Source of the DNA: Vicinamibacteria bacterium
GTDB taxonomy: Bacteria > Acidobacteriota > Vicinamibacteria > Marinacidobacterales > Marinacidobacteraceae
NCBI GenBank assembly: GCA_963555995.3
Contig: OY821641.1
Location: 1,152,001 to 1,216,000 of the forward strand
DNA: 64,000 nt
Direction of reading: 5' to 3'
Positions 1 through 64,000 of the stretch are shown in pieces. A program made the translations under genes and the position numbers. The notes below the pieces were generated by a model. That model searched no databases and was not told the origin of the DNA. It worked only from the letters and a program-made list of their open reading frames with translations. The stretch's first letter is position 1, and the number at the start of each line of letters is the position of its first letter.

Positions 1-945
1 GTAGGGCGGGTTCGAGAGCATGAAGTCGAACTCGCGGGCGCCGAAGGCGTCGTTCGCGAGGGTGGAGTGCGCGGGGCCGCCCACGATGTTGTCGGCGGCG
101 GCGCCCTCGCCCTTGAGCAGCAGGTCCGCCTTGCAGATGGCGTAGGTCTCCGCGTTGATCTCCTGGCCGAAGAGGTGGGTGGAGACCTGCTTTCCGCGCG
201 CGGCGGCGAGCTCGTGCAGGGTCTCTTCCCCGACCGTCAGCATCCCCCCGGTGCCGCAGGCGCCGTCGTAGAGCAGGTAGGTGCCCGAAGCGATCCGGTC
301 GGCGACGGGGAGGAACACGAGCTTCGCCATCAGCCTGACGGCGTCGCGCGGGGTCCAGTGCTCTCCCGCCTCCTCGTTGTTCTCCTCGTTGAAGCGGCGC
401 ACCAGCTCCTCGAAGATGGACCCCATCCCGTGGTTGTCGAGGCCGGGATGCCGGAGGGAGCCGTCGCCGTTCCGCACCGGGTCGGGACCCAGGTTGATGT
501 CCGGCGAGGTCAGCTTCTCGATCAGCCCGCCCAGCGCGTCGCCGTCCGAGAGCCGGGGGATCTGGTTGCGGAACTCGAAGTTGTCGAGGATGTCCTGGAC
601 GTTCGGCGAGAACCCGTCGAGGTACGCCACGAAGTCGGCGCGGAGCCGCTGGCGGCTGGCGCGCGCCTTCAGGTCGCGCAGGGTGAACCGGGACGTGTTG
701 TAGAACGCCTGGCCGGCCGCCTGGCGGAGGGCCGGGTCCTGTTCGACGACCCCGACGGCGTCGAGCGACGCTTTCCGGTCGAGCACGGCCTGCTTCGTGT
801 CCTCCAGCACGGCGTCCAGCCGGCGGAGGACCGTTATCGGGAGGATCACGTCGCGGTACTTGCCCCGGACGTAGAGGTCGCGGAGGACGTCGTCGGCGAT
901 GCCCCAGATGTAGTTCGCGATCCAGTGCAGGTCGGCGCTCGTCAT
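1..945 (-). CDS. hsdM: Type I restriction-modification DNA methyltransferase subunit M (5' part; runs off window start)
   Basis: Manual minus-strand translation from ATG 945: MTSADLHWIANYIWGIADDVLRDLYVRGKYRDVILP..., GEHWTPRD, YDGACGTGGML (SAM motif I), ending FDFMLSNPPY (motif IV) at the window edge. Not in the ORF track because there is no stop inside the window. Confidence 0.93.
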   Translation of the reverse strand, partial: MTSADLHWIANYIWGIADDVLRDLYVRGKYRDVILPITVLRRLDAVLEDTKQAVLDRKASLDAVGVVEQDPALRQAAGQAFYNTSRFTLRDLKARASRQRLRADFVAYLDGFSPNVQDILDNFEFRNQIPRLSDGDALGGLIEKLTSPDINLGPDPVRNGDGSLRHPGLDNHGMGSIFEELVRRFNEENNEEAGEHWTPRDAVRLMAKLVFLPVADRIASGTYLLYDGACGTGGMLTVGEETLHELAAARGKQVSTHLFGQEINAETYAICKADLLLKGEGAAADNIVGGPAHSTLANDAFGAREFDFMLSNPPY

Positions 946-1037
946 TCGGTTGCTGGTCGGGGGAAGTCGGCGGCGGGAGGGTACCCGTCAGCTTGCACAC
1001 GCGGGCGTTTCGCGATTCCGCCCGCCTCTCGGCGGGC

Positions 1038-1560
1038 GATGCCGGCCGGGGGCCGGTGCTCCACTGCCGTCGCGCTGGACGCGGGTCGTCGTTGCGCCTT
1101 TCGCCTCGTTACGCGCCCCCACCGGGAGAAACCGTCATGTTCGGTCCTCCTGCACACCCCGCCGGGCAGGACAGTGCGGGCCGGGACGTTGAGGCCCGGG
1201 GTGGCAGGGACCGTTTGGAACGCCGGCTTCAGCCGGCACCGCCCGCCGCGGGCGGGCGGCGAGACGGACCTCATGCGCCGGGATGGCTCGGCTGCGAGCG
1301 CCCATGCACCCGGGGTAGCGACGAACCGCCTGCGGCCGTGCGGGCCGCTGTGCCGGCTGAAGCCGGCGTTCCAAGCCGTACGTGCCGTCAGCACGGATTC
1401 GTGGTGCGCGATTTCGCCGCGCTTTGCGCAGCGGTGCCGGCTAAAGCCGGCGTTCCAGGCTGGCGGCGCCGTCACGGCTGTTGGCCACCCCCGCAGGACT
1501 GCACCTTCACAGCAACTGGGGCGATGCCGGCCGGAGGCCGGCGCTCCGAACCGTTCGAGC
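1038..1560. repeat. Cluster of five REP-like palindromes (GGAA/GGAG-C-GCCGG...CCGGC)
   Basis: GGAACGCCGGCTTCAGCCGGCAC at 1217-1239, inverted copies at 1350-1372 and 1434-1456, variants at 1041-1062 and 1524-1547. Confidence 0.85.
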
Positions 1561-1564
1561 AGTT

Positions 1565-3211
1565 CTACCTTCTGACGATGTGCGGCAGCAGCGTCTCCCG
1601 GTCGAGGTCCGCGCGGCGGGCGATCCGGGGGGTGATCGTCAGGATGATGTCGGACTCCGTCAGGTTGTCGGAGTTCTGGCCGAACAGCCGGCCGATCACC
1701 GGCACGTCGGCGATTCCGGGAAGCCCGCTGAGGCTGGTCCGCTCTTCCTGGCGGATGAGGCCCGCGATCATGCTGGTCTCGCCGTTCCGGAGGCGCAGGG
1801 TCGTCTCCACGTTGCGGTTGCCGAAGGTCGGGAGTCCCGAGTAGCCGGTGCCGGACACGTTGTCGAGCCGCACCTTGAGGTCGAGCGTCACGCTGTCGTC
1901 GTGATGGATCCGGGGCGTGACCTCGATGCTGACGCCCACGACTTCGTACTCGAAGGTCGTGGTGGGCTGCTGCGCCAGGCCGCCGGTGGCGATGGGGGCG
2001 AAGGTGGTCACCGGGACCGGGACCCGCTCGCCGAAGTCGGCGAGCGCGGGCTTGCCGTCCGACGCCCGGAGCTGCGGGTTGGCGAGCACGTGGGTGTCGG
2101 TGTCCGAGCGGACCAGGTTCAGGATGGCGCCGGGGAGCCCCGCGACCTGGAGGCTGTCCCGGTCGTAGGGATTCTGGAGCACGGTGTCGAGGCGCGGGGT
2201 GAGCGCCACCGAGATGCCGTCGGTTCCGGCCGAAAGCAGGGGGATGCCGTACTGCTCGAGGTGGGTCCGGTTCACCTCCATGAGCTCGACGTCCACGATC
2301 ACCTCGCCGGGACTCCGGTCGAGCGCCTCGATGATGCGCTGCGCCGAGCGGACCTGTTCCCAGGTGTCCACCAGCGTGATCGAGTTCGTCCCCGCGTGCT
2401 GGGCGACCTGGCGGAGCCCCAGCACGATGCGCAGCGTGTCCGTGGTCTGCGTGAGGTCCGCCGAGGAGAGGTAGAAGGTCTGCGCGACCTGCTGTTCGTA
2501 CTGGAGCCGCTTGTTCTGGGTGTCCGGGACGATGGTGATGAGGTGGGGCGACTCGACCCGGAAGAAGTGTCCGGTGGTCTCGGTGAGGCTGCGGATGGCG
2601 TCCTCGAAGGTGGAGTCCTCCGCCTCGATGGAGACCGTCCGGTCCGCGAAGTCCTCGTCGAAGGCGACGTTGACCCCGGCGATCTCGCCCAGCGTCAGCA
2701 GGACGTAGCGAAGGCTCGCGTCCCGGAAGACGAAGCTCGCTGGCGCGCGGGCGTCCTCCGGCACGTCGAGGCCGAGGGGCCGCGTCAGGGCCTCCTCCTT
2801 GAGCTCGGCGAGGGTCAGCGCGCGCGCTTCCTCGGCCTGGTCCCGGACCGCCTCCTGGATGACCGCGAGGCGCTCCTGGTAGGAGGTCTCCTCGGGCGCC
2901 AGGATGATGGCCGCCCGGAGGGCGTCCTCCGCCGCGCCGTAGTCCTTCAGGGCCGCGAGGCGCTCCGCCTCCTTCGCCTGCCCCTCGGCCGCCCGCAGCT
3001 TGGCGCGGGTCAGCGAGAGCCGGGCCGCCGCATCGGAGGGGTCCTCGGCCACCGCCCGGGCGTAGTGGACCACCGCGTCGTCGTAGCGGCCCATCCGTTC
3101 CGCCGTCTCGCCCGCCGTGAAGTGACGGCTCGTGGCGCAGCCGGCGAGGCCGGCGGCGAGGAGGAGCGCCGCGACGGGGAAGCCTCGCGGGTTCCCTCCG
3201 GGGAACGTCAT
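1565..3211 (-). CDS. Lipoprotein secretin (GspD/PilQ-like) with N-terminal TPR region
   Basis: Start MTFPGG... overlaps the lolA stop (ATGA). Lipobox LAGC, TPR-like helices, N-domain, secretin core VLANPQLRASDG, GVSIEVTPRIH, GETSMIAGLI, LPGIADVPVIGRLFG, ILTITPRI. Confidence 0.88.
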   Translation of the reverse strand: MTFPGGNPRGFPVAALLLAAGLAGCATSRHFTAGETAERMGRYDDAVVHYARAVAEDPSDAAARLSLTRAKLRAAEGQAKEAERLAALKDYGAAEDALRAAIILAPEETSYQERLAVIQEAVRDQAEEARALTLAELKEEALTRPLGLDVPEDARAPASFVFRDASLRYVLLTLGEIAGVNVAFDEDFADRTVSIEAEDSTFEDAIRSLTETTGHFFRVESPHLITIVPDTQNKRLQYEQQVAQTFYLSSADLTQTTDTLRIVLGLRQVAQHAGTNSITLVDTWEQVRSAQRIIEALDRSPGEVIVDVELMEVNRTHLEQYGIPLLSAGTDGISVALTPRLDTVLQNPYDRDSLQVAGLPGAILNLVRSDTDTHVLANPQLRASDGKPALADFGERVPVPVTTFAPIATGGLAQQPTTTFEYEVVGVSIEVTPRIHHDDSVTLDLKVRLDNVSGTGYSGLPTFGNRNVETTLRLRNGETSMIAGLIRQEERTSLSGLPGIADVPVIGRLFGQNSDNLTESDIILTITPRIARRADLDRETLLPHIVRR

Positions 3212-3939
3212 GGGCGGAGGTCCGATGCGGTCACCACGTCCGTCCCCGGTGGGATCGTGAAGGTGAACAGCGAGTCGTCGGGGGAGGTTCCGAACCGGAA
3301 GTCGGTGAAGCGGAACGTCGTCCGGTTCCCTTCCGGGTCTTCCGACTCGATCCCCTGGATCAGGCCGCTCTCGGCGTGGACCGTGAGCGACAGCGAGGTG
3401 ATTTCCCCGTTCGTCCGCCGCGGGACGAGCGCCACCGCGCGCAGGCCGGGGCCCGGCGGCTCGCTCCCGAGCAGCGCGTCGAAGTGATCGAGGATGGTGG
3501 CGTCCCCGGTCAGGAATTCGAGGGGGTTCAGTCCTCCGGCTTCCCCGTCGTTCCCCTGGCCGTCGCTGCCGAAGGCGCCCACCACGACCTGCTGGTCGGC
3601 GGGTACGTGGAACCAGGTGCTCTGCCCGTCGCTGACGAAGACCTTCGGCTCGGGCGCCTCGTAGTCCCAGCGCATCCGGGCCGGCCGCTTGACCGTCAAC
3701 CGCCCAGTCTCCACCCGGTCGCGCCCGAAGATGCGCGGGGAGAACCGCTGCTCGAAGCGCGCTTCGAAGTGGGGCAGGGACTGGTGGTACGCCTCGACGC
3801 GTTCGATGAGGGCCGCCGCTTCCGGGTCGGGCGCGGGTCGCCAAGACGGCGCGTTTCCCGGTCCGGCCGACGCCAACACGGCCAGACCGAACAGGACGAC
3901 AGCGAGGGGGAGGATCCGCAACCAAACGGTTCGTCGCAT
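3208..3939 (-). CDS. lolA: Outer-membrane lipoprotein carrier protein LolA
   Basis: Signal peptide followed by FEARFEQ, GRLTVKRPARMRWDY, FVSDGQSTWFHVP, LFTFTIPPGTDVV. Confidence 0.88.
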   Translation of the reverse strand: MRRTVWLRILPLAVVLFGLAVLASAGPGNAPSWRPAPDPEAAALIERVEAYHQSLPHFEARFEQRFSPRIFGRDRVETGRLTVKRPARMRWDYEAPEPKVFVSDGQSTWFHVPADQQVVVGAFGSDGQGNDGEAGGLNPLEFLTGDATILDHFDALLGSEPPGPGLRAVALVPRRTNGEITSLSLTVHAESGLIQGIESEDPEGNRTTFRFTDFRFGTSPDDSLFTFTIPPGTDVVTASDLRP

Positions 3940-3957
3940 GTTGGACTTCCCTCCCGG

Positions 3958-4033
3958 TGGTGGACGGCACGGGGATCGAACCCGTGACCTCGGCATTGCG
4001 AACGCCGCGCTCTCCCAGCTGAGCTAGCCGCCC
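3958..4033 (-). tRNA. tRNA-Ala (anticodon CGC)
   Basis: Reverse complement GGGCGGCTAGCTCAGCTGGGAGAGCGCGGCGTTCGCAATGCCGAGGTCACGGGTTCGATCCCCGTGCCGTCCACCA: 76 nt, G3:U70 Ala identity pair, anticodon loop TT-CGC-AA, TTCGA T-loop, encoded CCA. Confidence 0.95.
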
Positions 4034-4054
4034 CCGGTGGATGGATTTTCTTCA

Positions 4055-4060
4055 AGTATA
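4055..4060 (-). promoter_or_regulatory. Putative -10 element (TATACT) for tRNA-Ala/lolA/secretin
   Basis: TATACT in a short AT-rich island 21 nt upstream of the tRNA; no convincing -35. Confidence 0.45.
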
Positions 4061-4114
4061 ACTTGACGCTGAGGCGCTGCTGTCCACACACGGCGCGGCG
4101 CGCATGTCCGCCGG

Positions 4115-4434
4115 GTTTGCTGTGAAAGTGCAGTCTGGGCGAAGGGTCAACCAGCGTGGGCTGCGCCGCCTGCTGGGAGCGCCGGTCTTCAGACCGGCAC
4201 GCGCTGCACGACAGCGCAGCGCACGGCACGACGCGGGCCGGCGCGGTGGCGCTCTGCTCGCGGTTCATCACCGCAAGCAGCGACACGACATCCGCGGGCC
4301 TTCGGCCCGCTGTGCCGCTCTGAAGAGCGGCGCTCCCAGCCGTCTTCGCTGTTTCATGCCCGACGGGGTGTGCAGGAGGACCGATCATGCCTGTTTCGCG
4401 TTCCCGCGCGTGCCGGTCTGGAGACCGGCGTTCC
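4115..4434. repeat. Composite REP-bounded repeat (copy 1; homologues at 19120-19290 and 57530-57755)
   Basis: GGAGCGCCGGTCTTCAGACCGGCAC ... GCGACACGACATCCGCGGGCCTTCGGCCCGC ... GTGCCGCTCTGAAGAGCGGCGCTCC, plus another REP at 4410-4434. Confidence 0.88.
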
Positions 4435-4460
4435 AGGCCGGCGCGCGATCCGGGCTGCGG

Positions 4461-5561
4461 TTAGCCGGAGGTCTGGGGCTCCGGACGGATCGCCGCCTGG
4501 CGCAGGGCGTGGTCGGCGAGGACGAGGCAGGCCATGGCTTCCACGATGGGGACGGCGCGGGGGAGGACGCACGGGTCGTGGCGGCCCCTGGCTTCGAGGG
4601 TGACTTCCTTGCCCTCGGAGTCCACGGTCCGCTGGGCCTTCCCGATGGTCGAGGTCGGCTTGAACGCCACCCGGAAGACGATCGGCATCCCGGTCGAGAT
4701 GCCGCCGAGCACGCCGCCCGCGCGGTTCGTCTCGGTCGTCGTCGCTCCGTCCTTCATCACGAAGCGGTCATTGTGCTCGCTTCCGAAGAGGCGGGTGCCG
4801 GCGAACCCGGAGCCGATCTCGAAGCCCTTGCTGGCGTTGATCGCCAGCATGGCCTTCGCGAGGTCGCTCTCCAGCTTGTCGAAGACCGGTTCCCCGAGCC
4901 CGGGAGGGACGCCGCGCACGGAACACTCGACGACCCCGCCGAGCGAGTCGCGGGCGTCCCGCGTCCGCTCGATGAGCTCCACCATGCGGGCAGCGGCCTC
5001 GGGGTCCGGACAGCGGACCGGCGTCTCCTCCACCGCGGCGCGGGTCACGGTCTCCGGAGCCACGTCGGCCTCGATGTCCTTGGTCCGCTTCACGTACGCG
5101 GTGCACTCGACCCCGAAGCGCTCCTCGAGGAACCGCCGGGCGACCGCGCCCGCGGCGACGTGTCCCACCGTGACGCGGGCCGAGGAGCGGCCGCCGCCGC
5201 TCGGGTCGCGGATCCCGTACTTCGCCTCGAACGTGTAATCGGCGTGACTCGGCCGATAGACGGTCTTGAGCGCCTCGTAGTCGCTGGGCCGGGCGTCCTC
5301 GTTGCGGACCACCATCGCGATGGGGTGACCGGTCGTCCGGCCGGCGATCACTCCCGACTCGATGGCCACCCGGTCCGCCTCCCGGCGCGGGGTGGTGAGC
5401 CCGCTCTGGCCGGGACGCCGGCGGTCGAGCTCCGCCTGCACGTCGCCTTCGGCGAGCGGGATGCGCGGCGGGCAGCCGTCCACCACCACCCCGATGGCGG
5501 GGCCGTGCGACTCGCCCCAGGTCGTCACCCGGAAGGCCTGGCCGAGCGAGCTACCGGGCAT
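4461..5561 (-). CDS. aroC: Chorismate synthase
   Basis: [37 protein letters not shown] signatures. Confidence 0.97.
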
Positions 5562-7626
5562 CGCGAGCCCTCCGGGCGGCGTCCGCCATGGCCTCGACCG
5601 GCGCCGGCCGGCCGGTCCAGCGCTCGAAGGCGGCGGCCGCCTGCAGGATGAGCATGCGGAGTCCGGGGACGGTCCGTTTCCCCATCCCGGCCGCCTTCCG
5701 GAGGAGCGGGGTCCGCTCGGGGTGGAACACCAGGTCGAAGATCACCTCGTGGGCGGCGATCGCGGCGTCGGGGGCGGGGCAGCCGTCGTGGTCGGGCGCC
5801 ATCCCGACCGGGGTGGTGTTGATCAGGATGTCCCCCTCGATCCGTTCCAGCGCGGCGCGCGGGGCGTGCCCCACTCCCATTTCGCCGGCGAGCGCCGCCG
5901 CCTTCCGGTCGTCCCGCGAGACCACCACCGCGTCCGCGCCGCTCCGGGCCAGACCGTGGAGGACGGCCCGCGCCGAGCCGCCCGCCCCGAGCACGGTGGC
6001 GCGCCGGCCGGGCAGCGCGACCGCTTCCTCGAGCGAGCGGACGGCGCCCGTCCAGTCGGTGTTGGCGCCCCCGAGTCCGCCGTGCATCGGGATGATGGTA
6101 TTCACCGCGCCGATCCGGCGCGCGTCGTCGTCGAGCGAATCGAGCAGCGGCAGGACGGCGCGCTTGTGGGGAATCGTCACGTTCAGCCCGCCCACCCCGC
6201 TGAGGCGCGCCGCCGTCAGGAAGTCCGCGAGTTCCGCCGGGGGAACGGCGAACGCGAGGTAGGCGGCCTCGATGCCCAGCCGCCGGAAGGCCGCCTCGTG
6301 CATCGGGGGACTGAGGCTCTGCCCGATCGGATTTCCCACGACGCCGTAGACCGGGACGGGCGCGGCAAGCCGGCGTCCCCAGCGGCGGTGGCGCGAACGG
6401 GTTTCCTGCGCCGTGAGCTGCCCGCGGGCGACCGCGGGCAGCCCTTCCGGCGGCGCATAGCTGGCGAGCGCGGCGCCGGCCGAACCCGCGATGACCCTGA
6501 GCGCCCTCCCCGCCGCCCCCATGGCGATCCCGATGAAGGGGACGTCTTCGGAACCCTGACTCCGGATCAGCGAATGGACCCGCTGCACGTCGCCCCAGCC
6601 GGCAGCGGAGACCGCCACCTTGGCGATGGCCGGTTGCATCGAGGCCATCCGGCCCGGAAGCGCTTCGAGGTCCGGCGGTACGCCGTCCGGATCGTGGAAC
6701 GACGCGACCAGCCGGGCATCCGGCGCGGTCCGGCGCAGCCGGCGGGCGGCGGCGCCGCCGCTCTCCCGGAACGCCTCGAACTCGAGGTCCAGGTAGGCCG
6801 CGCCGAGCCGTCCCGCCTCGCCCAGGAGGCGGAGGCGCTCGTCCTCGCTTCCGGCGAAGCGGCCGCCCTCGCTCCCCCGCCGGACGGTTGCGATCATCCG
6901 CGCAAGGAGCGACCCCGGAAGGTCCGCAAAGATCCGGCCGAGCTCGGCCGTCCCGGGGGTTTCGAGACCGTCGAGCCGCAGCTCGATCAGATCCAGCGGC
7001 CCGCTCGCCGCGTCCGCGGTGGCGAGCCCCGCGCGCACTTCGGATGCGGCGCCGCCGGTCACGACCAGGGCGAGAGGAGGGCCGAAATGGGCGGCCAGCA
7101 GCGTCTCGACCGCTTCCGCGATCGCCTCCCGGTCCGAGGCGGTGCTCCAGGCGTCCGCTTCCGCAGCTTCCCGGTAGAGCGGGGTACGGCGTTCCAGCAC
7201 GAGCGCCACTTCCTCGGCGGGGGGGACTCCCCCCACCAGCGCCGGGCGGCGCTTCGCGTGTTTCGGACGGGAGAGCCTCTCCCGAAGTACCGCCGCCGGG
7301 GCCCGGACCCAGTACACGGTTCCGAGTTCCCGCAGCCGCGAGAGGTTTTGCGGCGTCTCGACAATTCCCCCGCCGCAGTCCACGATGAGCTGCTCGCCAG
7401 TGAGCCCCCGGAGGACCGCGCTCTCTTCTTCCCGGAATCGCTCCCAGCCGAATTGCGCGACGAACTCCGGGATCGGGCCGACGCGGGTCTCCAGCAGTTC
7501 GTCGGTGCTGACCCGTGTCCAGCCGGTCCGCTTCGCGAGCCGCCGGGAGGCGCGGCTTTTCCCCGACGCGCGGGCGCCGATCAGGACGACGTTCGGGAAA
7601 CGGACGGCCGGGCCGGACGGGGTCAT
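5551..7626 (-). CDS. Trifunctional shikimate kinase / type I 3-dehydroquinate dehydratase / shikimate dehydrogenase (AroK-AroD-AroE fusion)
   Basis: Kinase: [21 protein letters not shown]. DHQase I: [34 protein letters not shown]: [37 protein letters not shown]. Confidence 0.92.
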
Positions 7627-7629
7627 CAA

Positions 7630-7808
7630 CAGTCTGTGGAGAAAGTGACGCGGGCACCGAGAGCGGCGAGGCGCCCGGCTGACGAGGCGCGCGAGGGAGG
7701 AATACCGAGTGTATTCCGACCGAAACGCAACGATGAGGGCCGCGTAGCGGCGCGTTTCAGCCGGGATGGATCGCCGCTCGAATGCCGGGTGACTTTTTTC
7801 ACAGGCTG
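7630..7808. mobile_element. 179-bp MITE-like element (copy 1)
   Basis: Imperfect terminal inverted repeats CAGTCTGTGGAGAAAGTGAC / GTGACTTTTTTCACAGGCTG and internal hairpin GGAATACCGAGTGTATTCC. Homologous to 22907-23175 and 40760-40938; no transposase. Confidence 0.82.
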
Positions 7809-9137
7809 TTAGGTGTTCTCCCCGCCGGACACCCGGACCCCGAGTCGGGCCAGCGCGCCCCAGAACCCCGGGAACGACTTGGCCACCACCTCGGGAGTCC
7901 GGACCCGGACGCCCGGAACGCGGAGTCCGGTAAGCGCCGCCGCCATCGCGATCCGGTGGTCGCCGTGCGCATCGAGAGCCGCCGCCCGGAGGGACGCCCC
8001 GCCCGCCGGCGGTTCGATGACGAGGCCGTCGTCCGTCGCGGCCGCCCGCGCGCCGAGACGCCTGAGCCCGTCCGCGAGGGCGGCGATCCGGTCGCTCTCC
8101 TTGTGCCGCAGGTGCCCGATTCCCTGAATCCGGGTGGCCCCCTCCGCGAACGCCGCGACCGCCGCCAGCGTCGGCGCGGCGTCGGGCATCGAGCGCATGT
8201 CCGCCGAGACGCCGCGGAGGCGGGCAGGGCCGGTGACCGTCACCCGCACCCCTTCCTCCGACGCGGCTTCCGAGACCTCGCAGCCCATGCGGCGGAGGAC
8301 CTCCGGGAAGCGGCGTTCGCCCTGCGGCGACTCCGGGTCGAGGCCGTCCACCGAGACGCGGCCCGGCGCCAGGGCGGCCGCCGCGAGGAAGTAGCCGGCC
8401 GAGGTCCAGTCTCCCGAGATCCGGTGGTCGCCCGGCCGGTAGCGCGCCCCGGCCGTCACCCGGTACCGGCCCGGTCCGGGCCGCTCGACCTTCACGCCGC
8501 AGCGGGCCATCACGCTCACGGTCAGGTCGAGATAGGAGGCCGACACCGGATCGCCTTCCAGCTCGACCGCGACCGCCCCGGCGGCGCGGGGGGCGGCGAG
8601 GAGCAGGCCGCTCGCGAACTGGCTGCTCTCGGTAGCCGGGACGGAGGCGGCGCCGCCGTCCAGCCGGCCCGAGCGGACCGTGAGCGGCGCGAAACCCCCG
8701 GTGGTCTCGATGTCCGCGCCGAGCGCGCCGAGCGCCGCCACCAGGCCCGCGACCGGCCGCTCCCGGATCCGTCCGGCCCCGGTGATGGTGATGGATCCCG
8801 GCACGGTGGCCGCCGCCGCGGTGAGAAAGCGCAGCAGCGTCCCCGATTCGCCGACCGAGACCTGCGTGGGGCTTCCGGGATCGGAAGGGGACGCCGGACT
8901 CGCGTGGCCGGGGACCCCCCGCACCTCGACGCGGTCCCCGCGACGGGCCGCACGGCCGCCCAGCGCGCCGACCGCCGCGATGGCGGCCCGGATGTCTTCC
9001 CCCTCCGGCAGGCCCGCGAGGCGGGTCGTCCCCTCGGTGAGGGCGGCGGCGATCAGGAACCGGTTCGCCTCGTACTTGCTGCCGGGGACCCGGACCGCGG
9101 CGTCGAGCGGCGCCGGCCCGGGGGCGATCTCGATCAA
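7809..9137 (-). CDS. aroA: 3-phosphoshikimate 1-carboxyvinyltransferase (EPSP synthase)
   Basis: PGSK, GESGT, SSQFASGLLL, LRHKESDRI, DHRIAM, KSFPGF; TTG start overlapping the aroB stop. Confidence 0.95.
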   Translation of the reverse strand: MIEIAPGPAPLDAAVRVPGSKYEANRFLIAAALTEGTTRLAGLPEGEDIRAAIAAVGALGGRAARRGDRVEVRGVPGHASPASPSDPGSPTQVSVGESGTLLRFLTAAAATVPGSITITGAGRIRERPVAGLVAALGALGADIETTGGFAPLTVRSGRLDGGAASVPATESSQFASGLLLAAPRAAGAVAVELEGDPVSASYLDLTVSVMARCGVKVERPGPGRYRVTAGARYRPGDHRISGDWTSAGYFLAAAALAPGRVSVDGLDPESPQGERRFPEVLRRMGCEVSEAASEEGVRVTVTGPARLRGVSADMRSMPDAAPTLAAVAAFAEGATRIQGIGHLRHKESDRIAALADGLRRLGARAAATDDGLVIEPPAGGASLRAAALDAHGDHRIAMAAALTGLRVPGVRVRTPEVVAKSFPGFWGALARLGVRVSGGENT

Positions 9138-10243
9138 AGCCCGATCGCGCGGAGCCCCGCGTCCACGATCTCGGCGGGCAGGGGGAACGAATACGCGAGC
9201 CGTCCCCGGTCGTCCCGGTCGCGGACCCGGCCGATGTCCTCCAGCAGCACGAAGCGCGGCTCGCCGCCGCGCGCCTTCTTGTCGCTCCTCAGCGCCGCCA
9301 GGACGCGCCCGCGTTCCACCCCGTCCGGCGCCCGGACCGGAAGCCCGAGGGAGGCGATCAGCGAGTGCAGGCGATCTTCGGCCGCGGGCGCGAGGCGTCC
9401 CGCGCGGCGCGCCATCCGGCTCTCCGCGATCATGCCGACCGCCACCGCGGCGCCGTGCGCCAGGAGGTAGTCCGTCGCGCTCTCGAGGCCGTGTCCGATG
9501 GTGTGGCCGAAGTTGAGCACCTCGCGCAGCCCGCTCTCCCGTTCGTCGGCGGACACGACGGCGGCTTTGATCCGCACCGCGGCGGCGATGAGCCGGGTTA
9601 GCGGCCCGGACTCGCGGGCCTTCACGGCCCCGATGTCCTTCTCCAGGCGCGAGAAGAGTTCCGGATCGCTGGTGGCGGCCATCTTGAGCGCCTCGGCGAC
9701 GCCGTTCAGGAACTCCGGCTCGGGCAGGGTCTCGAGGAAGCGCGTGTCGGCGAAGACGGCGGTGGGCTGGCGGATCGCCCCGATGAGGTTCTTGCCGTGC
9801 GGCGTGTTGATCCCGGTCTTGCCGCCCACGGAGGCGTCCACCGCCGCGAGCAGGGTGGTGGGGATCGCCACGAACGGGACCCCGCGGAGGTAGGTGGCGG
9901 CCACGAAACCCGCGAGGTCGGTGACCACGCCGCCGCCGAACCCGACGAGCACGGTGTCGCGGCCCAGCCGGCGGGACAGCAGCTCGTCTTCGAGGCGCGC
10001 TTTCTCCGCCCGGGTCTTCGACGCCTCGCCGGACGGCACTTCGAGGACGATGGTTTCCCGGGGCAACGCGTCGCGCAGCCGGTCTCCGTGATGCCGGAGC
10101 GCCGCGGCGTCGCCGATTACCGCGACGCGGCGCCCCGCGTCGTGTTCTTCGAGAAACGCCGGAAGGCCGTCCAGCGCGCCATCCCCGACGGCGATCTCGT
10201 AGGAAACGTCCTGTCCCGGCGTCTCCACCGGAACCCGCAGCAT
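9134..10243 (-). CDS. aroB: 3-dehydroquinate synthase
   Basis: GGGVVTDLAGF, PTTLLAAVDASVGGKTG, LNFGHTIGH. Confidence 0.96.
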   Translation of the reverse strand: MLRVPVETPGQDVSYEIAVGDGALDGLPAFLEEHDAGRRVAVIGDAAALRHHGDRLRDALPRETIVLEVPSGEASKTRAEKARLEDELLSRRLGRDTVLVGFGGGVVTDLAGFVAATYLRGVPFVAIPTTLLAAVDASVGGKTGINTPHGKNLIGAIRQPTAVFADTRFLETLPEPEFLNGVAEALKMAATSDPELFSRLEKDIGAVKARESGPLTRLIAAAVRIKAAVVSADERESGLREVLNFGHTIGHGLESATDYLLAHGAAVAVGMIAESRMARRAGRLAPAAEDRLHSLIASLGLPVRAPDGVERGRVLAALRSDKKARGGEPRFVLLEDIGRVRDRDDRGRLAYSFPLPAEIVDAGLRAIGL

Positions 10244-11310
10244 CAGGTGGCGGGCGCCGCTCGATGCCGCAGCACACGCCTCCCGACGGCCATCCCCACC
10301 TTCCGCAGGTCATCCATGAGGTTCATGAACTGATGCGGATAGAGCGACTGGTCGCCGTCGCTGAGCGCCACCGCGGGATTGGGATGCACCTCGACGATGA
10401 GTCCGTCGGCGCCGGCCGCGACCGCCGCCAGTGACAGTGCCGGAACCAGCGTCTTGTTCCCGGCGGCGTGGCTCGGGTCGGCAATGACCGGGAGGTGGGT
10501 TTCCTGCTTCAGTACTGCGATCGCCCCCACGTCGAGGGTGTTGCGGTAGGCCGTCTCGAACGAGCGGATCCCGCGTTCGCAGAGGATGACGTTCGGGTTC
10601 CCCTGGAGGATGTACTCGGTGGCCAGCAGGAACTCGCGGATGGTGTTCGAGGCGCCGCGCTTCAGGATCACCGGCGTCTGGACGCGGGCCATCTCCTTGA
10701 GGAGGTCGAAGTTCTGCATGTTGCGGGCGCCGATCCGCACCACGTCCACGAGTTCGGCGGCGATCTCCACGTCCCGGACGTCCATCACCTCGGTCTCGAC
10801 CAGCATGCCGGTGCGCTGCCGGATGCGGTTCAGGATGTGAAGGCCGTCCACTCCGAGTCCCTGGAAGGAATACGGCGAGGTGCGCGGCTTGAACGCCGAG
10901 GCGCGCATGATCTCCAGCCCGATGTCCCGGAGCATCAGAGCCGCCGTGGTGCCCTGCTCCTCGCTCTCGAGGGCGCAGGGCCCCCCGATGACCACCAGGT
11001 CCTCGCTGCCGAGCTGCTGACTTCCGATGGGGATGCGGGTGTTCGACTTGCGATGGGTCTTGTTCGCGAGCTTGTAGGGCTTGGCGAGACCGTAGACCTG
11101 CTGGACGCCGGGCTGGGTGCGCCAGGAGGCCTCCGTTTCCTGCGAGAGGTTGCCGAACACATGAATCTGGTTCCGGACCTCGCCGGGATGGAGCGCCCAC
11201 TCGAGGGCCTTTTCCTCGATCAGGTGGGTCAGGTGGTCGATTTCCTGCCGCGTCGCCCATGGATGCAGGATGAGCACCATGGTCGCGAAGTCGGGAGAGC
11301 GTTTGGTCAT
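10243..11310 (-). CDS. aroF: DAHP synthase class I-beta with N-terminal regulatory (ferredoxin/ACT-like) domain
   Basis: GPCALE, KPRTSPYSFQG, IGARNMQNF, LCERGIR, DPSH, EVHP, SDG. Confidence 0.93.
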   Translation of the reverse strand: MTKRSPDFATMVLILHPWATRQEIDHLTHLIEEKALEWALHPGEVRNQIHVFGNLSQETEASWRTQPGVQQVYGLAKPYKLANKTHRKSNTRIPIGSQQLGSEDLVVIGGPCALESEEQGTTAALMLRDIGLEIMRASAFKPRTSPYSFQGLGVDGLHILNRIRQRTGMLVETEVMDVRDVEIAAELVDVVRIGARNMQNFDLLKEMARVQTPVILKRGASNTIREFLLATEYILQGNPNVILCERGIRSFETAYRNTLDVGAIAVLKQETHLPVIADPSHAAGNKTLVPALSLAAVAAGADGLIVEVHPNPAVALSDGDQSLYPHQFMNLMDDLRKVGMAVGRRVLRHRAAPAT

Positions 11311-11870
11311 GTCAGGTGGAGAAAGTTCTGGAGCAGTTGACGCCCCGCGGGGGTGAGAATGGATTCGGGATGGAACTGCACGCCCCAGAGCGGCGCGCTC
11401 CGGTGCCGCAGTCCCATGACCTCCTGGTCGTCGGAGCGAGCGGTCACCTCAAGCTCACTCGGGAGCGGCTCGTCGGCGACCAGCGAGTGATAGCGGGTGG
11501 CCTCGAAGGGATTTTCCAGCCCCGCGAACAGTTCCTCGCCATTATGGCGCACGGAGGAGGTCTTGCCGTGGACCAGGTGGTGCGCGCGCCGGATCCGGCC
11601 GCCGAGCGCCTGAACCACGGATTGGTGGCCGAGGCACACCCCCAGGATGGGGGTTTCGCCGGCGAGTTCCCGTACGAGGTCCACCGAGATGCCCGCTTTT
11701 TCGGGGGAACAGGGACCCGGGGAGATGACCACCCGCTCGGGCTTCCGTTCCCGGACCTCCCCCGGAGTCAGCGCATCGTTGCGAAACACCTCGGGCCGCG
11801 CCCCCAGTTCGCCCAGCAGTTGTACCAAGTTGAAAGTAAAGGAGTCGTAGTTATCGAGGACGAAAGTCAT
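11307..11870 (-). CDS. trpG: Anthranilate/aminodeoxychorismate synthase glutamine amidotransferase subunit
   Basis: DNYDSFTFNL, ISPGPCSP, GVCLGHQ, RYHSL, GVQFHPES; the credible start is MTFVLDNY at 11870. Confidence 0.93.
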   Translation of the reverse strand: MTFVLDNYDSFTFNLVQLLGELGARPEVFRNDALTPGEVRERKPERVVISPGPCSPEKAGISVDLVRELAGETPILGVCLGHQSVVQALGGRIRRAHHLVHGKTSSVRHNGEELFAGLENPFEATRYHSLVADEPLPSELEVTARSDDQEVMGLRHRSAPLWGVQFHPESILTPAGRQLLQNFLHLT

Positions 11871-12103
11871 GACGGATCGTCCTGCACCCGTTCGCGGCGC
11901 GTAGCGCCGCGGGGGTGGGGTGTGGGGAGGGGTTTCCCCTCCCCGCGAGAAAACGATGGGGCGCATCGCGGAGCGAAGCGCCCCATCGGCCCGGGGGGAA
12001 AGCGCCCCGCACTCCGACCACGTGGCAGCCTCGGTGTGTTCCCTGCGCGGCGTCCGGTGCGGGGCGGTTTCCGCTCGGGCTTGAAGTCGAGGACGAAGGT
12101 CAT
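11871..12103. repeat. Hairpin-rich inserted element plus relic duplicate of the trpG start (12086-12103)
   Basis: Modules GTGGGGAGGGGTTTCCCCTCCCC, CGCGGCGCGTAGCGCCGCG and GGAAAGCGCCCCGCAC are shared, inverted, with 22758-22880. The insertion is flanked by ATGACYTTCGTCCTCGAY at 12086-12103 and 11853-11870. Confidence 0.78.
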
Positions 12104-12111
12104 GGAGGCCG

Positions 12112-13602
12112 TCAGTCCAGGCCTTCGTGGGCCATGCGGAGGGCGGCGAGCACGGCGTCCGCCTTCCGGCAGCTCTCGTCGTACTCGGCGGCGGGATCGG
12201 AGTCCGCCACCACGCCGCCCCCGGCCTGGAAGTAGCCGACGCCGTCCTTGGCGATCAGGGTGCGGATCGCGATGGCGGTGTCGGAAGCGCCGCTGTACGA
12301 GAAGTAGCCCACCGCGCCGCCGTAGATGCCGCGGCGTTCCGTTTCCAGTTCGTCAATGATCTCCATGGCGCGGATCTTGGGGGCGCCGGAGAGCGTTCCG
12401 GCCGGGAAGGTGGCGCGGAGCGCGTCGAAGGCGTCCAGCTCGGCGCCGAGCTGTCCCCGCACCCGGGACACGATGTGCATCACGTGCGAGTACCGCTCGA
12501 TGCTCATGAAGTCCTCGACTTCGACTTGGCCGTAGCCGGCCACCCGCCCGACGTCGTTGCGGGCCAGGTCCACGAGCATCACGTGCTCGGCGCGCTCCTT
12601 CTCGTCGGCGAGCAGTTCGGCCCCGAGCGCCGCGTCTTCCTCGGGGGTACGGCCGCGAGGCCGGGTGCCCGCGATCGGACGGGTCTCGATCACCCCGTCC
12701 TCGGTCCGGGTCATCATCTCGGGCGACGCGCCGGCCACCACCAGCCCGTCGAAGTCGATGTAGTACATGTAGGGCGAGGGGTTCACCACCCGGAGCGCCC
12801 GGTAGAAGTCGAAGGGGTGGACGGTGAGCGGCGTCTCGAAGCGCTGGGAGGGCACGACCTGGATGATGTCCCCGGCGGCCACGTAGTCCTTGGCCCGGCG
12901 CACCATTTCGAGGTAGCGGTCCCGGCTCGTGTTGGAAGCCGGTTCGGGGAACGGCCCCGCGTCGCCTCCGGGCAGTCCCAGCCGATAGGGAAGCGGGGCG
13001 CGGATCTCCCGCACCGTCGCCTCGATCTGCGCCTCGGCGGCGTCGTAGGCCTGGTCGGCGAGGCTCGGGTCCGGAACGCTGGCGTTCGCCACCACCTGGA
13101 TCACGTTGCGGGCGCGGTCGAAGCCGAGCACGCTGTCGGTCAGCAGGAACATGGCGTCGGGAATGCCGAGCGAATCGTCCACGCTGTCCGGGAGGCGCTC
13201 GAAACGCCGTACCGCGTCGTAGGACAGATAGCCGACGAAGCCGCCGTGGAAGGGCGGCAGGCCCTCGACGTGCGCCGGGCGCACCTCGGCGAGCATGTCC
13301 CGCAGGGCCGACAGGGGGTCGGCGCTATCGCTGGTCTCGACGCGGCCGTCCTGCAGGTAACGGCGCCGGACCTCGTCGCCGCGGCTCTCGACGATGAGGC
13401 GCGGCTTCGACCCCAGGAACGAATACCTCGCCACGCTCTCGCCGCCCTCGACCGACTCCATCAGGAACGCCGGACCGCGATTCCCCACCCGGAGGAACGT
13501 GGAGACCGGGGTATCGCAGTCGGCGAGGATGTCCCGCCGGACGGGGATCAGGTTCGACTGCCGAGCGAGCGCGCGGAAGTCGGAGCGGGAAGGAAGCAGC
13601 AA
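12112..13602 (-). CDS. trpE: Anthranilate synthase component I
   Basis: FLMESVEGG, NPSPYMYY, PIAGTRPRG, KERAEHVMLVDLARND, FPAGTLSGAPKIRAM, QAGGGVVADS. Confidence 0.95.
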   Translation of the reverse strand: MLLPSRSDFRALARQSNLIPVRRDILADCDTPVSTFLRVGNRGPAFLMESVEGGESVARYSFLGSKPRLIVESRGDEVRRRYLQDGRVETSDSADPLSALRDMLAEVRPAHVEGLPPFHGGFVGYLSYDAVRRFERLPDSVDDSLGIPDAMFLLTDSVLGFDRARNVIQVVANASVPDPSLADQAYDAAEAQIEATVREIRAPLPYRLGLPGGDAGPFPEPASNTSRDRYLEMVRRAKDYVAAGDIIQVVPSQRFETPLTVHPFDFYRALRVVNPSPYMYYIDFDGLVVAGASPEMMTRTEDGVIETRPIAGTRPRGRTPEEDAALGAELLADEKERAEHVMLVDLARNDVGRVAGYGQVEVEDFMSIERYSHVMHIVSRVRGQLGAELDAFDALRATFPAGTLSGAPKIRAMEIIDELETERRGIYGGAVGYFSYSGASDTAIAIRTLIAKDGVGYFQAGGGVVADSDPAAEYDESCRKADAVLAALRMAHEGLD

Positions 13603-13692
13603 GGGTCCACCACGGATGGCGGGGCCATCTTAGTCGGGCGGCCGGCCGTTTCCGGCCGTGCGGGTCAAGCTGGCCGCACCGCCCGCGGGCCG

Positions 13693-15447
13693 TCAGGTCC
13701 GGGCGGAGGCGAGGGCGTCCACCCGGACCGCCACCACGTCGGTGTCGTGGTACTGCTGGTGCCGCACCGACGAGGCGTAGTGGCGGAGCAGCCGCAGCGG
13801 CAGCTCCTCTTCGCTCGGGGTGCCGGCGGCCCCTTCGGTCAGCATCGCCATCCGGTCCTCGAGATTCGCGTCCTCCATCGCCGCGATGAACTCGAGTTCC
13901 GCGCGGCCGGCGTCTCCTTCGGCGATGAGGAGCAGCCGTCGTTCCCCCCGCGCCTCCCCGGCGTCCCGGAGCAGCACGTGGAGGGTCTCCTCGCCGACGG
14001 CCCGGAGCTGGCGCACGGTGCGTTCGTCCCAGCGACGGTCGGCGGCGAGTCGCGAGAGGACCGCGTCCACCTCGGCGAAGGCGTCCTCGTTGAGGGCGGT
14101 CCGGAGCCGCAGGCGGCGCTTTCGTCCGAACTCGGCGACCAGGTTCAGGAACACCACCATGAAGCCGCCCACGGTCATGCCGTTTCCGAGCAGGTCGCTC
14201 CACGACCCCTGGAAGTATTCGGGGAAGATCCAGCCGAACTTGAACGCGACGCCGATCCAGAAAGCCAGTCCGACCACGAGGCTCCGGCGGGAGTCGAGGC
14301 CGTCCTGGAGGATGATCCTGACGCCCAGGACGAAGAGCAGGGCGACCAGGATCAGGTAGTACGCGGCGACCGTCGGTCCGGGAATCGCGATGATCGCGGC
14401 CACGAACTTCGGCAGCACGGCGAACAGCGCGAAGAGGACGCCCACGGCGATTCCCACCGAACGGGCGGCGATGCCGGTCAGCTCGGCGACCGCGACGCTG
14501 TTCCCGTAGGTGGTGTTCGGCACCGTGCCGGCGACGCCCGCCAGCAGGTTGCCGACTCCGTCGGCGTTCAGGGCGCCCTGGATGGACCGGAAATCGATCG
14601 CCCGCGGTTTCCTCCAGGAGACCCGCTGGATCGCGATTGCGTCGCCGAGGGTGTCCATGGCCCCGACGAGCGTCACGAGCACGAAGGCGGGAAGCAGCGC
14701 CCAGAACGTGGGGCCGAAGCTGAGATCGAGCCCCGGATACGCGAACGCCGGAAGCCCCACCCACGCAGCGGCCGCGATCCCCGAGGTGTCGTAGATGCCG
14801 AAAACCACGCCGCCCACCACGCATCCCGCGACGATGCCGACGGCCGGCGCCCACACCCGCCAGGCGCCGAAGGAACGGAGCGCAATACCGGCCGTGACCA
14901 GCAGGGTTACGGCGGCGACAACCGGGGCCGCGGCGGCCGAGGCGCCATCCGGTACGTCGGTGAGCTTGCGAATGATCAGCGGGGCCACGTCCACCGGGAT
15001 GAGCATCAGCACGGTCCCCGCGACCGTCGGCGTGAAGATGCGCCGCAGGAGAGACATCTTGGCCGCCAGCGCGAACTGGAACAGGGCCGCGACGATGATC
15101 AGGGTCCCGAGGAGTCCGGGGCCGCCCCGTTCGAGCGCGGAGACGCAGATGGCCAGGAACGCCGAAGAGGTGCCCATGACCAGGATGTACCCCGCCCCGA
15201 TGCGTCCCACCCGCCGGGCCTGGATCGCGGTGGTGATGCCGCTGATCAGCAGCGCCGCGCAGACGGCCCAGGAGAGATAGGCGTCGCTGCCCCCGGCGAT
15301 GCTGATCATGATGGTCGGCGCCAGCACCACGCTGGCCACCGAGATCAGCGCGTACTGGAGCCCGAGCCCGATGGTGATCGGCAGCGGGGGCCGGTCGTCG
15401 GCTTCGTAGCGAACGTGCTGCTCGGCGGGAGCCGCACCCGAATCCAT
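13693..15447 (-). CDS. NCS2 (xanthine/uracil/ascorbate) family permease with C-terminal degenerate RsbW/HATPase-like domain (paralog 1)
   Basis: VRYEADDRPP...GLQ start, ISGITTAIQ, FTPTVAGTVLMLI, GALNADGVG, ELTGIAAR, PKF; hydrophilic tail of about 140 aa. Confidence 0.82.
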   Translation of the reverse strand: MDSGAAPAEQHVRYEADDRPPLPITIGLGLQYALISVASVVLAPTIMISIAGGSDAYLSWAVCAALLISGITTAIQARRVGRIGAGYILVMGTSSAFLAICVSALERGGPGLLGTLIIVAALFQFALAAKMSLLRRIFTPTVAGTVLMLIPVDVAPLIIRKLTDVPDGASAAAAPVVAAVTLLVTAGIALRSFGAWRVWAPAVGIVAGCVVGGVVFGIYDTSGIAAAAWVGLPAFAYPGLDLSFGPTFWALLPAFVLVTLVGAMDTLGDAIAIQRVSWRKPRAIDFRSIQGALNADGVGNLLAGVAGTVPNTTYGNSVAVAELTGIAARSVGIAVGVLFALFAVLPKFVAAIIAIPGPTVAAYYLILVALLFVLGVRIILQDGLDSRRSLVVGLAFWIGVAFKFGWIFPEYFQGSWSDLLGNGMTVGGFMVVFLNLVAEFGRKRRLRLRTALNEDAFAEVDAVLSRLAADRRWDERTVRQLRAVGEETLHVLLRDAGEARGERRLLLIAEGDAGRAELEFIAAMEDANLEDRMAMLTEGAAGTPSEEELPLRLLRHYASSVRHQQYHDTDVVAVRVDALASART

Positions 15448-15514
15448 ACTCACGCGTGGTCCGTATCGAGTGTACCGGGACGCGCCGGACGCCCAGGCTC
15501 CTAAACTTCGGGAC

Positions 15515-16603
15515 ATGGACCTCGACGCGCTGCGCGCCGCCCTCGAAGCGGTGGACGGGGAAATCCTCGACGCCTGGGCGCGGCGGGACGCGATCACGAC
15601 CGCCATCGGCCGGCTGAAACAGTCCGCCGGGCAGGCGATCCACGATCCCGAACAGGAGGCGCGCGTCGTGGAGCGGGCCCGCGCCCAGGCCGCCAGGAGG
15701 GGCATCCCCGGAGACCTTGCCGCCGACCTCGTGGGTCTGCTCATGCACTCCGCGCTCGCCCGGCAGGAAGACGTCCGGGTGCGGGCGGAGGGGCGGGGGG
15801 CCGGCCGGCCCGCACTGGTCGTCGGGGGCGGCGGGAACATGGGCCGCTGGTTCTGCCGGTTCCTCACCGCCCAGGGCTACGAGGTCCGGGTGGCCGACCC
15901 CGCCGGAGGGCCGCCGGGCGTTGCCGCCGCCGCGGACTGGCGGGAGACCCCGGACGAGTTCGCGCTGACCGTGGTGGCGGCGCCGCTCCACATCAGCGCC
16001 GGCATGCTGGAGGGGATCGCCGCGGAGCGGCGGCGGGGCCTGATCTTCGATATCGGGTCGGTCAAGGCGCCGCTCGCGCCTGGACTTCGGGCGCTGGCCG
16101 AGAGCGGCTGCCGGGTCGCCTCGGTGCACCCCATGTTCGGGCCCGACGCCCACGTGCTCCACGGCTGCCACGTGCTGGTCATGGACGTGGGCCACCCTGA
16201 GGCCGCCGAGGAAGCGGCGGCCGTGTTCGGCGGCACGATGGCGGAGATCCTGCGAATGCCCCTGGCGGAGCACGATCCCCTGATCGCCTACGTGCTGGGG
16301 CTCTCCCACGCGCTCAACCTGGCCTTTCTGACCGCGCTTCAGGAGAGCGGAGAGCAGGCGCCCCGCCTCGCCCGCCTGTCGAGCGTGACGTTCGACCGGC
16401 AGTTGCGGGTGGCGGCGGCGGTGGCGCGGGAGAACCCGCACCTCTACTACGAGATCCAGCAGCGGAACCCGCACGGGCCGGCGGCCATCCATAGCCTTGC
16501 CGCCGCCGTTTCCCGCCTCGCGGCCGTGATCCACGACGACGACGAGGAGGCCTTCGTCCGGCTCATGCAGGCTGGCCGGCGCTACGTCTCGGGCCGCGGT
16601 TAG
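15515..16603 (+). CDS. tyrA: Bifunctional chorismate mutase / prephenate dehydrogenase
   Basis: N-terminal AroQ mutase (LDALRAALEAVDGEI...DPEQE), VVGGGGNMG, DIGSVK, SVHPMFGP, EHDPLIAYVLGLSH. Confidence 0.9.
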   Translation: MDLDALRAALEAVDGEILDAWARRDAITTAIGRLKQSAGQAIHDPEQEARVVERARAQAARRGIPGDLAADLVGLLMHSALARQEDVRVRAEGRGAGRPALVVGGGGNMGRWFCRFLTAQGYEVRVADPAGGPPGVAAAADWRETPDEFALTVVAAPLHISAGMLEGIAAERRRGLIFDIGSVKAPLAPGLRALAESGCRVASVHPMFGPDAHVLHGCHVLVMDVGHPEAAEEAAAVFGGTMAEILRMPLAEHDPLIAYVLGLSHALNLAFLTALQESGEQAPRLARLSSVTFDRQLRVAAAVARENPHLYYEIQQRNPHGPAAIHSLAAAVSRLAAVIHDDDEEAFVRLMQAGRRYVSGRG

Positions 16604-16659
16604 CCGTTTTTCCCTCCGCCTCAGAGCCTTGGTGGAGTCCGTGTGCGCGCCTTGAAGCT

Positions 16660-16721
16660 GGGTGGGTTCGCGCCGTGCGCGGCGCGGAGCGCCGCGGTGC
16701 CGGTCTGGAGACCGGCGTTCC
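16660..16721 (-). repeat. REP plus GCGCGGCGC hairpin module (same unit as 35365, 35486, 52512)
   Basis: Reverse complement GGAACGCCGGTCTCCAGACCGGCACCGCGGCGCTCCGCGCCGCGCACG, directly after the stop of the minus-strand gene. Confidence 0.8.
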
Positions 16722-18146
16722 CTACGACCTGCCGAGCAGGTCCCGGAGCGTGCTGATCGCGCGCACCGCCTCCGCCCCGGAGGCGAACGCTCGCGGCTGG
16801 AACGCGCCCGCGTCCGAGACCCGCAGCAGACCGAGTTGCGCCGCGACCGCGACCGCTTCCCGGTAACGGTGGTCGGGGGGCACGTCGCTCAGGTCGAGCC
16901 GCGCGGAGTCTTCCGCGGCGGCCCGGAGAGCCGCCGGGTCGAACTTCCCGAACACCGCCGCCAGTGATTCCGCGAGTTCGGCGCGGGTCACGAGGGCCTG
17001 CGGTTTGAAGGTGTGGTCGGGGAACAGGCGGAGATAGCCCGCGCCGACCGCCGTCTGGATCAGGCTCGCCGCCCAGCTCCGTTCGAGATCAATGGCGATC
17101 ACCGGGTCCGTGTTGCGGTCGTCGTCCGGTTCTCCGATCTCGGCCGCGAGCAGCGCGGCGAGCTGTTCGCGGGTGACGCGCTCCGCTTCCCGGATCGTGG
17201 CGTAACGCTCCGAGAGTCTCGCGACCTCGAGGCGGCGCTCCAGCCCGGCGGCCCGGTCCACGAGGTCCGCGAAGCCGTGCAGCGCGGGGTCCCGCAGGAT
17301 CCCGTCGAGACGCGTCAGGCTCTCGGTGAAGCGGCGCCCGTCGGCCAGCAACTCGGCGGCGGCCAACCCGGAGAGCAGCGCCTGGCGCCGGTTCGCCGCC
17401 GGGTTCGCGGCGACGGTCTCGAACCAATGGCGCGCGCTCGCCCGGTCTCCGGCGGCGAGGGCCGCCTCGGCCGCTTCGAGGAACAGGTCCGCCGAGTCGG
17501 GCATCGCTTCCAGCGCCGCCCGGTACGCCTCCGCGACCGACGGACCCGATTCGCCGGCGCGCGCCCGTTCCCGGGCGAGCGAGAGCCGGTTCTCCGCCAC
17601 CTCGAGCGCGAGTCCCGGCAACCGCTCCGACACCACGGAAGCGTCCGGATCGAGCTCCGACAGGCGCTTCAGTTTGGTGAAGAGCAGTTCCTGGTCCTCG
17701 ATGTCCAGAACCAGGAGCAGGTCCCCGAGCGACGCCAGGACGTCGTCGGGCGCCGCCGCGAGAGCCCGCTCGAAGAGTTCCCCGGCCCCCGGCCGGTCTC
17801 CGCTCCGGAGGGCGAGGAAGCCGGCCGCCGCGAGGACCCCGGGATCGCCGGAGGCGAGGGTCCGGAGCGGCGCGAGCCGCAGGTCGGCTTCGCCGAGGCG
17901 TCCCGCCACGATGAGCGCCCAGCTCTCCCCCAGATCCCGCGCCGCTCCCTCGGTCAGATCCGGGCCCGGAACCGGCGCCCGGTCCTCCACGTACGCCCAT
18001 TCGTCCAGGGGAACCAACGGGATCTCGGGTGGAGGCGTGCTGGCGCAGCCCGCGCCCAGGCACAGCGAGCCGATCCAGCGCGCGGCGCGACCGAGCGCCC
18101 GGCCCCCGGATTTGGCTACCCGCAACACGCCGCCGAGTCTATCCAT
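16722..18146 (-). CDS. TPR-repeat lipoprotein with C-terminal S-layer homology (SLH) domains
   Basis: Lipobox-like LGAGC, TPR-like helices, SLH-like SWAASLIQTAVGAGYLRLFPDHTFKPQALVTRAE and SDVPPDHRYREAVAVAAQLGLL...FQP. Start codon uncertain. Confidence 0.75.
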   Translation of the reverse strand: MDRLGGVLRVAKSGGRALGRAARWIGSLCLGAGCASTPPPEIPLVPLDEWAYVEDRAPVPGPDLTEGAARDLGESWALIVAGRLGEADLRLAPLRTLASGDPGVLAAAGFLALRSGDRPGAGELFERALAAAPDDVLASLGDLLLVLDIEDQELLFTKLKRLSELDPDASVVSERLPGLALEVAENRLSLARERARAGESGPSVAEAYRAALEAMPDSADLFLEAAEAALAAGDRASARHWFETVAANPAANRRQALLSGLAAAELLADGRRFTESLTRLDGILRDPALHGFADLVDRAAGLERRLEVARLSERYATIREAERVTREQLAALLAAEIGEPDDDRNTDPVIAIDLERSWAASLIQTAVGAGYLRLFPDHTFKPQALVTRAELAESLAAVFGKFDPAALRAAAEDSARLDLSDVPPDHRYREAVAVAAQLGLLRVSDAGAFQPRAFASGAEAVRAISTLRDLLGRS

Positions 18147-18205
18147 CCGGTGGCTCGGCGGGCACCCCCGAGCGGCGCTCTCGGGGACAAAACTAGAATG
18201 CGCCG

Positions 18206-19096
18206 ATGCGCTTCCTCCTCCTTTCCCTCGTTCTCCTCGTCGGGGCTCCGGCCCCGGCCGCCGCCCAGGCGCAGGATGCCGAACGGCGCATCCTCGAACA
18301 CGTCCGGGACACGCTGCAACCCGGCGAGCGGCTGCTGCTGTCGGCGCTCGTGGAGCGGTTCCAGGCCCCCGACGAACAGCGGGCGCTCGGGCGGCTCAAC
18401 GACGTCTTCTTCCGCACCCCGCTCTTCATCCTCGAGTTCGAGGGCCGCGAGGGACGGCTGCCGACCCTGTCGGAGATCTCGGGGCAGTTCTCGCTCTACG
18501 GCGAGGAGGCGGCCGACATCGTGCTGCGGATCATGGAATCCGACCCGCGGGTCCCCAGGTTCCTGGTCCGCGACGATGACGGGAACCTGGTGTCCATCAA
18601 CGAGGAGATGATCCGCGCCGACGAGCGGTTCGCGGTCGCCGTGGACCGGAGCCTCACCGGCTGGGAGGGCCGCACGCTTCCGGAGGTCGCCGGAGAGCGG
18701 CTTCTCGGCGGGGACGCGGCGCTCGCCGACCTGATGGACGACGCGACCCTCGTCTACGTGTGGTTCACGAACTGCCCGCCCTGCGTCCAGATCGCGCCGG
18801 TGCTGCAGGCGCTCCACCAGGACCTCGGCGACCAGGGGCTCACCATCGTCGGCCTGAACGCCGACCGGGTCCTGAAGTTGCCCTATACCGACGACGACCG
18901 CGCCGCGCACCAGGAGAAAGGCGGGGTGACCTTCGAGAACCTCCACCTCACCGAAGAGGATCGGGCGGAGCTCGGGAACGTCAACATCTTCCCGACCCTG
19001 TTCCTCGCGGGACGCGACGGGACCATCGTCCGCCACTTCGTGAACTTCCAGGAGCGGGAGACGCTCGAGCCCGCCATCCGCGAACTGCTGCCGTAG
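18206..19096 (+). CDS. Exported TlpA/ResA-like thiol-disulfide oxidoreductase with N-terminal extension
   Basis: Signal peptide, WFTNCPPC active site, IVGLNAD, FPTLFLAGRDG (cis-Pro). Confidence 0.82.
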   Translation: MRFLLLSLVLLVGAPAPAAAQAQDAERRILEHVRDTLQPGERLLLSALVERFQAPDEQRALGRLNDVFFRTPLFILEFEGREGRLPTLSEISGQFSLYGEEAADIVLRIMESDPRVPRFLVRDDDGNLVSINEEMIRADERFAVAVDRSLTGWEGRTLPEVAGERLLGGDAALADLMDDATLVYVWFTNCPPCVQIAPVLQALHQDLGDQGLTIVGLNADRVLKLPYTDDDRAAHQEKGGVTFENLHLTEEDRAELGNVNIFPTLFLAGRDGTIVRHFVNFQERETLEPAIRELLP

Positions 19097-19119
19097 GGGG
19101 CTGGCCACCTGGCGCCACG

Positions 19120-19290
19120 GGCTGGGAGCGCCGGTCTTCAGACCGGCACGCGCCGCGCGATAGCGCGGCGCACGGCACGACGCCGAGCGGCGTGGTGGCG
19201 CTCTCCTCTCGATTCATCATCACACACAGCGACACGACATCCGCGGGCCTTCGGCCCGCTGTGCCGCTCTGAAGAGCGGCGCTCCCAGCC
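19120..19290. repeat. Composite REP-bounded repeat (copy 2)
   Basis: REP at 19125-19149 and inverted REP at 19261-19285; internal sequence similar to 4176-4336. Confidence 0.88.
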
Positions 19291-19379
19291 GTTCCCGTTG
19301 TTCTCATGCCGGCGGAGTGACCCGGAAAACCCGATTACGGTTTGGTACCGGTGCTCACGAACAAGAAGCGATCAGTGAT

Positions 19380-19409
19380 CTTGACAAGAAATCACTCATA
19401 TCTTATACT
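19380..19409 (+). promoter_or_regulatory. sigma70 promoter of the dnaK operon with overlapping HAIR-like HspR operator
   Basis: TTGACA (19381)-17 nt-TATACT (19404). CTTGACA-N7-ACTCATA at 19380-19400 matches HAIR CTTGAGT-N7-ACTCAAG at 5/7 plus 5/7; hspR lies in the operon. Confidence 0.8.
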
Positions 19410-19471
19410 TTGGGCTGGCTAAGGGAAAAGCCATTCTGGTCCGCTTGGCCTGTCTGTCGAGGAGAGATGTC

Positions 19472-19624
19472 ATGACAGTCACCGCCGTGTTGAGCGCAAA
19501 GGAAATCGCCGCCATCGGTGCAATCGTCATCGTTGGCATGGTGGCCCTTGTCGGGATCGGGCGGGCCACCCAATCCAACCCAACAGGAGATCTGAAGCAG
19601 AATGAGCAAGATCATCGGTATTGA
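19472..19624 (+). CDS. Putative 50-aa single-pass membrane protein in the dnaK leader
   Basis: GAGGAG RBS 7 nt before ATG; [50 protein letters not shown]; overlaps the dnaK start by 23 nt. Confidence 0.5.
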
Positions 19625-21533
19625 TCTGGGGACGACCAACTCGGTGGTCGCCGTGATGGAGGGCGGACAGCCCACCATCATCCCGAACGCCGAGGGCGGC
19701 CGCACGACCGCGTCGGTCGTCGGCGTTTCGAAGTCCGGCGAGCGCCTGGTCGGCGAGGTCGCGAAGCGGCAGGCGATCACCAACGCCGCGAACACGGTGT
19801 TCTCCATCAAGCGGTTCATGGGCCGCCGCTACGACGAGGCCGCCGACGAGCGGGAGTCCGCCCCGTACCAGGTCCTCCGGAAGGACGACGGCGGCATCGA
19901 GGCGCTGCTCGGCGACAACAAGTACACGCCGCCACAGATCTCGGCGATGGTGCTCCAGAAGATGAAGGCCTCGGCCGAGGCCCACCTCGGCGGGAGCGTC
20001 GAGCGGGCGGTCATCACCGTCCCCGCCTATTTCAACGACTCGCAGCGTCAGGCCACCAAGGACGCCGGCGAGATCGCCGGACTGGAGGTGGTGCGGATCG
20101 TCAACGAGCCGACCGCCGCCGCGCTCGCCTACGGGCTCGACAAGCAGAAGAGCGAGAAGATCGCGGTCTACGACTTCGGCGGCGGGACCTTCGACATCTC
20201 GATCCTCGAGGTCGGCGAGGGGGTGGTCGAGGTCCGTTCCACGAACGGAGACACCTATCTCGGCGGCGACGATCTCGACAAGCGGGTGATGGACTGGATC
20301 GTCGCCGAGTTCCGGAAGTCCGACGGGATTGACCTGTCGAAAGACCGGATGGCGCTGCAGCGTCTCAAGGACGCCGCCGAAAAGGCCAAGATCGAGCTCT
20401 CGACCACCCACGAGACCGAGATCAACCTCCCCTTCATCACCGCCGACGCCTCCGGGCCGAAACACCTGGCGCTCACCCTGTCGCGGGCGCGGCTCGACGC
20501 GCTGATCGGAGACCTGCTCGAACGCACCCGCAAGCCCTGCCTCCAGGCGCTGGAGGACGCCGGGCTCGCGGAAGGCGGCATTGACGAGGTCGTGCTGGTG
20601 GGCGGCTCGACCCGGATCCCCCGGGTCCAGGAACTCGCCAAGGAGATCTTCGGGGCGGAACCGCACCAGGGCGTGAACCCGGACGAAGTGGTCGCGCTCG
20701 GCGCCGCGATCCAGGCCGGCGTGCTCGGCGGCGACGTCAAGGACCTGCTGCTGCTGGACGTGACGCCGCTGTCCCTCGGGATCGAGACGCTGGGCGGGGT
20801 CTTCACCTCGCTCATCAAGCGCAACACCACGATTCCGCACCGGGCGAGCGACGTCTTCTCCACCGCGAGCGACAACCAGACGCAGGTCGAGGTGCACGTC
20901 CTCCAGGGCGAGCGCTCCATGGCCGCCGACAACCGCACCCTCGGGAAGTTCAACCTGGTCGGCATCCCGCCGGCCCCCCGCGGGGTGCCGCAGATCGAGG
21001 TGGCCTTCGACATTGATGCGAACGGCATCGTCAACGTCTCGGCGAAGGACCGGGCCACCGGCCGCGAACAGGCGATCACCATCACCGCCTCGAGCGGGCT
21101 CTCGAAGGACGAGATCGAGACCATGAAGGCGGAGGCCGCCTCCAACGAGGAGGCCGACAAGACGCGGAAGGAAGAGGTCGAGTTCCGCAACGAGACGGAT
21201 TCCCTCGCGCACCAGGTCGAGAAGACCCTGAACGAGAACCGCGACAAGATCGAGAGTTCGGACGCCGAGGAGATCGAAAAGGCGCTGGCGACGGTGCGCG
21301 CCGCGCTCGCCGACGGCGACATGGAACGGATCCGGGCGGGGCGTTCCGAAGTGGAGAAGGCGAGCCACCGGCTGGCGGAGGTCATGTACAAGAAGACCTC
21401 CGAGACCGACGGCGCCGCCGGGGCCCAGGATCCGGCCGCCCCGCCGCCCCCTCCGCCGCCGGGCGGAGGCAAGCGCAAGGGCAACGGCGCGGCGGACGAC
21501 ATCATTGACGCGGAGGTCGTGGGCGACAACTGA
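19602..21533 (+). CDS. dnaK: Chaperone DnaK (Hsp70)
   Basis: [48 protein letters not shown]. Confidence 0.99.
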
Positions 21534-21565
21534 CGCGATCGCCAACGCCTGCCTCCCGGCGCGAA

Positions 21566-22687
21566 ATGCCCCCGCCCGCCGATTACTACGCGGTCCTGGG
21601 GGTCGGGCGCGACGCGGACGTCCCGCGCATCCGGCAGGCGTACCGGCGGCTCGCCCGGCGCCTCCACCCCGACCTGAACCCCAACGACCGCGTCGTCGAG
21701 GAGCGGTTCCGGCAGATCCAGCGGGCCTTCGAGATCCTGGGTGATCCCGACCGCCGCGCCGAGTACGACCGGCACGGCGGGGCGGAGCCGGCCCCCGCGC
21801 GGGTCCAGCGGGTGCACTACGGGTTCGCCGGGTTCGACTTCGGCGAGGCGCCCGCGAAGGAGGAGTGGGCGCTCCACGAGATCTTCGGCGGATCCGAGGG
21901 TTCCGAGTCCGGATCCGCCGAGGCCGATCCCGACATCCACGCCCGCGAACGGATCTCCTTCGTCGAGTCGCTGGAGGGCAAACAGGTCCGGCTGCGCGTG
22001 AACCGCCGGGAGATCTGCGGCCCCTGCGGGGGACGGGGAGAACGCCCGGTCGGGGAAACGGCGCCCCAGGGAATCGAGTGCACCGCCTGCGGCGGCGCCG
22101 GCCGCCGGCTCCGGCGCTACGGGCACATGGTGTTCGCCCGTCCGTGCCGGCGCTGCGGCGGGCAGGGGACGCTGTTCCACACCGCCTGTTCCTCCTGCGG
22201 GGGGCGCGGCAACCGGGTCCGGTCGGTCCGGGTGGTCGCGCGGGTGCCCGCCGGGGTCTCCGACGGAGCGACGGTGGTCGTGGACGGTCAGGGGCACGAG
22301 CGGCTCCCGGGCGAGCCGGTCGGAAACCTCCGGCTGCACGTCGAGGTCGCTCCCCATCCGGTCCTCGAGCGCCGGGGCGACAACCTCGTCTGTCCCCTGC
22401 CGCTGACGCTCGCGGAAGCCACGCTCGGGGGACGCGTCGAGGTTCCCACGCTTGCCGGGAACGTCGCGGTGCGGCTGCCGCCCGGAGTCCAGCCGGGCAC
22501 CCGGCTGCGGCTCGCCGGGCGCGGCGTCCCCTCGATCCGCGGGGACGGCCGCGGCGACCTCTTCCTCGAGGTACGGATCCACATCCCGGAGATCCGGGAC
22601 GACCGGTCGCGGGACCTGGTCCGCGAGCTGGAGGAGCGTTACCCGGAGTCGCCTCGCGACGCCCTCCGTGAGAAGCTTCGCCAATAG
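21566..22687 (+). CDS. dnaJ: Chaperone DnaJ
   Basis: J-domain HPD, four CxxCGGxG zinc-finger repeats, C-terminal DnaJ domain. Confidence 0.93.
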
Positions 22688-22783
22688 CAGCCCGTGGAAA
22701 AAGCACCCCGCACCGTTTCCGAAGGGATCGGCGCACCGACTCTGTCACTGTTCGCGGGTGCGGGGTGCTTTCCCCACGGGTTG
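22688..22783. mobile_element. Short MITE-like element with about 26-bp inverted ends
   Basis: CAGCCCGTGGAAAAAGCACCCCGCAC ... GTGCGGGGTGCTTTCCCCACGGGTTG; begins immediately after the dnaJ TAG. Confidence 0.65.
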
Positions 22784-22906
22784 ATGGCGCGCGGCGCTGC
22801 GCGCTGCGCGCCATCGTTTTTCGTGGGGAGGGGAAACCCCTCCCCACACCTCTCCCCCGCGGCGCTGCGCGCCGCGAAGGGGCGGTGGCAGACTTTCTCC
22901 ACCCAG

Positions 22907-23175
22907 CAGCCTGTGGACAAAGTCACGCGGCATTCCCGAGCCAAGAGGGATAGGAGCCGGGTGAACCCGTCCCCTGTCCCTCTCGCTCCGGGGTCTGCGC
23001 GGGGCTCACGCCCCGCTAACGACGCGAACGCCGATGCATCCCGCCCGAACCGCGCCTCTACGAGGCGCTCTGCGTTGCGTTTCGGTCGGAATACACTCGG
23101 TATTCCTCTCTCACGCGCCTTGTCAGCCGGGCGCCTCGACGTTCTCGGTGCTCACGTCACTGTATCCACAGGCTG
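22907..23175. mobile_element. MITE-like element (copy 2) with about 90-bp internal hairpin insertion
   Basis: CAGCCTGTGGACAAAGTCAC ... GTCACTGTATCCACAGGCTG followed by CTAG; colinear with 40760-40938 apart from extra 22936-23026. Confidence 0.82.
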
Positions 23176-23194
23176 CTAGCAGCCGGTCCCGACA

Positions 23195-23632
23195 ATGAGC
23201 GCCGAGCGCCGGAAGGGCGTCTACATGATCAGCGCGGTGGCCGAGCTGTTCGGCATCCACCCGCAGACGTTGCGGCTCTATGAGCGCGAGGGCCTGCTCC
23301 GGCCGTCGCGCACCGAAGGGAATACCCGCGTCTATACCGACGAGGACCTCGAACAGTTGCAGACCATCCTCAACCTCCGGGAACTCGGGGTGAATCTCGC
23401 CGGCGTGGACATCATCCTGAACATGCGCGCGAAGATGCAGCGGATGCAGGAGGAGATCACCCAGTTCACCGATTTCGTGCACCGGGAGCTGTCGCGGGAG
23501 GACAACGCGTTGAGCGAGCGCGCCAGGAACGCGCTGGTCCGGCTGCCGCGGAAGGACATCGTCCCCGCCGGTCCGGGTGCGGACGCGGGACCGGCGGGCG
23601 ACGCGGCGCCGTCCCGTCCCCGAAGTTCGTAG
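23195..23632 (+). CDS. hspR: MerR-family heat-shock repressor HspR
   Basis: YMISAVAELFGIHPQTLRLYEREGLLRPSRTEGNTRVY, LGVNLAGV; position downstream of dnaK-dnaJ. Confidence 0.9.
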   Translation: MSAERRKGVYMISAVAELFGIHPQTLRLYEREGLLRPSRTEGNTRVYTDEDLEQLQTILNLRELGVNLAGVDIILNMRAKMQRMQEEITQFTDFVHRELSREDNALSERARNALVRLPRKDIVPAGPGADAGPAGDAAPSRPRSS

Positions 23633-23651
23633 GAAACGGTTCTTGCCGGCA

Positions 23652-24368
23652 GTGCAGACCTGTCCCGACTGCGGTGACACGGGGTGGAAGGCGACCGCCC
23701 GGCCGGACGGGTCGCCCGCGGTGGCGGCCTGCGGGTGCCGGGACGCGGCGCAGGCTCCGGTCCGTCTCGAGGACATCGGGGTCCCGCCCCGTTTTTCCGA
23801 GCGGGCGCGGTTCGACTACTTCTTCAAGGTGTCTCCCGCCCTCGAGCGTGCCCGGCAGACCGTTTACAAGTGGGCCGACGCGTATCCGGACGTCAAGTCG
23901 GGACTGCTGCTCACCGGGCCGGCCGGAGTGGGCAAGACCCACCTCGCCGTATCCCTGCTCCGCCACATCCTCCTCGAGCGGGGATTCCCGGTCCGCGCGC
24001 GCTTCGAATACGTGCCGCGGCTGCTGCGGGACGTGCAGCGGGTGTGGAACGACCCCCTGCTGATTGACGAACGCCGGTTGGCGGACGTCACGCGCGCCGA
24101 GATCGTGGTCCTCGACCAGCTCGGGGCGGACACCGGCTGGGACAAGCGGGTGCAGGAGCGGCTCCTCTACATCCTGAACCGGTGCCTCCTTGGCGAGTGC
24201 GTCCTGATCTGCACCACGACGTTCCCGTTGCAGGCGGCCGAGCAGGCGACCCTCGCCGACCAGATCACGGCGCGCGGGGTGTCGCTGCTGCACGAGGCCT
24301 GCCGGGTGATTCCCATGCCGGGCGAGGACTATCGCGATAAGGTCATCAATCCCGGGCTGAGCGTCTAG
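23652..24368 (+). CDS. DnaC/IstB-like AAA+ protein with N-terminal zinc finger
   Basis: CPDCGDTG...ACGC, Walker A GPAGVGKT, Walker B VVLDQLG, C-terminal GEDYR; GTG start approximate. Confidence 0.8.
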   Translation: MQTCPDCGDTGWKATARPDGSPAVAACGCRDAAQAPVRLEDIGVPPRFSERARFDYFFKVSPALERARQTVYKWADAYPDVKSGLLLTGPAGVGKTHLAVSLLRHILLERGFPVRARFEYVPRLLRDVQRVWNDPLLIDERRLADVTRAEIVVLDQLGADTGWDKRVQERLLYILNRCLLGECVLICTTTFPLQAAEQATLADQITARGVSLLHEACRVIPMPGEDYRDKVINPGLSV

Positions 24369-24402
24369 CCGCCCGATGCACCATCGAAGGAGATTTCAGG
24401 TC

Positions 24403-25236
24403 ATGCGCACCCTTCTCACCGCACTCATCCTTTCCGTCGGGATGCCGGTTCTGGGACTCGCCCAGAGCCCGGACCCCGACAAACCGCGTCCGATCCCGAT
24501 CCGGGACAGCGTCTTCATTGAGGACCTCACCTGGATGGAAGTGCGCGACCTGATCGCGGACGGCAGGAACACCGCGATCGTGGCGAGCGGCGGCGTCGAG
24601 CAGAACGGTCCCTACCTGGTCACCGGCAAGCACAACGTGCTGCTCCGGGGTGTGACCGAGGCGATCGCCCGAGATCTCGGGAACGCGCTGGTGGCCCCGA
24701 TTCTCAAGCTGGTGCCCGAGGGCGACTTCGATCCGCCCACGGGCCATATGCGCTATCCGGGGACGGTGGGGCTCAGCGAGGAGACGTTCCGGGCGGTGCT
24801 CCGGGACGTGGCCTCGAGCCTCCGGGCCAGCGGCTTCGACCACATCATCTTCCTCGGTGACAGCGGCGGCAACCAGGCCGGAATGCAGGCGGTGGCCGAG
24901 GAGATGCACGCCAAGTGGAACGGATCTCCCGGCGTTCACTTCATTCCCGAGTTCTACGACGTGATGGGTCTCCGGACCTGGCTCGCCGACAACGGCATCA
25001 ACGAGGAGCCGGAGGGCATCCACGACGAGTTCGCGATGGCGGCGATGATGGCGGCGGTGGACCCGAACTCCATCCGCCCGTCGGAGCGGCGCCAGGCCGG
25101 CCTCTTCCGGATCAACGGCGTGGATCTCGATCCGCTGGACGAGACCGTCGCCTGGGGCCTTCGTCTCTTCCGGCACCGCTCCGAGGTGACGGTCAAGGCC
25201 ATCAAGGCCGCCATCGCGTCCCACTCCACGAACTAG
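24403..25236 (+). CDS. Creatininase/amidohydrolase family protein with signal peptide
   Basis: EDLTWMEVRD, GGVEQNGPYL, GKH, YPGTV, GDSGGNQ, GIHD. Confidence 0.85.
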   Translation: MRTLLTALILSVGMPVLGLAQSPDPDKPRPIPIRDSVFIEDLTWMEVRDLIADGRNTAIVASGGVEQNGPYLVTGKHNVLLRGVTEAIARDLGNALVAPILKLVPEGDFDPPTGHMRYPGTVGLSEETFRAVLRDVASSLRASGFDHIIFLGDSGGNQAGMQAVAEEMHAKWNGSPGVHFIPEFYDVMGLRTWLADNGINEEPEGIHDEFAMAAMMAAVDPNSIRPSERRQAGLFRINGVDLDPLDETVAWGLRLFRHRSEVTVKAIKAAIASHSTN

Positions 25237-25249
25237 GCGGCCCCGGCTC

Positions 25250-25269
25250 GGAGCGCCGGCCCTGCCGGC
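25250..25269 (+). repeat. Single REP-like palindrome between convergent genes
   Basis: GGAGCGCCGGCCCTGCCGGC. Confidence 0.6.
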
Positions 25270-25307
25270 GCCCGCCGCGCGAGAGCGCAGCGGGACCGCG
25301 CCACGCA

Positions 25308-26225
25308 CTACATCGTCGGGGTTCTGCGAATCGCGGCCCAGCCCGGATCCGGGTCGCCGGCCATTACCTTCCGGATTGCGGCGCCGGCGGGTCCGGCCGT
25401 GCCCCAGCGGTCCGCAATCTCGGGCGTCCGTTTCCACACCGTGGGTTCGTGGGTTGCCTCGTCGGCGATGTGCTCCATGTCGCTCGTGTACTCGCACACG
25501 TAGCCGGCGGGATCCCTGAAGTAGCAGAAGATGTTGTTGCCCGGCCCGTGACGCCCGGGCCCCCAGTCGGGCTCGTGCCCGCGGGCGCGCAGGTTGGCGA
25601 GACCGGTCATCACGCCGTCCACGTTCGCCATCACGTACGCCACGTGGTTGACCGAGGCGTACGGCGCGCGATGGAAGGCGAGGACGTGGTGTTTCCGACC
25701 GCAGCGCAGGAACGCCATCCGGTCCTCGATCCAGTCCGAGACCCGGAACCCCAGGACCTCGGTGTAGAACGCGACGATCCGATCGAACCGGGCGGTGTTC
25801 AGGACCACGTGGCAGAGTCGGCGCGGCTCGACGCGGCCGGCGGACCAGCCGTTCGGGTGTTCGGCGACGCCCGCCGACAGCTCGATGCAGCGGTTCTCTG
25901 GGTCGAGCAGGCGGAGGCCGTAACCGCCGCCCGGCGCCTCGAGGTCGTGGGGCGGCGCCACGATGGGGACGCCGCGCTGTTCGAGTTCGGCTGCCGCCGC
26001 AGCGATGGCCCCGCGGCCGTCCACGCGGAAGGCGAGATGGTGCAGCCCGCGCCGGCCGGCCGGGTGCAGGCTGAGAATGTGGTGCTCGGACGACGATCCG
26101 CGGAAATACCGCGCGTGACGGTCTTCCCCGGCCGATTGCAGTCCCCAGGTCCGGAGGTAGAACCCGGCCTGCGCCGCAATCGCGGGCGACAGCAGCGCCA
26201 CTTGGCGGATGTCCCGGATCTTCAT
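25308..26225 (-). CDS. VOC-family extradiol ring-cleavage dioxygenase-like protein
   Basis: Two VOC domains; LCHVVL, FY..VLGFRVSD, HHVLAF, NHVAY, WGPGRHGPGNNIFCYFRDPAGYVCEY. Confidence 0.85.
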   Translation of the reverse strand: MKIRDIRQVALLSPAIAAQAGFYLRTWGLQSAGEDRHARYFRGSSSEHHILSLHPAGRRGLHHLAFRVDGRGAIAAAAAELEQRGVPIVAPPHDLEAPGGGYGLRLLDPENRCIELSAGVAEHPNGWSAGRVEPRRLCHVVLNTARFDRIVAFYTEVLGFRVSDWIEDRMAFLRCGRKHHVLAFHRAPYASVNHVAYVMANVDGVMTGLANLRARGHEPDWGPGRHGPGNNIFCYFRDPAGYVCEYTSDMEHIADEATHEPTVWKRTPEIADRWGTAGPAGAAIRKVMAGDPDPGWAAIRRTPTM

Positions 26226-26244
26226 CGGCAGGAAACCCCGTGCA

Positions 26245-26958
26245 TCAGGCGTCTCTCCTCCGGGTCAGCTCGATCCTCAGGTCCCGCCGGATATAGACCT
26301 CGAAGAACTCGCGCAGCCAGACCTCCTCGGCGAGCGTGAACCGGTCGGTCAGTTCCTGCGCGGGCCGTTCCGTGAGATAGACGATACGCCACCGGTTGAG
26401 CGGCCGCGATTCGTCGCCGCCGGCCGCGTGCTCGACGTGGAAGAGCGGCTGTCCGCCGCCGGCCCGCAGCCGGTTCCCGTCCTCGTCGAGGAGTTCCGAG
26501 GCTCCGATGAAGGTGGCGCTCTGCCGCGCGGGGTTCAGGAAGACCTGCTCGAGGACCAGCCCCCGCCGTGACGGCTCCAGCCACCGGCGCTGCTCGGAAC
26601 ATCGCGCGAACGACTCGGCGCCGCCGTCCGCCGTCCGCCGGCCCCAGTGGCGGGCGCTGCCCGCCGTCACGACGGACGGAATGTAGAGGTCGGGCCGGAA
26701 CGCCTTCTTCACCTCCATGTCCCACATCATGGTCCGGGTGAAGGTGAGCGGTTCGGTCGTTCGGTAGCGCTCGGCGAGCACCCGGTTGACGTCCACCGGA
26801 GGCAACTCGATGCGGGTGTTGCCCCGATCGGTCCAGGCCCGCTCGAACTCCGCTTCATGATCCAGCGAAGCGGCCGGCGTCGCCGCCGCCCGCTCGGGTG
26901 GTGACGCGGTCGTTCCCGGCGCCGCCGCCCTGCGTCGCGTCCGCACGTGGCCCCCCAT
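26245..26958 (-). CDS. Hypothetical protein, possibly START/SRPBCC (DUF1857/AtaL-like) fold
   Basis: Globular-looking C-terminal part of the 26245-28269 ORF (PVDVNRVL...LTFTRTMMWDMEVKKAFRPDLYIP). Start and fold uncertain. Confidence 0.55.
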   Translation of the reverse strand: MGGHVRTRRRAAAPGTTASPPERAAATPAASLDHEAEFERAWTDRGNTRIELPPVDVNRVLAERYRTTEPLTFTRTMMWDMEVKKAFRPDLYIPSVVTAGSARHWGRRTADGGAESFARCSEQRRWLEPSRRGLVLEQVFLNPARQSATFIGASELLDEDGNRLRAGGGQPLFHVEHAAGGDESRPLNRWRIVYLTERPAQELTDRFTLAEEVWLREFFEVYIRRDLRIELTRRRDA

Positions 26959-26966
26959 CCCGCTCG

Positions 26967-28400
26967 TCACCCCGCGGCGAACGCCTGAAGCGCCGGCACC
27001 AGGACCATGCTCAGGGCGATCACCACGATCGAGGTCAGGACGGTGGCCACGAGACCGACCCGGAACAACGTCCCGAATCCGACCGCGCCGAAGGAGAAGG
27101 TGGCGGCCACCGCCGGGCTGGACCAGGGCAGGGCCACCCCCTGGGCGGTGCCCGCGATGATCCGCGCGAGGATCGCCGGGTTGTAGCCGAGAGCCTCCGC
27201 CATCGGGAAGAGCATGGTCGAAACCATCATGGTGGTCGCCGTACCGCTGGCCAGTTGCGTCAGCAGCGGGGTGGCCAGCCCCGCCACCCAGGGCAGGGCC
27301 GCCGCCGTAACGTGGCCCGTGAGGATGCCGACCAGCCAGTCCAGCATGCCCAGGCTCGCGAGCACCCCGGCGAGCGCCGTCCCGCCGAGCACCAGGAACA
27401 GCAGGTTCCATCCGACGCCGCGCTGAAAGTCGTCGGCTTCCAGAGTCATCGCGCCGCGCTTCGCGTCGGCCGGCAGCACGAAGAGCAGCACCATCGCCAC
27501 GGGCGGCACGAACCAGATGTCGAGAAACCCGACGGTGACGACCGTGGGCAGGGTCCACAGGACCAGCATCAGGATCAGCACCGCCAGGACGTTCCTTTCG
27601 CCCCGGCTCATGGGACCGAGTTGCTCGCGTTCGCGGCGGAAGCGTTCGCGCGCGCCGGCGATGGCATGGATTTCGGGCCGCAGCATGAACTTCAGGATCC
27701 AGTAGCAGACCGGGAAGTGGGCCGCCGTCAGGAATACGCCGCTCAGCGTCCACTGCGCGAAGCTGACGCTGTAGCCGGTCAACTGTTCGAGCAGCGAGAG
27801 GGCGAGCGCGTTGAAGACGATGCCGGCCGGCGTCGCCAGCCCGCCGGCGGCGGCGCCGTAGAGGACCGCCAGGGTCGCCGCCGCGGCCATCCGGTCCGCG
27901 CCGGGCGCCAGGGAGCGGATCAGGGACAGGACGATGGGCGTCATCGTCACGATGACCGCCAGGTCGCTGACCGCCGCGGACATCACCGCGGACACCACCA
28001 GGATCGCGAAGATCAGGCCGGCGCCGGATCGCGCCACTCCCGGCAGGGCGAGCGCGGCCAGGGCGATTCGCCGCGCCAGGCCGTGTTTCCGGAACGCGTG
28101 CCCGAACAGCATGATGCCCATCAGATAGGGGAAGATGGGCTGGCCGTAACGGGCGGCGACCTCGGAGAAGGGCATCGCGCCAAGCGGGAGCAGGACGAGC
28201 GGCAGGAAGCTGGCGACCGCCCAGGGCACGGGCCGGGTGACCCACCACGCCACCGTCCACGCGCTGCAACCGAGAGCGAAGTGCGCCTCGGGAGCGAGGC
28301 CGGTCAGGGGTGCGGCGTGGACGAGCGCGAACGCCGCCGGCCCCGCCAGCAGGCGCCAGCCGAACCCTCGCCGGCCGGTCGGCGCCTCACCGGCCCCCAT
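26967..28400 (-). CDS. DASS/SLC13 sodium:dicarboxylate/sulfate symporter
   Basis: Many TM helices; HGLARRIAL, AGGLATPAGIVFN, SFAQW, GVGWNLLFLVLGG. Confidence 0.85.
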   Translation of the reverse strand: MGAGEAPTGRRGFGWRLLAGPAAFALVHAAPLTGLAPEAHFALGCSAWTVAWWVTRPVPWAVASFLPLVLLPLGAMPFSEVAARYGQPIFPYLMGIMLFGHAFRKHGLARRIALAALALPGVARSGAGLIFAILVVSAVMSAAVSDLAVIVTMTPIVLSLIRSLAPGADRMAAAATLAVLYGAAAGGLATPAGIVFNALALSLLEQLTGYSVSFAQWTLSGVFLTAAHFPVCYWILKFMLRPEIHAIAGARERFRREREQLGPMSRGERNVLAVLILMLVLWTLPTVVTVGFLDIWFVPPVAMVLLFVLPADAKRGAMTLEADDFQRGVGWNLLFLVLGGTALAGVLASLGMLDWLVGILTGHVTAAALPWVAGLATPLLTQLASGTATTMMVSTMLFPMAEALGYNPAILARIIAGTAQGVALPWSSPAVAATFSFGAVGFGTLFRVGLVATVLTSIVVIALSMVLVPALQAFAAG

Positions 28401-30150
28401 CGCTGGCCTCCGGGACGTCCACCCGGACGGTGACGATTTCCGAGTCGTGGAACTGCTCGTGGCGAACCGAGGTCGCGAGGTGGCGCAACAGTCGCAGCGA
28501 GACTTCCTGCTCCGCGCGTACCGGGTCGGGCCGGTCGGTCAACAGGCCGATCCGGTCCTCGACGTTCTCCTCACCGGCCGCGGCGATGAACTCGAGGACC
28601 GCACCCCCGCTCTCCTTGCGCGCCCTGAGCAGCAGGCGCCGCCGCTCGGGTCTTTCGGGGTCCCGTTCCTCCCCGGTCAGCGTCAGCAACGTCTCCTCGC
28701 TGACCGCGTCCAGACGGTCCACCATCGCCGCGCCCCAGCCGTTACGGGCGGTGAACGCGCCGAGGAACTCCCGGATCTTCGGCATCGCGGACAGATCGAG
28801 GCCCACCTCGATCCGGCTGCGCCGGGGCGCCGTCGCCTCGAGGAACAGCGTCATGAAGATGGCCACCACGCTGCCGGCCGTGATTCCGTTCCGCAACAGG
28901 CCGCCCGCGAACTCCGCGAGAACCTGGGGGAAGATCAGGTCGTTCTGGCAGCCGACCCCGACCCAGAAGGCGACCCCGGCGATCAGCGCCTTGCGGTGAT
29001 CCATCCCGCCCTGCAGCACCTCCGTCATGCCGCGGACGAAGCTCATCGCCAGCACCACGGTCAGGTAGGCCACCACGACCGCGCTGGGGATCGCCAGGAT
29101 CAGGGCGAGGACCTTGGGGAGGAACGCCAGCGCGATCAGCGCGCCCCCGGCGGCGATCCCCACCCGGCGGGACGCCACCCCGGTCAGCTCCACCGTCGGG
29201 ACGCTGATCCCGATGGTCTGGGTCGGCATGATCGCGGTGAAGCCGGACAGCAGCTTGCCGATGCCGTCCGCCGCCACCGCGCCCTCCACCGCCCGGTAGT
29301 CCACGGCCCGCTCCCGCCGCCAGGACACGCGCTGGATGGCGACCGCCCCGGTGATCGTCTGGATGGCGCCGATGAGGGCCACGAACCCGAAGGCCGGAAG
29401 GAGCTCCACGAACGCCGGCCCGAAGTCGAGCCCGATACCCGGCCAACCTCCCTCCGGCACGCCGACCCAGGGCGCCCGGCCGACGCGGCCCGGATCGTAG
29501 AGGCCCAGCGATGCGGCGACCAGGGTGCCGGCGACGATCCCGACGAGCGGCGCCCACAGGCGCAGGGTCGCCCCTCCCTTCAACGAGATGGCGCTGATGA
29601 TCAGGATCGTCGCCAGTGCGGTGAGCGGCGCGTCCAGCGGCGCCGCGTCGCCCGGCGCCTCGGCCAGGCGGGTGAACACCACCGGCAGCACCGTCGCCGG
29701 CACCAGCATGTTGACCGTGCCGACGATGGTCGGCGTGAGCAGCCGCCGGAACAGGGCGAGCCGCAGCGAGATCACCACCGGGACGAGCGACGAGGCGATG
29801 ACCAGTGTCGCGAGCAGCAGCGGACCCCCTTCGACGAGCGCGGTGACGCAGACCCCGATGTAGGCCCCGGCGGGGCCCATCGCGAGTACGTATCCCGCTC
29901 CGATGCGGCCCAGCCGGACCGCCTGCAGCGCCGTGGAGATGCCGCTGACGGCCACCGCGCTGAACACCGCCCACGAGAGGTAGGCGTCCGTGCCGCCGGC
30001 GACCCGGATCACGATGGTCGGGATCAGGACGATGCTGGCGAGCCCGAGCACCACGAGCTGCAGCCCGGAACCGAGCGTGAGTGCGGTCGGCGGCCTCTCG
30101 TCGGCTTCGTAGCGAACGCCGGCGTCCGGCGGCGCGTTGCGGGCGCTCAC
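28387..30150 (-). CDS. NCS2 permease with C-terminal degenerate RsbW/HATPase-like domain (paralog 2)
   Basis: Colinear with 13693-15447: VRYEADERPP, AIQRVSWRR, ELTGVASRRVG, LEFIAA, LRLLRH, VRHEQFHD. Confidence 0.82.
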   Translation of the reverse strand: MSARNAPPDAGVRYEADERPPTALTLGSGLQLVVLGLASIVLIPTIVIRVAGGTDAYLSWAVFSAVAVSGISTALQAVRLGRIGAGYVLAMGPAGAYIGVCVTALVEGGPLLLATLVIASSLVPVVISLRLALFRRLLTPTIVGTVNMLVPATVLPVVFTRLAEAPGDAAPLDAPLTALATILIISAISLKGGATLRLWAPLVGIVAGTLVAASLGLYDPGRVGRAPWVGVPEGGWPGIGLDFGPAFVELLPAFGFVALIGAIQTITGAVAIQRVSWRRERAVDYRAVEGAVAADGIGKLLSGFTAIMPTQTIGISVPTVELTGVASRRVGIAAGGALIALAFLPKVLALILAIPSAVVVAYLTVVLAMSFVRGMTEVLQGGMDHRKALIAGVAFWVGVGCQNDLIFPQVLAEFAGGLLRNGITAGSVVAIFMTLFLEATAPRRSRIEVGLDLSAMPKIREFLGAFTARNGWGAAMVDRLDAVSEETLLTLTGEERDPERPERRRLLLRARKESGGAVLEFIAAAGEENVEDRIGLLTDRPDPVRAEQEVSLRLLRHLATSVRHEQFHDSEIVTVRVDVPEASDGGR

Positions 30151-30259
30151 GACGCTGCCCGCGGGCGCCGGGCATCACCCCCGGGGCTGACGTTCCGGGT
30201 GGCCCGCGACGAGCCCGGCCAAATCGTCCCGTCCTCCACTTCCATGGCTGGCGGTCAGG

Positions 30260-31000
30260 CTATCCGCGTTTCTTCCCGCCGCCCAGAATCGCGGCGCGAA
30301 GCGCCCGCGACTGCTCCGAAAACCAGGTGTCCAGGAACCCTTCCCGCTTCTCGGCGGCCTGGCTCAGGGCCCGCTCCGCGAACCCGGCGCGGAGTTCCCG
30401 CTTCGTGTGGGTGTACGCCTCGCGAGGAAGGGCCCCCAGCTCTTCGGCCCGCTCCGCCGCCCGCTCCGCCAGGTTTCCGGGTTCGGCCAGTTCGTGAAGG
30501 AAGCCGTTCGCGAGGGCGTCCTCGGGTCCCGTGAGCCGGCCGCGCAGGAGCACCTCCGCGGTCCGCTCCGGCGGAATGGCCGCCCGCAGGACCTCGAAGG
30601 CCGCCGCCGGAAAGATGACCCCGAGCTGCACTTCGGAGACGCCAATCCGATAGGCGCCGGTGGCCCCCATCCGGACGTCGCAGGCGGCCGCGAGGATCGC
30701 GCCGCCCGCCACCGCGTGGCCGTTCACCGCGGCGACGGTGGGGCAGGGGAAGAGGAAGAGCCGGCGGACGAGCTCGTCGAAGGCTTCGACGAACGCGCCC
30801 ATCGCGTCGCGGTCCTCCGGCAGTCCCGCGAGATCGAGACCCGCCGAAAAGAAACGGCCCGTTCCGGTCAGGACCAGCGGCCGGCCGCCCGCTTCGGCTT
30901 CATCGAGGCTCGCCCCCAGTTCGGCGACCAGCGCCGGGTCGAGGGCGTTCGCCGGCCCGTGGCGCATGGCGGCCACGAGGGCCGACGGCGCGGACGACAC
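30260..31000 (-). CDS. Enoyl-CoA hydratase/isomerase (crotonase superfamily)
   Basis: FFSAGLDL, VAAVNGHAVAGG, IGVSEVQLG. Confidence 0.9.
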   Translation of the reverse strand: MSSAPSALVAAMRHGPANALDPALVAELGASLDEAEAGGRPLVLTGTGRFFSAGLDLAGLPEDRDAMGAFVEAFDELVRRLFLFPCPTVAAVNGHAVAGGAILAAACDVRMGATGAYRIGVSEVQLGVIFPAAAFEVLRAAIPPERTAEVLLRGRLTGPEDALANGFLHELAEPGNLAERAAERAEELGALPREAYTHTKRELRAGFAERALSQAAEKREGFLDTWFSEQSRALRAAILGGGKKRG

Positions 31001-31025
31001 GGGCCGGGAAGCCGTACTCGCGGGT

Positions 31026-31655
31026 TTACTCGAGTCCGGCCAGGACTTCCATCAGCGGTTCGTAGTCCTCACGGATCTGGTAGTCGTAGTTGACGTACTG
31101 GAGGACGCCCTCGCGATCGATCACGAAGGTCGCGCGCGAAGCGTAGGTCGCGCCGTTGATCTCGAGCGGGGTCACGCCGTAGGCGCCGACGACCTCCGCC
31201 TGGCGGTCCGAGAGCAGCACCAGTCCCGGCAGTTCACCCTCGGCGGCCGGCGCCACCATCATTCCGGATTCCTCGCCCATGTTCTGGAGCCAGTTCCACT
31301 GGGAGAAGGGGGTGTCCACGCTGATTCCGAAGACCTGGGTGTCCGCATCCAGAAACTTCTGGATGTCGTCCTTGTAGGACGAGAACTGGAGCGTTCAACC
31401 ACCCGTCCAGTCGGCCACGTAGAAGGCCAGCACGATGTTCTTCCTGCCCAACGCGGCGCTCATGTCGAGCTTCGCCGCGCCCGGCGATTCGCCCGCGGTG
31501 GAGGGCAGCGGATTCGGGAACATGGGCGCCTTGTCTCCCACCCGGAGCGAGACGTCCTGCGCCACGGCCTCAGGAATCCCCGCGGCCGCGGCCAGCCCGG
31601 CAACGAGCCCGAGGGCCAGGACGCCGGACAGTCGGCGGCTCTTGATGTGTTTCAT
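31026..31655 (-). CDS. Exported peroxiredoxin (AhpC/TSA-like) with in-frame UGA (probable selenocysteine) at 31395-31397
   Basis: ORFs 31395-31655 and 31026-31319 are one frame: LRVGDKAP...VLAFYVADWTGG*TLQFSSYKDDIQKFLDADTQVFGISVD...LLSD...SRATFVIDREG. The stop falls at the peroxidatic TxxC position. Confidence 0.85.
31346..31382 (-). promoter_or_regulatory. Candidate SECIS: two hairpins 3' of the UGA
   Basis: mRNA after UGA: 12 nt, then UCGUCCU-ACA-AGGACGA, then CAUCCAGA-AGUU-UCUGGAUG. Confidence 0.55.
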
Positions 31656-31846
31656 GGAGAACCTCCCTCGGTTGCGCCATCTGGTTCGGAGTGCGGATCA
31701 TGCCCGCTGGCCGTGCCTCCCGCAAGGGTGGCGCTTTCGGCCGTTGCCGCGGTACGGCGCCGAGCCTCCTCGGCCGCGCGGACCAGGCGCCGGCGGTGCT
31801 ATTCTGATTCGCTCGGTTCTCGTTCCAGAAAGGCTCCCAGGCACCC

Positions 31847-32323
31847 GTGACACTGTCCTTCCGCGCCCGCCTCGAGGCGGAAGTGCGCGAACTCGAGGAA
31901 GAGCTGCACCTGCGGCTTCCCCAACAGATCAAGGAGGCCCGCGAGCACGGCGACCTTTCCGAGAACGCGGAGTACGAGGCCGCGAAGGACCGGCAGAGCT
32001 ACGTGGGCGCCCGCCTGGCCCAGCTCAAGGGCCGCCTCGCGGATCTGTCCATGGTGAGCATGGACAACATTCCGGCGGACCGGGTATCGCTCGGCAGCCA
32101 GGTCGCGGTCGTGGACCTCGACACCGACGAGGAGTTCCGCTACGAACTCGTGGTCAGCGAGGACGTGGACGCCGCGGCGGGCAAGGTATCCACCGGCTCC
32201 CCGATCGGGAGGGCGCTCATGGGAGCCCGGGTGGGAGACGAGGTGAGCGTGCACACGCCGCTCGGCGAGCGCGAGTTCGAGATCCGCGAACTCCGCACGA
32301 TTCACGACCGGGATTCCTCGTGA
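31847..32323 (+). CDS. greA: Transcription elongation factor GreA
   Basis: AREHGDLSENAEYEAAK, SPIGRALMG. Confidence 0.95.
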   Translation: MTLSFRARLEAEVRELEEELHLRLPQQIKEAREHGDLSENAEYEAAKDRQSYVGARLAQLKGRLADLSMVSMDNIPADRVSLGSQVAVVDLDTDEEFRYELVVSEDVDAAAGKVSTGSPIGRALMGARVGDEVSVHTPLGEREFEIRELRTIHDRDSS

Positions 32324-33672
32324 GAACCACAGGCAGGCCCCGCTCCGCCATCACGGCCATCGGGCTCGCCCTCGCGGTCGCGGGACCGCCCGCCGCCGCG
32401 GCGGCCGCTCCGGACGTCCATCAGGTGGACGTGGTGGACATCATCCACTCGGTGTCCGCCCGCCGGGTGCTGACGACGATCTCGGCGGCGGAGGAGGCGG
32501 GCGCCGGTCTCGTCCTGATCCGCCTCGATACTCCGGGAGGTCTCGACACCGCGATGCGGGAGATCATCGAGGCGATCCTGAACAGCGCGGTGCCGGTCGC
32601 CGTCTTCGTGGGTCCCTCCGGTTCGCGGGCCGCCTCCGCCGGCTACCTGATCACCCTGGCGGCGGACGTCTCGGGGATGGCGCCGGGCACCAACATGGGT
32701 GCGGCGACCCCCATCGCCGGGACGGGCGGCGAGATGCCCGAGACCCTGAGCCGGAAGGTCGAATCCGATGCCGCGGCCTACCTGAGGTCCATCGCCGAGC
32801 GCCGGGGGCGCGACGTCGCCCTCGCCGAGCAGGGTGTCACCGAGGCGCGGAGCTGGACGGCCTCGGAAGCGCTCGACGCCGGCCTCGTTGACCTCATGGC
32901 CGACGACACCGGGGAGTTCCTGGCGGCCGTCCACGGCCGGACCGTGACCCGGATTGACGGGACGGAGGTCACGCTCGATACCGCCGACGCGCTCATCGTC
33001 GAGACCGAGATGAGTTTCCGGGACCGGGCCCTTTCGGTGATCGCCAACCCGAACCTGGCGGTGCTGCTCGGGATGATCGGCCTGCTCGGGCTCTACCTCG
33101 AGTTCTCGAACCCCGGCCTCCTCATCCCGGGCATTCTCGGAGGCATCGCCCTCCTGCTCGCCGCCTTCGGCCTCAACTTCCTGCCGGTCAGCCTTCTCGG
33201 AGTGCTGCTCCTGCTCGCTGGAATCGGCCTCCTGACCGCCGAGGCGCTCACCCCGTCGTTCGGCATAATGGGGCTCTCGGGAGCGGCAGCACTGGTGATC
33301 GGCCTTCTTTTCTTCTTCGAGGAGCAATCCCTGCCCACGCCCGCGCTGACGTTGACTTGGGGACTCGTCGTTCCGTCCGTCCTGGTGTTCGTGGTCCTCG
33401 TGTTCTTCCTCGGTCAATTGGTGGTCCGCGCCCAGCGGCGTCCCGCGGTGACCGGGCGGGAAGGGATGATCGGCCTGGTGGCCACCGTGCGCAGTGACAT
33501 CCCGTCAGACGGCGAGGGCAAGGTGTTCGTCCACGGCGAGTTCTGGGACGCCGTCGCCGCGGCCCCGGTGAACGCGGGCGAGCGGGTCACGGTGCTGGCG
33601 GTGGAGGGGTTGATCCTCCGCGTCGGCCCGGCCTCCAAACAACCTCTTGTAAAGCAAGGAGCTGATTCATGA
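32320..33672 (+). CDS. nfeD: NfeD long-form membrane-bound ClpP-class serine protease
   Basis: [26 protein letters not shown] bundle, C-terminal OB fold [12 protein letters not shown]; GTG start overlaps the greA stop. Confidence 0.9.
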
Positions 33673-34451
33673 CTTTCGGACTTCCCCTGGGAGCCCTGGT
33701 AGCCATCGCGTTCGCGGTGATCTTCGTTCTCAACTGGATCAAGATCCTGAACGAATACGAGCGCGGCGTGATCTTCCGGTTCGGCAAGCTGTTGCCGAGG
33801 CCCCGGGGTCCGGGCCTCGTGCTGGTCTTCGCGCCCATTGATCGGATGGTGCGGATCAGCCTGCGGCTCATCGCTTTCGACGTTCCGCCCCAGGACATCA
33901 TCACCCGCGACAACGTGTCGGTGAAGGTGAACGCGGTGGTGTTCTTCCGGGTGGTGGACCCGACCAAGGCGGTCATCGAGGTCGAGGACTTCCTGTACGC
34001 GACCTCGCAGCTTGCGCAGACCACGCTCCGCAGCGTCCTCGGTCAGGTGGACCTCGATGACCTGCTCTCGCAGCGCGACCAGTTGAACGTCCAGTTGCAG
34101 GGCATCCTCGACAAGAGCACCGATCCCTGGGGGATCAAGGTGGCCTCCGTCGAGGTCAAGCACGTGGACCTGCCGGGCGAAATGACCCGGGCGCTCGCGC
34201 GCCAGGCCGAGGCGGAACGCGAGAAGCGCGCCAAGGTCATCCACGCCGAGGGCGAGTTCCAGGCCTCCGCCCAGCTTGCCCGAGCCGCCGAAGTCGTGGG
34301 CACGCATCCGCTGGGCGCCCAGCTTCGTTACCTGCAGACGCTGACCGAGATCGCCACCGAGAAGAACTCGACCATCATCTTCCCCCTCCCGCTCGACCTG
34401 GTGAAGCCCTTCCTCGAGCTGCATTCGGGCAAGGACTCCTCGAAGGACTGA
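33669..34451 (+). CDS. SPFH/stomatin (slipin) family protein
   Basis: [50 protein letters not shown]. Confidence 0.94.
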
Positions 34452-34603
34452 CCGCCCCGACTCGAACGCGCGGCGGCCACCGACCCAATACCTTCAAGTA
34501 ACGCTTTAGAAATTCTCCGTAACTTCTGTTAGTGTCATAACAAAGGTGCGGGGAGACGCTGCGTACGGAGTGTCCTGACGCGCCATTCCGTCAGGAGGTT
34601 CCC

Positions 34604-35341
34604 ATGCACGGCCACCACGACAGCGACCACTACGACGTCCAGTTCACGACGCGGCAACTCGTCATGTTGTTCGGCCTGCTCATCGTGATCGTGGTGGGCG
34701 TCTTCGTCGGGGGAATCGTCATCGGACGCGGCATGGTTCCCGATGCAGCGGAAGCGATGATGGCCCGCCGCACGAGCCCGGTCCCGGCGCCCGCGCCGGC
34801 GAAAGCGGCCCCTCCCTCCGTTGCCGAGGCGCCCGCGGAAGACGCTCTCCGCCTGCCGATCCGCTCCGAGCCGCAGCCTGCCGCGAGGACCGCGTCCCGC
34901 ACGCCGGCTCCGCAGCGGACCGGGCGGGTCCCGTCCGCCCCGGCGGCCCGGCCCGCGGCTCCGGCCCCGGCGCGAGCGACTCCGGCGGCGCGGCGGCCGG
35001 CCCGCCCGGCCTCCACGAGTCCCGAACAGCTCGCGAACCGGACCCTCGCCGCCCCCGAATCTCGCGCCGCCCCGAGTACGGCGCCGGTCACGGCGGCCGA
35101 CCCGCCGAAGCCGGCCGCCACCGGGAAGTTCACCATTCAGGTTGCCGCCTTCCGCGACCGGGCGGCTGCCGAGCGGATGTTGGAGCAACTCGCGGCGCGG
35201 GGAATCGAGGGCTACCTGGAGGGCACTCCGGCCGGGATGTTCCGGGTGCGCGTCGGCCAGTTCGAGAGCCGGGAGGCGGCCCGGGCGCTGGCGGCGCGGC
35301 TCGAAAGCGAGCAATTCGCGACCCTGGTCACGAGCCGGTAG
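34604..35341 (+). CDS. SPOR-domain protein (DedD/FtsN-like architecture)
   Basis: AGGAGG RBS; N-terminal TM, Pro/Ala linker, C-terminal FTIQVAAF...FRVRVGQFESR. Confidence 0.85.
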   Translation: MHGHHDSDHYDVQFTTRQLVMLFGLLIVIVVGVFVGGIVIGRGMVPDAAEAMMARRTSPVPAPAPAKAAPPSVAEAPAEDALRLPIRSEPQPAARTASRTPAPQRTGRVPSAPAARPAAPAPARATPAARRPARPASTSPEQLANRTLAAPESRAAPSTAPVTAADPPKPAATGKFTIQVAAFRDRAAAERMLEQLAARGIEGYLEGTPAGMFRVRVGQFESREAARALAARLESEQFATLVTSR

Positions 35342-35364
35342 GAATCTGCAACGCAGATTCCTCC

Positions 35365-35582
35365 GGAACGCCGGTCTCCAGACCGGCACGCGCGGCGCTC
35401 CGCGCCGCGCACGTCGCAACCCCACGCGGCAACCGCGCCCCCGATCCCGGCTCGGAGTCAAGAGTGGAGTTGGCGCGCCCGGCTTGGAACGCCGGTCTCC
35501 AGACCGGCACGCACGGTGCTCCGCACCGCGCACGTCGCAACCCCACGCGGCAACCGCGCCCCCGATCCCGGCTCGGAGTCAA
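35365..35582 (+). repeat. Tandem pair of about 97-bp REP-headed units
   Basis: GGAACGCCGGTCTCCAGACCGGCACG...CACGTCGCAACCCCACGCGGCAACCGCGCCCC...GATCCCGGCTCGGAGTCAA at 35365-35461 and 35486-35582. Confidence 0.9.
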
Positions 35583-35688
35583 CAGTTCTTGGCGTTGCCC
35601 GACTTCCGTCCCTCGTAGCTCGCCAAGGCCATGCGTTTCCGGGACCGCGCACTAGAATTCGCGCCTTCCCACCGGCGGAAAACCACTC

Positions 35689-36844
35689 ATGAGTCAGGAA
35701 CTGCTCGACCGTTACCAGGATCTGTGCGGTCGCGCGGTCGTCGCCCGGGGGTTTCTTTGACCCGGATCGCCTGAGCGAGGAGATCACCCAGCTCGACGAG
35801 CGCCTGAGCGATCCGGCGGTGTGGTCGGCTTCGGGCGACGGCGAGGCGCTGTCCCGGCGCCGCGCGAGCGTGCTTGCCGAACTGGAGCGGAGCACCGCCT
35901 TCGAACGGTCGGTGGACGAGGTCGAGACGCTGGCCGAGTGGATCCGGGAAGGTGAAGACGTCGCCGACGACTTTCGCGAGCACCTCGACCGTCTGGAGAG
36001 CCAGCTCGACGAATTCGAACTCGGGCGGCTCTTCGCCGGCGAACACGACGCCGAGGACGCGATCGTGACCATCAATCCCGGAGCCGGCGGGACCGACGCC
36101 CAGGACTGGGCCGAGATGCTCCTGGGCATGTATATCCGCTGGGCCAGGGGCCGCGGGTTCGAGATCGAGCTCCTGGACCGCCAACCGGCGGAGGAAGCGG
36201 GCATCAAGGGCGCCACCTTCGAGGTCAAGGGCGATCACGCCTACGGCCGCCTCCGCGTCGAGTCGGGAGTCCACCGGCTGGTCCGGATGTCCCCCTTCGA
36301 CACCCAGCACCGCCGCCACACGTCCTTCGCCTCGGTAGCCGCCTTTCCCGACCTCGACGACCGGATCGAGATCGAGGTGGACGAGAACGACCTCCGCATT
36401 GACACCTTCCGGGCCAGCGGGAAGGGCGGCCAGCACGTGAACGTCACCGATTCCGCGGTCCGCATCACCCACCTGCCGACGGGGATCGTGGTCTCCTGCC
36501 AGAACGAGCGTTCCCAGCACCGCAACCGGGACAGCGCCATGAAGGTCCTGCGGGCGCGCCTCTACGACCGGGCGGTGCGCGAACGGAAGGCTCGGGAGGA
36601 AGCGGAGAAGGAGAGCCTGGGGGACAACACCTGGGGGAACCAGATCCGGTCCTATGTGTTCCAGCCCTACCGCATGGTGAAGGACCACCGCACGAACTTC
36701 CAGGTGGGGGACGTGGACCGGGTGATGAACGGCGACCTCGACGGCTTCATCAAGGCCGGCCTGACGCTCGCGGCCTCATCGACGTCGAGCGGTTCGGGAG
36801 CGGGGGCACGCGACGGTCCGGGTTCCCGTCGTCCAGGCTCGTAG
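35689..36844 (+). CDS. prfB: Peptide chain release factor 2 (programmed +1 frameshift)
   Basis: ATG 35689, 23 codons ending GGGGG-TTT-CTT-TGA-C (TGA 35758-60); the +1 frame continues into ORF 35819-36844 with SPF and GGQHVN motifs. Confidence 0.95.
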
Positions 36845-37120
36845 CGCCGGTCCCCCGCTCCCGAACCGCCCGGCGCTTCGCGCCGCAGCGCCGCAAGTGC
36901 GGCGCGAGCCGCACGCAGGCCCCGGAGCGGGAGGGGTTGGGGCCGGGGAACCCGGCTTCCAACCCCTCCTGGCTCGGGAATCGAAACTCCCTCGCGCGCT
37001 CGGGCGCGCTTCGGCGAGTTCCGATTTGTCGTTACTTTCTTGTGAAAGGGGGTAACCCCCGGGGTAACCCCCTTTCACGCATTCCCCCGAAACTGCGGGC
37101 AGCGAACGGAATTCGCTGCC
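36789..37120. repeat. Array of long hairpins (structured intergenic element)
   Basis: 18-bp perfect inverted repeat 36789-36806/36852-36869; further hairpins at about 36888-36905, 36930-36969, 36979-37026, 37042-37078 and 37098-37120. Confidence 0.6.
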
Positions 37121-37198
37121 GACAGCGTTCTTGGCTCGTTGGCGGTGCGCGGCAGTCCGATTTGCCCTGGATTCGCTCCGCGAACTTACAATCTCCCC

Positions 37199-38116
37199 AT
37201 GCGTACTTTCCCCGGTTCCGGTCCCCTGCTCGCCATCCTGCTGCTCACCGGAACCGCCTGTACGAGCGGTCCCCCGCCGTTCGACGAAGCCGCCTGGCTG
37301 GAAGGGGAGGAGGCGTACCGCCAGCGGGTCGAGGAAGAACTCACGGCGGACCGGAGCTGGTTGACGGTGGCCGACCTGCACTTCCTCACTGTCCGCGATC
37401 ACGTCGTCGGCAGCGGCGAGGACGCCGACCTGCGCCTGCCCGACCGGTTCCCCGAGGTGGCGGTGACGGTCTCCTGGACGGCGGAGGGCAAGGCGATCGC
37501 CCGCGTGGCCGAGGGAGTGACCGCCACCGTGGGAGGCGAGCCGTTCACCGAAGGCGAACTCGTGCTGGGCGAGGACGGCGCGCTCCACCTCGATGACCGC
37601 CTCTGGTTCTGGCTTCACTACAGCGGCGAGCGCCGGGCCCTCCGACTGCGCGACCTCGACAACCCGCTGCGCGCGAACTTCACCGGCCGGAAGTGGTTCC
37701 CGCTGGATTCCCGGTTCCGCGTGGCCGGCGCCTTCGAGCGCTTCGCCGAGCGGCGGCGCGTGGAGGCCATCAACATCCGCGGGGACATCGAGGAGTACGT
37801 CTCCGACGGCGAGTTCGTCTTCGACTGGGAAGGGCAGGAGGTCCGGATGCTGGCCTTCACCCGTGCGAACGGCAACCTGTTCTTCGTCATATCGGATGGC
37901 ACGAGCGGCGCGGAGACCTATCGTTCGGCGCGTTTCCTGACCGCGCCGCCCCCCGAGGACGGACGCGCCGTGGTGGACTTCAACCGCGCCGTGAATCCGC
38001 CCTGCGGCTTCAACGCCTTCACCACCTGTCCCACGCCCCCGCCGCAGAACCGGCTGCCCATCCGCGTCGAAGCCGGGGAACTGGCATACCACCCCGCCTT
38101 CGCGAACACCGACTGA
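37199..38116 (+). CDS. DUF1684 family lipoprotein
   Basis: Lipobox-like TGTAC; SWLTV, SDGTSGAETYRSARFL, VDFNRAVNPPCGFN, TCPTPPPQNRL, AGE. Confidence 0.85.
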   Translation: MRTFPGSGPLLAILLLTGTACTSGPPPFDEAAWLEGEEAYRQRVEEELTADRSWLTVADLHFLTVRDHVVGSGEDADLRLPDRFPEVAVTVSWTAEGKAIARVAEGVTATVGGEPFTEGELVLGEDGALHLDDRLWFWLHYSGERRALRLRDLDNPLRANFTGRKWFPLDSRFRVAGAFERFAERRRVEAINIRGDIEEYVSDGEFVFDWEGQEVRMLAFTRANGNLFFVISDGTSGAETYRSARFLTAPPPEDGRAVVDFNRAVNPPCGFNAFTTCPTPPPQNRLPIRVEAGELAYHPAFANTD

Positions 38117-38122
38117 CACCCC

Positions 38123-38527
38123 TTGGGCGTAGGCATCGCGGTGGCCCTCGACCGTGAGGTCGCCGGGGTCGCTCCCGAGGAGTTCGAGGGGTACGCCCTC
38201 AATCAGGCGCGCTGGGAACTCTCGGAGGCAGCGGAGGAGGCCGGCCTGCGGCCGCTCGACGAGTTCGTGAGCCTGAGTCCGGAAGAGTCCGAGATCCTTG
38301 CCGACGACCTCAACTTCGACTCGGACGTGGACGCGGCGACTCCGGCGGGATGGTTTGACCCGCGCGACGGACTTCGCCTGGTCCAGAGCCTGCTCGGGAC
38401 GGTCTCCCAGGACCCGGACGCCTTTCCGGGCGAGGACACGCTGGTCACCGAACTCACCGAACTGGAAGCGGTCCTGTCGGCGGCCGCCCGGGCGGGCGCG
38501 CGGTTCCGCTTGTCGGTGGCCTACTGA
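38123..38527 (+). CDS. Hypothetical acidic protein
   Basis: Coding-like codon bias, follows DUF1684 by 6 nt; WFDPRDGL motif; no family recognised. Confidence 0.65.
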   Translation: MGVGIAVALDREVAGVAPEEFEGYALNQARWELSEAAEEAGLRPLDEFVSLSPEESEILADDLNFDSDVDAATPAGWFDPRDGLRLVQSLLGTVSQDPDAFPGEDTLVTELTELEAVLSAAARAGARFRLSVAY

Positions 38528-38548
38528 CCCCGTGGGTGCGTTTCCGGC

Positions 38549-39034
38549 TCAGGCGGTGCGGGCGCTGAACTTCGCCGTCAGCCAGGTGATGAGGCCGCCG
38601 AGGGTCATCGTCCAGATGCCGACCCAGAAGACGAGCTGCGCTACCACGCCGCCGGAAAACCACTGCGCCAGCGGGCTCATGCCGTCCATTTCCGGCGGAT
38701 AGGCGTCGTAGTGGGTGCCCCAGTCGCCGAGGGTGGCGAACAGCATGATGAGGATCACGGGAATCCGGGCGCCGAGCGCATAGACGAAATTCGTCCGGAT
38801 GGCGGATAGCAACGCCGTATCCCCGGCCTGGGCGAGCCGCCTGCCGAACCAGACCGCGAAGATGGGCGACAGCCAGACGATCCCGATGATGGCGCCGGCG
38901 CCCCCAGCCTCGCGGTTCACGAGGACGTCGGGCAGGCCGCCGAGGGCCCCGAGCAGGCGGAGCGCGGTGACCGCGAGGGTGATCAGGACCGGGGTGCGGA
39001 CGAGCGCCCAGGCGGAGGAAAAGGAAGTCGGCAT
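38549..39034 (-). CDS. Hypothetical integral membrane protein (about 4 TM)
   Basis: MPTSFSSAWALVR...; hydrophobic segments and a WGTHYD motif. Confidence 0.65.
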   Translation of the reverse strand: MPTSFSSAWALVRTPVLITLAVTALRLLGALGGLPDVLVNREAGGAGAIIGIVWLSPIFAVWFGRRLAQAGDTALLSAIRTNFVYALGARIPVILIMLFATLGDWGTHYDAYPPEMDGMSPLAQWFSGGVVAQLVFWVGIWTMTLGGLITWLTAKFSARTA

Positions 39035-39151
39035 CGAAGGGGCTCCTGTTTCCGGAGCAACCTCCGGACCGAGTGGCATCCGCCAGGGTGGGCGGGTCTC
39101 GAAAAGAGACGGGATTCTGGCAGACTTTGTTCCCTCCCAAGGAGGAATTCG

Positions 39152-40759
39152 ATGCTTCGCTCGCTGACCCCGGTGGCCTCCGCCGCCGCTCTCGCGGCGG
39201 CCCTTGTGTTCGCCGGCTGCGGCGGCGCGCGGTTCGACGAGGACCGCCTCCTCGCGTACATCTCCACGCTGTCCTCGGACGAGTTCGGCGGACGGGCGCC
39301 GGCCTCTCCCGGCGAGGAAAAGACCGTCGCCTTCCTGACCGCCGGGTTCGAGGAACTCGGACTCGAACCCGGCAACCCGGACGGGACCTGGGTCCAGGCG
39401 GTGCCCCTCGTGGGGTCCACCGCGATCACCATGCAGGCTTCTTCGGACCCGGGCGGCGACTGGGAGCCCGCGGTGGACTTCGTCGCCTGGACGAAGCGGA
39501 TGGCGCCCGAGGTCAGCGCCTCCGGGCAACTGCTCTTCGTCGGCTACGGCGTCCAGGCGCCGGAATACCGGTGGGACGACTTCGGAGACACCGACCTCGC
39601 CGGCAAGATCCTGGTCGTGCTGGTGAACGACCCGCCGGGAGAGCACCACTTCGGCGGCGACGCGATGACCTACTACGGCCGCTGGACCTACAAGTTCGAG
39701 AAGGCCGCCGCGATGGGAGCGCTCGGAGCGCTGATCGTCCACGAGACCGGTCCGGCGGGATACCCGTGGGAAGTGGTGAGCGGGTCCTGGACGGGCGAGC
39801 AGTTCGACCTGCGGACGCCCGGCGGCAACCTGGACCGGCTGGAGATCGAGGGTTGGATATCCCGGGAGCGGGCGGTCTCGCTCTTCCGCGCCGCCGGGCT
39901 GGATTTCGAAGTGGCCCGCCGGGCGGCCGCCCACCCGGACTTCACGCCGATCCCCCTCGACGTCACCGCAAGCTTCGCGCTCGAGACCTCGCACCGCGAG
40001 ATCGCTTCCAACAACGTGGTGGCCCGGATTCCCGGGTCGGAAGCGCCGGGCGAGACGGTCATCTACACCGCGCACTGGGACCACCTCGGCACCGTGCTCG
40101 GGATGGAGGGCGACAACATCTACAACGGCGCCTTCGACAACGCCACCGGCACCACCGGCCTGCTGGCGCTGGCGCGGGCCTTCATGGCCGAGGGAGCGCC
40201 GCGCCGCAGCATCCTGTTCCTCGCGGTGACGGCGGAGGAGACCGGGCTGCTCGGTTCCCGTCACTACGCCCGGAACCCGCTCTATCCGTCGGCGGAGACG
40301 GTCGCGGCCATCAATATGGACGGCATGAACGTCTGGGGCCGCACCAACGACATCACCGTGGTCGGCCTCGGGCAGTCGGAACTGGATGACATTGCGGCGG
40401 CGGTCGCCGCCGAGAGCGGACGCGTTCTGACCCCGGACCCCGAACCGGAGAAGGGCTTCTACTACCGCTCCGACCACTTCGAGTTCGCGAAGGTCGGGAT
40501 TCCGGCGTTCTACCCGGACGGCGGGGTGGACTTCATCGGCAGGCCTCCCGGGTTCGGCATGGAGGCGCGGGCCACCTACGTCTCCGAGGCGTACCACAAG
40601 CCCGGGGACGAGGTGCAGGACTGGTACGACCTCTCGGGGATGGTGGACGACCTCGAGTTCCTCTACCAGATGGGCCGCCGTCTCGCCGACTCGGACATCT
40701 GGCCCGAGTGGAGCGAGACCAGCGAGTTCCGCGCGGCGCGGGAGGCCGACCGGCCCTAG
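39152..40759 (+). CDS. M28 family metallopeptidase lipoprotein with PA domain
   Basis: AGGAGG RBS, lipobox FAGC, YYGRWTYKFE, AHWDHLG, GAFDNATG, TAEETGLLGS, RSDHF, YHKPGDE. Confidence 0.92.
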   Translation: MLRSLTPVASAAALAAALVFAGCGGARFDEDRLLAYISTLSSDEFGGRAPASPGEEKTVAFLTAGFEELGLEPGNPDGTWVQAVPLVGSTAITMQASSDPGGDWEPAVDFVAWTKRMAPEVSASGQLLFVGYGVQAPEYRWDDFGDTDLAGKILVVLVNDPPGEHHFGGDAMTYYGRWTYKFEKAAAMGALGALIVHETGPAGYPWEVVSGSWTGEQFDLRTPGGNLDRLEIEGWISRERAVSLFRAAGLDFEVARRAAAHPDFTPIPLDVTASFALETSHREIASNNVVARIPGSEAPGETVIYTAHWDHLGTVLGMEGDNIYNGAFDNATGTTGLLALARAFMAEGAPRRSILFLAVTAEETGLLGSRHYARNPLYPSAETVAAINMDGMNVWGRTNDITVVGLGQSELDDIAAAVAAESGRVLTPDPEPEKGFYYRSDHFEFAKVGIPAFYPDGGVDFIGRPPGFGMEARATYVSEAYHKPGDEVQDWYDLSGMVDDLEFLYQMGRRLADSDIWPEWSETSEFRAAREADRP

Positions 40760-40938
40760 CAGCCTGTGGACAAAGTCACGAGGCATTCAAACGCCGATGC
40801 ATCCCGGCTGAACCACGCCTCTATGAGGCGCTCTGCGTTGCGTTTCGGTCGGAATACACCCGGTATTCCTCCCTCACGCGCCTTGTCAGCCGGGCGCCTC
40901 GGCGTTCTCGGTGCTCACGTCACTTTGTCCACAGGCTG
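40760..40938. mobile_element. 179-bp MITE-like element (copy 3), followed by a REP at 40959-40981
   Basis: CTAG|CAGCCTGTGGACAAAGTCAC ... GTCACTTTGTCCACAGGCTG|CCAG; same length as 7630-7808. Confidence 0.85.
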
Positions 40939-41045
40939 CCAGGCCGCGCTACCGGCTTGGAACGCCGGCTTCAGCCGGCACCGCGGCGCGTAGCGCCGCG
41001 AAGCGCGTAACGCTCAATGGTTCGGGGCGTGCGGCACTGCTCTTC

Positions 41046-41762
41046 CTACGCCGCGCCCGTCCGTCTCCGCCACCAGTCCGTGACCAGGAACGGCGACAGG
41101 ACCACGAAGAACATCGCGAGGCCGACCACCGCCAGGATCGGCAGGTACCAGGGCCACGGCGCCGCGAAGAAGGGTGACACGGTGCCGGGTGGCGGCCCCG
41201 AGAGCCACATGAAGTTGGAGCCGAGCAACAGATTGGCTACGGCCACGAACGCGGCGAAGGCGGCCAGATAACCGAACGCCCGGAACATTCCACGGAGTGT
41301 CGGCCTCATGCCGAGGCCCCAGGTGGCGAAGAGCACCCCCGTCACGATGCCCGAATGGGCGACGAAGTACTGGAAGAAGCGGTACTGAGGGAAGTCCACC
41401 GCCAGCCCGCCCGGAGTGAGAACCGCGTTGGCCGCGCCGACCAGACCCCAGAAATAGACGATCTCGTAGGCCTTCCCGTTACGGCAACACAGCGTCCATG
41501 CCGTCAGCCACGTCGCGACGCCGCAAAGGTGAAGGGGCATGTGGTTGTGGATCCAGCCGTCCAGCCCGATCTGGCTGATCCGGATCGTCCAGTAGGTGAG
41601 CTCGTTCGCGAGCAGCATCCCGGCGAGGAGCCAGGCGATGACCTTCGGCGCCGCGCCGCCGAGCCGCCGGGCGATCGCCGCGAGCAGCGCCGGTAGCGCC
41701 AGGGTCAGCACCATCGCCACCAAGTGTGGCGTTCCGAACGTCTCGAAGCCATTGGCGTCCAT
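41046..41762 (-). CDS. YwaF/TIGR02206 family integral membrane protein
   Basis: FGTPHL, MPLHLCG, YFWGL, FFQYFVAHS, GSNFMWL, PWPWY. Confidence 0.82.
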   Translation of the reverse strand: MDANGFETFGTPHLVAMVLTLALPALLAAIARRLGGAAPKVIAWLLAGMLLANELTYWTIRISQIGLDGWIHNHMPLHLCGVATWLTAWTLCCRNGKAYEIVYFWGLVGAANAVLTPGGLAVDFPQYRFFQYFVAHSGIVTGVLFATWGLGMRPTLRGMFRAFGYLAAFAAFVAVANLLLGSNFMWLSGPPPGTVSPFFAAPWPWYLPILAVVGLAMFFVVLSPFLVTDWWRRRTGAA

Positions 41763-41980
41763 CACCGGGGCGCCGGCAACCGGAAGCGGCGACGGCGCAC
41801 GTCCTCCAGATCGCCGACCCAGCCCGATCCACGAAGACGCCGGGCCTCATCAAGGGGCAGGGGTTCGGCGGCGAGCAGGCGGAGCGCCAGGTTGACGGCT
41901 TCCCGTTTCGAAGTCAGCCGATAGCGGCGCATGACGGTGGCGCAGGCCTTGTCATCGATGTCCACGGTGGTGCGTGACAC
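41762..41980 (-). CDS. vapB: VapB-family (RHH) antitoxin, no cognate toxin adjacent
   Basis: SRTTVDIDD...VMRRYRLTSKREAVNLALR...GSGWVGDL resembles mycobacterial VapB11/VapB15. Confidence 0.8.
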   Translation of the reverse strand: MSRTTVDIDDKACATVMRRYRLTSKREAVNLALRLLAAEPLPLDEARRLRGSGWVGDLEDVRRRRFRLPAPR

Positions 41981-42069
41981 ACACCTACCTTACGCCACGG
42001 CGGGCGCGCGCCAGCGACGGCGTGCAAACCGTCGCCGCCCGCGGTTATGCCTCCGGGGACGACCGTCTC

Positions 42070-44226
42070 TCAGGGGCGGTCGCGCGACATCAGGTAGGCG
42101 TGGACCTGCCAGATCTCGTCGGCCGTGAGCAGTTCCCCGAAGGCCGGCATGTTGTTCTCCTCGATCCCGTCCGCCACGACCTCGTAGAACCGGCGGTGGG
42201 TCAGCCGGCTCCGGAAGACGTTCTCCCCAGCTCCGGGGCCGGCCAAGTGGCATCCGATGCACGCCGAGCGGTAGATCCGTTCGCCGGCGGCGACCGCCGC
42301 GTCGTCCGCCAGGAGCGGGTTGGCTTCTGCGCCGGCCGGCGTTTCCGGCGGAGCCGGTGGGGGTGAGGGCCGCAGCGGTTCCCGGCCTTCCGTCGCCGGG
42401 AAGCCATACCCCGGGAGCACCCGGCCGCCGAGCGTGGCCCCCGGCTCGCCCACCCGGGGCAGCCCGCCCGGCAGGGTGACCAGGTTTGTGCCCGCCTGCT
42501 CGCGCACCGGTCGGGCGCCGTCCAGCGCGAACACCCAGAGGTTCCCGGCCTTCGGCTCGGTGTAGTAGAAGGTCATGTCGCCGCCGATCCCCCCGGAGGG
42601 GACCGCGACGTACTGGACGCCGTCGAGCTCGTAGGTGATGGGGCTCCCGATGATCCCGGAGCCGGTCTGGAACTGCCAGAGCACCTCGCCGCTCGCGCCG
42701 TCAATGGCCATGAAGTAGCCGCGCATGTCGCCGGTGAAGACGAGTCCGGTGGAGGTGGCCACCGCCCCCGCCCAGAAGGGAGCGGGGCTCACGACCCGCC
42801 AGAGCACCTCGCGGTTCACCACGTCGAACCCGACGAAGTTCCCCGGGTTCTCGCTCGTCAGGTACTGCTGGTAGTCCGCGCCCAGGTACCACTGCCCGAG
42901 CGTCGGGGGCTCGAACTCGTCCTCCGCCCAGAACCGGTATCCCATCGCCCACTGGTTCGACATGAAGTAGAGCGCCTGGCGCTCCGGGTTGTAGGCCAGC
43001 GGCTGCCAGTCGATGGCGCCCTCGAGGCTCGGGATGATCGGCCCCACCTCGGGCCCTCCGGACTCCGCCACCATGTCCGGGTTCACGTCCGGGCGGCCGG
43101 TCTCGGGGTCGAGTCCGAAGGCCCAGTTGATGCCCGGGACGATGGGGTCGCCGTAGAGGAAGCGGCCGTTCGTCCGGTCGAGCGCGTAGAAGAAGCCGTT
43201 CTTGTCGTGGTGGAAGAGCGCCTTCACCGGACCGTGACCCGGCAGGGTGACGTCGGCGAGCACCGGCGTGCTGACGGCGTCGTAGTCCCAGCAGTCCCAG
43301 GGGGTGTACTGGAAACCCCAGCGAATGCTCCCGTCGCCGGCGTCCATCGCGATGGTGGCCGCGGTCCACTGGTTGTCGCCCTTCCGCACCTGGCAGTTCC
43401 AGGGGGCCGCGTTTCCGGTGTTCCAATAGACGAGGTTCAGCTCGGGATCGAAGACGCCGGTGGTCCAGGTGGGTCCGCCGCCGTTCTTCCAGGTGTCGCC
43501 CGGCCACGTCTCGTTCCCCGGCTCGCCCGGGCCCGGGATCGTGTAGGTCGTCCAGCGGGGTTCCCCGGTGGCGGCGTCGTACGCCTTCACGAAGCCGCGC
43601 ACCCCGTACTCGCCGCCCGCCATCCCGGTGAGGACCATCCCGTTCACTACCAGCGGTGCGCCGGTGATGCTGTAGCCGTGTTCCCAGTCGGCGACCTCGA
43701 CCTCCCAGGCCACCGCGCCGGTGTCCTTGTGCAAGGCGACCAGCCGGGCGTCCATGGTGCCGACGAAGACGAGGTCGCCGAAGAGGGCCACCCCGCGGTT
43801 GATCGAGCCGCAGCAGAAGACGCGCTCCACCTCCACGCCGATCTCGGGGTCGTAGCCCCACAGCTTCCCGCCGGTGCGGGCGTCGATCGCGAAGACGCGG
43901 GATTCGTCGGCGGACAGGTAGATCACGCCCTCGTGCAGCAGCGGCGTTGCCTCGAGACCCCGGTTCGCGCCGCCGGTGGCGAACACCCAGACCGGATGCA
44001 GGTTCCCCACGTTGTCCGGGGTGATCTGGTCCAGTTCCACGTAGCGGTGGGCGTGGTAGTCCCGGCCGTACATCACCCACTCCGAGGTGTTCCCGCCCGC
44101 GGTTTCGAGATCGGAGGTGGTGACGCCCTGTCCGCGAGCCGCCGGTGGCCAGCAAAGTCCGAGAACGAGCGCCAAGGAAACGCACGCGGCCTGTCCGAAT
44201 CCGCGACGTGACGTGCTTCCCTGCAT
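42070..44226 (-). CDS. PQQ-dependent alcohol dehydrogenase with C-terminal cytochrome c (quinohemoprotein)
   Basis: Signal peptide, EATPL, vicinal CC (FCCGSINRG), GGEYGVRG, GNAAPWN, WDYDA, GEVLWQFQTGSG, heme motif CIGCH, MPAF. Confidence 0.9.
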   Translation of the reverse strand: MQGSTSRRGFGQAACVSLALVLGLCWPPAARGQGVTTSDLETAGGNTSEWVMYGRDYHAHRYVELDQITPDNVGNLHPVWVFATGGANRGLEATPLLHEGVIYLSADESRVFAIDARTGGKLWGYDPEIGVEVERVFCCGSINRGVALFGDLVFVGTMDARLVALHKDTGAVAWEVEVADWEHGYSITGAPLVVNGMVLTGMAGGEYGVRGFVKAYDAATGEPRWTTYTIPGPGEPGNETWPGDTWKNGGGPTWTTGVFDPELNLVYWNTGNAAPWNCQVRKGDNQWTAATIAMDAGDGSIRWGFQYTPWDCWDYDAVSTPVLADVTLPGHGPVKALFHHDKNGFFYALDRTNGRFLYGDPIVPGINWAFGLDPETGRPDVNPDMVAESGGPEVGPIIPSLEGAIDWQPLAYNPERQALYFMSNQWAMGYRFWAEDEFEPPTLGQWYLGADYQQYLTSENPGNFVGFDVVNREVLWRVVSPAPFWAGAVATSTGLVFTGDMRGYFMAIDGASGEVLWQFQTGSGIIGSPITYELDGVQYVAVPSGGIGGDMTFYYTEPKAGNLWVFALDGARPVREQAGTNLVTLPGGLPRVGEPGATLGGRVLPGYGFPATEGREPLRPSPPPAPPETPAGAEANPLLADDAAVAAGERIYRSACIGCHLAGPGAGENVFRSRLTHRRFYEVVADGIEENNMPAFGELLTADEIWQVHAYLMSRDRP

Positions 44227-44434
44227 GGCGTTATCGGATTCTGTCAGGCTCGCCACCACCGACCGGGCCACCCAATTCCATCCAGGGTCCCTGACGAGTT
44301 CCCACGGTCGTGGCGGTGGCGCGCCTGGGCGATGTACGCCGCCACGTTTCGTGGTGGATTTCGTCGGGCGCGCCTGCGAGTACTCCATGCGGGTCGCGTC
44401 ACCGATCGCGATTTCGCCGTCGGGCACCTTCGCG

Positions 44435-45649
44435 CTACTCCGACCGCAGCGCGCCCCAAGGCTCGCGCCGGGCGGCGACGACCGCGGGGTAGATGCCGAA
44501 GACCACGCCCACCGTGACCGAGAAGGCGAAGGCCACCGCGAACGCGGTGAGCGGCGGCGCCCCCAACGGGAGGGACGGCGCGAACGCCGGGGCGAGCAGG
44601 CGGAGCCCCGCGCCGAGGGCCGCGCCCAGCACCCCGCCCGCCAGAGAGAGAAGCACCGCCTCGATGAGGAACTGGGCCACGAGCTGCGAGTGCCCGGCGC
44701 CGATGGCCTTGCGGATACCGATCTCGCGGCTCCGCTCGCGGACCACCACCAGCATCACGTTCATCACCCCGATCCCGCCCGCGAGCAGGCTGATGGCCGC
44801 GAGGGCGACGCCCACCGTGACGACCGCGACCAGCACGCCGCGCACCGAACTCAGCAACGCGTCGAGCGAAAGGATCTGGAAGTCGTCCTCGGCGCGGTCC
44901 GGCAGACCGCGGGCGCGCCGCAGCCCCTCGCGGAGCTGTTCTTCGGCGAGCTCCACTTCTTCCAGCGAGCGGGCGCGGTAGTTGAGTTGGACGGGGGTGG
45001 CGCGCCCCTGACCGAAGCGGTCTTCCGCGGTGGTGACGGGGATGAGGACCGTCTCGTTGGGATCGCCCTGGGAGAAGAGGCCCCGCTCCTGTTCCTCGAG
45101 TTCCCCGACGACGGTGAAGAGCACCCCGTCGAGCAGCAGGCGCTCGCCCACCGGATCGGACGATCCGCCCAGTTCCTCCATGACCGCCGATCCGACGACG
45201 GCGGCCCTCGTCCGCCGCCGCATGTCCTCCGGGTTCAGGAAGCGGCCGCGGGCGAGCGTCTTGCCGCCGACTTCGAGGTGGAGCGGCCCCACCCCGTTCG
45301 CGGCGAGTTCGATCTCCTCGTCGCCGAACGCCACCGTGGGGCGCAGGCTCAGCACCGGATCGAAGGCCGCCACCGCCGACGCCTCGCGAAACGCCGCCTC
45401 CCCGTCGGCCACGGTCAGGAACGAACGGCGGCGGATCACGTCGTCCCGTGGCGGGCTCCACATCACCGTGATGTATCCCGCCCCGAGGTCGCCGAACTGG
45501 TTGGCCACCGACTGGGTGAGGCCGTCCGCCACCGAAGCGACCGCGACCACCGACGCGATCCCGATGGCGACCCCGAGGGTGCTGAGGCCGGACCGGAGGG
45601 GGTTGCGGCGGATGGAGGAGACCCCCATCCGGAGGTTTTCGCGGATCAC
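44435..45649 (-). CDS. MacB/FtsX-like ABC transporter permease
   Basis: RSGLSTLGVAIG, GGIGVMNVMLVVVRERSREIGIRKAIGA, FGIYPA. Confidence 0.92.
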   Translation of the reverse strand: MIRENLRMGVSSIRRNPLRSGLSTLGVAIGIASVVAVASVADGLTQSVANQFGDLGAGYITVMWSPPRDDVIRRRSFLTVADGEAAFREASAVAAFDPVLSLRPTVAFGDEEIELAANGVGPLHLEVGGKTLARGRFLNPEDMRRRTRAAVVGSAVMEELGGSSDPVGERLLLDGVLFTVVGELEEQERGLFSQGDPNETVLIPVTTAEDRFGQGRATPVQLNYRARSLEEVELAEEQLREGLRRARGLPDRAEDDFQILSLDALLSSVRGVLVAVVTVGVALAAISLLAGGIGVMNVMLVVVRERSREIGIRKAIGAGHSQLVAQFLIEAVLLSLAGGVLGAALGAGLRLLAPAFAPSLPLGAPPLTAFAVAFAFSVTVGVVFGIYPAVVAARREPWGALRSE

Positions 45650-46959
45650 CGCCCCGCGCCGCGGTCCGGCGCGCCGTCCACCTCCCGCGCCAGGACCTCG
45701 TCCCCGTCCTCCAGGGTGCGGAGGACGAGGGAAGGCCCGACCACGACCGTCTCCCCGGCGGTGAGTCCGCCGGTGATCTCGACCTCCAGCAGGTCGGAGA
45801 GTCCCGTCTCCACCCGCCGTTCCTCAACCCCGCCGTCCCGTACCACGAACGCGACCTGCCAGCCCCCCGCGGGCTCTTCCCCGTCTCCGCCTCCACCCGC
45901 GCGCCGTCCGGTCCGCGCGCTGATGTCGGTGCCGCCCGCGCCCATCCCGATGGTCAGGGACCGCACCTCGCCGGCGCCCTCGGGAAATCGCCGGAGGAGC
46001 GCCCCGATGGGGACGGCGAGCGCGTCTGCCCGCCGGTCGGTCTCGATCCGCACTTGCGCGCTCATGGACGGCCGGACCGCGGGCGGCGGGTCGAGGAGCC
46101 GGATGCGCGCCAGGAACTCGGCGCCCGGGGCTGCGCCCCCGAACCGCGCCGTCTCGTCACGCTGGCCGACCCGCTGGATCTCGACCACCTCTCCGGCGAG
46201 CACGGTCTCGCCGAGCGCGGTGAGGGTGATCTCGGTGGACTGTCCTTCCCGGACCGCGACGACGTCCACCTCGGGCACGTCCGCCTCGACGAGGAGTTCG
46301 TCGTCGGTGCCGAGCGTCATGATCTTCGAGCCCGGCAGGTTCTGGCTGCTGGCGACCACGAGTTCTCCGGGCTCGAGTTCGACCGAGAGCACCGTGCCCC
46401 GCATCGGGGAGCGGACGACGGTCTTGCGCAGGTCCTCTTCGGCGCGGCGGAGCGCCGAGCGCGCCCGCTCGATGTTCTGGTGGGCCCGTTCCCGACCGTT
46501 GGCGGCCCGGTCGAGCGCGACCGCGGTCTCCTCGACCCGGCGGGCGCTCACCACCCCTTCGGCGTGGAGTTCGCGGGCGCGGTCGTGTTCGCGCGCGGCG
46601 TCCTCTTCCTCGATCCCGGCCCCGGCGAGCGCGGTTTCGGCCTCCCGGACGACCGCCCGCTGCTCTTCGACGATGGGCCGCTGGGTCGCGTCGTCAATGC
46701 GCGCCACGATCTGGCCGGGCTCCACCGGGTCGCCGGGGCGGACCGTGACTTCAAGCAGCCGGCCCACCACCTCCGCCGAGATATCCACGCTCTCGCCGGG
46801 GCGCACCACCCCGGAGGCGTCCACGGTGGCCACGAAGTCGCGCGGGGTCACGGTCCGGGTCTCGACGCGAGCCCGCTCGTCGGCGGGCTCCACGCTGAGG
46901 AGCACGAGCAGGGCGGCGCCGCCGAGGACTGCGGCGGCGAGAAGCAGCTTCTTCGTCAC
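45646..46959 (-). CDS. Efflux periplasmic adaptor subunit (MacA/HlyD-like)
   Basis: VRPGDPVEPGQIVARID, coiled coil, VRSPMRGTV, VETGLSD, GLTAGETVV. Confidence 0.9.
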   Translation of the reverse strand: MTKKLLLAAAVLGGAALLVLLSVEPADERARVETRTVTPRDFVATVDASGVVRPGESVDISAEVVGRLLEVTVRPGDPVEPGQIVARIDDATQRPIVEEQRAVVREAETALAGAGIEEEDAAREHDRARELHAEGVVSARRVEETAVALDRAANGRERAHQNIERARSALRRAEEDLRKTVVRSPMRGTVLSVELEPGELVVASSQNLPGSKIMTLGTDDELLVEADVPEVDVVAVREGQSTEITLTALGETVLAGEVVEIQRVGQRDETARFGGAAPGAEFLARIRLLDPPPAVRPSMSAQVRIETDRRADALAVPIGALLRRFPEGAGEVRSLTIGMGAGGTDISARTGRRAGGGGDGEEPAGGWQVAFVVRDGGVEERRVETGLSDLLEVEITGGLTAGETVVVGPSLVLRTLEDGDEVLAREVDGAPDRGAGR

Positions 46960-46981
46960 GGGGACGCCCTTGGCGGCGGGA

Positions 46982-47806
46982 TCAAGCGGGGCCGGTTCCG
47001 ATCCGGAAGCTGACGGTATTGGCGAGCAGCGCGGCGCCCACGGCCACGGCGGTGACGAGCGCCCAGAGCCCGAGGGCGACCGTGACCGAGCGCCGCCGGG
47101 TGACCCCCAGCGTGACGGTGAAACCGACGGTGACGAGCGCGATTTCCCAGGCCAGGAAGAGATCCACCCGCGAGGCGAGCGCCGCCGCCGCGCCCTCGAG
47201 GCCGGGGAGCGCCGCGCCGAGGTGCGCTCGCAGTGGCTCGGCGGCGCGCTCCGGCGCCATCGGGTGCGAGAGCCAGACCACGAGGCAGGTCAGGAGCGTG
47301 GAGACCGCCGCCGGAGGCCAGCCCGCGTGGGCGACCGTGGCGAGGATCAACCGGAAGCTGCCCGGCGAGCCGAGGATGCCGAAGAGCAGCAGGAAGAATC
47401 CGGCGGCGGCGACCGGAGCGAGGACGCCGCCGATCCCGCCGAGCACCGGCGCGAAGCTGCGCGAGAGCCGGAGGGCGCCCCGGGTGGACTCGAAGACACG
47501 CTCGCGGTCCGCGTCGGACATGCCGCGCGAGAAGGTCCCGGGCATCCGCTCGGCCTGCTGCTCGAACGTGTGCTGCGCCACGGCGTCGAGGTCGCCGGCG
47601 CGGCTCGCCACGGTCGCCCGGATCGCCCCGGTCAGCGCGAGGGCGATCAGCGCGGCGGCAAGCGCCGGCGACCGGGCGAGTTCACCGAAGGTCCGGCCGG
47701 GCGAGAAGAACATGCCGCCCAGCCGGACGAGCTGGCTTCCCGGCTCGTGTGCGGGAGGCGTCCGCGGCGCCTCCCGGTCCATCGTGCCGCCTGCTTCCAT
47801 CGTCAA
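46982..47806 (-). CDS. Yip1-family membrane protein (YknW-like)
   Basis: FFSPGRTF start, several TM helices, VDLFLAW; lies upstream of the adaptor and permease. Start may be ATG 47800. Confidence 0.72.
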   Translation of the reverse strand: MTMEAGGTMDREAPRTPPAHEPGSQLVRLGGMFFSPGRTFGELARSPALAAALIALALTGAIRATVASRAGDLDAVAQHTFEQQAERMPGTFSRGMSDADRERVFESTRGALRLSRSFAPVLGGIGGVLAPVAAAGFFLLLFGILGSPGSFRLILATVAHAGWPPAAVSTLLTCLVVWLSHPMAPERAAEPLRAHLGAALPGLEGAAAALASRVDLFLAWEIALVTVGFTVTLGVTRRRSVTVALGLWALVTAVAVGAALLANTVSFRIGTGPA

Positions 47807-47922
47807 TCACCCTCCACGGAGGCTAACGCACCGGAAGGGAACGTCGTTCCGCTACCTCGCGGCGAGAGCCGAGGCCGTCCGACCGGGCCGGAGCGTTTCC
47901 CGGCGACCTGACAGGCATGGAC

Positions 47923-48180
47923 TCAGTCGTAGTGGTAGCGCGCCTGCACGATGTGAACTGCGCCGTCCCGGACCAGGTACAACAACCGGTGTTCCCGGTC
48001 AATGCGTCGAGACCAAAGGCCGGCCAGTTCGTGTCGCAGAGGTTCGGGACGTCCGATGCCTTCGTATGGAGACCTGATGATCTCCTTGATCAGTCGGTTC
48101 ACCCGCCGGAGCCGATTCCGGTCGCAGCCCTGCCAGTACAGGTAGTCGTCCCAAGCCCGTTGCGTGAAAACGAGATTCAC
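47923..48180 (-). CDS. yoeB: Txe/YoeB family toxin
   Basis: AWDDYLYWQ, GIGRPEPLRHELAGLWSRRIDREHRLLY, C-terminal RYHY. Confidence 0.95.
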   Translation of the reverse strand: MNLVFTQRAWDDYLYWQGCDRNRLRRVNRLIKEIIRSPYEGIGRPEPLRHELAGLWSRRIDREHRLLYLVRDGAVHIVQARYHYD

Positions 48181-48428
48181 TCCACGAGTTGGCGGACGGT
48201 TCCGCCGCCGGCCGCCAGTTCGGCAAGGGCCTCCCGGATGCGCCGGGCATTCGCGGGGCTACGCAGGAGGTAGGCCGTTTCGTCGAGTTGATCGTAGTCC
48301 TCCAGGGACATCAACACGACGGACTGCGCGTTTCGGCGGGTGATGACGACCGGTGTACGGTCTTCGCACACGCGGTTCATTGTCTGCGCCAGGTTGGCGC
48401 GGGCGTCCGAATAGGTGATCGTGGTCAT
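48177..48428 (-). CDS. yefM: YefM/Phd antitoxin
   Basis: ITYSDARANLA, PVVITR, ETAYLLRSPANARR. Confidence 0.95.
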   Translation of the reverse strand: MTTITYSDARANLAQTMNRVCEDRTPVVITRRNAQSVVLMSLEDYDQLDETAYLLRSPANARRIREALAELAAGGGTVRQLVE

Positions 48429-48446
48429 CGGCTCGTTTCCTCGAAC

Positions 48447-48464
48447 TTGTACTGATTATTGTAC
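48447..48464 (-). promoter_or_regulatory. yefM-yoeB autorepression operator / -10 box
   Basis: Two GTACAA cores 12 bp apart, the upstream one forming TACAAT; same spacing as the E. coli yefM L/S TGTACA repeats. Confidence 0.7.
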
Positions 48465-48493
48465 CAATACCTCGACCACGACGAGTTTGGTTC

Positions 48494-50002
48494 TCACCCC
48501 GAACCGGTCGTTCGCTCCGGCGTTCCCTCCGCCGCGCGCATCAGGTAGGGCTCGATCCGGTCCGGCGCCGGGGGATCGGTGCGGAGCGACACGAGCACCA
48601 TGACCAAGACGTTCGCCACCGCGCCGTAGATGCCCGGGTGGACCCCGAGGAACTGGAACGCGGGCCACACGTTCAGCGCGAGCGTCACCGCGCAGCCGGC
48701 GAGCAGGCCGTAGATCGCTCCCTCGCGGCTCGCCCGCCGCCAGAACATGGCGGCGATCAGCAGCGGGAAGAACTGGGCGATCGCCCCGTAGGACATGAGC
48801 AGGAGGCTGACGAGCGACGCCTCCGAGCCCACCGCGAGGTAGTAGGCGAGCGAGCCCATCCCCAGCGCGGTCCAGCGGATGAGCCGGGTCTCCGCGGCGG
48901 GCGTCCGGCGGACGCCGCGGAGCGGCACTTCCAGGTCCTTGACCAGCACCGACGCCCCGGCGTGGAGGATCGCGTCGCCCGAACTCATGGAGGCCGCGAG
49001 CGCCCCGGCGCAGAAGAGGCCCACGGTGAGGGCCGAGAGATCGAGGTCCATCAGGATGGTGGGCAGGATGGTGTCGGCGGGCGCGACTCCGGGATAGGTC
49101 ATCACGCCCGCGAAGCCGATGAACAGGACCGGGATCAGGAAGATCTGGAACGTCGGATAGAAGACCACCATCCGCTTCAGTGTCCGGACGCTCCGCGCCG
49201 CGTAGATCTTCATGAAGTAGTGCGGCCACACCGAGAAGCCGAGCACGGAGATGAGCACCGCGCTCGAATAGGCCCCGAACCCCCACGGCGACCCCGCGGC
49301 GTCGAGCCCCGGCGCGACCAGCAGTTCGGGCGCGCTTGCGGCCAACTCCTCGAACATCGGCCCGATGCCGCCGTGGAGCTTCCACGGCAGGTAGAGCCCG
49401 AGCCCCCACGCGAGGCTCAGCATCAGGATGCCCTGGAAGGTGTTCGTCCAGCCCACCCCCATGACCCCGCTGCGGGCGACGTAGATGAGCACGACCCCGT
49501 AGGCGAGCGCGGCGCCCGCCCATTCGGGCATCCGCCCCTCGGTGACCACCGAGAAGACGTAGCCGGCCCCCTTCATCTGGATAACGAGGTAGGGGATGAG
49601 CGCCGCCGCGCTCATCACCGCCATGATCGCGGGGATCGCCTTCGGACTCTCGAACCGGTGGGCGAAGAACTCGGCCTGCGTCACGAACCCGAACCGGCGG
49701 CCGAGCATCGCGATCCGCGGCCCGAGGAAGTACCACGGCAGGAGTCCCACCGTCCCGTAGGAGACGATGTAGAACGCCGCCGCGCCGCGGGAATACGCCC
49801 AGCCCGGCGCCCCGAGGAACGCGAAGGCGCTGTAGATGGACGCCCCCATGATGAAGTACAGGACGAGGAAGCCCAGGCTGCGGTCGCCCGCGACGTAGCC
49901 CTCCGGCGTGTTCGAGACGTTCCGGCCCGAGACCACCCCGATCGCCAGCGTGACCAGCAGGTAGGCGATGGTCGTCAGGAAGACGATGACCCAGGCGTCC
50001 AC
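48494..50002 (-). CDS. Sodium:solute symporter (SSS family)
   Basis: YVAGDRSLG, SAFAFLGAPG, YLVIQMKG, GWTNTFQG, AASMSS. Confidence 0.92.
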   Translation of the reverse strand: MDAWVIVFLTTIAYLLVTLAIGVVSGRNVSNTPEGYVAGDRSLGFLVLYFIMGASIYSAFAFLGAPGWAYSRGAAAFYIVSYGTVGLLPWYFLGPRIAMLGRRFGFVTQAEFFAHRFESPKAIPAIMAVMSAAALIPYLVIQMKGAGYVFSVVTEGRMPEWAGAALAYGVVLIYVARSGVMGVGWTNTFQGILMLSLAWGLGLYLPWKLHGGIGPMFEELAASAPELLVAPGLDAAGSPWGFGAYSSAVLISVLGFSVWPHYFMKIYAARSVRTLKRMVVFYPTFQIFLIPVLFIGFAGVMTYPGVAPADTILPTILMDLDLSALTVGLFCAGALAASMSSGDAILHAGASVLVKDLEVPLRGVRRTPAAETRLIRWTALGMGSLAYYLAVGSEASLVSLLLMSYGAIAQFFPLLIAAMFWRRASREGAIYGLLAGCAVTLALNVWPAFQFLGVHPGIYGAVANVLVMVLVSLRTDPPAPDRIEPYLMRAAEGTPERTTGSG

Positions 50003-50011
50003 GGCTACACC

Positions 50012-50257
50012 CTATTTCTGGTACTCGCGGTCGAGGGCTTCGTCGTCCTCGCGGTCCTTGGCGAAGACCGTCAGGAAGGTGAAGAACACCGTGGCGATCA
50101 TCAGCACCAGCCAGAACATGGAGAACGGCATCCCGAGAACCAGCGGTCGGATGCCGGCGATCCAGGGGTAGAGCGGCCAGATGCTGAGGAGGAGCACCAC
50201 CAGCCCGACCCGGAAGCCAATCCGGTGGCGCCTCCGGAAGCCCGTGCGGCTGCTCAC
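50012..50257 (-). CDS. DUF3311-like small membrane partner of SSS transporter
   Basis: Two TM segments with PLVLGMPFSMFW; lies immediately upstream of the SSS gene. Confidence 0.75.
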   Translation of the reverse strand: MSSRTGFRRRHRIGFRVGLVVLLLSIWPLYPWIAGIRPLVLGMPFSMFWLVLMIATVFFTFLTVFAKDREDDEALDREYQK

Positions 50258-51123
50258 GGCTCGACCAGCTCGATCTCGAAGAGCTTCGGCCACTTCTTCC
50301 CGGTCACGAAGATCCGGCCGTTCTCCGGGTCCCAGGCGATGCCGTTCAGGACGTCCATTTCCGGGTACTGGAGCGCGAAGGCACGCGGCAGGATGCCGGT
50401 CAGGTCCACGAACGCGGTGACCTCCCCGGTGTCGGGCCGGATCCGGGCGATGCGGTCCTGGGTCCAGATGTTGGCCCAGATCTCCCCCTCGATCCACTCC
50501 AGTTCGTTCAACTGCGGGAGCGCCTCCCCGTCGGCGGTCACGCTGAGCGTCCGCACCCGGCGCAGGGTGTTCGGGTCCAGGAAACGCAGCTCGTCGGTGC
50601 CGTCACTCATCACCAGGTGCTCACCGTCGAAGGTGAGCCCCCAGCCCTCGCCGGAGTAGCGGAACTCGCGCACCAGCCGGAAGGGCTCCCGGGTGTAGAC
50701 GAACCCGATTTCGGCCTCCCAGGTCAGTTGGAAGATGTAGTCCCCGGCGAGGGCCGCCCCTTCGCCGAAGAACCGGGGCAGCAGTGCGCGCTGCTCCAGG
50801 ACCTCGCCGCTCTCGAGTTCGACCCGCCGGAGGGTGGATTCACCCCGGAGCCCGGTGCTCTCGTAGAGGAAGCCGTCGTGAAAGAAGAGCCCCTGGGTGA
50901 ACGCGCGCGGGTCGTGCGGGAACTCCCGGACCACCCGGTATCCGAAGACCTCGGGCGGGTCGGACTCCGGCGGGGGAGGAGGCTCCGGGGATGGGGCGGG
51001 GACCGGCGCGGGCTCCGCGGGGGATGCCGCCGCGGCCGGACTGCCCTGGGAATCGCCGCACGCGGCCAGCACCAGCAGGAACGGCCAGAGCAAGAGCCCG
51101 GTTGCGCGCCCGCGGTCGGCCAT
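50254..51123 (-). CDS. Glutaminyl-peptide cyclotransferase (beta-propeller type) lipoprotein
   Basis: Lipobox LAAC, HDPRAFTQGL, ESTG, FGEG, EGWGLT, LNELE, VLNGIA, TGKKWP. Confidence 0.9.
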   Translation of the reverse strand: MADRGRATGLLLWPFLLVLAACGDSQGSPAAAASPAEPAPVPAPSPEPPPPPESDPPEVFGYRVVREFPHDPRAFTQGLFFHDGFLYESTGLRGESTLRRVELESGEVLEQRALLPRFFGEGAALAGDYIFQLTWEAEIGFVYTREPFRLVREFRYSGEGWGLTFDGEHLVMSDGTDELRFLDPNTLRRVRTLSVTADGEALPQLNELEWIEGEIWANIWTQDRIARIRPDTGEVTAFVDLTGILPRAFALQYPEMDVLNGIAWDPENGRIFVTGKKWPKLFEIELVEP

Positions 51124-51176
51124 GGCGCGAATCATGGCATGACCCATGGGCAGCGGCGGCGTATCCTCCGCGCACC

Positions 51177-52505
51177 ATGACCGACGACCTCGCCAGCCTG
51201 TTTCGCGAACATCTCGAAATCCGCCTCGAGGGAATCGCCGAGGACCTCCGGAAGACCGGCTACGCGGCGCTGGTGCTGGCGTCGGGCGCGCAGTACTTCT
51301 ATTTCCGGGACGACCAGCCCGCTCCCTACCGCGCGAACGCGCACTTCCTCCATTTCTGTCCCCTGGAGGGACCCGGCCACCTCCTCCTGATCCGTCCGGG
51401 GAAGAAGCCGTTCCTGGCGACCCTGTCCCCCGACGACTTCTGGTACGAGCCGCAGCGGATCGGGGACGCCTTCTGGACCGAAGGGTTCAAGATCGCCGAG
51501 TGCGGTAGCCGCAAGCGGCAGATCGCCGAGATCACCAGGCGGCTCCCGAAGGGGCGGTCCGCCGGCATTGCGGAGAGTGGCGGCATCTCCGAAACCCTCG
51601 GGCTCGCGCACAATCCGCCCGCGCTCCTGACCCGGCTCGACTGGCGCCGCGCCATCAAGACCGGCTACGAGGTGGAGTGCATCAGCGAGGCGAGCCGCGT
51701 GGGGGCGGAGGGACACCTCGCCGCGGAGGCCGCCTTCCGGGACGGGGGCAGCGAGCTGGAGGTGCACCGCGCCTTTCTCGCCGCGGTCGGTGGATCGGAA
51801 GCGGACCTGCCGTATCCGACCATCGTCGGGCTCAACGAGAAGGGCGCCGTCCTCCACTACGAGGGCAAGCGGCCGGATGTCCGGGACGGCCGGAGTCTCC
51901 TCATTGATGCCGGGGCGCGCGTCCGCGGCTACGCCTCCGATATCACCAGGACCCACGCCGCCCCCTCGGCGGACGACCGGTTCCGTTCCCTGATCGCGGC
52001 GACGGAAAGCGCCCAGCAGGCGCTCTGTGAAGACGTGCGGGCGGGCCGTCCCTGGGCGGAACTCCACCACGAGGCGCACCTCGCGCTCTCGGGCGTCCTG
52101 AAGGACGAGAAGGTCATCCACCTGTCTCCCGAAGAGGCCGTCGGGAGCGGTCTCAGCCGGGTCTTCTTCCCGCACGGGCTCGGCCACTTCCTGGGGATCC
52201 AGGTGCACGACGTGGGAGGCCATCTCGCCGATCCCGACGGCCGCCGCGCCCCGCCCCCCAAGGCGCACCCGATGCTCCGCAGCACCCGCACCCTGGAGCC
52301 CGGCCACGTGCTGACGGTCGAACCCGGCGTCTATTTCATCGGCATGCTGCTCGACCGCTGGCGCCACGGGAAACGGGCGAGGCGCGAAGCCATCAACTGG
52401 GACGCCGTGGACACCCTCACCCCCTACGGCGGCGTCCGCATCGAGGACAACGTTCTGGTCACCGAAACCGGCCCCCGCAACCTCACGAGAGAACACCTCC
52501 CGTAG
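51177..52505 (+). CDS. pepQ: Xaa-Pro dipeptidase (prolidase)
   Basis: FRDD, LIDAGA, YASDITRT, PHGLGHFLGIQVHDVGG, TVEPGVYF, GGVRIEDN. Confidence 0.92.
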   Translation: MTDDLASLFREHLEIRLEGIAEDLRKTGYAALVLASGAQYFYFRDDQPAPYRANAHFLHFCPLEGPGHLLLIRPGKKPFLATLSPDDFWYEPQRIGDAFWTEGFKIAECGSRKRQIAEITRRLPKGRSAGIAESGGISETLGLAHNPPALLTRLDWRRAIKTGYEVECISEASRVGAEGHLAAEAAFRDGGSELEVHRAFLAAVGGSEADLPYPTIVGLNEKGAVLHYEGKRPDVRDGRSLLIDAGARVRGYASDITRTHAAPSADDRFRSLIAATESAQQALCEDVRAGRPWAELHHEAHLALSGVLKDEKVIHLSPEEAVGSGLSRVFFPHGLGHFLGIQVHDVGGHLADPDGRRAPPPKAHPMLRSTRTLEPGHVLTVEPGVYFIGMLLDRWRHGKRARREAINWDAVDTLTPYGGVRIEDNVLVTETGPRNLTREHLP

Positions 52506-52511
52506 ACGCCG

Positions 52512-52575
52512 GGACCGCCGGTCTCCAGACCGGCACGCGCGGTGCTCCGCACCGCGCACGTCGTAACCCCACCCA
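52512..52575 (+). repeat. REP plus hairpin module
   Basis: GGACCGCCGGTCTCCAGACCGGCACGCGCGGTGCTCCGCACCGCGCACGTCGTAACCCCAC. Confidence 0.82.
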
Positions 52576-52628
52576 CCCTCACGACACGCATACGGCCTGG
52601 CACGCTCCGTCTCCAGGCCGCAGCCCCA

Positions 52629-53009
52629 TCAACCCGATCGCGCCACGCGCCTCCGCTGTCTCCTGATTAACCCGTGGCGAGAGCGCCAGCGGCGGCCCCC
52701 CGGCTTCAGGGGTTGCCCCGACGGAAGCGGCCGGATTCGCTCTGCGACCTCGGCCTCGGTACAGCCCCCGACCCGAACCAGCTTCTTGGGATGAGATGTT
52801 CCGGCGACGATCTGAACCGCATCGCGCGGGATCCCGAGCCGGTCGGCGAGGAGCGTGACCATCCGGGCGTTCGCCCTGCCGCGCTCGGGGGGAGGGGAGA
52901 CGTAGGCCCTGATCCTCCCGTCCTTCAGCCGCACGAGCCGCTCCTGAGAGGACCGCGCGGTGACCCACACCTTCAGGATGACCCCGGCGAGGGAACGCGG
53001 TTCCGGCAC
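52629..53009 (-). CDS. DUF167/UPF0235 (YggU-like) protein
   Basis: LKVWVTARS, VSPPPERGRAN, VQIVAGTSHPKKLVRV. Confidence 0.8.
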   Translation of the reverse strand: MPEPRSLAGVILKVWVTARSSQERLVRLKDGRIRAYVSPPPERGRANARMVTLLADRLGIPRDAVQIVAGTSHPKKLVRVGGCTEAEVAERIRPLPSGQPLKPGGRRWRSRHGLIRRQRRRVARSG

Positions 53010-53100
53010 GGCCGAAATTGTAGAGGCGAGGGTGTTGCGAGCCGGTCTTCGTGATCCCGCTTGTTCGACGGCACGCCGCTGCGGGCCGGAGGCCCGCGGC

Positions 53101-53123
53101 GCCGGTCTGGAGACCGGCGTTCC
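53101..53123 (-). repeat. REP-like palindrome
   Basis: GCCGGTCTGGAGACCGGCGTTCC followed by AAGCCGTAC, as at 1350-1381. Confidence 0.75.
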
Positions 53124-53147
53124 AAGCCGTACCGCCGCTCCGCGCTC

Positions 53148-56100
53148 CTACTCCTCCTCGTTCTCTTCCGGCGGCCTTGGCCGATCCAGCCGGATGGATA
53201 CCCCGCCGAAGAACTCGCTCGTGTTGCGGTTGACCTGGTGGTCGCCGTCCAGCAGGTACTGGAGGACCGCCGTGTCCCAGGCCAGCCCGGCTGACGCGAC
53301 GACCTCCATCCAGGCGCCGTAAGCCGGCTCGTCGGGCGCCTCGGTGCCGCCCGCCCAGATGGTGATCTTCGGGTCGTAGCCGCGGCCTCCACGCCCCGGG
53401 GCGCTCGCGCGGCGGCCCTTGATGGGCATCTGGATGTTCACCCCGTTGTGGAGATCCATGTGGAACACCTCGGGCTCGAACTGCATCCCGTAGCGGCGGT
53501 AACGGTCGTAGGTCCGCTCGTTCATCGTCCTCACCAGGCTCGTGTCCTGGATGGCGTTCGTGATGTAGCCGCGGATCTTGAGCGCCGCGTCCTTGTGGCG
53601 CGGCAACTCGGGGTCGTCCACCACGTCGAAGCCGGGCATGAACCAGCCCTTGTTGAATCCCCAGTTCCGCTCGGTGCGCCGGCCGGCCCGGACCAGGCCG
53701 CTGAACTCGCTGAAGAGCTGGACGAGCTGGTGCGCCGGATAGCCGTGCGGGTTCAGGAAGATGTCCGGGAGCCACATCCGCCAGAGACGCGGCCGAACCT
53801 CCGCCTCCGGATAGATCGGCATCGGCTCGTCGCTGTCCGACGTGGAGTCGATTCCCAGCGACCCCCAGTAGCCGGCGTGCAGGATGTGCTCCCGGTTGTA
53901 CTGGTGCATGTCCCAGGCGAGCTGGGCGCCGTCGGGGTTCTGGATCGGGTGGAAGACGATGTTGACCTTGTCGAGGTTGCTCTTGCGCTCGGGATCGGTG
54001 AGCAGCATCTCGGCGAGCCGCAGGACGTGCGAGGTCGAGGAGACCTCGTTCGCGTGCTGCCGGGCGCTGTAGACGATGGTCGGCTTCAGCAGGCTCGCCT
54101 TCCGCTGCGACCAGTGCGTCGCGTCCATGGGCGGCATCAGGTCCATCGCCCAGGTGGACTGCCCGAGGTAGCTCTCGCCGATCTGGTAGACGGTCGCTTC
54201 GGGGAACTCGGACATCCTCGCGAGGATTCCGTAGGCCTCGGGAGGCGAGATCGGGGAGTCCCACTGCACGAGCTGGTCGTCGCTTCCGGTCGCGTCCCGG
54301 AAGGTCATGATGTCGGGGAAGGGCGGCGGCGCCCCGTTCGCCGCCAGGGTCGTCGCCCGCTCCGTGTCCGGCCCGTATCCCCAGTCCCAGGCGGCGGCGA
54401 CTTCCAGGTCGCCGAGCCCCGCGAAGGCCAGCTCACTTGAGTAGAGCCCGGCCGCCCGCAGCTCTCCGAGGAGTTCCAGCACCCGGGCGACCTGCGCGGC
54501 GGAGATGATCCGCTCGTCGGCGTCGTCCTCGCCGTGGCGTTCCACGTAGTAGTCCCGCTCATCCGCGTCGGTGTCCACCTTCACCCGGAGCCGGAGGCTG
54601 TCCAGCCCGGCGTTCCCGGCGCTCACCCGCGCCGTCATGGCCTTCGGCCGGCCCACCTCCACCTTGGGGATGTTCCGGCGCACGGTCCCGGTCCGCCCGT
54701 CGGCCGCGGTGTAGTCCACCACTATCGCCGGCCGGCTGGTCCGGAACCCGGTGAAGAGGATGTGCGCCGTCCCCGGCGTCCCGTCGGTCTTCCCCCGCAT
54801 CTCGGGGATCACGCGGCCGCCGTAGGTCAACTCGGTGCCCAGCGAGTTCCGTCCCAGGTGGCGCAGGAAGGAGTGGGTCACGAAGTAGATGTCCTCGTGG
54901 AGGGCGTCGTGCGTGGACTCGATCTCCTGTTCCACCCCCAGGAGGCGCTCCGGTTCCGAGAGCGAGAGCACCACCTTCAACTGGCCGAAGTACGGCGCAT
55001 CCGCGGGCCCCCGCGGCTTCCCCTCGTGGAGCTCCATGATGTATTCGTAGAGCCGGGCCAGGGTGTCCGACTGGTAGTGGTCCCAGAACGCCTCGGCGTC
55101 CATCCGGATCCGCTCGTCCACCACGGTTTCCCCGTCCACTTCGGCGGTGATCCCGCCGGTGGTGACCTGGATCCGTTCGTAGTCCGGATACCGGTCGAAG
55201 AACGGCCGGGAGACGAGCCGGGGCTCGAACGTCTCGTTCAGCAGGACCTCGCCGTTCGCGTCCTCGGCGACGATCCGGTAGGCGGGGGCGTCCGCTTCCG
55301 TGCGCAACTCGAACCCCACGTCCCCGAGATCGAGCGCCAGCGCCTCGGCCATGATCTCGTCGGCGGGGAACATGGCGTGCTGCCAGCGCAGCGGGGTGTG
55401 CATCGCCTGCTGCGGCCAGTCCGGGGGCGGCCGGTGCTCGCGGAAGAGCAGCCGGACGCGCGCCGTCGGCGTCCCGCCCTCGCGGAGCGCCAGCAGCCGC
55501 GGCAGGACCACCTCCTCGATCCAGCTGTAGCCCTGCCGGTAGGCCGAGAGGACCACCACGTCGCCGTCCGAGACCGAAGCGCCCCGGCCGCGGAGGTCGG
55601 CCACCAGCTCGTCGCGCAGCGAGTGGCGCACGGCGGCCGGTTCGCTCAGGACGACCGTGACCCGGACCCGGTCCCCGCGGCCGACCGCCGGGAGCAACCG
55701 GTCCGCCACGATTCCCCGGAACTCCTCGACCTCGGAGGGCACCGCGAACTCCTCTTCGTGGATGACCGCCGCGTTTTCCACGTTCCGGTCGTCGAGTTCG
55801 ACGGTCGCGTCACCGAGTCCCAGCCGCTCCGCCGCCGCCGCGACGAAGTCGTCGAGGCCCGGCGCCGGGTCCTTTACCGAGACCAGGATCTTCGAGCTCT
55901 CGATCCCGAGATGGGAGATGTCCGCGGCGATCCGTTCCAGCTTGTAGAGCGCCGCCGCCGCCTGGCCGCCGGGGCTGCGCTGGGTGAGGAACTTCCAGGT
56001 GTTGAACTCGACGGCGTCCACCGTGGGGTGGTCCTTCTTGCGGTTCGCGGCGTCGAGGTGGGGCAGGCCCACCGCCGTCTGGTAGAGGGCGCGGGACAGC

Positions 56101-57266
56101 CCGGCCTGGTCGCCGCCGGTGATCGCGAGCGCGGACTTCTTGCCGAACGCTTCCGGGATCACCCCGACGAAGCCCTCGCCGGGTTCGAGGTCGGGGACCG
56201 CGAGATCCGCGAGCAGCGGGTTCTCGCCGGCCGTGCCGATGACCACCAGGGTCGGCGCGGCGCCCGGCTCGTCAATCGCGCCCGCGGCGGCCGCCACCGG
56301 GAAGTCCATCCCGGACGACTCGAGGCCCAGCCGCGCGGCGAGGGCGACCGTGCCGCCCGGATCTTCGGCGGTCACCGCCAGGCGCGCGTCCAGCTGGTCC
56401 GGGATGCGGTCGCCGTTCGAATCGCCCAGCAGCCCGTCGGGCTCGTAGAGGACCGCGAGCCGGAGGTCGTTCTTGGCGCCGGAACCGGGCCGGCCGGGGA
56501 CGGGTCCGGGCTCCACGGCGGGCGGGTCATGGCTGACCGACGCCTCCGACTCCCCGCCGTCGTGCGCCGCCACCACCCGCAAGGTGGCGAGGCTGTCGAA
56601 GCGCAGGTCGTCCCCGGCGGACTCCACGGCCGAGGTGACGGCGTTCGCGGCGTCCGCGTCGGCGGCGGCGACGCGCACGTCCGCGGAGGCCAGCGAACTC
56701 GCGCCCGCTTCCAACTCCACCCGCACCGTGTGAGCGGCGGCGGCCGCGTCTCCGGCAGCGCTCATGACCGCCGCCTCGACGTCCCCGAGGGACTCGCCGT
56801 CCGTCCGGAAAACGTGGGGCGCCCGGGAGGCGAGCCACGCGGCGGCGGCCGCGAGGCCGGCGTCGTCACCGCCGCGGACCGCGACGATCACGGAATCGCC
56901 CGCGGTGTGCAGCTCCACGGCGCCGCGTCCGGCGGCCAGGTCGCCCATCCCGGACACGCCGAGCCGGGAGAGCGCTTCGTCGCCCACGGCGATCTCCATC
57001 TCCGCGTCGGTGGGAAACGGGAGATTGAGCGCCAGGGTCTCGAACCCGAGCCGGGCGGCGAGGTCCGCGGCGATCGCGACCTCGGCCGCCGAGGGGGAAC
57101 CGGGCAGCACGACCCGGGCGTTCAAGCGGTCGGCGACGCCGTCCCCGTTCGTGTCGGAAACGGCGCCGCCCAGCGCGTAGAGCGCGGCAAGCGACTCCGG
57201 CTGTGCGGCCGCCGGGGCGGCGGCCAGGACAACGGCAAGACTCAGAACAACGGCGGAAGTACGCAT
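53148..57266 (-). CDS. Large secreted M14 zinc carboxypeptidase-family protein (1372 aa)
   Basis: AAGGAGG RBS, signal peptide MRTSAVVLSL..., C-terminal RQHANE (HxxE), NPDG, LNPHGY; long N-terminal region with duplicated DxNGDxxxD modules. Confidence 0.85.
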   Translation of the reverse strand: MRTSAVVLSLAVVLAAAPAAAQPESLAALYALGGAVSDTNGDGVADRLNARVVLPGSPSAAEVAIAADLAARLGFETLALNLPFPTDAEMEIAVGDEALSRLGVSGMGDLAAGRGAVELHTAGDSVIVAVRGGDDAGLAAAAAWLASRAPHVFRTDGESLGDVEAAVMSAAGDAAAAAHTVRVELEAGASSLASADVRVAAADADAANAVTSAVESAGDDLRFDSLATLRVVAAHDGGESEASVSHDPPAVEPGPVPGRPGSGAKNDLRLAVLYEPDGLLGDSNGDRIPDQLDARLAVTAEDPGGTVALAARLGLESSGMDFPVAAAAGAIDEPGAAPTLVVIGTAGENPLLADLAVPDLEPGEGFVGVIPEAFGKKSALAITGGDQAGLSRALYQTAVGLPHLDAANRKKDHPTVDAVEFNTWKFLTQRSPGGQAAAALYKLERIAADISHLGIESSKILVSVKDPAPGLDDFVAAAAERLGLGDATVELDDRNVENAAVIHEEEFAVPSEVEEFRGIVADRLLPAVGRGDRVRVTVVLSEPAAVRHSLRDELVADLRGRGASVSDGDVVVLSAYRQGYSWIEEVVLPRLLALREGGTPTARVRLLFREHRPPPDWPQQAMHTPLRWQHAMFPADEIMAEALALDLGDVGFELRTEADAPAYRIVAEDANGEVLLNETFEPRLVSRPFFDRYPDYERIQVTTGGITAEVDGETVVDERIRMDAEAFWDHYQSDTLARLYEYIMELHEGKPRGPADAPYFGQLKVVLSLSEPERLLGVEQEIESTHDALHEDIYFVTHSFLRHLGRNSLGTELTYGGRVIPEMRGKTDGTPGTAHILFTGFRTSRPAIVVDYTAADGRTGTVRRNIPKVEVGRPKAMTARVSAGNAGLDSLRLRVKVDTDADERDYYVERHGEDDADERIISAAQVARVLELLGELRAAGLYSSELAFAGLGDLEVAAAWDWGYGPDTERATTLAANGAPPPFPDIMTFRDATGSDDQLVQWDSPISPPEAYGILARMSEFPEATVYQIGESYLGQSTWAMDLMPPMDATHWSQRKASLLKPTIVYSARQHANEVSSTSHVLRLAEMLLTDPERKSNLDKVNIVFHPIQNPDGAQLAWDMHQYNREHILHAGYWGSLGIDSTSDSDEPMPIYPEAEVRPRLWRMWLPDIFLNPHGYPAHQLVQLFSEFSGLVRAGRRTERNWGFNKGWFMPGFDVVDDPELPRHKDAALKIRGYITNAIQDTSLVRTMNERTYDRYRRYGMQFEPEVFHMDLHNGVNIQMPIKGRRASAPGRGGRGYDPKITIWAGGTEAPDEPAYGAWMEVVASAGLAWDTAVLQYLLDGDHQVNRNTSEFFGGVSIRLDRPRPPEENEEE

Positions 57267-57420
57267 CGCACTGCCTCCTTCCCGGGCGGCCGGCGGGGAA
57301 CCGCCCATTGTAGGGGGTGGGTTCGCGCGCCCGGACGGCGCCCTTCTTCCGGCCAGCCGCGGACGCTCTGGTCGGGGGCGCCGGCGGTCCCGGCCAGAAC
57401 TACCCTCATTTGCTCTTGGA

Positions 57421-57755
57421 CAGCAGGAACGGCTCGGACTCGGAGCGCCGGCCTCCGACCGGCATCGCCGAGCGCGGCGAGGCGGAACCGCACTCCCCGA
57501 CGAGTCCTGACGGTGCGAACGCAAGCAGGGGGAGCGCCGGTCTTCAGACCGGCACCGCGGGCCAAAGGCCCGCGCGGATGTCGTGTCGCAGTTCGCGGTG
57601 TCGAACCCAGGAGCGGAACGCCGCCGCGCAGGTGAGCGTCGCGCCGTGCGCTGCGCTATGGCGCAGCGCGTGCCGGTCTGAAGACCGGCGCTCCCAGCCG
57701 GCGGCACAACCTGCGCTGGTTGACGTTTCGCCGGGACCCTGTTTCCACAGCGACT
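57421..57755. repeat. REP cluster including composite repeat copy 3 (inverted relative to 4115-4336)
   Basis: REPs at 57442, 57531 and 57670; about 225 bp homologous to 4115-4336; 57421-57470 homologous to 1522-1560. Confidence 0.86.
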
Positions 57756-57803
57756 GACCGGCGGTCCCCGGGGAGAGAGCGACGTTCCCTTATTCTCGGG
57801 CGG

Positions 57804-58934
57804 ATGCGGCGCACCGGGGTCTGGATGGCGGTCTGGTTGGCGGCGGCCATCACTGCCGGTTCCTGCCGCAGCTCGGTCTGGCCGGGGGCCGAGGCGACGC
57901 GGGAGGCGCTCGTCGCCCTTCACCGCGACGTGCGGGGCCGGGTGCTGGCCGGTGACCTGGCGCGGGCCGACGGCTTCGCCTACGCGGTGGACGTGGGCGA
58001 ACTCCTGCGGGTGGCGGCGCGGCTCGGCGACCGGGAGATGTACGCGGCGCTTCGCGGTTTCGCCGTCCGGCGGCTGATCGTGGACGAGCCCGACGATCCC
58101 CACACCCGCGGCTTCGTTCTCTGGCGGCGGTCGCCGGCGCCGGTGGACGAGGAGGATGCCCCGGACGCTTCCGGAACCACGGAGGCGCTGCGGGTCTCCG
58201 AGGGGCTCTGGGCGGGCGCGCTCGCGTTCGGCGCCACCGAGGACCGGGAACTCGCGCTCACGATCCTGGCCGGCTACGCGCGGCACGCGAGCGACGCCGC
58301 CGGCCTGCTCCTCATTCGCAACTACTTCAACTTCGGCAGCCGGGACTTCGCCACGAACTCGTTCCTCGTGGACTACGCCCCCGACTACCTCGCGCGGGTG
58401 GCCCGGGACACGGGCCGGCAGGATTTCGCAAAACTGGCGGCGCGCAGCTACGAGGTCGTCCGCGCCGCGCGCTCGCCGGCGGGACTCATCTACGACGTGT
58501 TCCAGCCGGAGATGGCCACGCTGTTCGACGACCGCCGGACGCTGCTCTATTCGCCGAACGACATCGTCCAGACCTCGAACGCGGCGGCGATCGCGGCGAC
58601 GGTGCTCGAAGGCGCGCCGGAGGTGGCATCCCGGATTCTCGCCTTCTGCCGCGACCGGATGCCGGGTCTCAAGCTCGCTTACTACGGGCGCACCGGGGAG
58701 GAGGCGCGGCAGAAACGTCCCGGAATCGAGATCTGGGGGACGCTGACCGAGATGAGCGTCCGCCGCCGGGACGAAACCGCGATCCGGGCCTTCGCCCCGT
58801 TCCTGGTCTCGAACGCCGCCGCCGACCGCATTCCGGGCGACGCCTTCCTCTACGTCGGCGCCCACCTGCTGCTCGGCCTCGAAGCCCTCGACGGGTACTT
58901 CGGACTGGAGCGGCCCGTCCCGATCGTCCGGTGA
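57804..58934 (+). CDS. Putative lipoprotein, (alpha/alpha)6 glycoside hydrolase (GH8-like) fold suspected
   Basis: Lipobox-like AGSC; DASGTTEALRVSEGLWAG loosely resembles the GH8 A.DGDL.IA.AL helix. Family call tentative. Confidence 0.55.
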   Translation: MRRTGVWMAVWLAAAITAGSCRSSVWPGAEATREALVALHRDVRGRVLAGDLARADGFAYAVDVGELLRVAARLGDREMYAALRGFAVRRLIVDEPDDPHTRGFVLWRRSPAPVDEEDAPDASGTTEALRVSEGLWAGALAFGATEDRELALTILAGYARHASDAAGLLLIRNYFNFGSRDFATNSFLVDYAPDYLARVARDTGRQDFAKLAARSYEVVRAARSPAGLIYDVFQPEMATLFDDRRTLLYSPNDIVQTSNAAAIAATVLEGAPEVASRILAFCRDRMPGLKLAYYGRTGEEARQKRPGIEIWGTLTEMSVRRRDETAIRAFAPFLVSNAAADRIPGDAFLYVGAHLLLGLEALDGYFGLERPVPIVR

Positions 58935-60514
58935 AAGGCGCGACTCCCGGTCCCGCGCGAGGCGGCTGGTTGCGAGTTGCCCTGGCGCTCGTCGGACTGA
59001 ATCTGCTCCTGACGGTTTCGTTCTCGTCGGCCGTCCCGTGGGTGCGCCCGACGGCCGCGGTTTCTCCGGACCTGCTCCTGCTGGTGGGCGCCGGAGCCCT
59101 GCTCGGCGGCCGGTGGTCTCCCCGCTGGCTCCGGGTTCTCATCGCCCTGACCCTGCTGGCCGCGGCCTCCGCCCGGATCGCGGACCTCGTCGCCCTCGGA
59201 CTGCTGGGGCGCCCCCTCGACCCGGCGGGCGACCTGCCGCACCTCGGGAACGTGGCGGAAATGCTCGCGACCGTGAGTCCGGTCCTGACCCCGGCGGTCC
59301 TGGTTCCGCTCGGCGGCCTCTTCCTGGGCGGCCTGCTCCTGCTCATCGTCCGCGCGCTGGGCATCCTCGCGGAAGCGGCAGCCCGCCTCGACCGGCGCCG
59401 CCGCGCGGGATTCGCCGCCGCCGCGTCCGTCCTGCTCGCCGTCCCGTGGCTCTGGCCGCCCGGAGGTTCCGCCCTGCTGGCTGCGTGGAGCCTCGCCGCC
59501 GCCCCCGCCGCCGAGCCGCGCGCCTCCATCACCGCTCCACCGCTCCCCGGCGCTCCCGACCTGGGAGGCGCCGACTTCTACGTGATCTTCCTCGAGTCCT
59601 ACGGGGTGGCGGCGTTCCAGGACCCGGGACGCCGCGCCGCGCTCGAAACGGCGGCCGCGCGCTGGGCCGAAGACGCGAAAGCCGGAGGCTTCGACTACCG
59701 CTCGGCGCAGATCCAGAGCCCCACCTTCGGAGGCGGCTCCTGGCGCGCCCACGCCTCGCTGCTTTCGGGCGTTTGGGTGGAGCGCGAAGCGCTCTACCGG
59801 GCGCTGATCGGGTCCGAGCGGGCCAGTCTCGTGCGCCTCCTGGGACAGGCGGGATACCGGACCGTCGCCTTCGAACCGGGAATCCAGGGCGATTGGCCCG
59901 AGGGCGCCTGGTACGGCTTCGACCGCATCTACGACCGGGAGGGGATCGGCTACCGGGGTCCGGCGATGGGCTGGTGGGAGGTCCCGGACCAGTACACCCT
60001 CCACGCGCTCCACGAGCGGGAGATCCGCACTGCCGACCGGCCGCTGTTCGCCAAGGTCTCCCTGATCATGAGCCACATCCCCTACTGGCCCGTACCGCCC
60101 TACGTCACTCCCTGGAGCCGCTTCGACGCGGGGACCGCCTACGAAGGGCCGCTCCGCTCCGTCGCCCACGACGACTACCGGGACCTCGCCGAGCTGTCCG
60201 AGCGCTACGTGACCAGCCTGGAGTACCAGTTCCGCGTGGTGGGCGGGTTTCTGCGCGAGTTCGCGCCCCGCCCGGCGCTGGTCGCGGTCATCGGCGATCA
60301 CCAGCCGCCGAAGCTCTCGCTCCACGACAGCGACACCTGGGCGACCCCCATCCACCTTTTCGCCCGGGACCCGGCGCTCCTGGAACCGTGGGAAGAACGC
60401 GGCTTCACCCGCACGCTGGTTCCCGAGGCCGGCACTTCGTGGCGGATGAGCGATTTTCCCCACGATCTGGCGGAGTTCTTCCCCGACCGGAGGGCCGCCG
60501 ACGCGGCGCCCTGA
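58931..60514 (+). CDS. Membrane-anchored sulfatase / LTA-synthase-like (alkaline phosphatase superfamily) protein
   Basis: About 5 N-terminal TM helices, then IFLESYG, SPTFGGGSWRAH, SHIPY, IGDHQP. Confidence 0.8.
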   Translation: MKGATPGPARGGWLRVALALVGLNLLLTVSFSSAVPWVRPTAAVSPDLLLLVGAGALLGGRWSPRWLRVLIALTLLAAASARIADLVALGLLGRPLDPAGDLPHLGNVAEMLATVSPVLTPAVLVPLGGLFLGGLLLLIVRALGILAEAAARLDRRRRAGFAAAASVLLAVPWLWPPGGSALLAAWSLAAAPAAEPRASITAPPLPGAPDLGGADFYVIFLESYGVAAFQDPGRRAALETAAARWAEDAKAGGFDYRSAQIQSPTFGGGSWRAHASLLSGVWVEREALYRALIGSERASLVRLLGQAGYRTVAFEPGIQGDWPEGAWYGFDRIYDREGIGYRGPAMGWWEVPDQYTLHALHEREIRTADRPLFAKVSLIMSHIPYWPVPPYVTPWSRFDAGTAYEGPLRSVAHDDYRDLAELSERYVTSLEYQFRVVGGFLREFAPRPALVAVIGDHQPPKLSLHDSDTWATPIHLFARDPALLEPWEERGFTRTLVPEAGTSWRMSDFPHDLAEFFPDRRAADAAP

Positions 60515-60548
60515 TAATTTCCACCCCGAACCCGCGGCGAGATCTGGA

Positions 60549-61589
60549 ATGAAGGGAACCTGGAGGAAGGCGATTCCTCCGGCATGGGCGGTCGCTGCGG
60601 CGATCCTGGCCGCGCCGGGCAGCGCCTGGCCGCAGACGACGCCGTTCGAGCGGCTGCCGGCCGAGCAGTTCGACGCCACCCCGCCCTCGGCGCTCGTGGA
60701 TGGGGCGCCGGGACGCATGAGCGTCCGGTCCAGCGCCTGCCGGAACCTGTCGGTCGGGGAGACCCGGCGGCGCATCGTGGACGTCGCGGTCCAGGAGTGG
60801 GGCTTCTTCGGGTTCTACGTGATTGATCAGACCGGACCCTCAACGCGCACCCGGAGCGCCCGGGGAACGAGGCGATGGTGGTGGAGGCCCGCCAACGCGG
60901 CGGAGGGCGTCCGCATCGCGCCGACCATCGCCGGGTACTGGGCGGCGACCCCGCGCGGGTCGTGGATGATCGAACGCCAGAACGGGCGGTGGAACGGGCC
61001 CGGCGGCCTCACCTCCCACTGGCGCGATCCCTGGTCCGCCGCCTTCATCTCGTGGGTGATGTGCGAGGGCGGACTCGGCAGCCCGGACCGGTTCCGGCGC
61101 GCCATCGCGCACCACGTCTATGTGGACCAGGCGATCCGCGCCCGCGACGCAGAGTCTCCGCCGGCCGCGTTCCTCGCCCACGACATCGGTGACGCCGCCG
61201 TCACGCCGGGCGATCTGCTCTGCAGCAGCCGGCGGAGCAGCTACACGTCCATCGCGCAGCGCCGCCGGCATCTCGGCGTCGGCGCCCGGATGCATTGCGA
61301 CGTCGTCGTTGCGCTGGAGCCGGAGCGCGAACGCATCCTCACCATCGGCGGCAACGTGCGGGGCACGGTCGGCCTCAAGCTGATGCCCGCCGCCCTCCGG
61401 GGCGGCCATCTCGTGCCCACCCGCCGGCTGTTCGCCCACCTGAAGCTCCGGGCCGACCCCATCGGGAACGACGCCCTGAGCGCCAGCCCCACCCTGCAGG
61501 CGCTCGAAGGCGCGCCGGGCGTCCGGCTTCCGGCCGCAGTGGCGGACCTGCTCCCGTCCCCGGCCCGCTCCACCGGCCCCGGAAGCTAG
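60549..61589 (+). CDS. DUF2272 (CHAP-like) secreted protein
   Basis: Signal peptide, QEWGFFG, PWSAAFISWVM, GDLLC, HCDVVV, IGGNV. Confidence 0.8.
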   Translation: MKGTWRKAIPPAWAVAAAILAAPGSAWPQTTPFERLPAEQFDATPPSALVDGAPGRMSVRSSACRNLSVGETRRRIVDVAVQEWGFFGFYVIDQTGPSTRTRSARGTRRWWWRPANAAEGVRIAPTIAGYWAATPRGSWMIERQNGRWNGPGGLTSHWRDPWSAAFISWVMCEGGLGSPDRFRRAIAHHVYVDQAIRARDAESPPAAFLAHDIGDAAVTPGDLLCSSRRSSYTSIAQRRRHLGVGARMHCDVVVALEPERERILTIGGNVRGTVGLKLMPAALRGGHLVPTRRLFAHLKLRADPIGNDALSASPTLQALEGAPGVRLPAAVADLLPSPARSTGPGS

Positions 61590-61624
61590 TCACCCCACCC
61601 GGCAGCAGTTCCGGGTGGGGTGAC
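61589..61624. terminator. Hairpin between convergent genes (probable bidirectional terminator)
   Basis: GTCACCCCACCCGG-N8-CCGGGTGGGGTGAC, 14-bp stem, no U-tract. Confidence 0.6.
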
Positions 61625-61633
61625 GGTTGCGGC

Positions 61634-64000
61634 TCAGCTCCCGAACCGCCAGGTGAGCGCCGCCTTGATCCGGCGCTCCTTCGGGTCGTGGGTGAAGCCG
61701 TCGTAGGACTGCTCGATGTTGACCCACGGAGGGAGCTCCCCGGTCAGGTTCAGCGCATAGACGGTCAGGTCCACCCCGGCGGGAAGGCGCCAGAGGAAGC
61801 TCACGTCCAGGGTGCGGAACGGGTCAATCTGGGGCACGATGGTGTTGTCCCCGCGGTCCTCGTAGCCGGAGATGTAGTTCAGGTAGCTCGCCAGCCGGAA
61901 CGAGTTCCAGGCGTAGGCGGCGGACCAGCGGCTCTTCCAGCGGGGCAGCGGCACCGCGATCGGGTGCGCGAAGTTCAGGTAGCCGGCGGCCTCCTGCTCC
62001 TCCTTCAGGATCAGGTCCGTTCCCTCCAGCCGCAGCTCCTTCGTGTCGTAGCGCATCGTGTAGGTGGAGTCCCAACTGAGCGAGAGCTGCCCCGGCCCCG
62101 CGTCGGTCCGCGCCGCCAGGTGGGTGTCAATCCCCGAGGTGGTGAGCCCCGGCCAGTTCACCAGGTCAATCTGAATGCGCTGGAGGTTCTGCGCGTCGCA
62201 GCGGTCGCCGGGCGCCAACTCCGAGGCCCGGCCGCCCGGGCAGATGATGAACGGCGCCATCGCCGCGCGGGTGGCTTCGTTGTCGCTGGCGTAGAGGCTC
62301 GAGACCGCGTCGTAGGGCATGGAGCCGATCACGTTCTCGAAGTCGTAGCTCCAGTAGTCCACCGTCGCCTCCACGCCCCCGGTCAGGAACAGCACGGCGC
62401 CCGCGTTGTAGGTGAACGCCCGCTCCGGGAGCAGGTCCGGGTCGCCGTAGCGGTCCACCGCCTGGTAGGCCCCCGTCTCGTTGATCCACTCGAGGGTCGT
62501 CAGCGGGCTGGTGTTCAGGTCGTCCAGCGAGGGCGTCCGGAAGGTGGTCTGCACCGAGCCGCGGAAGGACAGCGAGTAGTCGAGGTTCTCGGCCGCCTGC
62601 AGGCGCCAGCCGAACTTGGGATCGAAGCTGTTCACCCGGCGGCCGGCGACGTTGTAGAACTCGTAGTTGGCGGCGAGCTGCGTGTCAATCCGCGGCCCGA
62701 CCTTCACCGCCAGCTCCCCGAACAGGCGCTGCACCTGCTGGCTCGCGTCGTAGGGGCGGTGGACGTTCGTGAACAGGTAGGGCCCGAACCGCTGCCCCGC
62801 CGCGCAGGTCATGTCGCCCGCCACCGGACAGGGGTTCACGGTCACGTCGCCGGGGTCGTTCGGGTTGCCGTCCGCGTTCATGGACCGGTACTGGTAGCCG
62901 ACGGCGAAGTCGGCCACGTTCTCCACCAGGTTGCCGCTCACGGTGGCGTCGGCGACGAACATGTCCGTAGTGCTGAAGAGGTCCACTTCCTCGTTGAGCC
63001 AGAGCCGCAGGTCCTCGGAGTTGGCGAGGGAGGCGACGTAGTCGGGGTTGGCGGTGTTCTCCAGGGTTGCGCCCGGCTGGTCGGCGAACTGCACGCCGTT
63101 GCTGAACGGGTTGTAGTACATGCACGGTCCCTGGCCGGCCACCGCGCCGCCGAGCGGCCCGAGGACCATCCCGGCGGGCGATGTGTGGTCCACCGTCACC
63201 CCGACGCCGCAGTTCGGTCCGCCGAAGCCGCGGAAGGCGCGGAACAGCCGGTCGGTGTACACCGCGGGGAGGTTCAGGTTGCCCTCGGCCCGCGAGTAGC
63301 TGACCCCGGCGTCCCAGTGGAGTTCCCGGGCGCCCACCATGAAGTCGCCGTCGAGCGAACCCGCGACCCGCTGGGTGCGGGACTCGCGGCGGAGCCGGCG
63401 CCCGGGGCCCGAGTTCCCGAACGGGCGGCCGTTGAAGTACCAGGGGGCGCCGTCGAGGCAGGCCCCGTTCGGGTCCGCTTTCGCGTTTCCGGCATAGACG
63501 TCGCAGAAGGCCTGCCGGCCCGGATGGTCCGCCCCCACCTCCATGATCGAGGTGCTGGTCAGCGGGAACGGCGGGTAGGACGGCGTGGTGTACCAGTTCG
63601 GGATCACCGCGTCCGACCAGAGCGCCTCGAGGTGGTAGTCCATCCCCTCGGTCACGGGGCCGTTCATCTCGAAGAAGGCGCGGGTGTGCTGCTGCTCGTC
63701 CACGAGGTTGTCGAACGGCGCGTAACGGAACCGGCAGGTCCAGCCCTCGTCGAGGCCGCCGAAGTCGGTGCAGCGGGGATCGAAGACGTCGGCGGTCCAG
63801 GGCGCCGGCGCGCCGACCGCGAAGGTTCCGGGGTTGCCCAGGCTCGACCAGCCGGCGCGGCTCCCGGGGTCGTAGCCGCTGAGGCGGTCGAGCGTCCACG
63901 GGCGGTCCGCCATCTGGAGCTCCTGCCGGCCCACCCGCTCCATCGAGAAGACCGCGCTGGACTCCCCGAGGCCGAAGCCCCAGATCCCGGCGACGGTGGT
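61634..64000 (-). CDS. TonB-dependent receptor (3' part; open to window end)
   Basis: Frame open to 64000; beta-barrel motifs SFDPKFG, FRTPSL, PDLLPERAFTYNAG, VDYWSYDF, LTVYALNL. Confidence 0.85.
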   Translation of the reverse strand, partial: TTVAGIWGFGLGESSAVFSMERVGRQELQMADRPWTLDRLSGYDPGSRAGWSSLGNPGTFAVGAPAPWTADVFDPRCTDFGGLDEGWTCRFRYAPFDNLVDEQQHTRAFFEMNGPVTEGMDYHLEALWSDAVIPNWYTTPSYPPFPLTSTSIMEVGADHPGRQAFCDVYAGNAKADPNGACLDGAPWYFNGRPFGNSGPGRRLRRESRTQRVAGSLDGDFMVGARELHWDAGVSYSRAEGNLNLPAVYTDRLFRAFRGFGGPNCGVGVTVDHTSPAGMVLGPLGGAVAGQGPCMYYNPFSNGVQFADQPGATLENTANPDYVASLANSEDLRLWLNEEVDLFSTTDMFVADATVSGNLVENVADFAVGYQYRSMNADGNPNDPGDVTVNPCPVAGDMTCAAGQRFGPYLFTNVHRPYDASQQVQRLFGELAVKVGPRIDTQLAANYEFYNVAGRRVNSFDPKFGWRLQAAENLDYSLSFRGSVQTTFRTPSLDDLNTSPLTTLEWINETGAYQAVDRYGDPDLLPERAFTYNAGAVLFLTGGVEATVDYWSYDFENVIGSMPYDAVSSLYASDNEATRAAMAPFIICPGGRASELAPGDRCDAQNLQRIQIDLVNWPGLTTSGIDTHLAARTDAGPGQLSLSWDSTYTMRYDTKELRLEGTDLILKEEQEAAGYLNFAHPIAVPLPRWKSRWSAAYAWNSFRLASYLNYISGYEDRGDNTIVPQIDPFRTLDVSFLWRLPAGVDLTVYALNLTGELPPWVNIEQSYDGFTHDPKERRIKAALTWRFGS

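Follow-up and report, generated by a model that had tools for sequence, protein, structure and literature searches.

What would a kinase-like domain that has lost its ATP site do on a transport protein? The best-known role of partner switches is the control of sigma factors, and the gene described here, located in a 64,000-nucleotide stretch of Vicinamibacteria bacterium DNA (the window), joins a permease of the NCS2 fold to a pseudo-RsbW domain (13693..15447, minus strand; 584 amino acids, ATG at 15447). A preliminary description had offered two roles for the product, namely a sensor feeding a partner-switching circuit or a regulated transporter for a substrate other than a nucleobase. The evidence leans toward the regulated transporter, because the switch cassette of tail-bearing genomes has its own input and usually lacks an adjacent sigma gene (present in 1 of 20 loci). 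We propose, at what we judge to be even odds, that docking of a STAS protein on the ATP-less RsbW-like tail lets a remote phosphorylation switch set transport on or off. The observed part of this proposal comprises the fusion, the predicted fold, the loss of ATP-site residues, conservation, and genomic co-occurrence.

The permease gene and its locus

The reading frame (15447-13693, minus strand) is unbroken, with zero internal stops. A contig from a DNA run spans 13743-16697 with two differences from the window; it may come from the same sample, and hence is not independent. Contigs from two RNA-labelled runs span the permease gene and its spacers at similar depth, and therefore transcription is not demonstrated by those contigs. 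A search for promoter- or terminator-like sites for the permease gene found none.

The gene is co-oriented with its downstream neighbor trpE (12112..13602, minus strand), 90 bp upstream of the trpE start, and is divergent from tyrA (chorismate mutase-prephenate dehydrogenase; 15470..16603, plus strand); both neighbors are outside the system. The gap from the permease start is 22 bp to the first possible tyrA start and 67 bp to the tyrA ATG at 15515. Given the 22 bp gap (window 15447-15515), the divergent promoters must therefore overlap coding sequence. A short repeated element with very high contig depth lies at about 16660-16725, between tyrA and an SLH gene, and a sequence resembling it was found again in the trpE region of a relative.

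The placement between trpE and tyrA had been pointed out before and is correct, but it carries no functional message, since relatives have tyrA and trpE without an intact gene between them. Among five relatives picked as seeming to lack the orthologue, two (G959 and G972) have tyrA in direct divergence from trpE, and in the others (G956, G963, and G968) only a tail remnant separates the two genes; a role tied to the synthesis of aromatic amino acids was therefore rejected. Two further relatives retain an intact permease gene at this site. The gene entered the tyrA-trpE spacer in part of the lineage, its loss leaves the operon undisturbed, and its position is incidental.

An NCS2-fold membrane domain with an altered substrate site

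The claim that an NCS2 permease is fused to an RsbW-like tail is borne out by one continuous open reading frame, a PF00860 match, and an RsbW-type predicted fold. The membrane domain comprises residues 1-439 (14131..15447, minus strand) and is assigned to the NCS2/SLC23 fold by PF00860 and by the predicted model. The PF00860 match covers residues 25-401 (E 1.6e-40; 139.5 bits versus a cut-off of 27), and the scores for two NCBIfam models fall short of their cut-offs (TIGR00801, 160.9 versus 291.8 bits; TIGR03173, 182.9 versus 414.15 bits), those for NCS2 and xanthine permease. In the full-length predicted model (pLDDT 86, pTM 0.83), the beta strands of TM3 and TM10 are intact (residues 91-93 and 311-313), and the closest folds are UapA (E 1e-16), UraA (target TM 0.84), and SVCT1.

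The substrate site departs from that of characterized relatives at several positions. XanQ H31 is replaced by Y32, and the substrate-binding TM8 Glu (XanQ E272, UapA E356) is replaced by D265 (14653..14655, minus strand). The NAT signature (N316-T324; 14476..14502, minus strand) had been given as GNSVAVAELT. It is indeed degenerate, but that register is off by one, and neither the Gln nor the Asn is retained: by alignment to E. coli XanQ, N316 corresponds to Q324, S317 to N325, A319 to G327, and the retained T324 to T332. Among the nucleobase-NAT features ([Q/E/P]-N-x-G-x4-T, TM8 Glu, and TM1 His), T324 alone is retained. Both acidic residues tied to transport in XanQ/UapA are kept, XanQ D276 as D269 (TM8) and D304 as D296 (TM9). 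Judged from these residues, a nucleobase is an unlikely substrate, and the "xanthine permease" labels now on members of this family are probably wrong.

Among 94 nonredundant full-length family members, D269 is present in 76 and D296 in 67, and the Y-D-D-D pattern of this permease is common to 40. Other members have Glu, Lys, Arg, or Gln at the TM8 Glu position, and four site positions yield 37 residue patterns in the 94 sequences; the substrate sites thus vary far more than the tail. Those of the genome's four paralogs differ from one another. Such variation, including Lys or Arg for the TM8 Glu, would suit a transceptor, in which a solute is bound (whether moved or not) and the signal enters the switch via STAS capture or pairing with the intact RsbW. 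The strongest point in favor of a sensor, and one that counts against a docked transporter, is that D265 equals the UapA substitution E356D, for which PMC3405029 gives an 18-fold gain in affinity and abolished transport; the same text terms UapA N409 irreplaceable, and its equivalent here is Ser. A fungal point mutant is nevertheless a poor predictor for a 25%-identical protein, and the retention of D269 and D296 also speaks against a transceptor, which we consider unlikely.

Gene neighborhoods agree better with an uptake function. Over 79 loci, neighbors scanned by Pfam (67 of 72 recurrent clusters, without singletons) are mostly catabolic and are conserved only among close kin; recurrent catabolic enzymes, which would be expected near uptake genes, are a further point against a transceptor. 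Of the 79 loci, 19 contain a group II PLP decarboxylase gene, and 17 of these seem to represent a single lineage; such a gene also adjoins one paralog here. An amino acid or amine as the substrate of the acidic-pocket subfamily is a weak lead. In this genome, the PLP-dependent decarboxylase gene (G000:C1:2139155-2140345) is convergent on the paralog at 2137312-2139060, and genes for similar enzymes lie beside family members in other lineages.

Paralogs and distribution of the tailed family

The genome carries four tailed PF00860 genes that are 46-50% identical and a fifth PF00860 gene that is tail-less. A second paralog within the window (28387..30150, minus strand; 46% identical) has the same tail and a different substrate site. 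Window positions 25308-30150 hold this paralog followed by an SLC13/DASS transporter gene and a VOC-family gene, all on the same strand. A creatininase-like gene (a label from sequence) faces the group, and the stretch is possibly a small catabolic module.

Tail matches number 1,328 proteins of 321-1022 residues, with PF00860 present in 120 of 120 among the matches listed, and 793 representatives at 50% identity match the tail profile. A cluster look-up gave unnamed clusters and one with PF13581 in 15% of its members, which is no more than a lead, and ten distant members of the tailed family are without names. All of the 79 closest genome loci are from metagenome-assembled genomes, with titles naming Acidobacteria, Gemmatimonadota, Gamma- and Alphaproteobacteria, Nitrospinota, Binatia, and Rhodothermales. 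Many tail-bearing lineages appear to be sponge symbionts, and sequencing runs with the label sponge metagenome yielded contigs about 93-95% identical over the permease gene. The tail occurs in 14 of 301 genomes of this phylum, in 26 of 27 of this family, and in 41 of 251 genomes of the phylum to which G302 belongs, where one genome may have as many as 9 copies; it was found in none of 400 sampled relatives of G301, and a metagenome scan with P0293 gave no match. The tailed family is large, patchy, and multi-copy. Apparent extra fusions among the representatives (P0306, P0327, P0385, P0389, P0279, P0334, and P0384), one of which runs into sigma region 2, were set aside because they look like frameshifted or mis-called tails; the word-index search covered proteins of up to 1022 residues.

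A tail with a predicted RsbW fold and no ATP site

The soluble tail previously placed after the membrane domain corresponds to residues 440-584 (13696..14130, minus strand), which include all of the peptides quoted for it and are predicted to adopt the RsbW/SpoIIAB (Bergerat) fold. Searches with the tail alone gave zero family matches in Pfam and NCBIfam. The suggested match to PF13581 was not obtained, as this tail lies below the Pfam cut-off and only 4 of 62 relatives' tails match weakly (best E 0.0028). No STAS family in Pfam matches the tail, and comparison of the tail profile with the PDB by sequence yielded chance hits only.

A model derived from 62 tails (pLDDT 82, pTM 0.78) has the element order strand-helix-helix-strand-strand-helix-helix-strand-strand. 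Foldseek with this model placed UsfX, RsbW, and SpoIIAB on top (E 5e-7 to 4e-4). In a fold search of 48,161 chains, RsbW-type proteins scored Z 16.1, 15.7, 15.7, and 14.7, among them 3ke6 (Z 16.1, rmsd 2.3 over 118 residues) and 6m36 (Z 15.7, rmsd 2.0 over 103 residues); LvrC and SiaB scored 11.6 and 11.5, and histidine kinases at most 7.9. Profile comparison by hhalign of the tail with orthologues of the intact kinase of this genome (G000:C1:301804-302280, hereafter RsbW0) gave E 2e-5 over 123 columns, and the tail profile picks up intact RsbW0-subtype kinases at E 0.0006-0.009.

In kinases of this type, an Asn and an Asp are needed for Mg-ATP, and Asp81 of SpoIIAB has a role in the nucleotide site. 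Residues are numbered by the SpoIIAB chain, and roles other than that of Asp81 are from PMC10345196, which places S45 and E46 next to the STAS site and Arg20 in a STAS-side cluster. The reported absence of the N-box Asn, D-x-G, and G-x-G holds in the aligned columns. V491 replaces Asn50 in the N-box helix (13975..13992, minus strand), where E486 and E487 (SpoIIAB S45 and E46) are nearly invariant; A522-A523-M524 occupies the G1 position in place of D-x-G (13876..13884, minus strand), and E548-L549-P550 the G2 position in place of G-x-G (13798..13806, minus strand). From 477 tail matches, 332 remained after removal at >90% identity, of which 322 span all key columns. An Asn at the Asn50 position occurs in 5 of these 322 tails and the G1 Asp in none, the two together likewise in none; the first G2 Gly is found in none and the second in one. 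Out of register nearby, some D-x-G is seen in 5 tails and some G-x-G in 23. E486 is kept in 321 of 328 tails and E487, at the catalytic Glu46 position, in 326 of 328; the E486 position is Asp in RsbW0. For four orthologue pairs, dN/dS is 0.13-0.17 in the tail and 0.14-0.20 in the membrane domain, and this similarity therefore indicates that the tail is not decaying. By alignment, the ATP site is gone across the tail family, and the tail is under purifying selection.

In 124 full-length sequences, the only invariant tail columns are E486, E487, and H563. This pattern would fit residual catalysis on the Glu pair and the conserved His, for example dephosphorylation of STAS or a metal-dependent reaction, a reading made very improbable by the complete absence of tails that keep both Asn and Asp. 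Other positions are in keeping with a self-contained tail, that is, a dimer clamp, a folding aid, or a small-molecule sensor with a remodelled pocket, that would act independently of the switch, with co-occurrence reflecting ancestry and habitat. The near-invariant residues N528, R552, H556, H563, and D570 have no functional RsbW counterpart, the SpoIIAB Arg20 position is reversed to Asp (D461, 97 of 100), and the carriers are clustered lineages. RsbW and NCS2 proteins both dimerise, which also counts for this reading. The Asp at the Arg20 position, and the Arg at the SpoIIAB Glu39 position, weigh against STAS docking.

Switch genes near the permeases

Switch genes were sought with local profiles made from the STAS, PP2C, and RsbW proteins of this genome, which recover their members at E 1e-7 or better in leave-one-out runs, except SulP STAS. 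None lies near the genome's four copies, the nearest being 98-563 kb away, and the suggested STAS/PP2C neighborhood at this locus is accordingly absent. Across four sets of regions, which partly overlap and are not independent, switch genes were found in 0 of 79, 4 of 20, 2 of 40, and 0 of 20. A STAS neighbor (STAS only) is present in 6 of 159 own-family regions, from two lineages, where our estimate for chance is about 3; by count, STAS adjacency is no more than chance. The distance from the cassette and the low STAS count argue against docking and for a self-contained tail.

The six STAS genes are co-oriented with the permease gene at a distance of about one to two genes and are nearest to the STAS beside RsbW0. 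They belong to one acidobacterial genus (in the order permease-GPP34-STAS) and to a genome pair of another phylum; the recurrence of a nearby co-oriented STAS from a single subgroup in two unrelated lineages is a point against the self-contained tail. In the one genus, GPP34-domain genes lie between permease and STAS (L134, L136, L142, and L140); a distant paralog in G110 is bordered by GPP34-like fusions. G304 has an own-family tail end, truncated where its contig stops, that precedes PP2C and RsbW in the same orientation.

In this genome, RsbW0 and STAS form a two-gene operon (G000:C1:301469-302280; L195, L010) that is present in 25 of 27 family genomes and has no phosphatase or sigma gene beside it. 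Ser57 of this STAS (301469-301807), one of six STAS domains encoded in the genome, is invariant. In several orthologues of RsbW0, the G1 Asp is replaced by His. Two-STAS cassettes were considered as NCS2 partners and rejected, because 16 regions of order-level relatives contain zero NCS2 genes. These loci (L230-L245) are PP2C-RsbW-STAS-x-STAS cassettes that occur in several copies in large genomes belonging to this order, and neither a sigma match nor an NCS2 gene was seen within 20 kb of them.

Co-occurrence with one kinase subtype

An RsbW0-type kinase (counted at E 1e-12 or better; the set includes G861, unpublished and tail-negative) is present in 40 of 41 tail-bearing versus 10 of 210 tail-negative genomes of one phylum, and in 14 of 14 tail-bearing genomes (6 genera) versus 27 of 287 tail-negative genomes of the other. 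As a control, the second RsbW of the genome occurs in 23 of 41 versus 94 of 210 (p 0.23). Note that these counts are uncorrected for kinship or shared habitat, and p-values overstate the association because related genomes from common habitats are not independent observations. The kinase is present in G303, G304, and G305. Exceptions are G913, which has tails and no kinase match, and G301, which has three tails and a weak kinase match (E 4e-6). Within the family, where the tail is found in 26 of 27 genomes and the STAS orthologue in 25 of 27, G974 lacks both. This joint absence, and a co-occurrence that spans two phyla and several families with one kinase subtype, count against the self-contained tail, which on balance we find rather unlikely.

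The 20 kinase loci scanned in tail-bearing genomes include STAS in 19, PP2C in 18, and sigma in 1; of 20 loci from tail-negative genomes, 7 have a sigma gene, and six of these 7 are probably from one lineage. The cassette phosphatases are receiver-PP2C fusions in 7 of 9 scanned. Up to 9 permease copies per genome share mostly one kinase, a ratio that would suit a transceptor variant in which the paralogs are a sensor array feeding one switch. Such an array has no evident output, given the single sigma gene in 20 loci, and the cassette carries its own input domains. The permease is more likely an output of the cassette than its sensor.

A second tailed family beside the cassette

In G820, genes for a binding protein, a Cache-HAMP-PP2C protein, STAS, RsbW, and a 575-amino acid NCS2 protein stand in a row, so that the NMT1-like binding protein and Cache-PP2C provide this cassette's input. 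The tail of the G820 NCS2 protein is too distant for the own-family profile and founds a second family of 77 proteins, also found on plasmids of Azospirillum, Thiodictyon, and Pseudoroseomonas. The second-family tail matches RsbW0 at E 3e-6 and the tail of this permease at E 3e-5. Genes of STAS, PP2C, or RsbW0 type adjoin the second family in 48 of 77 metagenome loci, and in 21 of 29 loci of at least 7 kb; no sigma match was found beside it among the loci listed. The cassette is absent from 2 of 3 plasmid loci, which argues against docking. Support for the partner-switch link is indirect and comes from genome co-occurrence and this related family, not from the locus in the window.

In a quick tree (88 rows, half of the family set), the two tailed families each form a clade apart from canonical NCS2, with support 100 for the own-family clade. 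The membrane-domain tree is compatible with both one shared fusion and two. On the Thiodictyon plasmid, a 173-amino acid "hypothetical protein" (THSYN_RS30630; L295:13085-13606) encoded before a STAS gene matches the second-family tail at E 7e-14 and is possibly a stand-alone dead RsbW domain. An HATPase_c_2-GNAT fusion (L278:10063-11559) is convergent on the G820 cassette.

Discussion

In the proposed docking mechanism, RsbW0 would phosphorylate the adjacent STAS at Ser57, and the receiver-PP2C phosphatase (C1:593156 region) would reverse this step. Unphosphorylated STAS would bind the permease tail, which could not phosphorylate and release it, and a single switch would gate all four paralogs. 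The tail may have arisen when the cassette's kinase was copied onto a permease, with catalysis lost and the STAS-facing surface kept; the own-family permease genes would then have multiplied and dispersed, the single cassette staying put. More tentatively, and with somewhat less than even confidence, this would be a sigma-less partner switch with a transporter regulon as output, in which STAS phosphorylation gates up to nine permeases of differing specificities.

Each part is of a known kind, and what is new is the way the parts are combined and the output proposed for them. We found no description of the NCS2-dead-RsbW architecture in the full-text literature, a scope that mostly excludes subscription papers. 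The tail resembles RsbW/SpoIIAB/UsfX kinases (PF13581; 6m36, 6m37, 1l0o, 1tid, 8ih8, and 3ke6) in predicted fold, element order, the catalytic-Glu position, and weak profile homology, best to the RsbW0 subtype. Unlike them, it lacks equivalents of Asn50, Asp81, and Gly107/Gly109, has Asp for Arg20, scores below the Pfam cut-off, and is fused to a membrane transporter with no sigma factor or STAS gene beside it. The membrane domain shares its fold, the TM1 Gln, the TM8/TM9 Asp residues, and the signature Thr with NCS2/NAT/SLC23 proteins (XanQ, UacT, UraA, UapA, and SVCT1; PF00860), but His31, Glu272, Gln324, Asn325, and Gly327 of XanQ are replaced, the clade is separate, and the additional 145-amino acid cytoplasmic domain is unmatched among solved NCS2 proteins in sequence or fold searches.

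SLC26/SulP transporters have the same superfold and a C-terminal partner-switch module, which in SulP is STAS, whereas this permease bears the kinase-like half and would recruit STAS in trans. The SiaABC partner switch has a non-sigma output. SiaA/SiaB/SiaC (6kko) and CapK/CapS are, like the proposed switch, kinase-STAS pairs with non-sigma output (for CapK/CapS, PMC13373217), but their kinases are active and their outputs soluble, with no transporter-fused dead kinase. Compared with the PP2C-STAS-RsbW-sigma module, the STAS, PP2C, and sigma gene set is absent near the four copies, and the second family has the set minus sigma in the 48 of 77 loci noted above.

The tailed family constitutes an unannotated radiation of the NCS2 fold with non-nucleobase sites, expanded in uncultured, apparently sponge-associated lineages. 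If the docking proposal is true, a dead RsbW domain on a permease would be a new output of partner switches, providing post-translational control of uptake, and would give a bacterial GHKL pseudokinase a definite function. It would also offer a simple model for STAS regulation of SLC26-fold transporters, in which STAS is a separate, phosphorylatable subunit and the STAS-capped SLC26-like architecture is assembled in trans.

Follow-up and report, generated by a model that had tools for sequence, protein, structure and literature searches.

An in-frame TGA divides a peroxiredoxin gene of a Vicinamibacteria bacterium into two annotated fragments; the gene is genuine and belongs to an established kind of selenoprotein gene. 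The gene was found in a stretch of 64,000 nucleotides, here called the window. It varies from this kind in two ways: the enzyme, predicted to be exported, has no Cys, and the signal downstream of the UGA is a pair of hairpins under strong constraint. The explanation that is probable as a whole is that of an exported, Cys-free selenocysteine (Sec) peroxidase with a BCP/PrxQ-like fold, in which the UGA would be recoded by SelB bound to the second hairpin, with the first hairpin serving as a spacer.

The gene and its surroundings

The peroxiredoxin gene is encoded on the minus strand, from position 31655 to 31026 of the window, and contains 209 codons followed by TAA. Its sole in-frame TGA is codon 87 (31397-31395, minus strand), placed in the context FYVADWTGG-UGA-TLQ. 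The same frame continues with GISVD and SRATFVID, and none of its 209 codons encodes Cys. Standard ORF calling breaks the gene at the TGA into pieces of 86 and 97 amino acids. The sequence-only reading had proposed that the split ORF track hides one frame of 209 amino acids, with these motifs and free of Cys; all these points were confirmed on the minus strand. The product scores 79.1 bits with the AhpC/TSA profile PF00578 (cut-off 26) and is a protein of the peroxiredoxin fold.

Next on the minus strand, after a gap of 25 nt, comes an enoyl-CoA hydratase gene (30260..31000), recognised in the ORF track and by profile search; the two genes are probably co-transcribed. A similar ORF, recognised by the likeness of its N-terminus, lies shortly 3' of the peroxiredoxin gene in 6/6 relative loci examined. 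The greA, nfeD and SPFH genes are divergent and upstream (window 31847-34451). A search at the peroxiredoxin gene for a sigma-70-like promoter returned none. Contigs from four metatranscriptome runs cover the gene, three of them spanning the TGA; these were not counted as evidence of expression, since contigs cannot show transcription and these come from related strains. The gene is also covered by contigs of one marine and one sponge metagenome run.

The window also carries a strongly folding repeat of about 180-200 nt, at about 7630-7808, 22903-23175 and 40758-40938, which has 133 blastn matches in the genome. In one relative (G008), a copy of this repeat lies in frame in the 5' (signal-peptide) part of the peroxiredoxin gene, adding about 65 codons and no stop.

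Two adjacent hairpins under selection as RNA

Two perfect stems follow the UGA. Hairpin 1 (31366..31382, minus strand) has 7 bp and a loop of 3 nt, ACA in this gene; its stem begins 12 nt and its loop 19 nt after the UGA, and its first codon is that of Ser92. Hairpin 2 (31346..31365, minus strand) has 8 bp and an AGUU loop that starts after 37 nt, and abuts hairpin 1 with no linker. The 59 nt after the UGA fold with z = -3.69, and none of 200 shuffles was as stable. Among 3000 synonymous re-codings none folded as well as the native sequence and 12 gave two perfect hairpins, a configuration also found in 7 of 3000 random genomic 57-mers. Both stems had been noticed in the sequence-only reading, and the shuffles and re-codings place them beyond chance.

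The comparison was based on 197 loci, of which 156 fit the pattern, corresponding to 138 distinct genes: 38 of the family studied here (family A), 84 other Sec genes (family B) and 16 Cys genes. Nearly all of family B belongs to one exported family of Acidobacteriota that carries a C-terminal Cys. The 41 loci outside the pattern are all TGA genes of the B type, 38 of them with a G-loop at 23 nt (a count that is not de-duplicated). The UGA and the downstream frame are conserved in 38/38 distinct genes of family A, and all 15 pairs of both hairpins hold in each of them (570/570 cells, 13 of these via G-U). No compensatory double change was observed among the 15 pairs in the 38 genes. As no pair is altered on both sides, covariation lends no support to the hairpins; the covariation test covered 23 of the 30 loci fetched and its shuffle control was uninformative.

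The synonymous sites point to selection on the RNA. Of the degenerate codons that are well conserved, those within the hairpins are synonymously invariant in 11 of 12 cases, and those elsewhere in the gene in 7 of 99 (Fisher p 8e-10, which is overstated, as neither sites nor genes are independent). The exceptional, variable codon is that of Tyr94, whose third base falls inside loop 1. The most constrained codon window of the gene is that of codons 92-103. All 38 genes encode Phe101 by TTT and Asp103 by GAT, codons with a genomic use of 4% and 15%, respectively, both of which are required for stem 2. The frozen synonymous sites and the rare codons kept in the hairpins indicate that selection acts on both stems as RNA. 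An Rfam search gave no match.

Two further codon preferences were observed close to the UGA. The Thr codon that follows it (31392-31394, minus strand) is ACG in 37/38 genes of family A, 74/84 other Sec genes and 4/16 Cys genes. The two Gly codons that precede it (31398-31403, minus strand) are mostly the rare GGT (28/38 and 27/37).

Hairpin 2 as the likely SECIS and hairpin 1 as a possible spacer

The bacterial SECIS (bSECIS) consensus, in the available text of PMC13188914, consists of a loop of 3-9 nt, a stem of 4-16 bp, an energy of at most -7.5 kcal/mol, a G at the first or second loop position and a spacing of 16-37 nt from the UGA; the same spacing range is given by PMC10778597. Hairpin 2, with a loop of 4 nt, a stem of 8 bp, -10.4 kcal/mol, G in the second place and 37 nt, falls within all four constraints, its spacing being the upper limit of the range. 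Its AGUU loop is present at 37 nt in 38/38 genes of family A, an invariance that partly reflects the protein, since AGUU lies within Lys-Phe codons that are also conserved in the Cys relatives. The loop of hairpin 1, on the other hand, takes five sequences in the 38 genes (ACA 29, AUC 3, AUA 2, ACC 2, AUG 2), none with a G in its first two places (0/38), which puts it outside the G constraint.

The same difference emerges from ensemble sampling, which placed a G-loop hairpin at 14-30 nt in 0/38 genes of family A, 74/84 of family B and 3/16 Cys genes, and one at 31-45 nt in 38/38, 1/84 and 3/16, respectively. With a stricter stem filter, which is insensitive, the near G-loop was retained in 31/84 genes of family B and 2/38 of family A. 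The comparison with other UGA genes of the genome, suggested with the sequence-only reading, shows that five of six are able to form a G-loop stem at 18-21 nt. For three of these six genes the stem is not favoured by folding, and for one more it is favoured in a shorter window only; in the gene for an exported UxxC protein, the stem is retained in 20/20 relatives. The G-loops seen in other Sec genes lie at 18-23 nt. From its agreement with the four constraints, at the 37-nt limit, hairpin 2 is likely to be the SelB-binding site, and SelB would contact the G-U of its AGUU loop. The sequence-only reading had suggested a possibly non-canonical two-hairpin SECIS. Its non-canonical part did not stand for hairpin 2, which alone agrees with the consensus; it stands in so far as a separate, G-less and conserved hairpin 1 lies outside it.

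Hairpin 1 would fold out 17 nt and stack on hairpin 2. The junction would then lie 12 nt from the UGA and loop 2 at an effective distance of about 20 nt, like in an ordinary SECIS. Such a role as a stacked spacer is evenly poised between being right and wrong. In structural work the conserved loop G lies close to the entrance of the mRNA, some 20 nt past the UGA, and the SelB hinge can absorb spacing differences (PMC4605307, available text). A spacer may thus be unneeded, given this hinge and a distance of 37 nt that is still inside the published 16-37 nt range. Hairpin 2 could then be an ordinary SECIS acting alone at the limit of the range, with hairpin 1 kept for another purpose, such as preventing hairpin 2 from misfolding or pacing the ribosome. 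The agreement of hairpin 2 with the consensus and the flexible hinge speak for this possibility. However, it leaves unexplained why subtracting the 17 nt of hairpin 1 gives 20 nt, within the 18-23 nt of the other Sec genes, and the distance from UGA to upper stem in E. coli fdhF is 11 nt (PMC8659212, available text). It is considered a weaker candidate, less likely than the stacked spacer.

Predicted export, catalysis and regeneration

Residues 1-32 (31560..31655, minus strand) resemble a signal peptide, with a basic start, a hydrophobic core and AVA before QD, as judged by eye and by hydrophobicity only. By a hydrophobicity heuristic, a hydrophobic N-terminal stretch precedes the domain in 38/38 orthologues. 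Acidobacteriota possess a periplasm, and from these N-termini export of the protein to this compartment is highly probable. The twin-arginine pair is not conserved, which suggests the general export route.

No NCBIfam model was reached over its cut-off: the protein scores 41.6 bits with the PrxU model NF040737 (curated cut-off 270) and 42.9 bits with the BCP/PrxQ equivalog NF006960 (curated cut-off 140), so that the likeness to BCP/PrxQ is one of fold only. An AlphaFold model with C in place of U (pLDDT 76.9) finds its best matches in Bcp4 and Bcp1 of Sulfolobus, Bcp4 being the top match (E 7e-12, TM 0.61). The alignment with Cys homologues proposed in the sequence-only reading places the TGA (31395..31397, minus strand) at the peroxidatic Cys, both in homologues and in solved peroxiredoxin structures, which supports the earlier claim of a UGA at the peroxidatic site. 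The TxxU motif and the conserved Arg are both present. They comprise Thr84 (31404..31406, minus strand), U87 and Arg174 (31134..31136, minus strand; aligned with the R of Bcp4 and invariant in two alignments), with Thr, U and Arg invariant. The alignment further reveals an insertion of about 15 residues.

A feature absent from the sequence-only reading is the residue at the Pro place of PxxxTxxC/U, which is Val80 (31416..31418, minus strand). The motif reads VxxxTxxU, and Val is found seven residues before the peroxidatic residue in 38/38 orthologous genes. This places the family outside the strict motif, although it is likely still peroxiredoxin-like in action. PxxxTxxU is described as highly conserved in PMC13188914, and the motif Pro as absolutely conserved in peroxiredoxins in PMC3322552, each in its available part. 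The change from Pro to Val was also considered as an adaptation specific to Sec, as the first comparisons contained no Val or Ile among the Cys genes. This proposal was rejected: the tree offers just two independent pairs, and the Pro is likewise missing from 14 of 122 Cys-motif relatives, where its place is taken by Val (in 8 of them), Ile, Leu or Ala (22 of 147 proteins had been excluded as having no motif match).

By analogy with aligned peroxiredoxins, it is very likely that Sec87, with the help of Thr84 and Arg174, would reduce hydroperoxides and be converted to a selenenic acid. The formation of a selenenic acid and its subsequent resolution by a thiol are general chemistry (PMC7231847, available text). 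A different function is improbable but deserves mention, namely that the selenoprotein is mainly a redox sensor, a relay or a reductase of another substrate, and not a peroxide scavenger. The absence of the motif Pro and of a resolving Cys, the insertion and the failure to reach any curated model would suit such a role, and PrxL of Caulobacter is a Prx-like envelope protein devoid of peroxidase activity (PMC3322552, available text). This is countered by the invariant catalytic Thr, U and Arg, by the BCP peroxiredoxins as top fold matches and by those Cys-motif relatives in which the Pro is likewise replaced by one of Val, Ile, Leu or Ala.

With peroxidase chemistry at Sec87 as the preferred reading, the route of regeneration has to be considered. 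The nearest Cys relatives contain CxxxxC where this family has UxxxxS, with Ser92 at the place of the resolving Cys. The earlier claim of a 1-Sec enzyme holds, as no Cys follows the UGA in 38/38 orthologous genes. An outside thiol is proposed on account of this lack of a resolving Cys. The genome contains one DsbD-family gene of CcdA size, with a TlpA-like gene close downstream, as well as further WCxxC proteins with hydrophobic N-termini; the labels TlpA-like and thioredoxin are our assumption from the motifs of these proteins. By analogy with PprX (PMC3322552), the TlpA-like and other WCxxC proteins, together with CcdA, would be the likely reductants of the peroxiredoxin. The specific route, in which an outside thiol, most plausibly that of a TlpA-like periplasmic thioredoxin fed by CcdA, would regenerate Sec87, has about an equal chance of being correct or not. 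PprX offers a precedent for periplasmic peroxiredoxins fed by TlpA (PMC3322552, available text).

Selenocysteine machinery and the reading of the UGA

The sequence-only reading would have been overturned by a genome devoid of Sec machinery or by relatives with no conserved TGA, and neither was the case. The genome carries selA, selB and selD over their profile cut-offs and a tRNA-Sec at 69.7 bits. The peroxiredoxin gene was matched in 34 of 61 genomes searched, all 34 with exactly one TGA, at protein identities of 59-95%, and the TGA is located at the catalytic site in all 30 loci fetched. The holders elsewhere comprise 26 of 27 other genomes of the same family and 4 of 8 and 3 of 19 genomes in two families of the order, and no genome (0/6) from other families of the class had the gene. 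The genes are related by descent, so counts over the 38 orthologous genes are not counts of independent events. SelB was found in 57/61 genomes and in 33/34 of the holders; it was not found in the remaining holder (G032), whose genome is 91% complete. Taken with the machinery, this conservation makes it almost certain that Sec is inserted at codon 87.

The family is invisible in annotation, as databases carry only versions in two fragments. Full-length database matches do not exceed 41% identity. At least 120 fragments of the family are present in protein databases; among those listed, 54/54 N-terminal fragments stop at the motif and 0/66 C-terminal fragments have Cys. The closest homologues are records of Vicinamibacteria, Acidobacteriota and Ca. 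Marinacidobacterium. A phylum-wide search returned 2 of 301 at E 1e-22, a threshold that was too strict.

The genomic SelB matches its family over the cut-off, including a C-terminal stretch, and this bears on the possibility that hairpin 1 is the SelB site despite having no loop G, with hairpin 2 in a secondary role, as a pause site or for stability. Hairpin 1 lies where a SECIS is usually found, all its pairs form in each of the 38 genes, and some bacterial SECIS elements fail the consensus (PMC13188914, available text). Nevertheless, its loop varies in sequence, the SelB is of the usual family, and this same SelB must read the G-loop hairpins of the other Sec genes. Such an arrangement is regarded as quite improbable, and hairpin 2 is retained as the SelB site.

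The other Sec genes were identified by a heuristic scan, which may miss genes. It yielded six further likely TGA genes, namely those of the exported UxxC Prx-like, OsmC-like, CYCXC, MerB-like, rhodanese and SelW-like proteins, with only the CYCXC and SelW models over cut-off. The CYCXC, MerB-like, rhodanese and SelW-like genes have their in-frame TGA at a Cys-like place. A motif scan of the genome for a Sec formate dehydrogenase, GPx and MsrA gave none that was convincing. The UxxC gene (G000:C1:1619913) is placed about 1.1 kb from the OsmC-like TGA gene (1621024) and is matched in 50/61 genomes, nearly all with TGA. It was considered as a dedicated partner of the peroxiredoxin and rejected as not specific, since it is present in 32/34 holders but also in 18/27 non-holders. 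The SelD (G000:C1:2910735-2911673) has Cys (CGGC) and is apparently fused to a long N-terminal domain, which we take to be an FAD/NADH oxidoreductase by its appearance.

A reading of the UGA as Trp or Cys is extremely unlikely. Some database proteins of a related family show W at this place, most likely by choice of the gene caller; ordinary genes of this genome use TGA as terminator, the tRNA-Trp has the anticodon CCA, the only tRNA with UCA is the tRNA-Sec, and Trp would be unable to serve in catalysis. That the TGA reflects an error of sequencing, or a nonsense mutation of a dead gene, is suggested by nothing other than the split annotation; this is already refuted and has a negligible probability, given the TGA shared by all 34 genomes down to 59% identity, the database fragments that terminate at the motif and the strong conservation past the TGA.

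Origin of the selenocysteine

In the tree, family A forms one clade (support 100/99) beside Cys proteins of the CxxxxC type from records of Kryptonia and Bacteroidota (99/93), and further trees give the same placement (96/91; 90). The AU test gives p = 0.04 against family A joined with family B. Residues 87-114, the segment that bears the SECIS, are closer to B (46-64% against 32-36%), and the branches of both families are long. The favoured interpretation of these sequences is that family A would have gained Sec independently, with a newly built signal.

Family B itself is a large exported Sec/Cys peroxiredoxin family of Blastocatellia, Bryobacterales and other Acidobacteriota. In the tree its Sec forms are interspersed with its Cys forms, and the TGA is translated as W in some of its database entries. 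A Rokubacteria record contains a different Sec peroxiredoxin (PLDWTPG-U), with no downstream Cys and no G-loop hairpin at 14-45 nt.

Comparison with known systems

The prototype of the Sec peroxiredoxins reportedly comes from Eubacterium acidaminophilum (NCBIfam PrxU, NF040737). The gene shares with the known members the UGA at the peroxidatic site, the TxxU motif, PF00578 and the Sec machinery; it differs in the Val in place of the motif Pro, in having no Cys, in the predicted signal peptide and in a fold match that is BCP-like and not AhpC-like. Sec peroxiredoxins have long been known, the Sargasso Sea set containing 43 of their genes (PMC1088965, available text), and the family is listed in the available text of PMC13188914.

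PprX of Caulobacter crescentus (PMC3322552, available text) is, like the present protein, of the BCP/PrxQ type and exported (a prediction in the present case), the two being likened by description only, and this genome too has genes for a DsbD-family transporter and TlpA-like proteins. PprX, which is fed by ScsB, has Cys in PXXXTXXC along with a resolving cysteine, whereas the present family has Sec and no resolving residue, and the sole DsbD-family match of the genome is of CcdA size. The other exported Acidobacteriota Sec/Cys peroxiredoxins (AFTGG-U/C) have in common with family A a start that resembles a signal peptide, TGG-U, often the Val and about 35-45% identity. Unlike family A, they keep a C-terminal Cys and contain a single G-loop hairpin at 23 nt.

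In comparison with the bSECIS consensus and fdhF, hairpin 2 is alike in its 4-nt loop with G then U, its 8-bp stem, its location in the coding region and its 37 nt. The difference is the G-less, equally conserved hairpin that occupies the usual place of the upper stem and abuts hairpin 2. A search of titles and openings of abstracts returned no bacterial SECIS with a spacer hairpin and no exported Cys-free Sec peroxiredoxin; its scope took in few subscription papers, with the original work on bSECISearch and on the spacing in fdhF lying outside it, and published selenoprotein catalogues may include the family. What may be new is a SECIS made of two stacked hairpins, a sequence-free spacer at the usual position and a distal G hairpin that would bind SelB, in a Cys-free periplasmic peroxidase working on selenium alone; this combination is advanced tentatively, with somewhat less than an even chance.

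Significance

The published spacing of 16-37 nt is wide compared with the approximately 20 nt of structural models, and the gene provides a testable case of how a distant loop might be brought into place by a folded-out spacer. If this holds true, search tools based on a single-stem SECIS would miss genes, and engineers would be freer in siting a SECIS within coding regions. Sec could also be gained where the codons at 20 nt leave no room for a loop G. Separately, a single Sec and the absence of Cys in an enzyme of the peroxiredoxin fold, predicted to work in the oxidising periplasm, pose the problem of how the selenenic acid would be resolved.
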